Source of the DNA: Azolla caroliniana
Taxonomy: Eukaryota > Plantae > Polypodiophyta
Direction: 5' to 3'
DNA: 64,000 nucleotides
NCBI GenBank assembly: GCA_043228905.1
Contig: JBHGNT010000010.1
Location: 16,430,001 to 16,494,000, forward strand
In this document: piece by piece, positions 1 to 64,000 of the stretch
How positions within the stretch are numbered: position 1 is the first letter of the stretch
How the letters are laid out: each line of letters begins with the position of its first letter
Position numbers and translations under genes: made by a program
The notes under the pieces: model-generated
Told to the model about the DNA's origin: nothing
What the model saw: only the letters and a program-made list of their open reading frames with translations
Database searches by the model: none

Positions 1-142
1 TCAGAGAGGTTATTTGTTGCTATTCATTTTCAAAGTGGTTATTTTGTTTCGTTAAATCTCAAAGTGGGTATTTTGTAAAAGATCTCATGGTGGTTATTTT
101 TGTTAAAGCTTCTAAAGTAAATTTGAATTTGGTGTGAAGCAG

Positions 143-455
143 GATAGTACAGATTCCCTAGCATCTCGTTGGACAGATGATAAGCACAGATCTTACCTGA
201 CATTTATGGAGGAGAATTTTGTCAAAGATATGTATGAGAGAGAATACTGTGCGGTGGATGTGTGTGGTCACGAGGCCTGTCATCTAGGTGCAAACACTGT
301 TGCACATTCTCAACAGAACAACGTCCATGAGGTCCCGATTCCACATAATTCTCATCATCAGTTTCATGTATTTTATACATATGGATGTACGTACGCATGA
401 ACGTCCTGCATACAGATGTGTCTGTGACACGTATGTATGTATATGTATGTATATG

Positions 456-487
<32 letters not shown>

Positions 488-2091
488 TGTATATACCTGT
501 GTTTGTATGTGTAAATATGAGTTAGGCATTGTTACATGCATATACATATATATATATATGTGTGTGTGTGCATTAAGTATGAATGTTTGTACAAATATGT
601 GTGTGTGTGTGTGTATATATTTGTATATACATACACACACATGTAATTATTTGTATATATTTTTCTTTGTGCATGTATTAATTTCTATACATATCTATGT
701 GTGTTTATATAAGTATCCATCTGGAATCTGCATCTATATTTGCAAGAAACTGTATTTCTAGACTCTATGTGCACCCTGCAAGTTTGGATATGTATTGTCT
801 ATATTCTATGGATGTGCATATGTAATATACTCATACATGTATATGTAGATACACATAAGTATTTGCATATCCATGTCCTTATTATGGATATGTATGAGTT
901 TGGAAATATACATGTAGATGTAGATGTATTTATATATATATATATATGGACATGGATACGAATATTGAAGAGGTTATGTGTTGCTTTCCAGTATATCTGG
1001 TATTAAAATTTGCATGCACAAATGTTGGTTGGCTGTGTGTCTAGTTCAAGTCATGGAAGAATGGTGATTGGCAACGGAGGAGGTCGATGCCGAGGCACCT
1101 TATACCATGGGCTCTCTTTCAAAACCCTTGGATAAATCATTTTCGTCACCCGGCCGCATCTCACATTGTTTCTGGCGACTCAGCTACGGCTAGCAATATG
1201 ATGAAAATGTCAAATAATACCCTCCTCGAATTACAAGAAAACGAGGAAGTGGAATCACAGCAATTAAAAGGACCTACAAATGCTGCCACTCAAATCATTT
1301 CTCACCATCAGAATGCATCAACCAACATAATTAGTGAGTTCTTCTACTTTTTTCCACCCCCCCCCCTTTCTTTTCTTTTCCAATAACTACTTTTATTTCT
1401 TTTTCTATTTTTGTGTATTCGTATATATTTGTTTCTGTTTTCACTCTTCTTTTCTATTTTTTTCACGTCTGAACCACTCGTCAAAATGCTTGATGCATTA
1501 GGATGATTTTTCACATAAGCTGTGCCATGGTGAGATAGTTTTTGTACTTTTCTTTGTTCGGTTTCTTTTGAACAACTAGTCAAATGCACAACATATGATT
1601 CTGGTCTTATGCTTTTAACACATGTGCATAACTTAGCTTAAGACATTGTAGTATGTATATTCACAATTTTCTTGCTGCAAATTGCTGGTTTTCGCACGTG
1701 AAATTTCTGTCTACCAAGCATATTTCTGGCAATCATTTTGTTAAATCAAAGGAGTTCTTTAACCATTATAGATGAGGATACTGACAAAATTTATGTTCCA
1801 GATAGCAAGATTCAGGATGCATGTGGAAGTATGAAGGTGGACACATTGAACCATCAGGATGCAAGTGGAAGTATGAAGGTGAACATATCTAACCATCAGG
1901 AGGCAAGTGGAAGTATGAAGGTGGACACATCAAACCATCAAGTGGCTTTTCCCGAAACACAATGTCTCACAAGTTTTATAACACCAAGAAAGAGGAATTT
2001 TCAATCTGATTCTAATCAGTGGAGGATTTCTACAAGGCAAAAGTTTTGTGATGATGGTCATATCCCTACTCGTGATGCAAGTGAAGTATAA
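143..2091 (+). CDS. COR27/COR28-like (cold-regulated, clock-associated) protein, 5'-partial; exons approx. 143-331, 1045-1333, 1772-2091
   Basis: WTDDKHRSYLTFMEENFVKDMY resembles the COR27/28 motif WTDEKHxxYLxSMEASFV. Exon 2 reads FKSWKNGDWQ...NPWINHFR, like the family's FKV...W...NPWIxHFR. GT-AG junctions keep the frame. The start codon presumably lies upstream of the window. Confidence 0.7.
432..640. repeat. Compound (TATG)n/(TA)n/(TG)n microsatellite in intron
   Basis: Directly visible simple repeats; they explain spurious ORFs 284..640 and 288..761. Confidence 0.9.
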
Positions 2092-3399
2092 TGTCATGGA
2101 TAAGCAGATATGAAGGCAAAAGTGCTAGGAAAGGCATCGATAATAATTCGTCGATGAATTTTAAACACAAGTTTCCCTTTTTTACTATGTAGTGTAAATG
2201 CAAATACAGTTACTTAACCTTTGGATAGATACACCTTAGACTAGGCTTGACAGATATTGGGATTTCCATCTCTTTTACCATTACTTTAGGATTTATATGG
2301 TCTAATTTTGTTTCTAAGCAAAAGTTCAATGAGGTTACATGTCTTCTTTATCATATCATGTTTGTATTCTTGTGCCTTGATTCTCACATTTTCTTATTGT
2401 ATTCTCGATTCCCATCAAACATCAAGCTGTACATCTACTTCCAATGTTGTCTTCCTGTTACACTACATATTTTGAGCTCTTATGAAACCATGATTGGAAA
2501 CATGTTTTCCCATTACACAGAAGTCTTAGTCATTAATGATGTGTATAGGCCACGTATCTCGATCCATTTTATGTAGTAGTTAGAACTTGTCATAGGTTAC
2601 TCTCTTTATTAATAGAAACCTATTGGGTTCCATTCAGCTATTTTTTGTAGTCACAATTATTTTTTTGTGATTCCTCTACATCTTCATAAGAAAGCGAAAA
2701 CCTTTGTATATCTATATACAGAACAATGCATTTAATGGAAAGTAGTAAACAAGGCAATCTATGCTAAAGCATAATGAGACTTCTAAACATCTCCACACTT
2801 TTGATTTAACAAATTATTGCTTATAGGCTGGTCTTACATTATCGAAAGTGTTGTTGCAAAGTTTGTGCTCAACAGCCTTAAGGTTATAGGTTTGCGTATG
2901 CAAGAAATGTGTTTGGTGTACTTTCTTCATGAAATCTCTTCATGTTTTATGCAAGATTTAAGCAAAGCCACTATGGAGTGAGAGAGGCACTGCATTGATC
3001 CTCAAGTTTCAAATTGACGAGGAAATTGATATTTAGAAGGAATGCAACTCAACAAATATTGTTGCTATAGCATGAGGTTGATCAAAGGGATTGATTTACA
3101 TCTATGACTACAAAGAGGACAATGTTGATGTGGTATAGGCCAACAAGAGAATGTGAATTTGAGCATGCAATAATGTTGAGATTCCATTGCTTTGCCATTG
3201 AAGGGGGAGGAATGGTCTAGCAGATAATATAAGCTAGGTTGAGACTTGATGAGAATACTTCAAAAAGTGGCATCATGTCAACTTGGTTAAAACTGATTTG
3301 CCATCAGAGAAGCGAGATATGCCTCTGTTTGTCTAGTGTTAAGCATCCCTAGAGGCTAACTACTCATCTCCATCTTCAATGATAAAAAATAGCACTTAT

Positions 3400-4130
3400 C
3401 ACTATATGACTAGTCATGTACGTTTTAAGTTTGTAAACTGTCAAAGGCTTGTTAAATCCCATGACCTTCCATTAAAAAAATCATATAAAACTCACATCCC
3501 ATTATTAGCTAATTTGACACTTTCAAATGAGTTGGAGGGTGCCCTTAGAACTCAAATGGATTTTACACAATCTAAAAACTTCCAGATTCGGCATTTCTAA
3601 GATCTTCTAAGTTATCCAATCGATGAACAATATTTGAATAAGTTTCCTTTATTGTTCAATCCATTCAAATATTTACAATTCTTTCAAATGTTTCTTTAAC
3701 AATCCAGATTTAGGAGAACCACTTCCCTCTTTTTTCTAACTCTGAATTGGCAGCCAATAATCCAAGGTTGAATTCACATTGAGGAAAGCGAATGAGACAC
3801 TTGATCATCCAATGAAGTTTACAATGTTATTACAGCAGAGACATTAAACAATATGAATTTGTCACCATTTCTTAAGCTTTAGAGGGGTGGTTGTGGAAAT
3901 ATCATGAACAAATATTCAAGGTTCCTTCCAAGGTTGAAAGGCTATTGTGGGCTTTAAGGATATGTGGATTCCGAGAAAATTTACAACCATTATTACACAC
4001 CCTTCTTCCAACCTTACTTGGGCAATCATAATGGAACAATAAACTATTGAGCTGTCAACAACATTTAATTCCACCACCATTAAGTAACTGCCTTTTCCAA
4101 ATGAGCTTAATTTTGATCAAAGTGATCAAA
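3400..4130 (-). mobile_element. Possible highly decayed LINE (endonuclease-region) remnant
   Basis: Only scattered minus-strand motif hints such as QPWIIG; no continuous ORF. Confidence 0.2.
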
Positions 4131-4556
4131 TACCACACCATCCTCCTGTTTGGCGATCTTTTGTCATCCTCCTGTTTGTGGGCCATTGGCACCATACATA
4201 GATAATTTTACATGGCCCTTTGTTATGTCCATGTTGATGTGAGACCGCTAGAGTTTATATGTCAGTGATGTTTCATGGCCTTTTGTTGTGTTCGTGGACT
4301 AAATTCACCTTTGGCGGATTATATTGCCAAGCATGCAGTTAAATAACAGCAGATTGTTGAGAGAAACTGGCTCAAAATGCCAATGTTACTGATTATTTTT
4401 ACAAACCATCATGGGATCATTAAAAAAGACTCTTAATTCTCTAGTCCAAAATGTAAAACACAAATCATCTTTCAAATAAATGAATAACTAGCCATTGTTT
4501 AGTTATTCAAAACTAACACCCTGAAGATGATGCCTTCTCGTTAACTCTTACATGCA

Positions 4557-6352
4557 CTACAACACACTTCTTTGAGTCAGAGAAGATAAACCACTCTTAC
4601 CTTCCAATACAGAAAGTGAATGCCTTCTTTTCATGGAAAACGGATCAAGCTTAACAAGGTTCGGAGAATCTTGTTTATGTTTTGGTGAATCTTCTTGTTT
4701 ATGCTTTGGAGAATCCAGTCTCATCTTGGGTGAATCTAGTCTTGGTTTTGGAGAATTGTGTTTCATCTTGGGAGAGTCCTGTCTCAGTTTTGGCGAAGCT
4801 TGCCTCAGTTTTGGTGAATCTTGTCTTGGTTTCAGAAAATCTTGTATATGATTGAGTGAGTCAGCTCGTAGTCCTAAAGGATCAGTTTTCATCGGCTTTG
4901 GGCTTCCAGTGACTTTCTTCGCCTTTGATGACTTCGTTGTGGCCATGTAGTTCGGTACTACTAGTCGCAGAGATGGAGATACAGGTTCTTCTTCTTTTGA
5001 ATTCATAGCAGTACCCATATGCTTATTTGTAACCTCATCAATGAGCCTTGAATTCATCACATCACATTCTCCTTGTTCTTGCTTTGACCTCATAAGACTA
5101 TCATTTTGCTCATGCATAGCATTCTTAATACACCTTAAATCCGTCACATCAAGATATGTTCCACAATTTGCTGAGCCATAGAAAAACTTTGGTTCTACGT
5201 GTTCATTGTCATCAGAAACAGAAGGCCGAGGTTGCTCGAGCATTATAGCTACCAAATCATTTCTCAATACTTGCATAGTATCCTCATTTACACCTGGGTC
5301 ACCCACTTGAATTGGAGTTGCTATATTTGTGCTAACTATAGAAAAGTTCTCCAAAGTGGCATTAGGAATAGATGATAGTGGTGGTGGTGGTGTTAATAAT
5401 GATGTTGAGGATGGCTGCATCGTAATGGATTCCGATGAGCTCGAAAAAGCTGAGGCGCTACCTATCTCTTCTTGTTCTTTCATCGGAAAGGAAAGTTCTG
5501 AGCACTCTTCTTGGTCTTTTGTTGAAAAGCAAAGTTCAGAACATTCTTCTTGTTCCTTTATTGAAATGGAAAGTTCGGAACGTTCATCTTCATCTTTCAT
5601 CGAAAAGGACATATCTGAACTACAAGATCCAGGGTCTTCAAGCACATCTTTGGTTATACTACCTGATACATCATCACCATCCTCATTGCAGATAATTACC
5701 TTCTTAAGAGTTTCCTCTTGCTTTAACAATAGACTGTCTGCATATGGTCGATTGTACACACTTCCAATGCTTATACTTCCCCATACATTATCTCCTTGGT
5801 CGGCAATGACCTCCTGCTTTACAGCTACAGTGGTTTTAAATGTATGATGGCCCATTTCTTTGCCATTATCGTATGATACATCATCCTGTTGTTCTTCTAC
5901 CTCATCATTAGTAATGGTGTTATAAATATCCCCTTGCTAGCAAAAATACGCATGAATGATGTCCCAAAAATTTAGTAGGTATTTTTCCAAGCCAATTTGT
6001 GATGGATGTAAAAAAATAAAATAAAAATACCTCAAGTTCTATCCTTGGTTGCTTTGTTTGATTCAAGTGTCTTTGGACCATTAGACCAATACTAGATTTG
6101 CGAACCAAGTATCCTCGAACAATTGATTGAACCTTTATTAATGCATTAATACACCGCAACCTAACCATGGCTCTCCGCACAATTCGTCCTCGAACCAATG
6201 CTTGGAGTCTCACCAAAGCTTTTAAAGCCCGCACGGATCGTTTTCTTGCCTACATAAATGACATAATAAGTTGATCAGATTCACGATAGAATCATGCACA
6301 TTATGTTGGGCAAGAATCTCGGATCATTTATGCATCTTCATATATGCATGTG

Positions 6353-6400
<48 letters not shown>

Positions 6401-7616
6401 CCTTGTAAATATGTGTGTAGGTATATATGTATGGAACCATGACTGACTAAGAATTTTAGGTTCTAGTCAATCAGCAATGTCAGAATATCATAGAGGGAAA
6501 AAAAATGACAATGAATATTGGGTCCTAATATCTTTAAATCCTCAACGTGAGATTTATAGTGAAAAATTTAATTTGAGGAAACAAATGTCAGAATTAGAAA
6601 AATGTACAATCTAATACTTTTTGCAGAAAAACGTGACAATTAATTGTGGGGGATGGGGGGGGGGGGGGGGGGGGGAAGTCAATTTTATTTGCGAAAAAGA
6701 TTACTAAGTCTATTATTATATCATAATGTTGGACTGTGATGAGAATCCACAATGTGGGAAGAGATTCATCCAATGTGGGCACATATCCATAATACAATCT
6801 AAGAGCTACATAAAACATGCATTTATATTACACAACGGGGATAAAATGGAACTCATTAAGATAATCCATACCAGATGGTGGCGAAACGCAGCTTGGATCT
6901 TCGATGTCGCTTGAGTGACAAGTAATAACGACTCTGTTTGTCGTGTTATTCCTTTTTGTTCTTCTAGTTCTTTTAAATAAACTTCTCCGGATTCTTTCTG
7001 CTCTTCTAATTCTACTTTTTCTACTTCTTTTTGTTCTCCCAATTCTTCTTTATCCAGTTCTTTTTGTTCTTCGAATTCTTCTTTATCCAGTTCTTTTTGT
7101 TCTTCGAATTCTTCTTTATCGAGCTCTTTTTGTTCTTCGAATTCTTCTTCTTCTACTACTACTTTTGATTTGTCTACTTCTACTCTTTTTTTCTCTTTTT
7201 CTACTGCTACTTTTTGCACTACTTTTATTTCTTCCACTACCTCTAAATTGTCCAACACTTGTTCTAAATTTGTTTCTTGTTCTGGTTCCTTTTCTATCTG
7301 TACATATTTGATCTCCTCCATATCCATATCCTCAGAACTTCTCGAAGAAGATTTACCTAAACTCCACATGCATCTACCTTGATGCACTTTTCTCTGAAGC
7401 AAACAAAACCAGAGGAAAATCCAGATCAGAAAGATAAAGGAATTACATACTTATTCACATGAATATGCACACATAGGTGCATATATAAACATGTATATAA
7501 CAGTAAATAGGGCTTACAGGGATCTGAACTTTGTCAGATGCTTCTTTCTTCTCTTTGTTGAATGATTTAACACTAGAAATTAGGGATTTAAAGACGCTTT
7601 TACTGGACCTTCCCAT
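4557..7616 (-). CDS. IQ67-domain (IQD) calmodulin-binding protein; exons approx. 7616-7518, 7393-6872, 6249-6031, 5936-4557
   Basis: MGRSSKSVFKSLI start. IQ motif ATSKIQAAFRHHL|ARKRSVRALKALVRLQALVRG is split by the phase-0 intron typical of IQ67. The C-terminal region has DUF4005-like PNYMATTKSSKAK and KRRHSL. All inferred junctions are GT-AG phase 0. The exact 3' end is uncertain. Confidence 0.88.
6356..6397. repeat. (GT)n microsatellite
   Basis: About 20 GT units in an IQD intron. Confidence 0.95.
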
Positions 7617-7892
7617 CTTCTCTTATGCAGTTAAGTGTAATACAACTTGACTAGCAAAGTTCTTCAAAAATTTGAAAAAAAAAAAAGGAACAAAAAACTT
7701 GAAATTTTTTTATTTATTTTTTTGTCAACAAAAAACTGCAAGAAACAGCGGTAAGAAAAAGGCGCATAAAGCTTATGAGGCTGTAGAAGAACGAGTGGGG
7801 CAACTTAGGATTTGTGTTCTTTTTAGCAGAAATAAGAGGACCCAATATTTCAAAAGGACCCGGAGAGCAATGGCTATGGGAAGCTCTTGAGA

Positions 7893-7934
<42 letters not shown>

Positions 7935-8427
7935 TATGGGAAACACTTGAGAGAAAGAGAGCTATATGGCTATGGCTATGGAAATGTTCTAAGAGAAGAA
8001 GGAAACAGAGAGAGAGAGAGAGAGAGAATGAATGTGTGTGTGACAGAGAGAGAGAGTGACAGAGAGAATCCAATGTTGTTACTATGATTATTATTAGTAT
8101 GTAAATCTTTTGACATGTTTTTTCATTGACACAAATTGAGAGCACACAAAAACAAAACAAAAAAACTCTGCTACATTATTTTTGCTTGTATTTGGTACTT
8201 ATTTATCCTCTCTGTGTCTCTCTGTCTCTGTTTTTTTTTATTGAATCAAAGACTCTGTTTTTTTGTTCTGTCCCATTTCCTCCTCTTATCAAATTACAAT
8301 CAATCAATCACACACACACACACACCTTGCAAATATGTACATACAAATCAATCAAAATACACACATAATTTTGTCTTTGGTTAGAACTTAGACCCTTTCC
8401 TTTCCTTTCCTTCGATAGGACTCCTCC

Positions 8428-8505
8428 GATTCTCGCTTGACCTAACAAACCCCTTCATGAATCTCTCGATTCTCGCTTGACCTAAACCCCCTTCATGAAT
8501 CTCTT
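8428..8505. repeat. Two-copy ~40-bp tandem repeat (cgattctcgcttgaccta...ccccttcatgaatctct)
   Basis: Directly visible near-identical copies upstream of the IQD gene. Confidence 0.85.
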
Positions 8506-11500
8506 GGGCCCTCTCACCTCCCTTTCTCCTGTGGATTGCCTCGGCTTCATTCATCGGCTTCTGCCCATGATCGTATCAACTTCTCATATCATTTCATTTT
8601 TTTAGAATACCCCGAGCTCTCCATGGCTTTTTTTACGATAGCGTGCTAAACAAACACCACCATATATAGCTTGCTTGATCCTCTCGCCATGCTCCCTAGA
8701 TGAGGCCCTTGTCACATACATCTCTTATTTGGTCTTCCATTTTGGACTTTTAATTCTCTTTCTTTCCTCGTGAACTTACACTTAACACCTCTTCTATATA
8801 CTTTTCAACCTGTGTGGGATTTGCAACCTTCGATTCATGATGAATTCTCTCTCCCTGTCTCGAAGAAGAAGATGAAGAGATTTGAAGAACTCGAGGATAC
8901 GAGACACCCCATAATACCACCTTCGAGAGCAATGAGACACCCCTCCATAAAAAAATAAGGGCATCATTAGGACACATTAGAGGCTTGAGTTGAGATTCTG
9001 CGAGTGGAATAGTACAATTCAGAGGACATGACTCATGGGGCTTTGCGATCGGTCAATTTGACCAATTTCACCTTTTTTTATCTCTCTAGTTAGTGTTAGT
9101 TAATTTTCATTTCTCAATAAGTAATCAAGTTTCAAGATTCCTAGACTCTTAGGCCACATTGGCCTCTTCAAGATGTTGATTCGTTTCTTATTTTTCTTCT
9201 TCCCTTGACACTCTAACTTTTAACTTTGGAGCAACTATGTGCTTAACTGATGGCTTCCCTCGACCATTCATTGTTCACATAATAATGTTCTCGATCAATC
9301 TAACCATTTCTTTATCCACTCTTGAGTGTTCATGATTTGACTCGCAAGTTATATAAAGAAGGTTATTGATGGGATGAGCTTAGTAAATTGGCCCTAATCA
9401 ATTCAAGCATATTTGGGCTTGAGTCTAAAAGATTTGGTTGATTGTCGTGTGGCTAAAAATTTCAACAACATTTGAACAAGGTTTGTGCAGAAAGGATGTT
9501 AAAAAATATCACAACATCAGCATTGATGTGATTGTAAAGGTTTCTCGATCCCTCTTGGTTTGAATTTCTTGAATGATAATGATCCTTCGGGCATGTGATT
9601 ATTTGTTAGTAGTTACAATATAAGTTTTTTTACAATCATTTCAACACACAAAAAAAGCATGACATTACATACAAAATACTAATGATTTAAGGATCTACAT
9701 ATAGAACGCATAAGAGCATAGAACGTAATATTCACATTCTTCTGCTCAAACATTCGTTTTCATAAATTTGCAAATGAATGTGTACCATATTAAAACATAC
9801 TTATGTTTCTTTTTGACGTTTTTAATTTTTTTCCTCACTTTTTACCTTAAAAAAAGTTTTACCTTATAGTAAATAATAAATAAGGATATTTAGCATACTT
9901 TGAGGGTGTTTACCGTACTCGAATGCGAATGCAAGTATGAGACGTATGGTTCATGCTATCATGATAAAAGCAAATGTGAGATCTTGATTAAGGTGCTAAG
10001 GATAAAACAACCAAGGACAATACATAAGATTAAACAACCAAAAGATTTAACTACGGTGTCTAGTTTCAATGTAATATAGATGAGTTCAACCATATATCCG
10101 CGGGATCATCATAAAACAATATCCAAAAATGTTAAAGCTTGACAATTAATATAGTGCTCTAATTCATATTGAATTTATGTTGGTGTTATTATCGTGCGAA
10201 AAGCATGCAGTGATTAATAATGTTAATGTAATGAAAGCGATATCATCAAGCCAAAAGCGGCATATAATTATCATTGCTTGTTAGAGCCCATTGAGTATGT
10301 ATATTTAATGTAGTTATTTGTTATCGTACTCAATATAATTTATGACGCCTTGCTAGAGCACAATATGAACACGTTGCTTCTATAAATGAAGTATTGCTTT
10401 ACGTAAAGTCAAAACGTTGTGTAGTAAAGTTTGTGCACTAGAACTTAATATTTGTGGGTTCAAGTCTCGAGTGGTGGGTTTAATGTTCTCCATAATTTCT
10501 GGATTTGAAGTAACACACAATAGCAAGTTACTCGATACATATGGCATTATAACATTACAACATTGACGAAATGTTCGCATTGCTCTTGAAATAACAATGC
10601 CACCAATTTAATGTGATGATTATATTATCCTGAACCACTCTAGATTCTCACTTATTCACTGACAAGGATCTAAAAATGTGAAGCGTGCCACAAATATTCA
10701 CGTTCACATTAGGGCCAATCTTATTGTAGAGATATGAAATTTTCATATTTATGAAACAATTGATTGATGAGTCAATTAGCTCGATATTGTGGCCATGGTT
10801 CAATACCTACATGGCCATCTCAATTTTCTACGAGGGGACAACAATGCTTCTTTCCACCCAATAATAAATTTTATTTTCCTTCTCCGATAAATTGTTGCCA
10901 TGTGTTCCTCCTTTCTATCTGTATATGAGTATGTAATGTGATCTCCTTTCATTACCACCGAATTTTGAAGACCATGCCCATATCTCTCCATAAGGTTGAG
11001 TTAAAATAATAGTGAATTAATGACCAACATTAAACATGGCACAAAATGAATACCATTCGCTATGGAAAACTTATTGTCTTGTGATATAGTAAGTAGATTT
11101 GTCTAGTTAATTACTCGAAGCAATTCATGGGTTCCCCAATGAAGTCCTTGAGAGTTGTGCAAATACAATACATTAGGTAAAAAATGAGTGGAAAACTCAA
11201 AAGCATTATTCCCCTTACCATTTGTATAAATAGAGATTGTCAAGGGATGTCATAGCAGATTGATGTATTGGTTTATACTAAACAATTGGAAGAGATCGCT
11301 CTCCAAAGAGTAGACAATCCCATTGTTCAATGATCCACATACACAAACAACATGAGAAGGTTTGCACAAGTGCCTAACATTAAATTATCGAATGGAACGG
11401 AACAAAAATCAATGTGACACGCAAATCCTGTTTGGTTGCTTATTCATGCCCATATATGGACTACGTTAACATCAACCATGTTCCAAGGAGGAAGATATGA

Positions 11501-11938
11501 CCAAAAGGGATATGTAAGGCCTTCACCTAGTAATGAGAGAGATGGATGTACCTTATGTCTAATGTTCTTAGACATGAGCAATGTAAGAAGACAATATACA
11601 GTGGTTAACTTCATTTACCACCTTTACAATGTGAAACACAACTTTAAGAGGAAAAAAACAAATTATTGATCCTCATCACGACTTGAAAATATATGGTTCT
11701 CTACGAGCCCACATATTTCAAAGTACTAGAACTATAATGATATGCATAAACTTTTTGTATTTGACCAATGAGATACTAAAACGTGTATAAGGACAATCAA
11801 CAAGGATGTCAACAAGATAGTACATGATAAAGCACAATGTGAATGTGCCTTTATTCATCATATAAGCAACATGAGATGTTCCCAACAACTATTGTTTGTA
11901 GATTCACCATGTTATCTTATTGGATCATAGTGACAAAA

Positions 11939-12215
11939 CTTCTATTTTGGCGACATTAGGTTATAGTCTCAAGCGATGGGTTCAAGGTCGACCTATGCAC
12001 CATTTTTGCTCAACACATCAAGTGCAATAGTTGATTGATTATATTAGCATAATGTTGTAAACTTAAAAGTGTGTGCTTCTATTTTGGCGACATTAGGTTA
12101 TAGTCTCAAGCGATGGGTTCAAGGTCGACCTATGCACCATTTTTGCTCAACACATCAAGTGCAATAGTTGATTGATTATATTAGCATAATGTTGTAAACT
12201 TAAAAGTGTGTGCTT
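11939..12215. repeat. Exact 137-bp tandem duplication
   Basis: cttctattttggcgacattagg...aaaagtgtgtg starts at 11939 and again at 12076. Confidence 0.92.
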
Positions 12216-14121
12216 TACAACACTAGGCTCGAGGATCTCAATTTCAAGTAATGAATGTTCAAAGCTTGTGGTTTTCAACACTTTTGCATGATGCAGAGAG
12301 TTTAAAAAAACAAGGTTAGCCTTTAAAGGCACACTATTAAGATTGTATCATGACAACGACACCAATAGTTACCAATCCTAATATGACGGGCACCAATTTA
12401 TCAATACTTCCCACATTAACACCTTCTCCATGGACTTTATGCCTAAGTGTCAAACTCGTTATAAATGAATCGCAGAATTATAGCCTGGGCACAATGTAGA
12501 CCATCAAGTGATGCTAATGAATTATTTGTTATGAAGGTTTAGCTTTAGACATGAAACCATTATAGTATGAAGACACAATGTTTCTCTATCCTCAATATGC
12601 TTGATATTATTTGATACCACAAATGAACACTATCGTCATGAACATTGTTCATCCGTGACAACTATGACCAGTAGGATTTTGTAATTACAATAATAAATGT
12701 TATGGCAAACCCAATAAGATCATGTAACAATAATATTAGTGATAGTTACCATAGCCAACAAGGATGGAACCAAACAAGTGACACTATAAGATGCAGACAC
12801 AAAAGTTGCATATCCATTCGTAACATTGGGCAAATACAATATTGGTAATTCATGTTACAACAATAATGAGTATAGTTATTGGACCAAAAATGGAGTCATG
12901 CAAGCGGTATAGTAAGATCAAATCCTCCTCCATGCATTTTCAACAATATATATTTGAGGTTATCTACAACAAATTCCTTGATCAATTATGACAATAGTAA
13001 TCGTAACGCTTTCGCCAATGAGATCATACCAACACATTGACAATGCAATAGTCATCGTAACAAAGATGAAGGAGCCACCTAGGCAACTCTTCCCATGAGT
13101 GAAACCACATGGCAAAGTCAATTGAATATAAAAGAAAATTGCGAGAGCCACCTATAATACTCATCCTAAGAAAAAACCATCCCTCCTTATCCAAATACAT
13201 AAGTAATATTGGTTAAAAAAACCTCATAAGATGAAACCATAACAATAACAATTACCACCTAAGCAACTTTTTCATTTGCGAATTATCCACTTGTCGAAAT
13301 ATAACTTTAGGAGCAAGCCACAAAAACTTTACACCATTGTCACTACCAAAGCAAACGAGATGGAAGTAGTAACCTGAGTAACAAACACTTCACCCAAGAT
13401 AATCTATTCATCCTCTAGATGTTGTAGCATTTTCAAAATCCTCTTTGGGCTTCAGATATTGATTTTGAATATTCTCTTCCATCAAGAGAACTCAAAAAAT
13501 ATATATCAAGAAAGTACATGTAAGCCAATCAATAGAATTAAATCGGATGCATTGGACATGTCATGCAGGTAGAGTAGTTAACTATCATACGCACGAGACA
13601 TTACTTTAACATGAATGTATTGGAGGTTACACTAGACATCAGGAGAGTGGAAGTTGATCAAGTAATGTTGCCACATATTACCACATAATCGTAATGGCTG
13701 TCTATGAGATAAACTGACCCATCAATGATTGAAACGCCATAAGATAATCAGGGGAGTGGATGTATGTCTACCTAAACAGGGGTGTGCCAAAAAGAGTAGT
13801 GGTAGTAGACATTCGATGGGAGACATCGAGATGTAAGAATAATTGTGTATCGTTCCAACAAAGATCTACGAGATACGCATACCATCATCAGGCTCATACT
13901 ACGTGATCACAACAGAGGGTGGGGGGTGCGACCAGATACATACATTACATTACCAAAGAGAGCGTGGATCTGACCAAATACATCGGCATGCGTATAATAA
14001 CTGCATTATCGAAGGAGATGAGATGTCTGGACTACTCGACAAGACTCGGACCCAACCATGAGAGAGAGAGAGAGAGAGTAGACATTCATTATTACATACA
14101 CACCATTGTTCTTGTGTGTCT

Positions 14122-14169
<48 letters not shown>

Positions 14170-14204
14170 ATGTATTGAGGACCTTAGGTTTGAGATATGC
14201 TCAC

Positions 14205-14241
<37 letters not shown>

Positions 14242-15888
14242 TTATACTTCATTTTTCTCCTTCTCTTGCTCACTCACTACATACAATTTACATACATATA
14301 CTGATATACATATACTGTATACATATGTATACATAGTTTTATGTCTTATGCATTGGCTATGGCCTCCGATCTATGTGGGCGATTTTGAAGAATCTCTCTC
14401 TCTCTCTCTCTCTCTCTCTACAACGGCTACTTCAATTCCCTCTCCTCATATCAGTAAGGTATGTCTCTCTCTCTCTCTCTTTTGCGTCTGTAAACCCTAA
14501 TTTCATCATACCTAGCTCGCTGGGCTTCGTTTCTTCTTCCCTTTGCTTGTACGTGACCACCATTAATTTATCATTTTCCTTATTCCTCAAACCTCTTTCC
14601 CTTCTACTTCAAAGGACGGCTTTCTGCCCTTGAAACCCTACGATTTCCGTCTAACTTTCTTCAAGAGCGAGCATAAATTGTAAAAGAATACCTTAAATTT
14701 TGACACAGCTCTGTTTTAGAAACCTTGCTTTCTCTTTCTTCACCTAATAAGATCAGTTTTTCTTCTGGATATTTAAAGCGGGATTGATTTGAAGAAGAAG
14801 GCTGATGTTCTTATAAAAATTTGACGGATTAGGTTCTTCTAAACATACCTAGACAGGAAATAGCATGGATGAATTAACGTCTCTTATTTAATGAAAAAAT
14901 ACCATTGATCAGAATTTTTCTCTTCTAAACTTGATGGATTATTGTGATTGTAACGGGAAAGAAGGTTAAATTTATTATAGAAATCCAATGGATTAGGGGT
15001 TCCAAATTTAGTGAAAACGAGGGTCATTTTCCTCATAGAAACCTGATAGATTACTGTTTCCAAATAAGGAAACAAAACCATTTTTATTAGAGAAATACGA
15101 CGGGTTAGAGTTTCCAAGTTAACTGATATTGTAATGAAAGAAAGCCATCATTCTTTCAGGACTGTAATGGATTAGGGTTTCCACATTCGTAAAGAAAGGC
15201 CATTGTTCTTAATGGATATAATGGATTAGGGTTTGACGGAGAGTGTAAAAGAAAGGTTTTCTGTGTATAGATAAACATGAAAGAAAAGAAGGTTGTTTCT
15301 CACGATTTACTGAAATGAAAAGGAAACGGTTTCTATATAAAAAATGATATACGAAGAAAAGATAATAAGGTTAAGTTTTGGCAATTTACTTAAATGTATG
15401 GAAGAATTTTCCGCATAAAAAAGGGTTATTTTCAGCAACTTCGCAAGATGTACTGAAGGATTTACTATGTAAATCGAAAAATCAGATCCATTGCACAGTT
15501 TTAGGTTACTTGGAAATTGGAATATACTGTTAGACACTGGTATTCAACACTCATTTTGAAACTCAGTTATTTTTTTCCAGTGTCGAAATCTAATTTACTT
15601 CTTCTATTCGTTCTTGAAGCGGTAGGCATCTAGGTAATGAGATTAAGTGCATAGTTTTAGGTTAGTTGGAAATTGGAATTGATTTATAGCTCATCCATAG
15701 ACATAGTATAAGCTCTCCTTGAGGTAAGCTCAATTGTTTTGGTGTATCTTTTCAGGTGTTGAGATGAACTGTGGTTTACTTTGAGCTGAAAAGTGTTTTA
15801 AGTTTGAAATCAAAAGGGGCTTACTTTTTCAAAGGGAGTGGTTAGCTAAGTGCATGGTTTTAGGTTGGGTTTCTTCGAATACAACATA

Positions 15889-24189
<8,301 letters not shown>

Positions 24190-25709
24190 ATTGATGTTTG
24201 TATGGAGCCAAATCATGAAATCGTTTATATTATCATTGATTCCTAAAATGAGTAGTTTTGTCCCTTCTTGAAGGCTGTAAGGGGAGGATCCATACACAAC
24301 AAAAACCATCCACTTCCATTCTTTTCAAAGTCCCCATTTGTTTATGTTCATTTAGGCCATGGGGCTGTTTTAAATACTCCAGCAAGGTGCCAACATTACT
24401 TGGTAACATTTTCCTCTGTATATATATATATTCATGAAGTTTTTCACTTGGCACACTGGATCTCTAGAATTTGGTGAAGTAATTAAAATTGTCAGGTGGA
24501 ACAAATAAAAAATGTATATATTATGAGAATGAACAGTTACAACTAGGATTGGTCTATTCAAAAGAGGCTTCTAAATTGTCTCACTTGTGAGATTGTGATT
24601 TGCAATGGAGGAATGCAGGTATAGTGGATTATGTATTCATATTTTAGTGATCATTGCTAACTCAAACTAAAACTAAACTTAGGGTAAAGGTGATGGGTTT
24701 AAACCTCTTCCCTAACATTTTCGTTTAAAGACAATCGCAAATTCCTGTGCATGACGAGTAGACATATAAGTAAAGCTTCAAACCAAGAGCAGGATATACG
24801 TGTGCACTAAAAACATTCTAGTGTGCTACAGATCCAACTCACAAGAAAATGGTGTGCTTGTTTTGTTTAGAATCCATTTGCCTCATGGATTTGATGCTGC
24901 TATTTGGTTCTGTTCCTTATGGCTATATACTCTCTCTATCTCCCACAATAGAGTCACCACTCAGTTTCACTTGTAGTACATGAAATATAATATTTTTGGT
25001 CTCATAGACTACATATTTGACCTCCAAAGACAATAATAGAGTCCTACTTATCTATCTGTCTCTTCTTGCTAACCCTTTCACTTGATATTTGTGAGCACTC
25101 CAATTATGTAAATTTTGGACAATCTTTTGTTTGGAATTTCATAGATTGAAAAACTCGATGTATGGAATTCAGATTGATAATTTCATCCATGCTATACTTT
25201 CAAAGGTTATTAAATTCCAACTGTACTCGTAGCATTCCACTCCATAATGTTGTTCATTTGATTAAGCACTTATGACACATTTTTTCAACAAATTCTGATA
25301 AGTTTTCAAAAATATCTTAATATACACACATTGATCATCCTTCAATAATTGCAAACCTCAACACAAACTAAGTTTTTCTATTTTGCTTTTTTTCCACACC
25401 GTTTCAACAAAAATTGTTTCACCGAATTCAATTTGCATCTACATGGAAGCATGCAATAAGCAGGTAGTGATGAAGTTTTTACTAGTTTCAACCAATACTG
25501 TTTGTTGCATCCGATGTCAATAAATACTTGGGCATCTTCCTCACAAACGGACACATCCAAAAAATATTACATGTTACAGGTACTACCTGATCAAAGAAAA
25601 TACAAAAATGTCTTTTTATCCTGAAAGTTCTAAGATACCATGTACTTCTTCAGATTAGAATACAGTGAGTACAGTAACATTATCAAACCGATCACAACAG
25701 AATGGCAAA

Positions 25710-26213
25710 TTATACTCTATCATGGTGTGATGTTCGATGAATTGATGCTACAGGTACTGCCGAGCTACCATGGAAACCTTGAGTAAACTGTTGATTATTT
25801 AGACCCACAGGTGACCACACTGAAGGATTAGATGGATCTTGAAGCCATTGGATCTTACTCATGTTAGGGCTTTCTACAAAAACCATGGTAAATTCTCCAA
25901 CTTTCTCTAGCTTCCCTTTCTTCCCTGCTCGTAGAGCAAAACCATTAGCTTTGTGGAAGGAGAACATACCGTTAGTGAGACGAACTATATCTCCAGGTTG
26001 GAAAGCTTCACATTCATTTCCCCATAGCTGTAAATGAACTGAGGCAGTTTGATCTGATACTAGATTTATAGACAATAATTGGCCACCGCCATCGCTTCTC
26101 GATGATGAACCTTTCTCTAGTATAATGAAGGTTGTGTTTACATTGTTTTGAGCAGAGGGACGCAGGTCTTTAATGAAGATATGACCATGTTGATGCTGAG
26201 GAGGTTGTTGCAT
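25710..26213 (-). CDS. SOSS complex subunit B homolog (SSB1/NABP, OB-fold ssDNA-binding protein), single coding exon, 167 aa
   Basis: IKDLRPSAQNNVNTTFIILEKG...VSDQTASVHLQLWGNECEAFQPGDIVRLTNGMFS...LRAGKKGKLEKVGEFTMVFVESPNMS matches the SOSS-B family. ATG at 26213 follows a pyrimidine tract and AG. Confidence 0.92.
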   Translation of the reverse strand: MQQPPQHQHGHIFIKDLRPSAQNNVNTTFIILEKGSSSRSDGGGQLLSINLVSDQTASVHLQLWGNECEAFQPGDIVRLTNGMFSFHKANGFALRAGKKGKLEKVGEFTMVFVESPNMSKIQWLQDPSNPSVWSPVGLNNQQFTQGFHGSSAVPVASIHRTSHHDRV

Positions 26214-27109
26214 CTTTCTTTGAATCACAGACAGAAAGCACAGAGAACAGGAAAATGTGTACACAGAAAGTGTTGGAAAGAAGCCAAACTGTCACATGGA
26301 TTAACAGATCCACTCACAATGCACGATTTGAGTAAACGCGAGAAAAACCAAATCTCTGGGAAACCCTGATATGTCGCTTTAGAAAGACAGATTTCATTCG
26401 AATACACAATTTCCGGAAAACAAGAAAGACGATGGTGAAAGAACGGGGGGCTTGCAACTTCCCTACTACAAGAAAACAAATAATGAAGAAAAACCTTGAC
26501 TTTCCTGAATGGTTGGAGAAACCATGGGCTGGTTAATTGAAAGAAGAGAAAGAAAACAACAGAGCGTGACAAAACCTTAGGGTTGTGTCAGGTCCACCAT
26601 AACTTTTGTGTCTGGAAGAATGATCTAACCAGCAATAAGCATCGAAACAGCAACGATTGTGCTGGGAGTGGATGAGAGGAAGACGAAGATACAGGCAAGA
26701 GTGAGCAAGACCAATGCTCTGACCTTTCAAACAGTTCACTGATGATGATGATGATGATGATGACGACGATGAGATGATGATGATGATGATAGCGATGGCA
26801 ATGAGGAGCTGAATCGGAGAGGAGACAGGATTCAGGAACCTATCTTCCTTGAGAAAACGGCAAGGTAGTTATCAAAATCAAATAGAAGAAGATACGCTCC
26901 AGAAAGATCCACAACCCCCTATGGCATGAACCTTTCTTCTTCTTCTTCTTCTTCTTCGTCTGCTGCTGCTGCTGCTGCTGCTGCTTCTGCTTCTGCTTCT
27001 GCTGCTTTCTGAGTTTTCTTCACAACCCCATAAGAATTATATTTTACCACTACTACTACTATTTCTGGGTTTTCTTCTTCTTCTTCTTCTTCGTCTGTGT
27101 TTTTCCTCT

Positions 27110-27240
27110 GAGGTAGATAGGGGTAGTTTTGTATATACAGAAAACATACACACATTCATGGGTAGTTTTTCCTTTGTAAAATGCCCACCTATGAATGTGT
27201 GTATGTTTTCTGTATTTACAAAACTACCCTTATCTACCTC
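27110..27240. repeat. Inverted repeat (about 54-bp arms, 3 mismatches); MITE-like foldback
   Basis: gaggtagataggggtagttttgtatatacagaaaacatacacacattcatgggt is the near reverse complement of acctatgaatgtgtgtatgttttctgtatttacaaaactacccttatctacctc. Confidence 0.9.
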
Positions 27241-27292
27241 TTCTTGGAATTTTTGAGTAAAAAAAAAACCACACTATAAAGCTTAGGCCTTC

Positions 27293-27331
<39 letters not shown>

Positions 27332-27334
27332 AGC

Positions 27335-28735
27335 CATTGTATTAGCTAAGATCATAACATTCATGTCTTAAGTTAAAAACTTTCCTTACTCAGTTCTTGG
27401 AGACATGGCATTGTTGTGCGCACATACAAGATGTCTTTTGGGTGGAACAACGAATCCTAGATTGTGGTGAACCTTGCAAATATATTAGGTCAACTCATGC
27501 ATAATAAAGCTTTAGAGAGACACTAAGTGAAAGGGGGGGGGGGGGGGGGAGGAGGGGGTGTAACACATCCGATGTGTTGAGGGGTTCTGTGATTAGAACC
27601 ACAATAGACCACCTCGACGGATTGAGGTGAGGGCCTTCTCGATGGGTAGAGAAGGCCCCGTGAGTTGTGGGCTTCTAAGTCTTCTCAGAGGATGAAGAAG
27701 ACACCCATGACTCACATCATGGGACAACAAATTTAAATGAGTTAATGGGACCTATTAAACTAGACAAGGTGGTTTGGGTTGTATGTTCAGTAGGTCCAAA
27801 TACTTCACCTAGTCATCCTTCGCGTAGTTAAGTAGCGTTGGGCACATGAGTCCGAGTCCGATAGAAAAAAAATTTAGTGGTGTAATAGGGCGGGACAAGT
27901 TGAATTGAAAAGTGATGTCCAATTTGAAACCCTATGCCAATTTGTATGCATATGAATACTTCTCACCTTGGATGTCATGGCCATCAGAGGAACAAAAATC
28001 CATACATAACGTATTACCCCCGCTCCTTCACATTCTCCTCAAGTTGTGTAGTGTTTGGGGCCAAAGTGTTCATCTCTCATCTACAAACTGAGAGTGCACC
28101 CATTGGCCTATGAATAGGAACATACGTTGGTGTAACTTTTGAGAGACTATCCATCCTTGTTGGTCCCTACTTTTTTCTCCAAAAAAAACATTGCTTCACA
28201 TTAGTTAGCAAACAAAATACAACAGAGTTCAAACATTAAGATCCACAAGGCCTAGCCTTAGAGGGATCGAAATATCCAACCACTCCCAAAACAACAACAA
28301 ATTAAGCAAAACTCACGATGTCCTTCACCCCTCTCTTGTCCACTAATTGGGAAACATTGGCAGAAACTACCACCTAGGTGCTTGGTAATTCCATTTAGGT
28401 GTTGTTGAAGATTTGACCATCATAGGAGATTCACCCTATTTCAGTAGAAACTTTGACCTTGCCATTACTGCTCCGTCCAATTCGTGAGTTAATGAAGAGA
28501 GAGGGTGGCCTTATATAAAGCACCCTCCTATTTCATAGAGTGTCGGTTGTGACTCCGTGTAATGCTATATTTTGTATTTGCTATTCTCCTTGTTAATATA
28601 CACCTTCTTCTTGAGTACTTCATTTTTCTTTCATTTATCTATCTTCTATTTTCTCTTCTCTCATCTCTTTCCTCTCACACATACACATAACACACATCTC
28701 TTCCGTTGCACAAGAATCATATCCGATTCTTTACA
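27335..28735 (+). mobile_element. Gypsy-type LTR retrotransposon 3' remnant: decayed integrase tail, polypurine tract and ~1.18-kb 3' LTR (27559-28735)
   Basis: A decayed IHN-FHVS-LK-like motif lies near 27350. A purine run at 27529-27558 immediately precedes TGTAA(27559)...TTACA(28735) inverted ends. TATA-like tatataaa near 28513. Confidence 0.6.
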
Positions 28736-28739
28736 CCCC

Positions 28740-30010
28740 TAAATTGAGTCATACCGTCTATGCATCCAGGATACCACCTCAAACTAGATATTTAGCAATA
28801 CCTCACCAATTGGGAGCTTCTGATGTTGAAAAACTAACTTGCAGCGCTTGGTCCAAATGTGCTAGACGATAAGCACGCCACCATCATCCATATCTCCTCA
28901 AAAAATGTAGAGTTTATGCCAGATCTCACCCTAGCACATTGGAACACATTGCCACCCTGCACTATAAATCCATGACCTTGTGGGTTTAATTGTTCCCCCT
29001 AGCCTTCACCTGTTAATTTCAGACCCTGTAAGGACCTGCACACAACTTTCCCATTCACACTGCAAGATGCCACGGTCCTGAGACTTCTACCCAATATGCT
29101 AATTGCCTCCACACAATTCCCGGATCAATGAAGGATCGCTTCCAAAGTGGGTCCATATAACTTGCAACCAGCCTCCCCACCATGGAACCTCATCCCCTAC
29201 TAGTACCACCTTATGGCTAAGAAGCCACAACCAAACCTTTATTTTTTCAGGCATATCCAATGCCCATAGTTTCCTCCAAAACGGTTTCAAGAAGTCATCC
29301 AATATGCCTTTATCCCTCTAGCTATTGTGAGTTTGAACACCCACTGATTTGCCTTCTCAGCTTAGAACTGTACTTAAAAAACCCTTCCAATTTGTTCATT
29401 TCGGGTTTCTACCACCATACCCCCAGTGGATCCCACCCCAAATCACATAGGGGCTTGTTGTCGAAAAGCCATAATTTACAATCATTACCCGATTTTCCTA
29501 GGTTCGAGTTCACTTGCCACTTCTTACCCTCCAACATTGCCAACCGCACTGCCAACCGCCTGCCATTGTCAATCAAAGCACTTAGGTTGCCCCACAAGCG
29601 ATCCTCGTTAGTTGTGCACCTACCACGAATAATTTGTGCAATACCCTCACCTTCAAACCAACTTGACCAAACCCCTCTTCCTCGTTCAACCTATCTAAAC
29701 CATCAACAACCTTATTTATCAACTTGGTAACCTTTTCATTGTACTCGAACATAGGCCTCCATGGCAAGCATTTTTTTTGTCCAAGCATCATACCGTCTTC
29801 GCTTCTAATCATGGGGTTCCAAAACAACGGTTGTCGTAGTTTTCATCCAACATTTTCGGTTGCATTAAGACCAACCCTTCTCTTAAACTTGACCAGGCCT
29901 TCATTATGGCACGGGCCACCCTATCCTCCATGCTAGCTGGTTCTTTCGACTTTAAACTTGGACTGAACAATCACCATGTATTTGCTTTCCAGGGGCTACA
30001 ATTCCTCGGG
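28740..30010 (-). mobile_element. Decayed L1-type LINE ORF2 3' fragment (zf-RVT region)
   Basis: Broken frames give FWNPMI, CDLGWDP and FWRKLWALDMPEKIKVWLWLL, in the same order as related motifs (IWNPLF, DLQWDP, FWKQFW) of the LINE at 51661-55439. Confidence 0.65.
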
Positions 30011-30793
30011 CACCAAAGGTCGACTAAATGAAAAACAATAAAAACAAAATATTCTCGATTTTTGTGTCACCCAAAGGAAAAATGATGAATAGTAAGCCTT
30101 CTTAGGAGCATGGAGAAAAATTTTGTGGGTTGAAATACTTGGAACATTAAAAGCACATGTAGGATGACCTTGTAGGTTGTAAGAACCTATTAGCCATGGC
30201 GAAGGTCACAAAGCACAAATCTTTCAAAGGTGGAGTGATTCAGTTCTATTGATTTAGCCTGATCTGACAATTTGATGGCACAACACATAACTACACTCTC
30301 TATGTTTTCTATATATTAGATAATTTGTTTTTTGAGTTTACATTCGTGTTAGCATACATTTTATCCCTTGCCTTGTTTATTATTCTCTAACATTCCATAG
30401 AAGGCATATCCTACTACAAGGGAAATTTGCAGCCACATATGATCCAGAGACATTCTTGCCTTTTAATTTGAAGCCCAAGGTAGCACTTTAAGTGTTGGAT
30501 TTTGTAGGGTCAAAGTTGGGGCTTCTGAATAGCATGAAAATTAACGACACCAACGATGTAAATCAAAGAAAAATCGTAAGCAACAAAAATACATTACACA
30601 TGATTAATCTTCTAATTCTTCAATAAATTAAGATACGTATGAATGCACGATTGAAATTTAAGAAGCTGCTTAAGTCGATGCATGTCCCCTCATCTCGCTC
30701 GCTCACTCGTTAGAGCAACTTCAATAACTGAAAATCGTAATTAGCAACACAACATTAAACCAATCTTCAAGGTCTTTGGAGTTAGCAATGGCC

Positions 30794-30985
30794 TTGGTTT
30801 CGGCTCGAACCAAGTTGAACCATTAAACCGTGGCTTAACGGTTTATCGGTTCAAATATAAATAGACTATTTGTTTTGGTTTAAAAAGTGTTAGGTCGGTT
30901 TGGTTTTAAATTTGACGGTTTATCGGTTCCTTATATGTGGTTCAGTTTATAGGTTTATAGGTTTATAGGTTCATACATACCCCAA
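30794..30985. repeat. Cluster of AACCG/CGGTT motifs, probable hAT-type MITE remnant
   Basis: Repeated cggtttatcggttc, ggtcggtttggttt and ggtttata units upstream of the PS1-like gene; no clear TIR or TSD pair. Confidence 0.4.
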
Positions 30986-30990
30986 GCCCT

Positions 30991-31237
30991 TGGGCCCTAA
31001 TTTTTCAAACCAGTGTCTAAGTCCCCCACTTCCCACTTCCCAGTGCTAAATTGGAGTGCCTAACTTTGACAAAACCCTAATTACAAGCCCATTAGGCTAT
31101 AAATAATATGTAATTAGGCATTACCAAAAAATCCCTAATTAAGGCTACCCCTACCCACACATAATTTAACTGCATCTTTAACCTGTGTGTCCCATCTGTC
31201 TGTCTTCTCTCTCTTGCTTCCTCTCTCAACGGTCACA
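30991..31237 (+). promoter_or_regulatory. Candidate proximal promoter of PS1-like gene: site II-like (TGGGCC, AGCCCA), telo-box (AAACCCTAA), TATA-like and MSA-like (CTCAACGGTCA) motifs
   Basis: tgggccc 30991, aaaccctaa ~31072, agccca ~31086, tataaata ~31098, ctcaacggtca ~31225. Motif matches only. Confidence 0.4.
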
Positions 31238-31264
31238 TTTTGTTCTGCTCTGTTTTTTTGAATC

Positions 31265-31300
<36 letters not shown>

Positions 31301-31689
31301 CGAACGAAGCCTTTCTGAGTCTGACATCGATCGCTGTCTGTTTGTCTGTCTGTCCGTCTCTCTCCCAATCCTTGCCCCTTCCTTTCATGCCCGTGGATCG
31401 ATCTCCTCCATCCTCCACGCCATCCCCAATTACCTGCACACCTCTGAAATCCCTTCACACTACTACAACCATATCTGTTCGCCATCGCTCTGTCTCATAC
31501 AATCTGCCCTTTCATCACAAATCTGAATTCCTCTCGCTAATAATTCCTCCTCTATGTAGGTTCTCTCTGTCTGCCTGTCTGTCTGTTGGCCTTAGAAGAC
31601 GTTAATATATATTCTTAGGTTTACCATCGCAGTTTCTTTCATATCCTGCGTTCCTTCGTCTTCTTCGTCCGCTTCATCTACTACAGACT

Positions 31690-34600
31690 ATGCCTGCAGA
31701 AGCTCGTGATCCCGTTGTGATCCCTGCAGGCGCCATGGCCGAATACGGAGTCAGCGCAAATTCCACATTATCTTCATGCGCAGACGATTCTGCATCACGA
31801 ATACTGTCTCCCTACATCTCTGTCTTCAAGGATGGGCATCTTATTGAATCTTTGAGTCTTGATCATGCCCATGACCAGTGTGTTCTCGTTGGCCGTCATA
31901 CCAACTGTGATATCATTCTTTCTCACCCTAGCATTAGCAGGCACCATCTCGAAATCCAAGTTCCTTATACCTCTCAGGAATTCCTTCTCACCGATCTTAA
32001 CTCAGGTAATCGTCTTTTTTTTTTGTCAAAACTGGTATGTCTATTCCCTTAAAATCCTTTCAGAGCTCCACATTTCATCAGATTTGCTATGTCTTTACTC
32101 ATAAGATTGCGTTTTTTTTATCTCTGATGAGTGTCGTAATCCTGTTAGAGCACATTCTAAACTTGTTCAAGGTTGTTTTAATCTTATGAAAGAATGAGAC
32201 AATCTTGTGCAAATGCATGGAAATCCATTTCATGAATCACCTAACCCCTGTGCAAGAACGTAGCAATCTTATGCAATGTTGTAAAAAATGTGTCAATCGT
32301 AAGTATATGAATATGGTGATCTCTGGTATGAATATGGTGTTCTTGTGGAAGAATATGGTAATATTGTCCAAGAAATATGGGAAATCTTTTGCAAGAATGA
32401 GGGATTTGTTTGAAGCTTATTCAATCCTCGTCTGTTATCACAGTCCATGGAACTTGGGTCAATGGAACTTCTCTTCCTCCTCTGAAGGTTGTGAAGGCCA
32501 AGGAAGGAGATTCTATTAGGCTTGGAGCTTCGTCTCGGACATATGTGCTTCAATGGCTTCCTTCTCCCACTCATCCACTTCCACAAGACGCAATTTCAAG
32601 TGAAGAGTTTTCGAAGATTAGCAGTAATTCACCACTGTCCTCTCATGTAGATTCAAAGGAGAAACATTCTTATCAGGATGAGGTTACAGAATCTATAGAA
32701 TCCGTGGGGGCACGACAACCATCTGCATTGAGTAATGTAAGAAATTAAGCTGATATTCTTATCTCTTCCATGGAATGTTTCTGATACTAATTTTCCAAAG
32801 TGCATGTTTGAAATCATGCTTGTTGGACTCAAATCGTAGGCTAAGTGTCTATTCGATTTCATCTGTACAATTTCTGCAGGAGATTCATAACGAGATCAAT
32901 ATGATTGATGAAACGGAGAAGGTTAGTCTTACCGTTCCCGAGACAAAGAATGACACAGAGACAGAAAGCAACGGAAATGGCTATAATCGTCTCTGCAACA
33001 ATAACGAACAGCAGGAGGAGAGATCACATGTGAATAACAATTCGTCCAGGCTATGGCTTCGTCGTACCAAACTCAACCCTCCTCCGCAACTCTTTACATC
33101 TGTACTAAGACCTTCAAATGCAATATTAGCAAGCTTGAATAGCATTAACACTGCGGCTCCTTCTGCTCCACCGATGCCATCGTGCTACTCTCTGAATGAT
33201 GTTGTTGCTCCTTCGGCCCCACCTCTTCCAGTCACGGCCTGTAGTTTCACTCCTATCATTGACGATGATCAGGAATTTCCTGAGAATCAGACATTCGAGA
33301 CTAGCCTGTTGGAAGACCAAATGAAAAGTAGATTCTGTATAACGAGAAAGATTCAAAAAGGTTCCTCAGATCCGGATTTAGAACTTGCAGGAGGAGAGAT
33401 ATCATTAGACACGCACGAGGACGACATAATGGATGGTTATGAATCTGACAAGGAGAATGAGAGCTGCGTTACAGCAGTGAAATATACGAAGAATTCGGAT
33501 GGGAATGTGAAAAGAAACTCAGTGTTAGCTCGTAATATTCGACGTGCTGCTGCTGGAACTGGATTCCCAGAATCTACGGCTGAAAAAATTCGTCCTTCAT
33601 TGCAGGATAATAGCAAGAAAGAGTATCCTGAAGAGGATATGGAGACCTATGCGTCTGACAAAGAAAACCAGACTCCTGCGTCACGATCCAATGTAGAAAC
33701 TAAAGAGAAGCATTCAGGAGGAAGAATTAATAATACAGGTGCAGGTTTACTCAGGTCGTCTGGTATCCCCATAGATCAGACAAAGGAATGCAGGGTTCCT
33801 TTTCAATGCTTACCATTACCAGCTAGCAGGCCCCCAGCTCCATCACTGAGCTACAGATCAGCTTCGATGGATCAAAAATGCAGAGAAACAAGTCCATCTC
33901 CTGTGGTGCAAACTTCTAATCTATCATTTAATGCCATGCAATAGAGGACTCGTTTCCTGTTTTTAAGTTTCCATTTTTACTTCCATTGTCATCTTTCTTT
34001 TTTCTTTAACAGTTTTCTGCTGTACGTTCTTGAACAGATGATGCAGACTGTGGATAATTCATTCATACAGAGGAAACTTCTGCAAGGAGTTCCTGCTAGA
34101 TGCGAGCAACGCCGTTTGTGGGACATCGTGGTGGATATGTCTTGCTTTCTCGATTCAGAGTCTTTCAAGGCCCTCAGATTACTAGAAGGAATAAGAGAGG
34201 TTCGCCTTATCGTGCCAAAAATAGGTAACAAAATGTCACACACATTATGCCGTTGATGAATATTCGACAGAGAATAGGTGGTCGTCTTCTAGCCAAATGC
34301 TAAACGATTGAGTTTGGTTGTTGCAGTGATAAGTGAGTTGGATTGCTTCAGAGCAGGAGCAGGGAAGGTACATCAAAAGGCATTGAAATGGATAGAATCA
34401 TGTATGGTCAAGCTTCCGTCATGGATCCACGTCCAGAGCTCTTCTGAGAGTATGACCGCTGTGACTCCACCTGGGTCTCCCTGTCTGCAGGAATTTCACT
34501 CTGCAGGAAGCTTCAATGGAGACCTTCTCCTCTCGCCAACAAATGCTGATCATGTCCTCAATTGTGCCATTCTCTTCAGCACCGTGGTCTCTCATGGGAA

Positions 34601-35259
34601 AGTTGCACTGCTTACGAATGACACAGCTTTGAGAATTAAGGCTATGGCAGAGGTTTGTTTAGATCCTGATTCCAAACCATCTTCAGTTGTTTCTTTTATA
34701 TTATCTTATGTGGATTATGAATGGCATGCTAGCAAATTTCAATTGACTTGTGGATAGCAAATTCATTTCAAGTTATCTCTAGTTGGTTTAGAGTTTTGAA
34801 GGCTTATTTGGGTTTTCAATGAATGGAGAATCGATTTCATTTCTTGTTCTGAAGCTTACCTGGTGTGATGTGACTTGACGCCATTTCCAGTTGATTCCCA
34901 GAGTTCTGTTCTCACTTATCTGATCTATCGTGAATGTGCAGGGATTGGTTTGCGATGCACCTCCTTTGTTCTGCGAGAGCTTGGTCAGTCCATACTCGGA
35001 TCGTTTCCTATGGTCTGGAAGCCTTGCCCATGGATATAACAACTCATCAGAGAACGCATGGCATGTGAAGAGTACGTCTGCTTTAGCACCGAGTGTAATA
35101 ACGTCATCAGATGGAAGCGGTAACAGACAATCGGGTATATTGATGGATACAATGAGAGCTATGGCTACTTATGGGAAGCATCATCATCATCATGCTGTGG
35201 AAGGTCTGAATAAGCAATGCGGCAAACAAGCTAAAGGTCTAAAGCTTGTTTTAACCTAA
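31690..35259 (+). CDS. PS1: FHA + PIN domain protein, Parallel Spindle 1-like; exons approx. 31690-32005, 32444-32736 (or 32682), 32880-33905, 34038-34224, 34327-34652, 34942-35259
   Basis: N-terminal FHA (VLVGRHTNCDIILSHPSISRHHL...LTDLNS|VHGTWVNG...LGASSRTY). C-terminal PIN-like domain (WDIVVDMSCFLD, ISELD, DHVLNCA, LLTNDTALRIKAMAE|GLVC). Ends SLVSPYSDRFLW...KGLKLVL*. This is the PS1 architecture. Confidence 0.88.
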
Positions 35260-36883
35260 CTTCATAAACTGAGCAGAACTAGCTTGTCTTGACCTAAAAA
35301 CCCCTGGCCTATTGAAAGTTATAAGCATAGCAAAGCTCCTCTTGGACCTGAAGTCTTTGCGAGCTTCTCTCAAGTCGAAGGCCTCGCTGGAGATATGAAG
35401 TATGAAGTTTGAGAAGACATGTCTGAATTGGACGCAGATTCAGCTATAAAAGTATAATATTGGTGTGAGTAAATAATTTGTTTAGGTGCTGCTACCCTGA
35501 GCACCTCCATTCCTTCCTTCCCTTTTTTCTTTGATTGCTCATTCATCCTGTTAGATCGATTGATATGTGGTCTACCATTCTGTAAAACTCTCGATTTTTA
35601 CTATAAACTATATATATATTCATCACAACGTGTTCCATTCTATGAATTTGTACTATGTTATATTTCATCCCCATTCATCGTTAATTCAGTTGTAACATGA
35701 AATTCCTCGTGAGGAACTCAATTACACACTTCAATTAGGCAGTTCTAGCACCAATACACAGGAGTAAAGAAGTGCAAGATTGACGAATGATCCAAACAAT
35801 ATATGGGCAATAGGAGAAATACACCGGTAGAAAGATTTACAAATTACTAGTAATTGAAATCCAGCATGTAGGAAATCATAATAATATTCGTTAAAATATG
35901 CACGTCCAGGCTAAGAAAGAATATCGCTACTTTTTAAAACTGAGAATCCGCGAAGTTTAAATGGATAAATGAGCGTCCAGAAATCTATTAGACGAGAGAT
36001 CCTGGTCAAAAGAAGATGCAGAATTGTAATTAATTACAGACAGTTGAAACTCGATTAGTTATACTTGAAACATAGGACTAGTTATACACCTTATTGCAAT
36101 ATACGTTCCTTGATCATGTATGCACATCAATTCGTCTACAACAGTATAAGAGATCAAAACAATAACAGTAAGACATCACAACATTACTTTGATCCCATGC
36201 TTGTGCAAGACGCACTATATAAGAAATATTCTTTATAAAGACATCCGAACACTCAATATTTACAACGCAAAGTTTCTTTCTTATTTTCTTCATAGAAAAG
36301 GCTCTTTCAAGGTAAAATCTCTGCAATATTCTCCTCTAACCAAATGGCTAGGGAAGAATCGCGGAATTACACAGCTAGAATGGCCATAAAGAAAGAAAGA
36401 TGAACGCAGAACAAGCAGGCAAAGTCGCAATTCAGTACCATAGCTCGAAACACCACGTTCTCTCGATTGATTTAACTGAGATTACAAGACCTTAGTATAT
36501 ATTTATATATGTGTGACAAAATAAGCAGCAGCAATTTGGTATTTGAAGCAATAAATTCTGATACAAAAGTTGTAGCAGAAGATGACACCGTGCCGAAACG
36601 TTGTGTGATATACCTCGCAAAAAGTGGAACATTGCAGGAACGTCGTGAAAAAACCGTGTAGAAAACTTTGTAAAGCAACTCTGCGTAGTTGTGTGAATAA
36701 AAAGCGTACTTTGAAAAGAAAACGAGAAGAAACTGTATAACGTGAGACAACGTGGAGAAAGTTTGCATAAAATTGTTAGTTTGAGACAAGGCGCAGACAC
36801 AGTGCAACGTGAAGAAGCTTTGCAAAAACCGTGTTGTGTGTAGGGTTGTACCTCTTAGGAGCATGCATCTGTATAATAGTGTA

Positions 36884-37333
36884 TCACTGTACTGAGTCCC
36901 ACAGCGGGAATTGCACTGCAGATGATCCAAGAGGGGATGTCCGAGAAAGAGGAGACGAGCAGAAATGGCCATTGACATGTCGAGGATGGTGATGGTGAGA
37001 GGGAGAATGGAACGCGAGCATTTCCATTGCTTTAGCGAGGTGCTCATCTTCCTCACGAACTTTTATGACCTGAAGGTGGAGAGTGCGGTGATAACGATGA
37101 GGGGGAGCCACTGTGTCACGGCTTTCACTAATCCTCGAGATAATTGAAATCATCTCAGAATTTGGTGGGATAAGAACAGAAGCATTGTTAGCCAAAGATT
37201 TGTTCAGAGAGCTGGATGGCGAAGAGGATGCAGAAAAGGAAGGCAAAGAAGATGAAGAGGACGAAGATGATGATGAAGAAGAAGAAGAAGATGATGATGA
37301 TGATGATGACGAATGAGCAGCAAGGGACTCCAT
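36884..37333 (-). CDS. Small uncharacterised Ser-rich plant protein (149 aa)
   Basis: ATG-initiated single-exon ORF downstream of a TATA-like region (~37770-37795). Motifs LHLQVIKVREE and SRTSPLG recall a family of short unannotated plant proteins (LHxQxxKIKQE...RSRSPLG); this is recalled, not searched. Confidence 0.55.
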   Translation of the reverse strand: MESLAAHSSSSSSSSSSSSSSSSSSSSSSLPSFSASSSPSSSLNKSLANNASVLIPPNSEMISIISRISESRDTVAPPHRYHRTLHLQVIKVREEDEHLAKAMEMLAFHSPSHHHHPRHVNGHFCSSPLSRTSPLGSSAVQFPLWDSVQ

Positions 37334-37517
37334 GGTTTATTATTTAGATCAGTAGGCAGTGGTGTATATAGTAAGCCAAAAAAAGAAGCAGCAGCAGTTA
37401 TGGCAACATCCAGCTTCTTTTTTTACTTCTTAGAGAATCGTTCAGGAGCTAATTCAAGAAGATTTGTATTCTGTTTGTTGCTGGCGATGGTGATGGTGAT
37501 GGTGACGAGCGTAGTGG

Positions 37518-37733
37518 TCAGCGATGGCGTGATCTGCAGGTGAGGAAGAAGAAGAGGAAAAGGAAGAGGAGATAGAAGCAGAGAAGGAAGCTATGGCGAG
37601 CATCGCCTGATAGGCCGCCTGCTCCTTCTTCGTCTTCTTCGCCTGCTTCTGCGAGGATCGCTTTATACACAGCGTTTGACGAGGATCGACGCGGGCGACG
37701 GAGAGAAGAATGAAGAAGAAAGAACCACCACAT
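37518..37733 (-). CDS. Candidate upstream ORF (71 aa) in the leader of the 36884-37333 gene
   Basis: ATG at 37733 is ~40-60 nt downstream of TATA-like sequence. GC-rich codons encode RRPRRSSSNAVYKAILAEAG. The stop is 184 nt before the main ATG. Confidence 0.35.
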   Translation of the reverse strand: MWWFFLLHSSLRRPRRSSSNAVYKAILAEAGEEDEEGAGGLSGDARHSFLLCFYLLFLFLFFFLTCRSRHR

Positions 37734-40700
37734 TCTCTGTGTATGTGCAGTAGAGAGAGAGAGAGAAAGATATATATAAATTTATTTATATATTAAATTA
37801 ACATTAGTATTCTCCATTTCTTTTAATGCTTTTATTTTTATTTTTCTGGTTGAATCTTTTAATTTAAAAAGGCAATTAAAACGAATTTAAAAACAGGTGG
37901 GTTTATGAATAATGTGGCGATGGTGCAGAAAATAAAGTGAATACATAAATAGGATAAATAATTAAAATTGTTATTATTATAATTAGGAGTAATAATTTAA
38001 GGAGACAACCGACCCCGTGAGCGGTTATATAAAAACAAACAAAAAACACACCACCTCCGCATCATAAATTTATTATATATTTCTTTCTTTATTTATTTCT
38101 CTGTTTTTTTATTAAACAAATACTGTAGTTTATTTATTTATTTGTTTAATGTTTTTTGGGCTTCTTGGCCTTCTTCTTTTTGCGTCTATTATTATTTATT
38201 AGTTATTAATTCTCTGCCGCAAAGTTTCTTGATTTATATTACTAATATGAACACCATTTTAAAACCCAATATATAAATAAATTAATAAATATATGTATCA
38301 TCCAAAATAAATTCCCACGGTAATTTATTTTTCCCAATATGTAAATAATTCTTTATATTTATTTGTAATGAGCATGCTTTGTTTGTTTTGGAGTTCATCT
38401 TTCATTCCTCATTCAAGAAGCCCATGATCATATCATATCATTATGATCATCCCATGCACTTGCATTTGAATGGTGTTCTATTCCGAGGAGGAGCCTGGAG
38501 GGTGTGGGATTGAATCGACATATCATTGACACTCCCATTGATCCATCTGCCAAACCCAACATGCATCATTCGAAGAAAGATTTTAGAAAGACTTTCGCGT
38601 TTTCCTTCCGCTAGGAAAAAGCCTACACACTTGCACTCCTATCTCGAAACGTTCACAACTGCTTAGGAGAAACGTTCACAATCTATGTATAGCAAAAAAA
38701 CAGAAGAAGAAGAAGAAGAAGAAGTATTGGGACATCTCTATATTTTGGTCGAGACCATTTCAATCAAATATGACAAAAGTTTCAGGAAAAAAAACACACT
38801 AGGTGTTGCCTCGTTGTTTTTGCTCGAATGCGATGCTAAATTAAGCTTTGGAAGCGGTCATAGAGCTGATCAAAGCTAAAAAGATAATAAAAATGAACGT
38901 AAGTAGTTTGTTCGTGCTCAACAATGCTAACAAACAATACCCACTTTCGTTTTGCATTCTAGCCCTCAACTAGGAGATGCTTTCTTTGAAGACCCACTCG
39001 AAATAAATCATTACATCGAATTTTGTGTATGGAAGAGAAATCATGATGAAATCATTTCAAGAGAGTGCTTGATGCTTCGTTATGAATTATAAGTTTGTTC
39101 AATTTTCCAAATGCATGTTTTCTTGATGAGGGTTTGAATGTTAAAATATGGTGATTCATATGTGCTCTAAAATCCTCATTTATTCATTCAGTATGTTGGA
39201 GTTGCTCTTTTAAAAAGTTTTTGTTCCTTATAAGTCATCTCATCATTGGCTTGAAATGGAGAACTCTAATACGTCAACTAAGCTATCATTTGTATACTGC
39301 TATCTGTGTATATTCAATATACTTTTGATAGGTGCCACATACTCTTAATTGATACCTAACATGGCTCATTCTTATTGATTGTGCTCCATAATCCAATGTT
39401 ATGCATAAAAGTCTTTTTAGAGATATTAGTGGTATGACATAACAATAATATTGCATATGATGACATTTGGGAGGAGAGGTGTCTATGTCACTTGCTAAAA
39501 TATATCGTTAGTTGGTATTGCATAAATGATTTGTGGCATGTGGATTCAAGGAGGAAGTTGTGTCATGATGTATCACTTATTTGCTTTAATGTTGAATTTT
39601 GACCCATGGAACACTTGTCGATGGTGCATTATTATCAAATCGTCAACATTATATTGCGATGAAATGTCTTCCAATGTTTTGGAGCATGGACGTGTCTTAG
39701 GGTAAATGAAATATCATCATCCATCTAAATATATAGTATATGTAAAAGTATAGGTGTGTTAGTGTGCTTAACTCAATTTAACAATGTTGTTTACATTCTC
39801 CATAAGACAAACTTTGCCTTACTAAGTGCCCAATTTAATCATTTCTAATCTTGATTCTTATTGTTGGTATTGTTGCACTCACAATGATGGGTTGTTTCTT
39901 ACATGGTGATTTGATGTTGCGACTCAGCAAGGAAAAGATTATGCACCATTGATGGAAGTCAATTGTCAAACCATCATTAATAAATATTAGACTAAAGTAT
40001 GTGTTACTCAATTAAAAATGGGAAGGTGTCTTGTATGAACAAGATATTCAATAATAATCAATCAAGTATGAAGTGATCATTGTCATATGTTTGTTTGTGA
40101 CCCAACCATCTCATCATAAAATATGATACCAATACGCTCAATGGAACATTTGTTTTATTTATGCATGCATATAAGCCTATTCGGGTTCTTGAATACACAA
40201 TATATTTGCGTTGTGGAAAAATATTAGCGTCAATGCTATGACACTATTTTTTATGAGAATTGTTAGTGGTGCATAATCTCAAACCAAAATGATGAAGAAA
40301 CAATTCAACGAGAGAATTTGTTGGTCCTACATGATTTCAAACTAAACTTATAGTTATGAACTAATTCTTACATACATTAGTCAAGACTTGAGGCCATAAC
40401 TGTAGTATTGAAAAGTGCACTTGCACCATCATGCTAAAAAAATAATTTAATTTAGGAATGTTGATAAGAATTAACTTCCTCAGTTTGTAAACTATGAATT
40501 GTGGGGATGTTAAAGCCTTTTTTTATGATGAATGAAAAATATGTTCTTATGATGTGCTTTGGCAGATAATGCACTCGTTAACCTTATGTCAATTGTGCAA
40601 CTACACTATGTTAATATGATTATATTGGAGAAATTGATATTGTTATAGGTGGATTTGTTTCCTCGTCGTGCTTTTCTCTATTGCTCTTTCTTTAGTTTGT

Positions 40701-42388
40701 ATATGCTTTGCATGCTAATAATTCTCCATTTTAACACTTTGCTTTCAACTTGTAAATGCAAATAATTGAGTTCTCGATACGGTCACCCTTACTAAACAAC
40801 CATACACACTTGCAATTGCATTTTATTTCTATTCAAGGTATTTCTAGTGTATAAGCTTGTGCATTTATCTAAAAACAATACCGAGGTGAAATATGGATCC
40901 AATTCAAATTATTGATTTGGAGATTCTAAAATATCATATTTCCTAGCCAATAATAATTCAACTTAATGCATTTAGGGCGTTATCACAACTTTAGGGTTGT
41001 AGTAATAAATTAACATAAAAATACATCCACCTTGCGATTCATTTATTGACATTGGCGCGCTAACAACTAAAAGTGATGTTAATATTTATCCACTTTGACA
41101 AATCTTACATCCAAGAAACGTTCATTAAGGGTATCCACACAACAAATGCAATATTGTCAAGTTTAGATATTTTCAATAAGGACTCATTTAACAAGGTTAT
41201 AACATACTTCAAAGTTCATATCATGACATGGCCATTCCAAGCACCATACAATTTATTGAGAATCTCAATCATAACAACTATTCTAAGCATCCATACCACC
41301 TACAAAGTGCTTACTTATAAATAAATTACACACAATGGGCATCCAAACTAGACCTTTGTGTTTTCTTTCAGAGCGCCTATTCATGCAATAATTTCTTCTC
41401 TTCACAAGCTTCATGACATTTGGATATTGCTTTTGCACTTTATGTATGAAGACTCTCACTATGACTACCATACAAAGATTCTACACTAGAAACTTACACA
41501 AGAGTATTATAGTGATAATACCTTCACACAATCCAATGGAACATGTAGCAAAAGTGCATATGATTAAAGATTTGAACACATGCATAAAAAGTATATGAGT
41601 GACAACTTCATCACATATGGGAATTGGCCATCACCATATCATGACCACGCTAAACTATGAAATGGACATGACATTGTAAAAAAGAAAACACCCCTGATAT
41701 AGTCAAAATGAAAATATTAGAATATTTACCTTGATTCCATCACGATTGAAAACATGATCCACTTATGGCATCTTTCAAAATCTTATTCTCCATTATTAGC
41801 ATTGCATGGATTTATGTGTACTCTACTTGTTTCATCAAGTTGTTTATACCAAGAGATTTTGTACCCAACCACAACATGAAGGCGTCGTCTTGCATCAACT
41901 AAGAGACTTATATATTCCTCCCTATTTGATTAGACAAAGCATTTCATGGACTAGTTTATGAGTTTATGTTATTAAATGGTAAATCTAAATACTATGAGAT
42001 TTTGCAACCTTAAGGTTGTGGGGCTAAGTCTCAAACAATAATTCTTCACATTTAGTTTGAGAGTTATCGAAGTGCTTCACATTTTCCATTCAAGATCATG
42101 CACACTAACAATTTGTTCCTAAAAAATCGCTTTTACATTTTCAACCCTCCCACCCAACCCGAGGGTTGAAAATGCTACAACGTTACCTTACAATGGAGAA
42201 TTCTAATGAAAGTGACAAAATTCTATTTTTTTTTCGTAAGTGGGTTGGTTTTGTTACTTATACTTTCAAAACTTTTCCATTTGGGATTAATATATTTATT
42301 TTCCTTATTTAAGGAAGATGGAGAGATTTGTTGATAAAGTTGATGCACATTGATGATTTATTGTCGATAGTAGTAAATCGTTGGTAAA

Positions 42389-42690
42389 TATCACATGAGA
42401 ATTGTTTCTCCTTCTATAAGTGTGAAATTATCTCAGAAAAACAAATTGAAATTTGTGGCCATAGAAAGAATGGCTTTTTAACAGAAATCCCTACGTCAAC
42501 ACTAATGATTTATTTATTTATTTCCAAAAAAACACTAATGGTTTGTTGTCGCTAATAGCAAATTGTCAACCATCATTTGTAAACATCACATGACAATTGT
42601 TCTCCTTCTACATATGTGAAGTTATCTTAGATAAACAAATTGAATTTATTGCCATAAAAAAAAGTTTGTTAATAGAAATTCCCTATGCCA
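42389..42690. repeat. Diverged ~197-bp-period tandem duplication
   Basis: atcacatga.aattgt(t)tctccttcta...tgtgaa.ttatct.aga.aaacaaattgaa at ~42389 and ~42586. Confidence 0.75.
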
Positions 42691-43234
42691 AGATTTTGAT
42701 TTTATATGTTTTGTTGGGGTCGAACAATGTCATCACATAACATGTTGCCTTTAATAATTAGAAGTTAGAACATTTCCTTTGCAATGTATTACTTTCCCTA
42801 TTTTCTTTAAGATAGTATACATGGACAAATTCCTTTCTATCAACATCCTAAAATTTTACAAAACTTATTTTCAATTGTATAAATTGAAGGTATGAAGCGT
42901 CATTGTCTCCACGAATTTCATAAATATACAAATTTAGGCTTATAGACAAAGCTTATCTTAGCGGGGGTTTAGTTAGCCCCTTAGAAGCATTCAAAATTGC
43001 TACTCTAGGTAGTGTGTCATTGTGCTTATGTTGAGGCTTTTGTGAGTTATATCAATAGTTTTCTTACGTTCGTCCCCAATATATTTTGTATAGAGAGAAA
43101 CTACCATTCTCCAAGTGGAATATGTGGGATTTGGAAATGTGGCACTACTCAATACATATATTGACTCCTAGTCTAGTATTGAGTATCTTATGAGAGGTGA
43201 AGGCACTCAAGGTGTCTTGGTCGGCTTATGTGTA

Positions 43235-43347
43235 TGAAGTGAGCCGACTAATGTGGAAGTGAGTATGGATCTAGTTGTTGAGTTATCTAGCAAGCAATGG
43301 ATGGATCATGGAGATATGAGGCAATGTTCCTATTCAGAGAGTATACA

Positions 43348-43385
<38 letters not shown>

Positions 43386-43913
43386 CACAATTTTGGGTTC
43401 AAGAAGATGGTTGCACTATTAATCCCACTAACTCACTTTTACAAGTCACTGACTCTCACTCTCATAGTTAGGTTAACTAAGCCCTAACTTGTGAGGACAT
43501 GTTCACATTAGGAATACAAGGGTTGGGTGGAGTAGGACTTTTAGTCCAACAAGAGGCAACATCATTCAACTTTAAGGGGAGTGTGAAACTGGTATCATTG
43601 ACTCTAAATTCATGGTAGCTTGGTTAAAGCTTAACTATAAGAGTAGGTAAATTGAGTCTTGTAATGAAGTTCAGCGGATAATTTAATAGAAAGTTGAGTC
43701 TCTTGAGCAAAATGACCTCTTTGTGTAACAATCTTCTCGTTTTCCTCTCTCGGCATATTATGTGTTGAACAGTGCACAACCTTCTCTTCTTGTCATCTTT
43801 GATGTTTGCCTAATATATCAACTAATCCTATTTGCTTCCATGCTACAAGTTGGCCAAGACATCACCATTGTCTTTTCATTCTTCAACTGGTATTAGAATG
43901 GTCGTAGTCCGGC

Positions 43914-43977
<64 letters not shown>

Positions 43978-44227
43978 CAAGGAGAAAGAATCTGTTAAAG
44001 GAAAGGATCATGCCAACAATATTATTTCCAAAAGAAGATGGCATCGACATCTGACACTGGTGTGGAAATCCAGAAATTTGATGGCAAAAACTTTGCCCTT
44101 TGGAAGGAGATGATGCAGGATGTGTTAATCATCCGATGTCAAGTTGAAGCAATACGACACAACAACAAGCCAACTTTAGTGACCGCAAAAGAATGACGAT
44201 CTTTGGATGAAATGGCCAGATCAACCA
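43235..44227 (+). mobile_element. Copia element A: 5' LTR (to ~43885), PBS and gag start, truncated by element B
   Basis: The LTR end CA is followed by tRNA-iMet PBS-like TGGTATTAGA at 43888. ATG 44038 gives MASTSDTGVEIQKFDGKNFALWKEMMQDVL, a Copia gag N-terminus with one in-frame stop. The LTR start is uncertain. Confidence 0.7.
43913..43977. repeat. (CAA)n microsatellite in Copia leader
   Basis: About 21 CAA units between PBS and gag ATG. Confidence 0.95.
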
Positions 44228-44289
44228 TGTAAAGAATCAAGAGATGGATTCTTGTGAAGCGGAAGAGATGTGAGTTATGTGTGTGAAGC

Positions 44290-44359
<70 letters not shown>

Positions 44360-44923
44360 TAGAGAATACGCAAGGTAAAAGTATATTGACAAAGGAGAAA
44401 GACTCAACATTATACAAGGTGGGAGGAGGGTGCTTTATGTAGTCACCTTCTCTCTTCATTAACTACAAGACTCATGGAGCATGGGGAATGTGAAAGCTCA
44501 TAAGTTATGTGTCATAGAATATGATTCTATGACTCATACTAAATGCTAGAATACAAAGTGGTGACTTAATGGTGACTCTTGACCGTTGGAGTGTCTATTC
44601 ACTCTCAAGGTGAGTTCACACACTAGACCAAGTTGAGCTTGATTCTCAACATGCCCCCTCAAGCTCAAGTCGGGTCGGTTTCAGACGGTATCTGAAATCC
44701 GCTTCGACTCGCGTTCCGGTGTCCGCGTTGACTCGCATCGACTTGCTTTATGCGGAGTTGCGGAATCCGTGCTCCAACTTGCGTTGTGCATAGTTGTGAA
44801 GTCTGTGCTTCGGCTTGCGTCTTTCTTCGCGGCTTTGAGCGGTAGATCGACTCTTCGCAGCTTCGTTGCGTGGTTTCGGAATCCACACGTTATTGCGTAA
44901 TGTGCGGTTGCGGAATCTACGCG

Positions 44924-46537
44924 TTATTGCGTAGTGTCTTGCGTACTCCCCCTCAAGCTTGGCAGGTCAAGGATCGTTAATCCGAGATCGGTCATGAATT
45001 GCCATAGCTTGTCGGCTCCTAAAGCCTTAGTGAAGATGTCGGCCATTTGAAGATTTGTGCTAATGTGTTGTAGGTCGACATCGCCAGCTAGAACACGCTC
45101 TCGGATGAAGTGATAGTGCACTTCGATGTGCTTTGTCCACGCGTGGAACACCGGGTTTCGAGCCAGATAGATACTGCTCATGTTGTAGTAGTAAAGGGAA
45201 GTCAGATCCTTGATGGGTACGCCCAAATCCTTCAAAATCCTCTTGAGCCATACGACTTCACACGCAGCTACGGCTGCGCCCCTGTATTCCGCCTCCGTAC
45301 TCGAAAGAGCGACGTTAGGCTGCTTCTTGCTACTCCAGGATATTGCTCCGCTGCTGAGGGAGAAAACAAATCCGGAGGTTGATCTTCTATCGGCTTTGTA
45401 GCCGGCCCAATCGGCATTTGTGTACCCCTCGAGTCGTATTGGCATCGCGGTTTTGTAGAGGATGCTGCAATCCATTGTGTTACTCACGTATCGTAGAACT
45501 CGCTTAGCGCAATCCAAGTGAGTATCATGTGGTGTTTGCATGAATTGGCTAAGGAGACCGACCGGATAACTGAGATCGGGTCGTGTGATCGTGAGGTAGA
45601 TGAGACTCCCGATGAGTTGCCAATACTGAGTCGGCTCACACACTTTGGTGCCTGAGTGCGCATCTAGTTTGAGATTACGATCGAGTGGGGTTGCCACGGA
45701 TTTGCACTCAGCCATCCCGAACTTGTATAACAAGTTGAGGATGTAGTGCCGTTGAGAGATCATGATTCCGGCCGGAGTCCAAATTACCTCGATGCCGAGG
45801 AAGTAGTGGAGCTCCTTCATGTCCGTCATCTCAAACTTGTCGGAAAGGAGGGATTTGACTTTATTGATTTCGATGAGATGCTCACCTCCAATGACTAGGT
45901 CATCCACATATAAGATGATGATAATCGGACTTGCGGAATCGCTTCGTATGTAGAGGGAGTTGTCCGATTTTGACATACGTAAGCCGATTTGATGAAGATA
46001 TTGCGTTATCTTCGAATGCCAAGCACACGGTGCTTGCTTGAGGCCGTAGAGTGGCTTCTTGAGTTGACAAACAACTTTCAGATGGGTGCTCGAGTTGAAG
46101 CCGGGTGGTTGGATCATGTACACCTCCTCTTCTAATTCGCCTTGTAGAAAGGCGTTCTTGACGTCCATTTGATGGAGGTGCCACCCTTTCGCCGCGACAA
46201 TCGCAATTACGGTCCGCACCGTCGTCATCTTTGCCACCGGGGCAAAGGTCTCTTCGTAGTCGACGCCATGCGTCTGAGCGTATCCATTCGCTACGAGTCG
46301 AGCTTTGTAGCGGTTGATGGAACCGTCAACGTTGTACTTCACTTTGTAGATCCATCTGCATCCGATCGCCTTTTTGTGGGGTGAAGTGGGAACGAGATCC
46401 CACGTCTCGTTCTTCCGTAGTGCCTGCATCTCCTTGTTCATTGCTTCGATCCATCGTGGGTCCTTCGCGGCTTCGGAAAAGGTTTCCGGCTCCCATACTG
46501 TTGCTACCTTCATCATAAAGGTGTAATGGTACGCCAT
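44924..46537 (-). pseudogene. Copia RT-RNaseH reading frame of element B (open but with degenerate catalytic motifs)
   Basis: 537-aa open frame. RNaseH motifs read YTNADWAG (usually YxDADWAG) and YYYNMSSI (usually YCDN). Confidence 0.85.
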
Positions 46538-46831
46538 ATAATCGTTGTAGCCGAATCGGCTTACGGGGTTCTTTTCACGAGTGGATCGACGGAGCTTCTC
46601 GTTTGCAGAGATGAGGGCTTTCTTAGCTCAAATTGGTACCTCGAAACCGCCGAACTCACTGTCGAGTGAGTGAGTCGACTCATCGTCGTCGACATGATCG
46701 TCTACGTATTCCGCCATTTTCGCCTTGCCTTTGTCCATCATTGGGCTAGGGCGTGATGTGCTTTGATCGCTCAAAGGCTCTTGTGGTCCGCTCAGTCGGG
46801 TTGTGATCGGACTTTCTTCGAACATGCGCGT

Positions 46832-47607
46832 TGTCGTGGAGAATGTGATTCACGATATAAAAATGAGCTTAAATGTTGTATTTAATAATATTTGAGAGAC
46901 TTGAACCCACATCCTTATAAACGATGTACAATGTACATACCACTAGGCTAGGCTATTTATTTGTAAAAGTTTGTAATAAATGTGCTTCATTTTATAAGAA
47001 TGAAGCTATATATTGTATTAAGTAAAATTTAGGGACTTGAACCCTCAACCTTGTATACCAAGCACCAAGCATACACCACTAAGCTAGGTTAGTTATTTTA
47101 GAATGCATTTTCATCATTATACTTATCCCATATCTATTTTCATACATAGCCATCATTCATCACATGCAATGCATGTGCGCCAAATGGCGATCATGCATTA
47201 CATGTAACTCATGCATTGCATGCATGCCATGCTCCCATACATTACCATATGCATGGCAACACTTATATAAAGAGGGGCAAGGGGAAAATAGGGGAAGGAA
47301 TAAAGGAAGAGAAAGTAAGAAATCAGACAATTTATTAAGCAAAGAAGCTAGCTCATTTGGGGAAGTGTCTTGTCTCTCAGAGTTGAAGTCGTGGGTTCAA
47401 ATCAAGGGTCGATAGAAAATGTGTTCAGTTTGCGATCAAGGATTGTAAAGTTGGTAAAATATTATACTTTTAATATACATTGAATGTTTATATCATATAC
47501 TCTTGTTCCTTGAATCATACTTCGTCTCAATCTTCTTTCTAGAATCATACTTTGTCTCAATCTTCTTTCTTGAATCATACATTGTCTCTATCTTTTATCT
47601 ATGCTCG

Positions 47608-47640
<33 letters not shown>

Positions 47641-47777
47641 TTACTCGTAACTCTTCTTCTTACTATCCTTAACCATTCTTTCATCACCATACAAGCCTTA
47701 TTAAAAGTTAAGTTTCTTCAACTCCCCTTAACCTTAGTCTCCGTGACTTCGCCGCACGAACCACAACTACCCCGACA
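46832..47777 (+). mobile_element. 946-bp solo-LTR-like insertion with 4-bp TSD (GCGT) inside element B
   Basis: Ends are TGTCG...CGACA, with GCGT at 46828-46831 and 47778-47781. Removing it restores the frame EDEDRLTRMFEESP. Internal TATA-like ttatataaa at ~47262. Orientation is inferred. Confidence 0.85.
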
Positions 47778-49949
47778 GCGTAAGGCGATCTTCATCCTCT
47801 ATCTCTTGTTCGGTGGATTCCGGGTCGAGCGAGGTCGGAGTTGAAGTTGTCTCTGGTGCGTACCAGGATGCGGACTCCTCAAAGACGATGTCTCGACTTA
47901 CTCGAGATTTTCGAGTTGAGGGGTTGTAGCACTTGTACCCCTTTTGCTCCAGTGAGTATCCTACGAGTATACATTTCTCCGACTTCGGGTCGAGCTTTTG
48001 ACGCTTCTCATCGGGGATGTGCACGTATGCAATGGAGCCGAATATCCGAACATGTGATAGGTTCGGCTCCTTTCCGAAGAATCTTTCGTGCGGAGTGACC
48101 TCGTGCACGCCGGATGTTGTGCACCGGTTCATTAGGTAGACAACCGTATTTGCAGCTTCGGCCCAATATGACTTGGGCATATGCTTCTCGTTCATCATGG
48201 CCCACGCTACTTCGAGGATGTGCCGATTTTTGCGCTCGGCTACCCCGTTTTGTTGCGGAGTGTGTCGGCAAGTGAATTCTCGCCGAATTCCTTCATTTCG
48301 GAGATATGCCGTGAAGTCGTCCGAGAAGTACTCCTTGCCGCCATCCGATCGAAGACAACGTACATGTCAGCCCGTGGCTTTCTCGACTTCATTCTTGAAA
48401 ATTTGGAAGTGTCTGAACACTTCGCTCTTTTGCCGCATCGGGTAGATCCAAGTGTGCCTAGAGAAGTTGTCGATGAAGAGCACGTAATATCAGCATCCGC
48501 CGAATGTACCCGTCTGCGCCGGTCCCCATATGTCGGAATGGACCACGTCGAGTAGACCTCTCCTCACATTCCGCTCTTTCGGGAATGGGTGTCGGTGTTG
48601 CTTGCCGAATTGGCACGCTTCGCATAAACCTTCAATCTCCTTTTCTTTGAATGTCGGGAGTCCGATGACGACTCCTTTCGATTTCATTGCTTTGAGTTTG
48701 TTGAGATTGATGTGGCCGATTCGCTTGTGCCACAACTCTATGTCGGAGTCGGCTTTCATGCCCTTTGCGAGCATGGCCGATTTCATCTCGTGTGGGTCGA
48801 GAATGAACATTCGGCCCTCTCTTCGTCCGCGTGCGATGAGTCGGCCCTCTTTTTCGATGAAGCAACCGCCTTGATTAAATCAAACTTGCATCCCTTGCAC
48901 TACAATTTGGCCGACGGAGACCAAATTCTTCGTAATGGTGGGTACATGCAAGACATTTTTAATGTAATTTTGCTTACCTTCTTTTCCGAACGGAACATTG
49001 CCGATGTGCCGAATCGGGTGCGTAGTGTCATCTCTGGTTTCGACATAACCGGGTCGCTCTGGCTCTCTAAGTTCTCGGAACCATTCTTGATGCGATGTCA
49101 TATGGTTCGAGGCACTGGAATTGACGAACCATACGTCTTCCGGACCGGAGGCACTAGTTGAGGTAGCGGCCGACATAGAGTTTGCTCTATGTTTCATCAT
49201 GAACATTCCGCCATGGTCGGAGTTGTGCGCATACATTCCGCCACGATCTTCGTAGTCGGAATTGTGTGCACACATTCCGCCACGATCTTCGTAGTCGGAG
49301 TTGTGTGCGTAATTCGTGAGTTGTCGGCTTGTGGAAGCCGATTCACGCATCTTCTTTCGGCACTCTTCTTCGTGGTGACCAAGTTTTCCGCAATATCCGC
49401 ATTCGGTTGCTTTTTGACGACTTGGGCCGGAGTGGAAGCTCCCCCTTCTTGCGAAGGTTCCTCGTTGGCCTCCGTTTTGCAGCTGAAATTGGGAGTTGTT
49501 GTCATAGGTCGGACCTCGTCCGCCTTGTCCTTGGCCGAATCGGCCTCTCGCTCGTCCGCATCCTCTTCCTCCATTAGAGTGCGTGTAGAACATGTGGCCT
49601 TCCAACTCATTGCTCCTTGTATGCACGTGGTTTTCTTCGACCAATAGCATTGATTGGAGCTCGAAGAAGGAGGGATGATTCTTGAAAGAGAGGAATGTGA
49701 GCAAAGGGATCTTGGATGTTGTACATTCAGATGTATGGGAACCGACTCAAATAGCCAGATTCGGTAGATGTCGATACTGTCACGTTTATCGACAACTTCT
49801 CCAGGCACACCTGGATTTACCCTATGGGGCAAAAGAGCGAAGTGTTTGGAGACTTCCAAAGATTCAAAAACGAAGTCGAAAAGGCAACAAGTCGGCATGT
49901 CCGATGGATTCGATCAGACGGAGGCAAGGAGTACTTCTTGGACGATTTT

Positions 49950-52900
49950 TTTTTTCACCATAAAACATATGCTCCATTGGTATTAATAAAAAGCCCGGAG
50001 GCAGTATACAAATAGTACATAATATTGTTTCATCTCCACCAGTATATCTGAAGTGATTCTAGCATTTGTAAAAACTGTTGGGAAAAAAAACAGCCATAAA
50101 ACACAACATTGATTCCAGTGATCTGCTGCAGAAAACAAAATTTCGGGCTCTTAGAACAGAACTCCATAGAAAACTTATATTTCACATGATATTCCATGTC
50201 CTCCGTCTTTCCACTCATATGTGTCATGTGTGGAGCTGTAAGAAGATTCACCATCCCAACAGAAACAGTTGCAAACAGATCTGAACTGATTCCAACATTT
50301 GTAAAAACTGTTGGGGAGAAAAAAACAGACCATGAAAATGAAATGTATTATACTAATCTCCACCTCTCACCCCATTTGCTTCGATCCCCACAACTTATTC
50401 ACTCTCCCTTCATGATGTGCTTCGGCCCCCTCACCATCATCACTCCTAAAAACAACCAAATTGCTTCATTCAATCCACCTCCACCATCTCGCCGAATGCC
50501 ACCAATGTTCTGTGGAATTAACAACAAAATAAGTAAAAAAATTCCTCATCCCCTCATGAGCTGCTTCGATCCCCCCCACCATCATCACTCCTAAAACAGA
50601 CACATTGCTTCCTTTAGTCCACATCCACCATCTCGCCGAATACCACCAATGTCTTGTGCAATGAATAAACAAAAATGAGAAATTGTTCCTCATCCCCTCA
50701 TGATTTGCTTCGTTCCCCCGCACCATCGTCACTCCTAAAAACAGAGAAATTGCTTCAATCAAACCACATCCACCATCTCGCCGAATACCACCTTTGACCT
50801 ATACAAATAACAACAAAAACAAGTGAATAATGGTTCCTCATCCCCTCATGATTTGCTTTTGTCCCCCCCACCATCATCACTCCTAAAAACATACAAATTG
50901 CTTCAATCAATCCACATCCACCATCTCGCCGAGTACCGCCAATATCCTGTGCAATTAACAACAAACTAAGTGAACAATGATTCCTCTCCCCTCTTGATCT
51001 GCTTCAGTCCTCGCACCAACACCACTCATCCTCACACCATGACAAAGTTGCTTCAAATCCCACTGCCATCATCCCGCAACCTATGAGAACCATAATATCT
51101 GTCTTAAGTCAGCCCATATCTGGGGTATCTTGCTTCCCCTATTCCACCTCACCGATTAACGCGGCCCTGTAATCACAACAAAAAATGAGCGAAAAACCAT
51201 TCCTCGCCTTCTCATAATAATCTGCTTCAACCCCCACTCCAACATCACTCATCCTAACCACATAAAACAGAAAAACGGCTTCATCATGTCCCCATCTACC
51301 ATCTAGCTATCTCCGATTCGACAATCCTGTTACACTAACAACCAACAAACGAGTAGAAAACAAACAGAAATCCTCACCTTCTCTTAGTAATCTTCGACAA
51401 CCCCCACCAACATCAGTCATCCTAATCACAAAACAACTTAAACCTATTTCAACCTGTCCACATCCACCATGTCGATGTCTCTGATTATCACACGAAATCT
51501 GCCTCATACCACTAAAATCTTCTTATACTAGTCTGATTCAGCATCCAGAACATCATCCCATTTCCTCATATCTTCTTCTAGCATATGTAAATCTTACCTA
51601 CATTAAAATAAGCTTCCTACATGCCGCCACCGTCTCCTCCCTGTTATCTCATGTTGTTCGCTATAAGAATGGTACTGGTGGCGGGAACAACCAACGAGGT
51701 GGCACATAATTCCACCTAACCTCCGTGCCTGCATCTAACATTATAGGAATAGCTAACCAAACTCGTCGCAATCTCTTTCTTTTTCGAATGGTTGTGTTTC
51801 CATAGACTTTATACCTGTCATACTCACCTTTAACCGAATGTACTAATAAATTCCAAAAGACTTTACGTGATCCACAACGTGAATGTCTTCATCATTGTAT
51901 AACTTGGAGCACCTAGCTTTCCAAAGAACCCATAGAGACAACGAGGAGACAATCTGCCAAACATAACTCCGCGAGAAGAACTTGACTCCCTGCAAGGATC
52001 TTGAAGTAGAATATACCTGAAAACTTCTTACATATAAAAACAATGAAGAATGATTATAATGATAAAAAGCCCTTTGTTGATCCAACATTCCCCAAAAGAC
52101 TGCACCCCACGTAAAAATAGCAGACCTATACTTATGACCTAGAAGCCTAAGAATTCGACACCAATTTTTTTTTGCGGAAACACATTCCCAAAATGCATGA
52201 TGCAATGTCTCATCCACAAACCCACACATAATACATGACCGATTACTCACCGATCCCCTCAATAAATGACCTATTGGCAATGCATAATGAATCATCAACC
52301 ACCGAAAATGCAATATCTTATTCATGCATTTAATAGACCAAAACTGTTTCCAAAACATAACCATATGAGTAGATGAAACATTACCTTCCTCCCAATACTT
52401 TTTTCCAGCAGGTATCGGCTCGGTCTGCCTCAACATAAAATTCCTGCCAAACGCTACTGAATATTTGAAAAAAGGAAGGAGCTTAGTCGAAGAGTTAGAT
52501 ATGGATAATTTCCAACCATAATCTGTTGGATCCCACTGCAGGTCATCAATAGGTTTAGAGTCTAACACCGAAATATGAGATGAAAAATTAACTATTAGTG
52601 GACTAGGATCGATATATATATGTTTATCTAATCTAGCAATTACTCGCACTGGCAATTGCTTCGCAACCAACATGATTTGAGACTCCTCATCCACTAGTAT
52701 CAACCTACCATTGTCCAACACTTCATAAAAATAAATGCTACCATTTTGATCATATAACCGAGCTCCTATAAGTATATTGAGTGTCGAGAACATACCGTAC
52801 CAACTCTGAAAATGATCGAATTGCAATGTAGGCACTGTGACCTGATACACCCTGGACAATTGTGATAACATGATCTTAGCCCCTCTTAAGTTAGATAACC

Positions 52901-55461
52901 TATTACTTTGCTCCAACGTAGAGGACTGCATAAACCTTATCCAATCCGCAACCGTACGAGCTGGTCCACTATCCATTGCAGCCCATGATAACCTAGGACA
53001 TAAACCCAAAACACATGCAGCTTCATCAGTAAATAAAGGATTCCATATCAATGGTTGACGCATAAATTGATGATAGCTTTTCGGTGGCAAGAAAACAAGC
53101 GCTTGCCGAAGAGTTTCCCATGCCCGAAAAATTCCATTGAAGAAATGCAATGATCCATCATTGGATTTAGGTAGCTGGAAATCTACATTAAAGAACCATC
53201 TAAGACTATCCTTCCATTGACCACCTACCGAAGGCTTGACCTTATATAGATGTTGCATCCATAGCTTTTTCCATAACTCCTGTCCTGGCAATAAACTCCT
53301 AACAACATGTTTAGTAAGTAAAGCTTTGCTTTGCATAAATGGATCAATCAAACCTAAACCACCTTTTTGTTTAGGTTGTATTAGAATAGACCAAGCTACC
53401 TTTGCTACAGGATTGACTGACCTATTGTTCCCCCAAATAAAATTCCGTACTAAATGTTGAACTTTCAACGTTATTGACCTAGAAAACAGCCATGTAGATG
53501 CTATATACCAAATCGAGGACAACAACACCACATTAGCTACAACTACACGTCCTGCTAAAGATAATTTTTCTTTATTCCAATATACTAATTTATTTCTTAA
53601 TCTTAACAATAAGGGTGCAATCATATCTTCTGACTTTAATCCCACACCCACTCGACAACCTAAATACCTAATGGACTGACCTTGAGGTATCCATGTGAAT
53701 CCTAAAGAGGGTACATTAACTGGCGGATCTCCCGAAGCGAGCCAAAAACCTGATGACTTATCCCAATTTATCAAATTATGCACCCGATGCATCTGAGAAA
53801 TCATCCACGGCCTTTTGCACACGAAACAAATTACCATGTGAGGCCTGAACATATAAAGCTGTATCATCAACGAATTCACAATCCACATTTGCGTTTGCTA
53901 CTGGTAGTGCTAAACCTTTAATATTTACATATGGAGAATTTAAATGTACAGAGAATGCTTCGGATACTAACAAAAACAGGAAAGGAGCAAGTGGACATCC
54001 TTGGCGTACAGATCTTGAAATAAAAAAACGCCTACCAATGTCCCCTGCAAATAATAGAGAACTACTTGCATTACGATATAATGCTGAAACTCCTCGTATC
54101 CAATTACTTGGAAAACCCATCCTAACGAGTGTTCCCTCCATAAAATCCCAGTCCACTCTGTCGTAAGCTTTTTCAAAATCAAGAAATAACACCGCCAGAT
54201 CTTGCTTCTGCACTTCAGCGATGGTCACCATTTCCCAAAAGAGAATAATATTATAAAAAATACTTTGCTCTTGCAAAAAACCTGTATGGGTATCATGAAT
54301 CAACTCCGAAAGATAAGGTTGTAACCGTCTAACTATCGTTTTGCTAATATCTTATAAATAACATTCAACAATGTAATTGGTCTCCACTGGCTAAGCTCTT
54401 CTAACTGTCCACTTGTTTTAGGAATCATATAGATTAAACCCTCCTTCCATTCTTGGGGCATATTTCCAGAATCTAAAATTTGTTGATAGGCCTTAGTCAG
54501 CCCATCACCTATCAAATCCCAATACTGGATATACCATTGAACTCCCAACCCATCCACACCAGGACAAACATCCTTTGCAAGGGCTTTTACTGCTTTAAAA
54601 ACCTCTTGAGTACTTAATGGTTGTAAAAGACAACGTAAAAGATTTCCAGAAACCCTATTCTGAACCCTAGACCATATAATGTCCCTCTTAACCATATCAG
54701 CCTCAAAAAATGCTCTAGCTTTTAACAAAGCTTCATAATAATCAGAGGCTATTTGTCACATATGGCTAGGATCCGTGGTATAAGAGCCATCAGGACATCT
54801 TAATCTAGATATCCTAGCTGATGACTTATGATGATTATGCACTACAAAGAACAACTTGTTGACTTTATCTCCCGATTCTGCCCATGTGGATGATGTATTG
54901 TGATAGTTAAAATCAACAGAAATCTTTTGTAAGTCCAATATTTGATTCCCTACTTGAACCACTCGAGCACTTATATAACTCGAATGTGGTCTTCTCTCTT
55001 GCAAATGTTGCAGGGATTTCAATCCCCTACGCAACCTACCTATTTTAGTTAAAGATGCATAAAATACTTGTTTAGCCTTCCTATAAAAAAATTGTTGTGT
55101 TTCACTAATAGCCTTGTGAACACTAGATAATGCATAATCATAGGAGTAGTCATACTTATTCCAAATATTATGCACTGTAGGGGAACAATCTGGGCTAAGA
55201 AACACATGATTCAGAATTCTAAACCTTGAGTTCTTATACTGCTCCTGTAAAACTATAACTAACCGAAGCGGTGCATGATCAGAAAAGGAAAATGAAGGTA
55301 TGATTCCAATGGAACCTCCTTTGTCCCACAAAAACTTATCAACATAAAATCTATCTAACCTAGACAAATTTGCATGTGATTGTCTTCTATCTGATCTTGA
55401 ATACTCTAAGGAATCTTGTATCCTTGTAAAAGAAGACACATAAAAAACTTATCAGCATAAA
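49950..55461 (-). mobile_element. 5'-truncated L1-clade LINE with poly(A) tail and ~17-bp TSD
   Basis: ORF2 pieces 55439-51661: endonuclease SRLDRFY/SDHAPL, RT WRPITLLNVIYKILAK, LDFEKAYDRVDW, VRQGCPLAPFLF and FVDDT, and zf-RVT CIMC...ETLHHAFWEC, with several frameshifts. The T-run at 49946-49955 is the poly(A). TSD acttcttggacgatttt (49933) vs acttctcagacgatttt (55462). Confidence 0.93.
50400..51480. repeat. Tandem array of ~145-bp units in LINE 3'UTR
   Basis: ccatctcgccga recurs at 50484, 50628, 50773 and 50921, with more diverged units toward 51480. Confidence 0.85.
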
Positions 55462-58295
55462 ACTTCTCAGACGATTTTACAGTGTACCTCTAAAAGGAAG
55501 GAATTCAACGAGAATTCTCATGCCGACACACACCTTAGCAAAATGGAGTAGCCGAACGGAAAAATCAGCACATAGTAGAGGTGGCAAGGGCCATGATGAA
55601 CGAGAAAAACCTGCCAAAATCGTACTGGGCAGAAGCCGCAAACACAGTCGTGTACCTCATGAACAGGTGTACAAATCGGGGGTACATGACGTAACCCCTC
55701 ATGAGAAGTTTTTCGAAAAGAAGTCGGGCCTATCACATGTCCGGATATTCGGCTCAATTGCCTACATGCATATTCTCGACGAGAAGCAACAAAAGCTCGA
55801 CCCAAAGTCGGAAAAATGTATCCTCGTAGGGTACTCACTCGAACAAAAAGGGTACAAATGTTACAATCCTTCTACCCGAAAAGTTCAAGTAAGTCGAGAT
55901 GTCGCTTTCAACAAGTTGGCCTCCTGGTACGACCCAAAGACGACTCCAATTTTGGCTCAAGTCGACCCGGAATTGGCCGAACGAGAGATCGAAAACGAAT
56001 TTCGACTCGGACACATGTTCAAAGAAAGTCTGATTACGACAAGGCTTAGTGGACCACAGGAGCCCCCGAGTGACCAAAGCACATCTCGGTCAAGTTCGAA
56101 ACTGGACAAAGGGAAGGCCAAAATGCCAGGATACGAAGCTGTAGTTGACATCGAGTCAACTCACTCCCTTAAAGTGAGTTTGAAGGCTTGGACATTCTAA
56201 TCATCCGGAGGAATGGAGTGAAGAAAGCCTTAGACTCTGCAAACGAGAACTTCGTCGCTCCACCCGAGAGAAAAATACGGTCAGCCGATTCGGCTACAAT
56301 GAGTATATGGCATATCATTATGCTTTTATGATGAAGGTGGCGATAGTCTGAGAACCGGAAACCTTTTCTGAGGCAGCCAAAGATCCACCATGGATCGAAG
56401 CCATGAATGAAGAAATGCAGGCTTTAAGAAAAAACGAGACATGGGATCTTGTTCCCCATACTTCAAGCAAGAAAGCAATCGACTGTAGATGGATTTTCAA
56501 AGTAAAATATAATGTCGACGGCTCGGTAAATTGCTACAAGGCGCGACTCGTAACTAATGGATACGCTCAAACACACGGAGTTGAATACGAGGACACCTTT
56601 GCCCCAGTGGCAAAGATGACGACTATTCAAGCGATCATTGCACTTGCAAAACCAAAAGGATGGTACCTCCACCAGATGGACGTAAAGAATGCCTTCCTCC
56701 TAGGCGAATTAGAAGAGGAGGACTTCATGATTCAACCACTCGGTTTCAAATCAAGCAAACACCCGAAAGGAGTATGCCGACTCCAAAAGCCTTTATACGG
56801 CCTCAAGTAAGCATCCCGTGCTTGACATTCTAAGATCACCCAGTATCTGCACCAAATCTGCTTCCGAACGTCAAAATCGGACAACTCCCTATACATCCGA
56901 AACAAGTCGAACAACCCGATTGTCATCATCATGTACGTGGACGATCTGGTCATCGGAGAAAAGGATATTGTCGAGATCAATAAGGTCAAATCATTCCTAT
57001 TCGGCAGAATCGAAAAGAAAGATATGCACGAGCTCCATTACTTCCTCGGTATCGAAGTAATTCGGACACCAGTCGAGATATTGATCTTTCAATGGCACTA
57101 CATCCTCAACTTACTCTACAAGTTTGGAATGACAAAGTGCAAACTTGTGTCTACCCCTCTCGATCGAAATCTCAAACTCAATGTTGATTTGGGAATAGAC
57201 AAGTGTGAGTCGACTCAGTATCGAGAACTGATCGGTAGCCTAATCTATCTAACCATCACACGACCCGACCTCAACAATTCGGTCGGCCTACTTAACCAAT
57301 TCATGTAGAATCCTCGAAATGTTCATCTCGATTGCACTAAGAGGGTACTTAGATACATCTGTGGGACGATGGATTTCAACATCATATACAAGTCGGATAC
57401 GATCATTCAACTTGAAGGGTACACAGATGCAGATTGGGCCGACTATAAGGCTGATAGACAATCGACTTCTGGATTCGTCTTCTCCCTCGGTAGCGGAGTG
57501 ATCTGCTGGAACAACAAAAAACAACTGACAGTAGCATTGTCGAGCACAGAGGTCGAATACAGGGGCGCGTCAATCGTCGCCTACAAGGTCGTCTTGCTAA
57601 AGCGCATATTGAAGGATTCGAGTGTTCCCATCAAGGATTGATTCTCCTATACTGCGACGACATGAGCGGTATCTACCTAGCTCAGAACCCTGTGTTCCAT
57701 GCGTAGACTAAGCATATCAAAGTGCACTATCACTTCATTCGAGAACGCGTGTAGGTTGGAGATGTCAATTTACAACACATCAACATGAATCTTCAGGTAG
57801 CCGACATCTTCACAAAAGCCCTAGGGATCAACAAGTTGCAATAGTTCGCGATGAACCTTGGTCTCTCAATCACCGGTCATCCGCGCTTGAGGGGGAGTAC
57901 CGAAAAACAACAGTAATCGTCGATGTCGAACAACAGCCGATCAGTCGATCGAAGCCGACCAAAGGAGTCGAAGTACGATAACAATCGAGCAAGAGTCGAA
58001 CAAGAAGCACAAAGTAATCGAGTAGTCGAAAGCTGAACAACCGAAACAACTCGAAAGCCAAAGTTGATTCAGGCGAATCGAAGTTTTCTCGAAGATCAAA
58101 CCGAACGAACGTTTCGACATCTGGAAGTTGTGTTCGAAGGGGCGTGTTGAGAATCGAACTCAACTTCCCATAGAGACGGTGTTCACACTAGCCAATGGAC
58201 ATCATACTAGGCTAGATTTGTATTTGTTAAAAAGGGCACTTGCCCTAGATCAATTGGTATTTAAACCAACCTTTTGTAACTTAGTTACTGTTGGA

Positions 58296-59526
58296 TGTAT
58301 AAAGAATCAAGAGAAGTATTCTGTGCAGCGGAATAGATATGAACTGTGTGTGTGTATGAGAGAGAGAAAGAGAGAGTGAGAGAGACAAGGAGTAAGACAC
58401 AGAGAATACGCAAGGTAAAAGTATATTAACAAAGGAGAAAGATTAAACGTTATACAAGGTGGGAGGAGGGTGATTTATATAGTCACCCTCTCTCTTCATT
58501 AACTACAAGACTCATGGAGCATGGGGAATGTGAAAGCTCATAAGTTATGTGTCATAGAATATGATTCTATGACTCATACTAAATGCTAGAATACAAAGAG
58601 GTGACATAATGGTGACTCTTGACCGTTGGAGTGTCTATTCACTCTCAAGGCGAGTTCACACACTAGACCAAGTTGAGCTTGATTCTCAACACGCCCCCTC
58701 AAGCTCTAGTCGGGTCGTTTTCAGACGGTATCCGAAATCCGCTTTGACTTGCGTTCCGGAGTGCGCGTCGACTCGCGTCGACTTGCATTTATGCGGAGTT
58801 GCGGAATCCGTGCTCTAGCTTGCGTTGTGTGTAGTTGCGAAGTCTGTGCTTCGACTTGCGTCTTTCTTTGCGGCTTTGCGCGGTAGATCGGTTCTTCGCT
58901 GCTTCGTTGCACGGTTGCAAAATCCACGCATTATTGTGTAGTGTCTTCAGTACTCCCCCTCAAGCTGGGCAGGTCAGGGACCGTCAATCCGAGATCGGTC
59001 ATGAATTGCCATAACTTGTCAGCTCCTAAGGCTTTAGTGAAGATGTCGGTCGTTTGATGATTGGTGCTAATGTGTTGTAGGTCGACATCGCCAGCTAGAA
59101 CGCGCTCTCGGATGAAGTGTTAGTGCACTTCGATGGGCTTTGTCCCCGCGTGGAACACTAGGTTCCGAGCCAGATAGATACTGCTCATGTTGTCGAAGTA
59201 AAGGGAAGTCAGATCCTTGATGGGTACGCCTAGATCCTTGAGTATCCTTTTGAGCCATACGGCTTCACATGCGGCCATTGTCGCGCCCCTGTATTCCGCC
59301 TCTGTGCTCGAAAGAGCGACGATTGGTTGCTTTTTGCTGCTCGAGGATATTGCTTCGCTGCCGAGGGAAAAAACAAATCCGGAGGTTGATCTTCTATCGG
59401 CTTTGTAGCCGGCCCAATCAGCGTCTGTGTACCCCTCGAGTCGTATTGGGCATCACGGTCTTATAGAGGATGCCGCAATCCATTGTGCTGCTCACGTATC
59501 GTAGAACTCGCTTAGCGCATCCAAGT
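58296..59526 (-). mobile_element. Copia element D (same family as B): RNaseH fragment, PPT and 3' LTR (58296-58691)
   Basis: LTR and adjacent internal sequence closely match 44228-45520. Similarity stops abruptly near 59526. Confidence 0.92.
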
Positions 59527-60055
59527 CAACACGTTCGCGTTCACATGTGGAAGGATTGCGCATTCCACTTGTAGAATCTTCTTGCAACTATCCAAATACA
59601 TCCTCTCTACAAAAATTGGATGCACTAGTATCACATGTCCCACAACTTGATTAGAATTTGCAAATATAAAAATACATGATAGGTCTACGAGTGGAGATCA
59701 TTAGAAATCATGTAAGTTTGGACGTGTTGATAAGTTAATGTAGGCATAATAAAGTTCAACAATGGCTCAATATGTCACTAAGGTGTGACATGGGAAACAC
59801 AACGTTAAAGACTTATATTAATTTAGTAAGTTTTACAAAAATATGAGGTCTACTTGAGACCATACTAATAAAATGAGTTATAATTTATACTTTGACCCAT
59901 ACGTTCATGTATATAATTGTGGACAATGTAGGATAGTGCACTTTCGGATAATGTGATTGGAATAACTAACTTAGTAAAGTATTCAATACTTGTATTTCAC
60001 GGTTGACTTCGATTCAAGTTTCAAAAATTTTAAACGGTTTGAGGTTGACACTCTT

Positions 60056-60081
60056 GAACCGAACCGAACCGAACCGAACCG
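60056..60081. repeat. (GAACC)5 repeat upstream of p24 gene
   Basis: gaaccgaaccgaaccgaaccgaaccg visible directly. Confidence 0.85.
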
Positions 60082-60324
60082 TTGCCTGGAGGGCCATAGC
60101 TCCTCCTGCTTCGCCACAAATTTATTAGTTCAAAGATTCTGAAGTGCTTCCATTTTCTCTCCGCCTCTTTTTGTTTTCCCAAATATGTACATATATATAT
60201 ATATATAAGTTTCAAAAAAGAACCAAAAATGCACAGAGATTTGCAGAAACCGAAGCCGAAGCCGAGCCTGGATCGAAGCGGAGCCACCACCGATATACGA
60301 AGGTGCTGAGCTTCCCCTCCAGCT

Positions 60325-60616
60325 ATGGCCATGTCCATGCCCAATCTCTTCTTCTTCTTCTTCTTCTTCTTCGTCTCCCTCCTCCTGTTTGGATCCTCTG
60401 ATGCCGTCCGTTTCGTCTTGAGCAAAGAAGAGTGCTTCACAGAGAACGTTGAATACGACGGTGACTTGGTTCATGTTTCTTTCGTGGTCATCACATATGA
60501 GCACGGCTGGAATTACCAGCAGGAAACAGGCGCAATCGATCTCTCGGTAAGTAAAAGCAGATTTTTCTCTGCGGCTTTATATGTTTCTTTTCTTTTTGAT
60601 AGCGAGGACTCTGGCA

Positions 60617-60647
<31 letters not shown>

Positions 60648-63600
60648 TTTCCCTCTGCTATTTTTTCTTTCTCCTTTCCATATCTAGAGCTTTGGTAGCT
60701 GACCTTTTCTCTTTGTTTTGCATGGACATTTTTTTTTCCCTTTTCCTTTCTTTAACAACATCTTGGAAATCAGTAAGTCACAACTAGAATTGTTTGTTTT
60801 GTGATAGTAGCATGAGATGATCTTACATGGTCCTTGTCTATCGTATTTTTTATCCATGTTTTGTATGCTCTTTTCTTCGTCATACTTTTCCATTTTCATA
60901 CAAGGGGTCTTTGACATTATTTCCCTCTTTTGTCACATTTGTGGTAGTTGCATTTATAAGATAGATTAGGATTCTCTTGTTTGTTTCTGTATGTGCTGTA
61001 TAGATTTTTTGTTTTTGAATCAGCTAGATCAGATCAAGAAAACTGTGTGTTTTCCGCCTTCTGACCATTTTTTGTAATGGTACAATTTTATATGAGCGCA
61101 TATAATCGTTCTTCTGTTTGCATGCCTTGTGATATAAGAGCCAAGCAATAATATGCTAGATAAATCGTCTTTCTTGAAGCTTGAAGCTAAATCCTGTGAA
61201 CTAAGCTTTCCCCCCCCATGCTGATTATGTAGTGTGATGGGTGATGAACTAACTATATGAGCGGATAGACATTTTCTTACACGGTTGTTTGAGAACTGTT
61301 TGAAAAACTCACCTACAAACATTTGTTAAGAAAATTTTCTTCCATATGTTGGTTTCTTTGCGTCTGGTTATTTTATGATGGTAGCATTATGATCATTTAT
61401 CTCGGAATAAATTCTGTTGCAACTATTGATAATGCACAAGAAGCTGAGCGAAACGTACTACATAGTTTTGCAGTACAAAGTAAAATTATATCAAAGCTTT
61501 TGTGCAAACTAATAATTTTATTTAAAAGTAATTGCATACAGGAGGAACCTAGCTTTAGATTCCCCCTTCTGAATAAATTTTTGCACAGTATTTTGAGTAT
61601 AACGTATAAATTATAGCAAGAACATGAAATCATTTTGTCTGCAAATAAATTATAAGACTGCATATTGTAGCTGTGCTGATTAGTCTTCGCGTAGATCTTG
61701 CATGTAGAGAGCACGGTTTTTAATATAGCACATAGTTTAAAAAAAAATCAAATTTTGCATGCAGATAGCACGGTTTTTAATATAACACATAGTTTCAAAA
61801 AATAAATCTATCAGACAGATTCATGATAAAACGAAGCTTCTCAATGTAAGTACAAACACCAAGGACCATAATTGTTTTAATCCTGAATGTAGATCACTAT
61901 GCAGCAGTTAATGGAAATTGCCTCTATAGGCTTAAGACGTCAAATGCACGACTTAAAACCTGAACAGAAGTTCTCTAGCAATTTGAAGGGGGTGAATTGG
62001 TCCTTCAGTTTGTTGATTTTTGACTGTTCTTCCCATGCAAGATTATTGACTCTCTCAGATAAATATATGAAGTTCTTCTCCCTCACCAATGCTAAAATGA
62101 ATTTACAGTGGAAAATATGATCTCATTATATTGGGAAGTTAACCTATTTTCTGGTGTCGAAATAGTTAACTTCACGTGTAGTCTCTTGGAGTACTAAACC
62201 ATGCGTCTCTGGTTTGGGGGATCAAGGTACATCTGCATGTATCCTACAACATCCTTATTTCGATTGACTTTGCCCTTCCATTTGCGTAAATGTTTTCTTT
62301 TTGTTTCCTTTACATATTATATTTATAAGTTCAAATGCTTGTTTTCCTCTCCTGAAGTAACATCCCTTTGCCAACAAACCTACAAAGTGTTGCAATTTGT
62401 GAGTATTGTATAGCTCAATAGCAACCAAAGATTGTATCAATTACATATATTGCTAAAGAACTCATATCATTAAATATTACCTTATGTTATACCTTGGATG
62501 TTGAATAATGGATCCGAAGAAGAGAGATTAACCTCACCAATAGAGCCTTCACAGCCTCTCAAGATGCCATAATGAAGGGGATAGCTAGTCACTTCTATAT
62601 TGCTCAATACCTAAGGCACCCAAACCACTATGTGCTCCCACATGTCATAGGTCCAGATGGGCTAGTCTCAGTTCCTTTGATAACTGGTTTCCTGACCATC
62701 CTTCCCTCAACCCATTAATATTAGCTACAGAATTGGTCGATAAGGTTAAGCCTATAACAGAAGGTCTACTTATAAGAGGATATGCATTTGATCAATGAAA
62801 AATGTCATTCTTTCTGTTCTTTCTTTAGTTGAATTGACTAGGGACTCAGATATCTTAATTAAACCCTAGCTAGCTCAACAAGCGTTTAATGGTATCAAAA
62901 AATAAAAAAGGTCTTATATGCCAAGTTGTTGCTGCTTATGGGCTTTGAGGAATCTAGTCATTTGATTATTATCTACATGGAATCTAAAAAGAAAGAAAAC
63001 CTATAGAGAAGAGGGCATTGAATACTGAAACAAGGACAATTGGCATTTATCAAGGAACTCTAATGTGTACTCAGTTCCTCTATATGATAGAATGAAAGCT
63101 CTTTGCATTTTTATGCATGTTTTTGTATTGTGTATTTTTACCATATTTGTTATTTTTGTGTTCCCTCTCTCTGTTTTGTGGATTTTTTTACTGGTCTTAT
63201 GAAGTATACACACATCTATATGTATTTCAGGATTTCGTTGAAGTAAGATAAGGGAATAGCAATTAATGCATTAAAATCTCTATCCTGCCAAGTATTTTTG
63301 GCAAGATTATGTGTTTGGAAACCATTGCAAATCCATCCTTACTGGTGATATGTACGAAAAACTTGAATAGGATTGTTCGAATCCAACTCCATCCTTCCAA
63401 TTAAACTTCACTATTCCATCCTTACTGTGCAGGATGAATCCTTGACCTCGTTTTTACTTATTGCTAATAATAAATATATCCTGAACTGTTAACATTCGTA
63501 GAGTACATTATTGGACTGTTGACAAGATTAAGGGCTCTGGAAACTTATCGACTATTTCAATTTTCTAATAGATCGAGGGCCCTGGAAACTTCCTTCAAGA

Positions 63601-63947
63601 AGTGCATGGCAAGACAGCTGAGAAGCTAGAATTTATGGCTCATCATAGAGGCCCTTACAAGTTCTGTTTTAGGACTACTTCAGTATACACAGAAACGGTG
63701 GATTTTGATGTGCATATTGGTCATATTCCTTATTATGACCAGAAGTTACAAGATGGTAATATGAACGTTTTCTAAAACTTAAGTGACTTGAAGCAATGTG
63801 TATGAAAATACTGATTTTTTAAATGAAAATGCTGTACAGATCACATTGATCCTTTGATGCATCAAATTGCTAAACTTGAAGAGTCCATATATTCAGTACA
63901 GTTTGAGCAACATTGGCTTTATGCACAAACAGAACGCCAGGCCATAT
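60325..63947 (+). CDS. Transmembrane emp24/p24 (GOLD domain) protein, p24beta2-like, 3'-partial; exons approx. 60325-60546, 63572-63755, 63840-63947
   Basis: Signal peptide, then VRFVLSKEECF...GDLVHVSFVVI, IEGPG...GPYKFCF...ETVDFDVHIGH and HIDPLMHQIAKLEESIYSVQFEQHWLYAQTERQAI. GT-AG junctions keep the frame. The gene continues past the window. Confidence 0.92.
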
Positions 63948-64000
63948 GTAAGTTTTCAACATATCCTTGATCTTTTATCGTGTAAGTTTTGATATATGTT

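Follow-up and report, generated by a model that had tools for sequence, protein, structure and literature searches.

What might three pairs of tRNA-type promoter boxes be doing within a single long terminal repeat (LTR)? The question is raised by an insert in a stretch of 64,000 nucleotides of the Azolla caroliniana genome (assembly GCA_043228905.1, contig JBHGNT010000010.1, positions 16,430,001 to 16,494,000 of the forward strand), termed ‘the window’ here. An initial inspection of its sequence (the original prediction) had proposed a solo LTR with three A-box/B-box ‘cassettes’, which would serve either for transcription by RNA polymerase III (Pol III) or as barriers that shield the element's own promoter from silencing.

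The insert and its parts

The insert runs from 46832 to 47777 on the forward strand and has the limits first claimed for it: it opens with TGTCG, closes with CGACA and is flanked on both sides by GCGT, a target-site duplication (TSD) of the NCGN type (46828 to 46831 on the left, 47778 to 47781 on the right). Since neither a primer binding site (PBS) nor a polypurine tract (PPT) adjoins it, this copy is a solo LTR, belonging to a Phygy-like Ty3/gypsy family; in its full-length relatives the PBS lies 3' and the PPT 5' of the LTR on the forward strand of the window. Its insertion host is the internal region of a Ty1/copia element (44924 to 48366, reverse strand), with a reverse transcriptase (RT) frame at 44924 to 46627 and an integrase frame at 47767 to 48366, which we take to be of copia type by their motifs rather than by a family scan.

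A second copia copy is present in the window, and an empty-site comparison with it failed, the junction being too diverged to align. The two copies (44280 to 49950 and 55430 to 59450) are 72-78% alike and oppositely oriented; they lie on either side of a broken LINE (51843 to 55448) and have LTR-like repeats, related to one another, near 44300-45200 and near 58300-59200. Beside that LINE lies a tandem repeat of four copies of 144-148 bp (50375 to 50974). Elsewhere in the window (27110 to 27240), a 54-bp inverted repeat, 94% complementary and with a 23-nt loop, is a possible miRNA precursor or small MITE.

All six box motifs are found at the predicted coordinates and on the predicted strands, with spacers of 32, 32 and 33 nt. 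Cassette 1 (46898 to 46950, reverse strand; A box 46950-46940, B box 46907-46898) and cassette 2 (47033 to 47086, reverse strand; A box 47086-47076, B box 47043-47033) are antisense in U3, and cassette 3 (47349 to 47403, forward strand; A box 47349-47360, B box 47394-47403) is sense, in R/U5. Three A/B-box pairs are indeed present, but the first two do not count as independent units, belonging as they do to one tandem duplication with a 136-bp period (46842 to 47098; two units, 75-77% identical). Between these two paralogous cassettes the boxes are identical at 20 of 21 positions, the spacer at 20 of 32 and the flanks at 35 of 80.

A TATA box (47264 to 47271, forward strand), found at the same place in related families, presumably belongs to a Pol II promoter, a start being presumed there from the sequence and not from a mapped site. 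The cassettes point away from it, as had been observed, two antisense upstream and one sense downstream; the A box of cassette 2 is 178 bp upstream, a position common to other Phygy families, and cassette 3 is 85 bp downstream. Between cassette 2 and the TATA box lie an AT-rich stretch (47100 to 47145; 75% A+T, 67% identity between family representatives), which may be the seat of TFIIIB, and a palindromic core (47162 to 47205; fold z -2.2), common to several cassette-bearing Phygy families. The core is a candidate transcription-factor site or hairpin, and a 20-nt motif within it (47178-47197) has 1949 exact matches in the genome, versus 0 for a control. Beyond the B boxes, the first T runs stand at +35 after cassette 1 (T5, 46859 to 46863, reverse strand), at +7 after cassette 2 (T4, 47024 to 47027, reverse strand) and at +65 after cassette 3 (T4, 47468 to 47471, forward strand, within the LTR), of which the first two may be used as Pol III terminators. 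A sigma-70 promoter scan was discarded as inapplicable to a plant LTR.

Box pairs without a tRNA

The scoring matrix for the boxes was derived from tRNA genes in the same assembly (19 box sets, some of which look organellar). On this scale, cassettes 1, 2 and 3 reach 28.1, 29.4 and 30.0 bits, against 23.0-34.3 bits for the 37 tRNAs scored; the best of 500 dinucleotide shuffles, at 22.1 bits, falls below all three, and the rest of the 64-kb window holds no other A/B-box match above 19.6 bits.

The absence of a clean cloverleaf, remarked upon from the start, holds. On the insert, ARAGORN reported no tRNA at its default setting and noise alone at a relaxed threshold, Rfam gave nothing at the gathering score (chance matches only), and the acceptor stems of the cassettes are paired at 2-4 of 7 positions, versus 7 of 7 in 10 tRNAs. 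On these grounds, the identification of the cassettes as tRNA genes was rejected. Among 16 representative cassettes none has an acceptor stem (0/16), and all 16 have AT-rich DNA upstream (62-90% A+T). The layout is that of a type 2 Pol III promoter, with A and B boxes at tRNA spacing and AT-rich DNA upstream. A BLAST comparison of the 16 cassettes with a partial tRNA set returned B-box matches of 12-17 nt only, and so does not point to any particular source tRNA.

The parent element

A search for the full-length parent, proposed along with the original prediction, led to an autonomous Phygy-like gypsy element. Used as a query against the genome (40 of 1309 candidates scored), the insert gave 40 full-length matches with the same termini, itself included; the others are 89-94% identical to it (89-100% with the self match). 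Paired copies bound elements that are mostly 7.5 kb in length and carry a PPT, 4-bp NCGN TSDs and a PBS of what we take to be the tRNA-Trp type. The TSDs are exact in 7 of 11 LTR pairs or arrays and differ at the first base in the other 4, and the LTRs of 10 pairs are 97.5-99.9% identical.

In one copy, open frames for gag-protease and pol fill nearly the whole interior. On the open pol frame, Pfam identifies RVT_1, RT_RNaseH, Integrase_H2C2 and rve, with Chromo absent; this is the gypsy order RT-RH-INT without a chromodomain. An NCGN preference with a 4-bp TSD and a short element (~7.5 kb) with frames that span its interior are further traits of Phygy, a short non-chromovirus lineage of which NCGN insertion preference is a stated mark in the relevant passages of Neumann 2019 (PMC6317226). 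The name ‘Phygy-like’ is accordingly given by domain order, TSD and length, and not by an RT reference tree. The closest named proteins are liverwort (Riccia) polyproteins, the best of them ~70% identical.

Some copies form tandem arrays that share LTRs (loci L038-L042), such as one with four LTRs, a 6185-bp period and a single CCGC TSD (C20:9722674-9742141) and one with three LTRs at 7154 bp (C14:15511290-15526564). At another set of loci (L012 versus L010 and L016, on C11 and C18), equal flanks and TSD surround a full element at one site and a solo LTR at the other, in what looks like a duplicated segment of which one copy has recombined.

Conservation within the family

Other copies keep the boxes: of the 37 distinct LTRs of the family, 35 have three cassettes that each reach 19 bits, and across this family the boxes and their spacing are retained while the sequence between them diverges, just as a single copy had suggested. 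The further expectation, that the boxes would be conserved above their flanks, stood for cassette 3 and failed for cassettes 1 and 2, which lie in an evenly conserved U3. In an alignment of 24 LTRs (one per element), boxes 1 and 2 have 2 shared variants in 42 columns, versus 10 in 315 columns for the rest of U3. R/U5 is variable, and there the boxes of cassette 3 have 1 shared variant in 22 columns versus 60 in 143 columns of spacer and flank, a contrast that is based on two or three haplotypes, so that its columns are not independent. These boxes hold across haplotypes with very different spacers; since the whole block from the TATA box to the B box is conserved, they may partly ride along with it.

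The same layout in other families

Four samples of elements were drawn blind to the boxes, by the core motif, a chromovirus PPT, the Trp-type PBS and the Met-type PBS. Among them, an antisense cassette ~110-280 bp upstream of the TATA box recurs in a number of Phygy families that have diverged from one another, as well as in an unrelated chromovirus of Tcn1-like type. In the core-motif sample (four or five families, with three loci that are second LTRs of one element), an antisense cassette lies 91-114 bp from the core in 29 of 30 loci, and the thirtieth retains both boxes around a spacer deletion; in shuffled segments, any cassette match was seen in 1 of 150. Identity between seven family representatives is 0.77 in the A box and 0.80 in the B box, compared with 0.57 for the spacer, 0.67 for the DNA upstream and 0.46 for the downstream flank, which across families is filled with indels. 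Among ten more distant cassettes, middle-spacer identity averages 0.31, and the spacer length of 31-33 nt is retained.

The PPT-anchored sample comes from the second carrier. In 25 of its 30 loci the 5' end of U3 holds an antisense cassette that scores 17 bits or more, with ~110-125 bp between cassette and TATA box; three loci are identical, and of the misses two are tandem units that have been truncated. The RT of this carrier is ~25% identical to that of the Phygy element. Pfam detects Chromo (E 3e-14) and SH3_Tf2-1 in this family (L229-L231), with the chromodomain after the integrase; no PBS motif is present, and the sequence that follows the LTR is, by eye, complementary to a stretch inside the LTR, as for a self-priming element. 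Tcn1 is described as a chromovirus without a tRNA PBS (Neumann 2019, PMC6317226; Novikova 2010, PMC2864245), and the second carrier is called Tcn1-like by its chromodomain and lack of PBS rather than by comparison with an RT reference set. Shared alleles per column in this sample number 0.73 in the A box, 0.55 in the spacer and 0.30 in the B box. A further locus (L238:4049-5111) has three tandem 354-bp units, each made of the chromodomain, the PPT and the first bases of a Tcn1-like LTR.

Many families are without cassettes. Among the first 90 Phygy elements with a Trp-type PBS on one chromosome, the element's own LTR holds a cassette that scores 19 bits or more in 10, and a decayed one in 2 more; the cassette-free remainder consists mostly of GC-rich LTR families, and the U3 of Phygy families without cassettes is rich in GC and CpG. 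No cassette was found in 30 elements with a Met-type PBS (0/30), AT-rich LTRs included. Over the 200 bp before the TATA box, a span that overlaps the cassette, G+C averages 0.35 in 8 carriers versus 0.49 in 56 others.

Exact box patterns have 543, 145, 93 and 4195 matches in the genome (true tRNAs are among the 93), and their reversed controls have 0 throughout. At the first 30 loci of the 4195-match pattern, 28 matches are in reference LTRs, all antisense. In metagenome contigs, 48 of 80 loci have a usable flank or a match, and a cassette of at least 20 bits is present at 16 of these 48, and at none of the six JGI-named loci among these; of the 11 carriers checked, 6 are 92-97% identical to families of this genome and so are not independent, and 4 align at only 69-74% to the loci compared.

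Several minor variants of the layout were encountered. Non-autonomous Phygy derivatives of 3.2-3.6 kb (L232, L233, L247 and L248) have gag only and keep the antisense cassette, and the LTR pairs of three of the four are nearly identical. In another family (that of L306), two tandem degenerate box-like units lie below the score threshold in a Phygy R/U5 (L371:6810-7030).

The arrangement of two antisense cassettes and one sense cassette is repeated, with unrelated spacers, in the L090 family, and a TATA box flanked by cassettes on both sides occurs in L090, L381 and L442 as well. Pointing away from the TATA box is a rule with exceptions: the L383/L385 family, known from metagenome contigs, has a sense cassette in U3, ~215 bp before its TATA box. 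This cassette (L385:6548-6600, also in L383) has AT-rich DNA and a CAA triplet upstream.

Cassettes on both sides of a promoter bring to mind a roadblock or damper, in which a bound Pol III complex would stop read-in from outside, help termination in the 3' LTR or limit the element's own expression. Yeast Pol III complexes are described as blocking intergenic Pol II read-through and repressing adjacent genes (PMC4228148), and the elements at hand insert mostly inside other transposons. We nevertheless judge a roadblock to be very unlikely, in that the genomic RNA must itself pass cassette 3 in the 5' LTR and the U3 cassettes in the 3' LTR, and many families have only the upstream cassette.

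A second alternative is a functional short RNA, whereby antisense Pol III transcripts (and one sense transcript) would act in trans or in cis, for instance as silencing decoys or in tuning the LTR. Complete boxes, AT-rich DNA upstream and T4 or T5 runs 7, 35 and 65 nt after the B boxes are what such a gene would have, and U3 is also where foamy viruses encode small RNAs made by Pol III (PMC3993851). The evidence across families nonetheless renders this alternative improbable: no cassette has a hairpin beyond chance (z 0.57, -0.14 and -0.45 versus shuffles), the spacer sequence is unconserved, the first T run may follow the B box by as little as 1 nt or as much as 113 nt, and just 3 of 16 cassettes are preceded by a CAA triplet. 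In the principal Tcn1 subfamily, moreover, the B box is ~16 nt from the end of the LTR, so that the RNA would leave it.

Origin and evolution of the cassettes

In an RT tree (rooted by one long outgroup, with an unsettled bootstrap), the 19 cassette-free rows, including L299, form one branch (100/99), with the carriers outside it on several branches; in a Gag tree (a quick build), cassette-free rows appear in more than one place. The cassette is absent in L280 and L299, and weak in L282 (18.1) and L285 (14.4). With root and supports this rough, the pattern fits an old cassette that may have been lost more than once in Phygy. The spacers of the Tcn1 and Phygy cassettes are at chance identity, which is compatible with a separate gain of the Tcn1 cassette as well as with its uptake from Phygy.

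It had been allowed that the cassettes might turn out to be independent SINE insertions. Judged by eye and not against a SINE library, they have no TSD or tail of their own, and insertion of a tRNA-derived SINE was rejected on the finding that 28 of 30 box-pattern loci are in LTRs at a fixed place. Similar cassettes do occur in repeats that match no reference LTR (L235:4960-5040, L236:5070-5150, L245:4900-4965 and L246:4870-5160, the last with two facing cassettes and a local duplication), possibly a SINE or MITE family and the source of the LTR cassettes.

Such repeats are among the points that speak for a passive SINE or tRNA relic. An ancestral LTR would have captured a SINE head by its promoter, and the captured piece would persist within a slowly evolving promoter block, or bind an unrelated Pol II factor, with no part played by Pol III factors. 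Most Phygy elements have no cassette, boxes 1 and 2 within the family and the A box of Tcn1 have no excess conservation, and ‘not a few’ LTRs in Repbase are said to contain tRNA-like pieces (Kojima, PMC10886601). What makes a relic unlikely is the survival of both boxes and of the 31-33 nt between them in cassettes whose spacers have fallen to 0.31 identity and whose downstream flanks are indel-filled, together with the recurrence of the layout in two lineages with 25% RT identity and its retention after tandem duplication.

A further alternative is that the cassettes are landing pads that attract Pol III-targeting integrases. We give this almost no credence: at 25 of 30 cassette loci the match to the locus's own LTR continues for 161-400 nt upstream (of the rest, three belong to diverged families and match only briefly, with no visible insertion, and two are non-LTR), 0 of 7 reference LTRs lie within 1.5 kb of 30 tRNA loci, and Phygy targets NCGN.

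Relation to known systems

The nearest relatives in kind, absent from the original prediction, are the Helenus (TRIMp3) elements (Kojima 2024, PMC10886601), which likewise have a tRNA-like LTR sequence kept at boxes A and B without a functional tRNA, and likewise occur as solo LTRs and tandem arrays; their origin is proposed to lie in SINE capture. Helenus elements are, however, non-autonomous and 311-1263 bp in length, whereas the carriers described here include autonomous elements of 5.6-7.5 kb, and the parent of the insert, at ~7.5 kb with open gag and pol, is not a non-coding element under ~1.3 kb. The boxes of Helenus are proposed to make a template RNA, whereas the cassette that is shared here is antisense, with up to three per LTR. 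That study covered only elements under ~1.3 kb, does not state box orientation or speak of mosses in its main text, and voices the expectation that autonomous partners use Pol II and share no long LTR stretches (PMC10886601). Cassandra TRIMs resemble the present family in having Pol III promoter boxes in plant LTRs and tandem arrays, and differ from it in their 5S-type promoter, their non-autonomy and the use of Pol III to make the element's RNA (PMC10886601). The window family is thus not Helenus or Cassandra by membership, but is of that kind by its parts.

The proposal that Pol III transcribes the element from the boxes in the manner of Cassandra was the part of the original prediction that had to be abandoned. 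The shared cassette is antisense (as are two of the three in the window) and the sense one meets a T4 run after 65 nt, so that the cassettes cannot make genomic RNA. Tandem arrays with shared LTRs would be expected of a template made by Pol III, and so would boxes that lack the fold of a tRNA, as those of Helenus do (PMC10886601); with elements of 2.5-7.5 kb that have gag-pol frames and a TATA box, we regard such a template as extremely improbable.

Two further systems bear comparison. Foamy viruses (Kincaid 2014, PMC3993851) also place Pol III A/B cassettes in the U3 of an autonomous, Pol II-transcribed LTR element; theirs give hairpin miRNA precursors by experiment, whereas those considered here have no hairpin and are known from sequence alone. 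The tDNA and TFIIIC (ETC) sites of yeast and mammals are, like those described here, boxes that yield no useful RNA and stand next to a Pol II promoter, with the difference that they are host loci and the present cassettes are carried in an LTR (PMC9540200, PMC11346459, PMC4228148). By this analogy, the LTR cassettes would most likely work as tDNA and ETC sites do.

The descriptions of Phygy and Tcn1 in the portions of PMC6317226 and PMC2864245 that were covered contain no Pol III boxes in LTRs, and ‘polymerase III’ has 0 occurrences in the latter. Searches of the open-access literature turned up no description of antisense A/B cassettes in the LTRs of autonomous Phygy or Tcn1 elements. A tRNA-like LTR sequence in non-autonomous TRIMs is thus known already; for antisense A/B cassettes in autonomous Phygy-like and Tcn1-like LTRs we found no report.

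A proposed role for the cassettes

The parent is an autonomous 7.5-kb element with a TATA box, and the parts that have been kept are boxes of the kind that TFIIIC reads, together with AT-rich DNA, about one nucleosome from that TATA box. This combination favours a module that works at the level of DNA, and we put at not quite an even chance the reading in which the A/B boxes are TFIIIC sites that keep the neighbouring Pol II promoter open. TFIIIC would bind the boxes and position TFIIIB on the AT-rich stretch that separates the cassette from the TATA box, and the resulting complex would hold a nucleosome-poor, bounded region on a few unmethylated source copies, upon which selection would act; short Pol III transcripts (~75-130 nt) would be by-products. 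That TFIIIC places TFIIIB upstream on AT-rich DNA (PMC13578239), that tRNA genes sit in nucleosome-poor regions (PMC11346459) and that they act as barriers in yeast and animals (PMC9540200) is described in the texts cited.

Several observations limit the scope of a TFIIIC-based opener. The module is dispensable, since ~80 of 90 Trp-type and 30 of 30 Met-PBS elements have no cassette; a CpG-rich U3, as in cassette-free Phygy families, may be an alternative route to the same end. Most inserted copies are not shielded, since the CpG of the B box decays about as fast as that of the spacer: genome-wide, the CG of the B box has become TG at 1496 and CA at 1699 matches; in the Tcn1 sample the CG is intact in 12 of 26 B boxes, compared with 14 of 26 spacers. 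TG and CA are both common in inserted copies, so that a CpG asymmetry (CA tolerated, TG not) does not discriminate. Since the module leaves most inserted copies unprotected, only source copies would stand to benefit from it. Evidence from yeast points in two directions, in that Pol III complexes may equally stop or repress transcription by Pol II next to them (PMC4228148), and the need for Pol II to cross the U3 of the 3' LTR counts against an opener. Contigs from three RNA runs that cover the 5' 669 bases are uninformative on start, strand and level.

A more far-reaching version is also less probable. In it, two unrelated autonomous gypsy lineages would each have incorporated the boxes in U3, at roughly the distance of one nucleosome from the TATA box, using TFIIIC and TFIIIB as a portable chromatin opener or barrier, and sister families would have swapped in a CpG-rich U3. 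If true, this two-lineage version would amount to a natural plant insulator of the tDNA type, selected by transposons; in the portions of the review on plant barriers that were covered, such a role for TFIIIC or tDNA sites is cited for yeast and animals only. Autonomous retrotransposons would have an extra way to remain expressible inside heterochromatin, and Pol III boxes in LTRs would extend from the promoters of TRIMs to a role that does not depend on a transcript. Thousands of natural cassettes at a fixed place in the LTR, with cassette-free sister families as controls, make the role directly testable. If false, the cassettes would still be a large source of tRNA-like false calls. As to tRNA genes proper, five loci on C5 and C2 (L139, L140, L146, L147 and L156) hold tRNA-Lys(TTT) and tRNA-Ile(TAT) genes in tandem clusters that include numerous variant copies.
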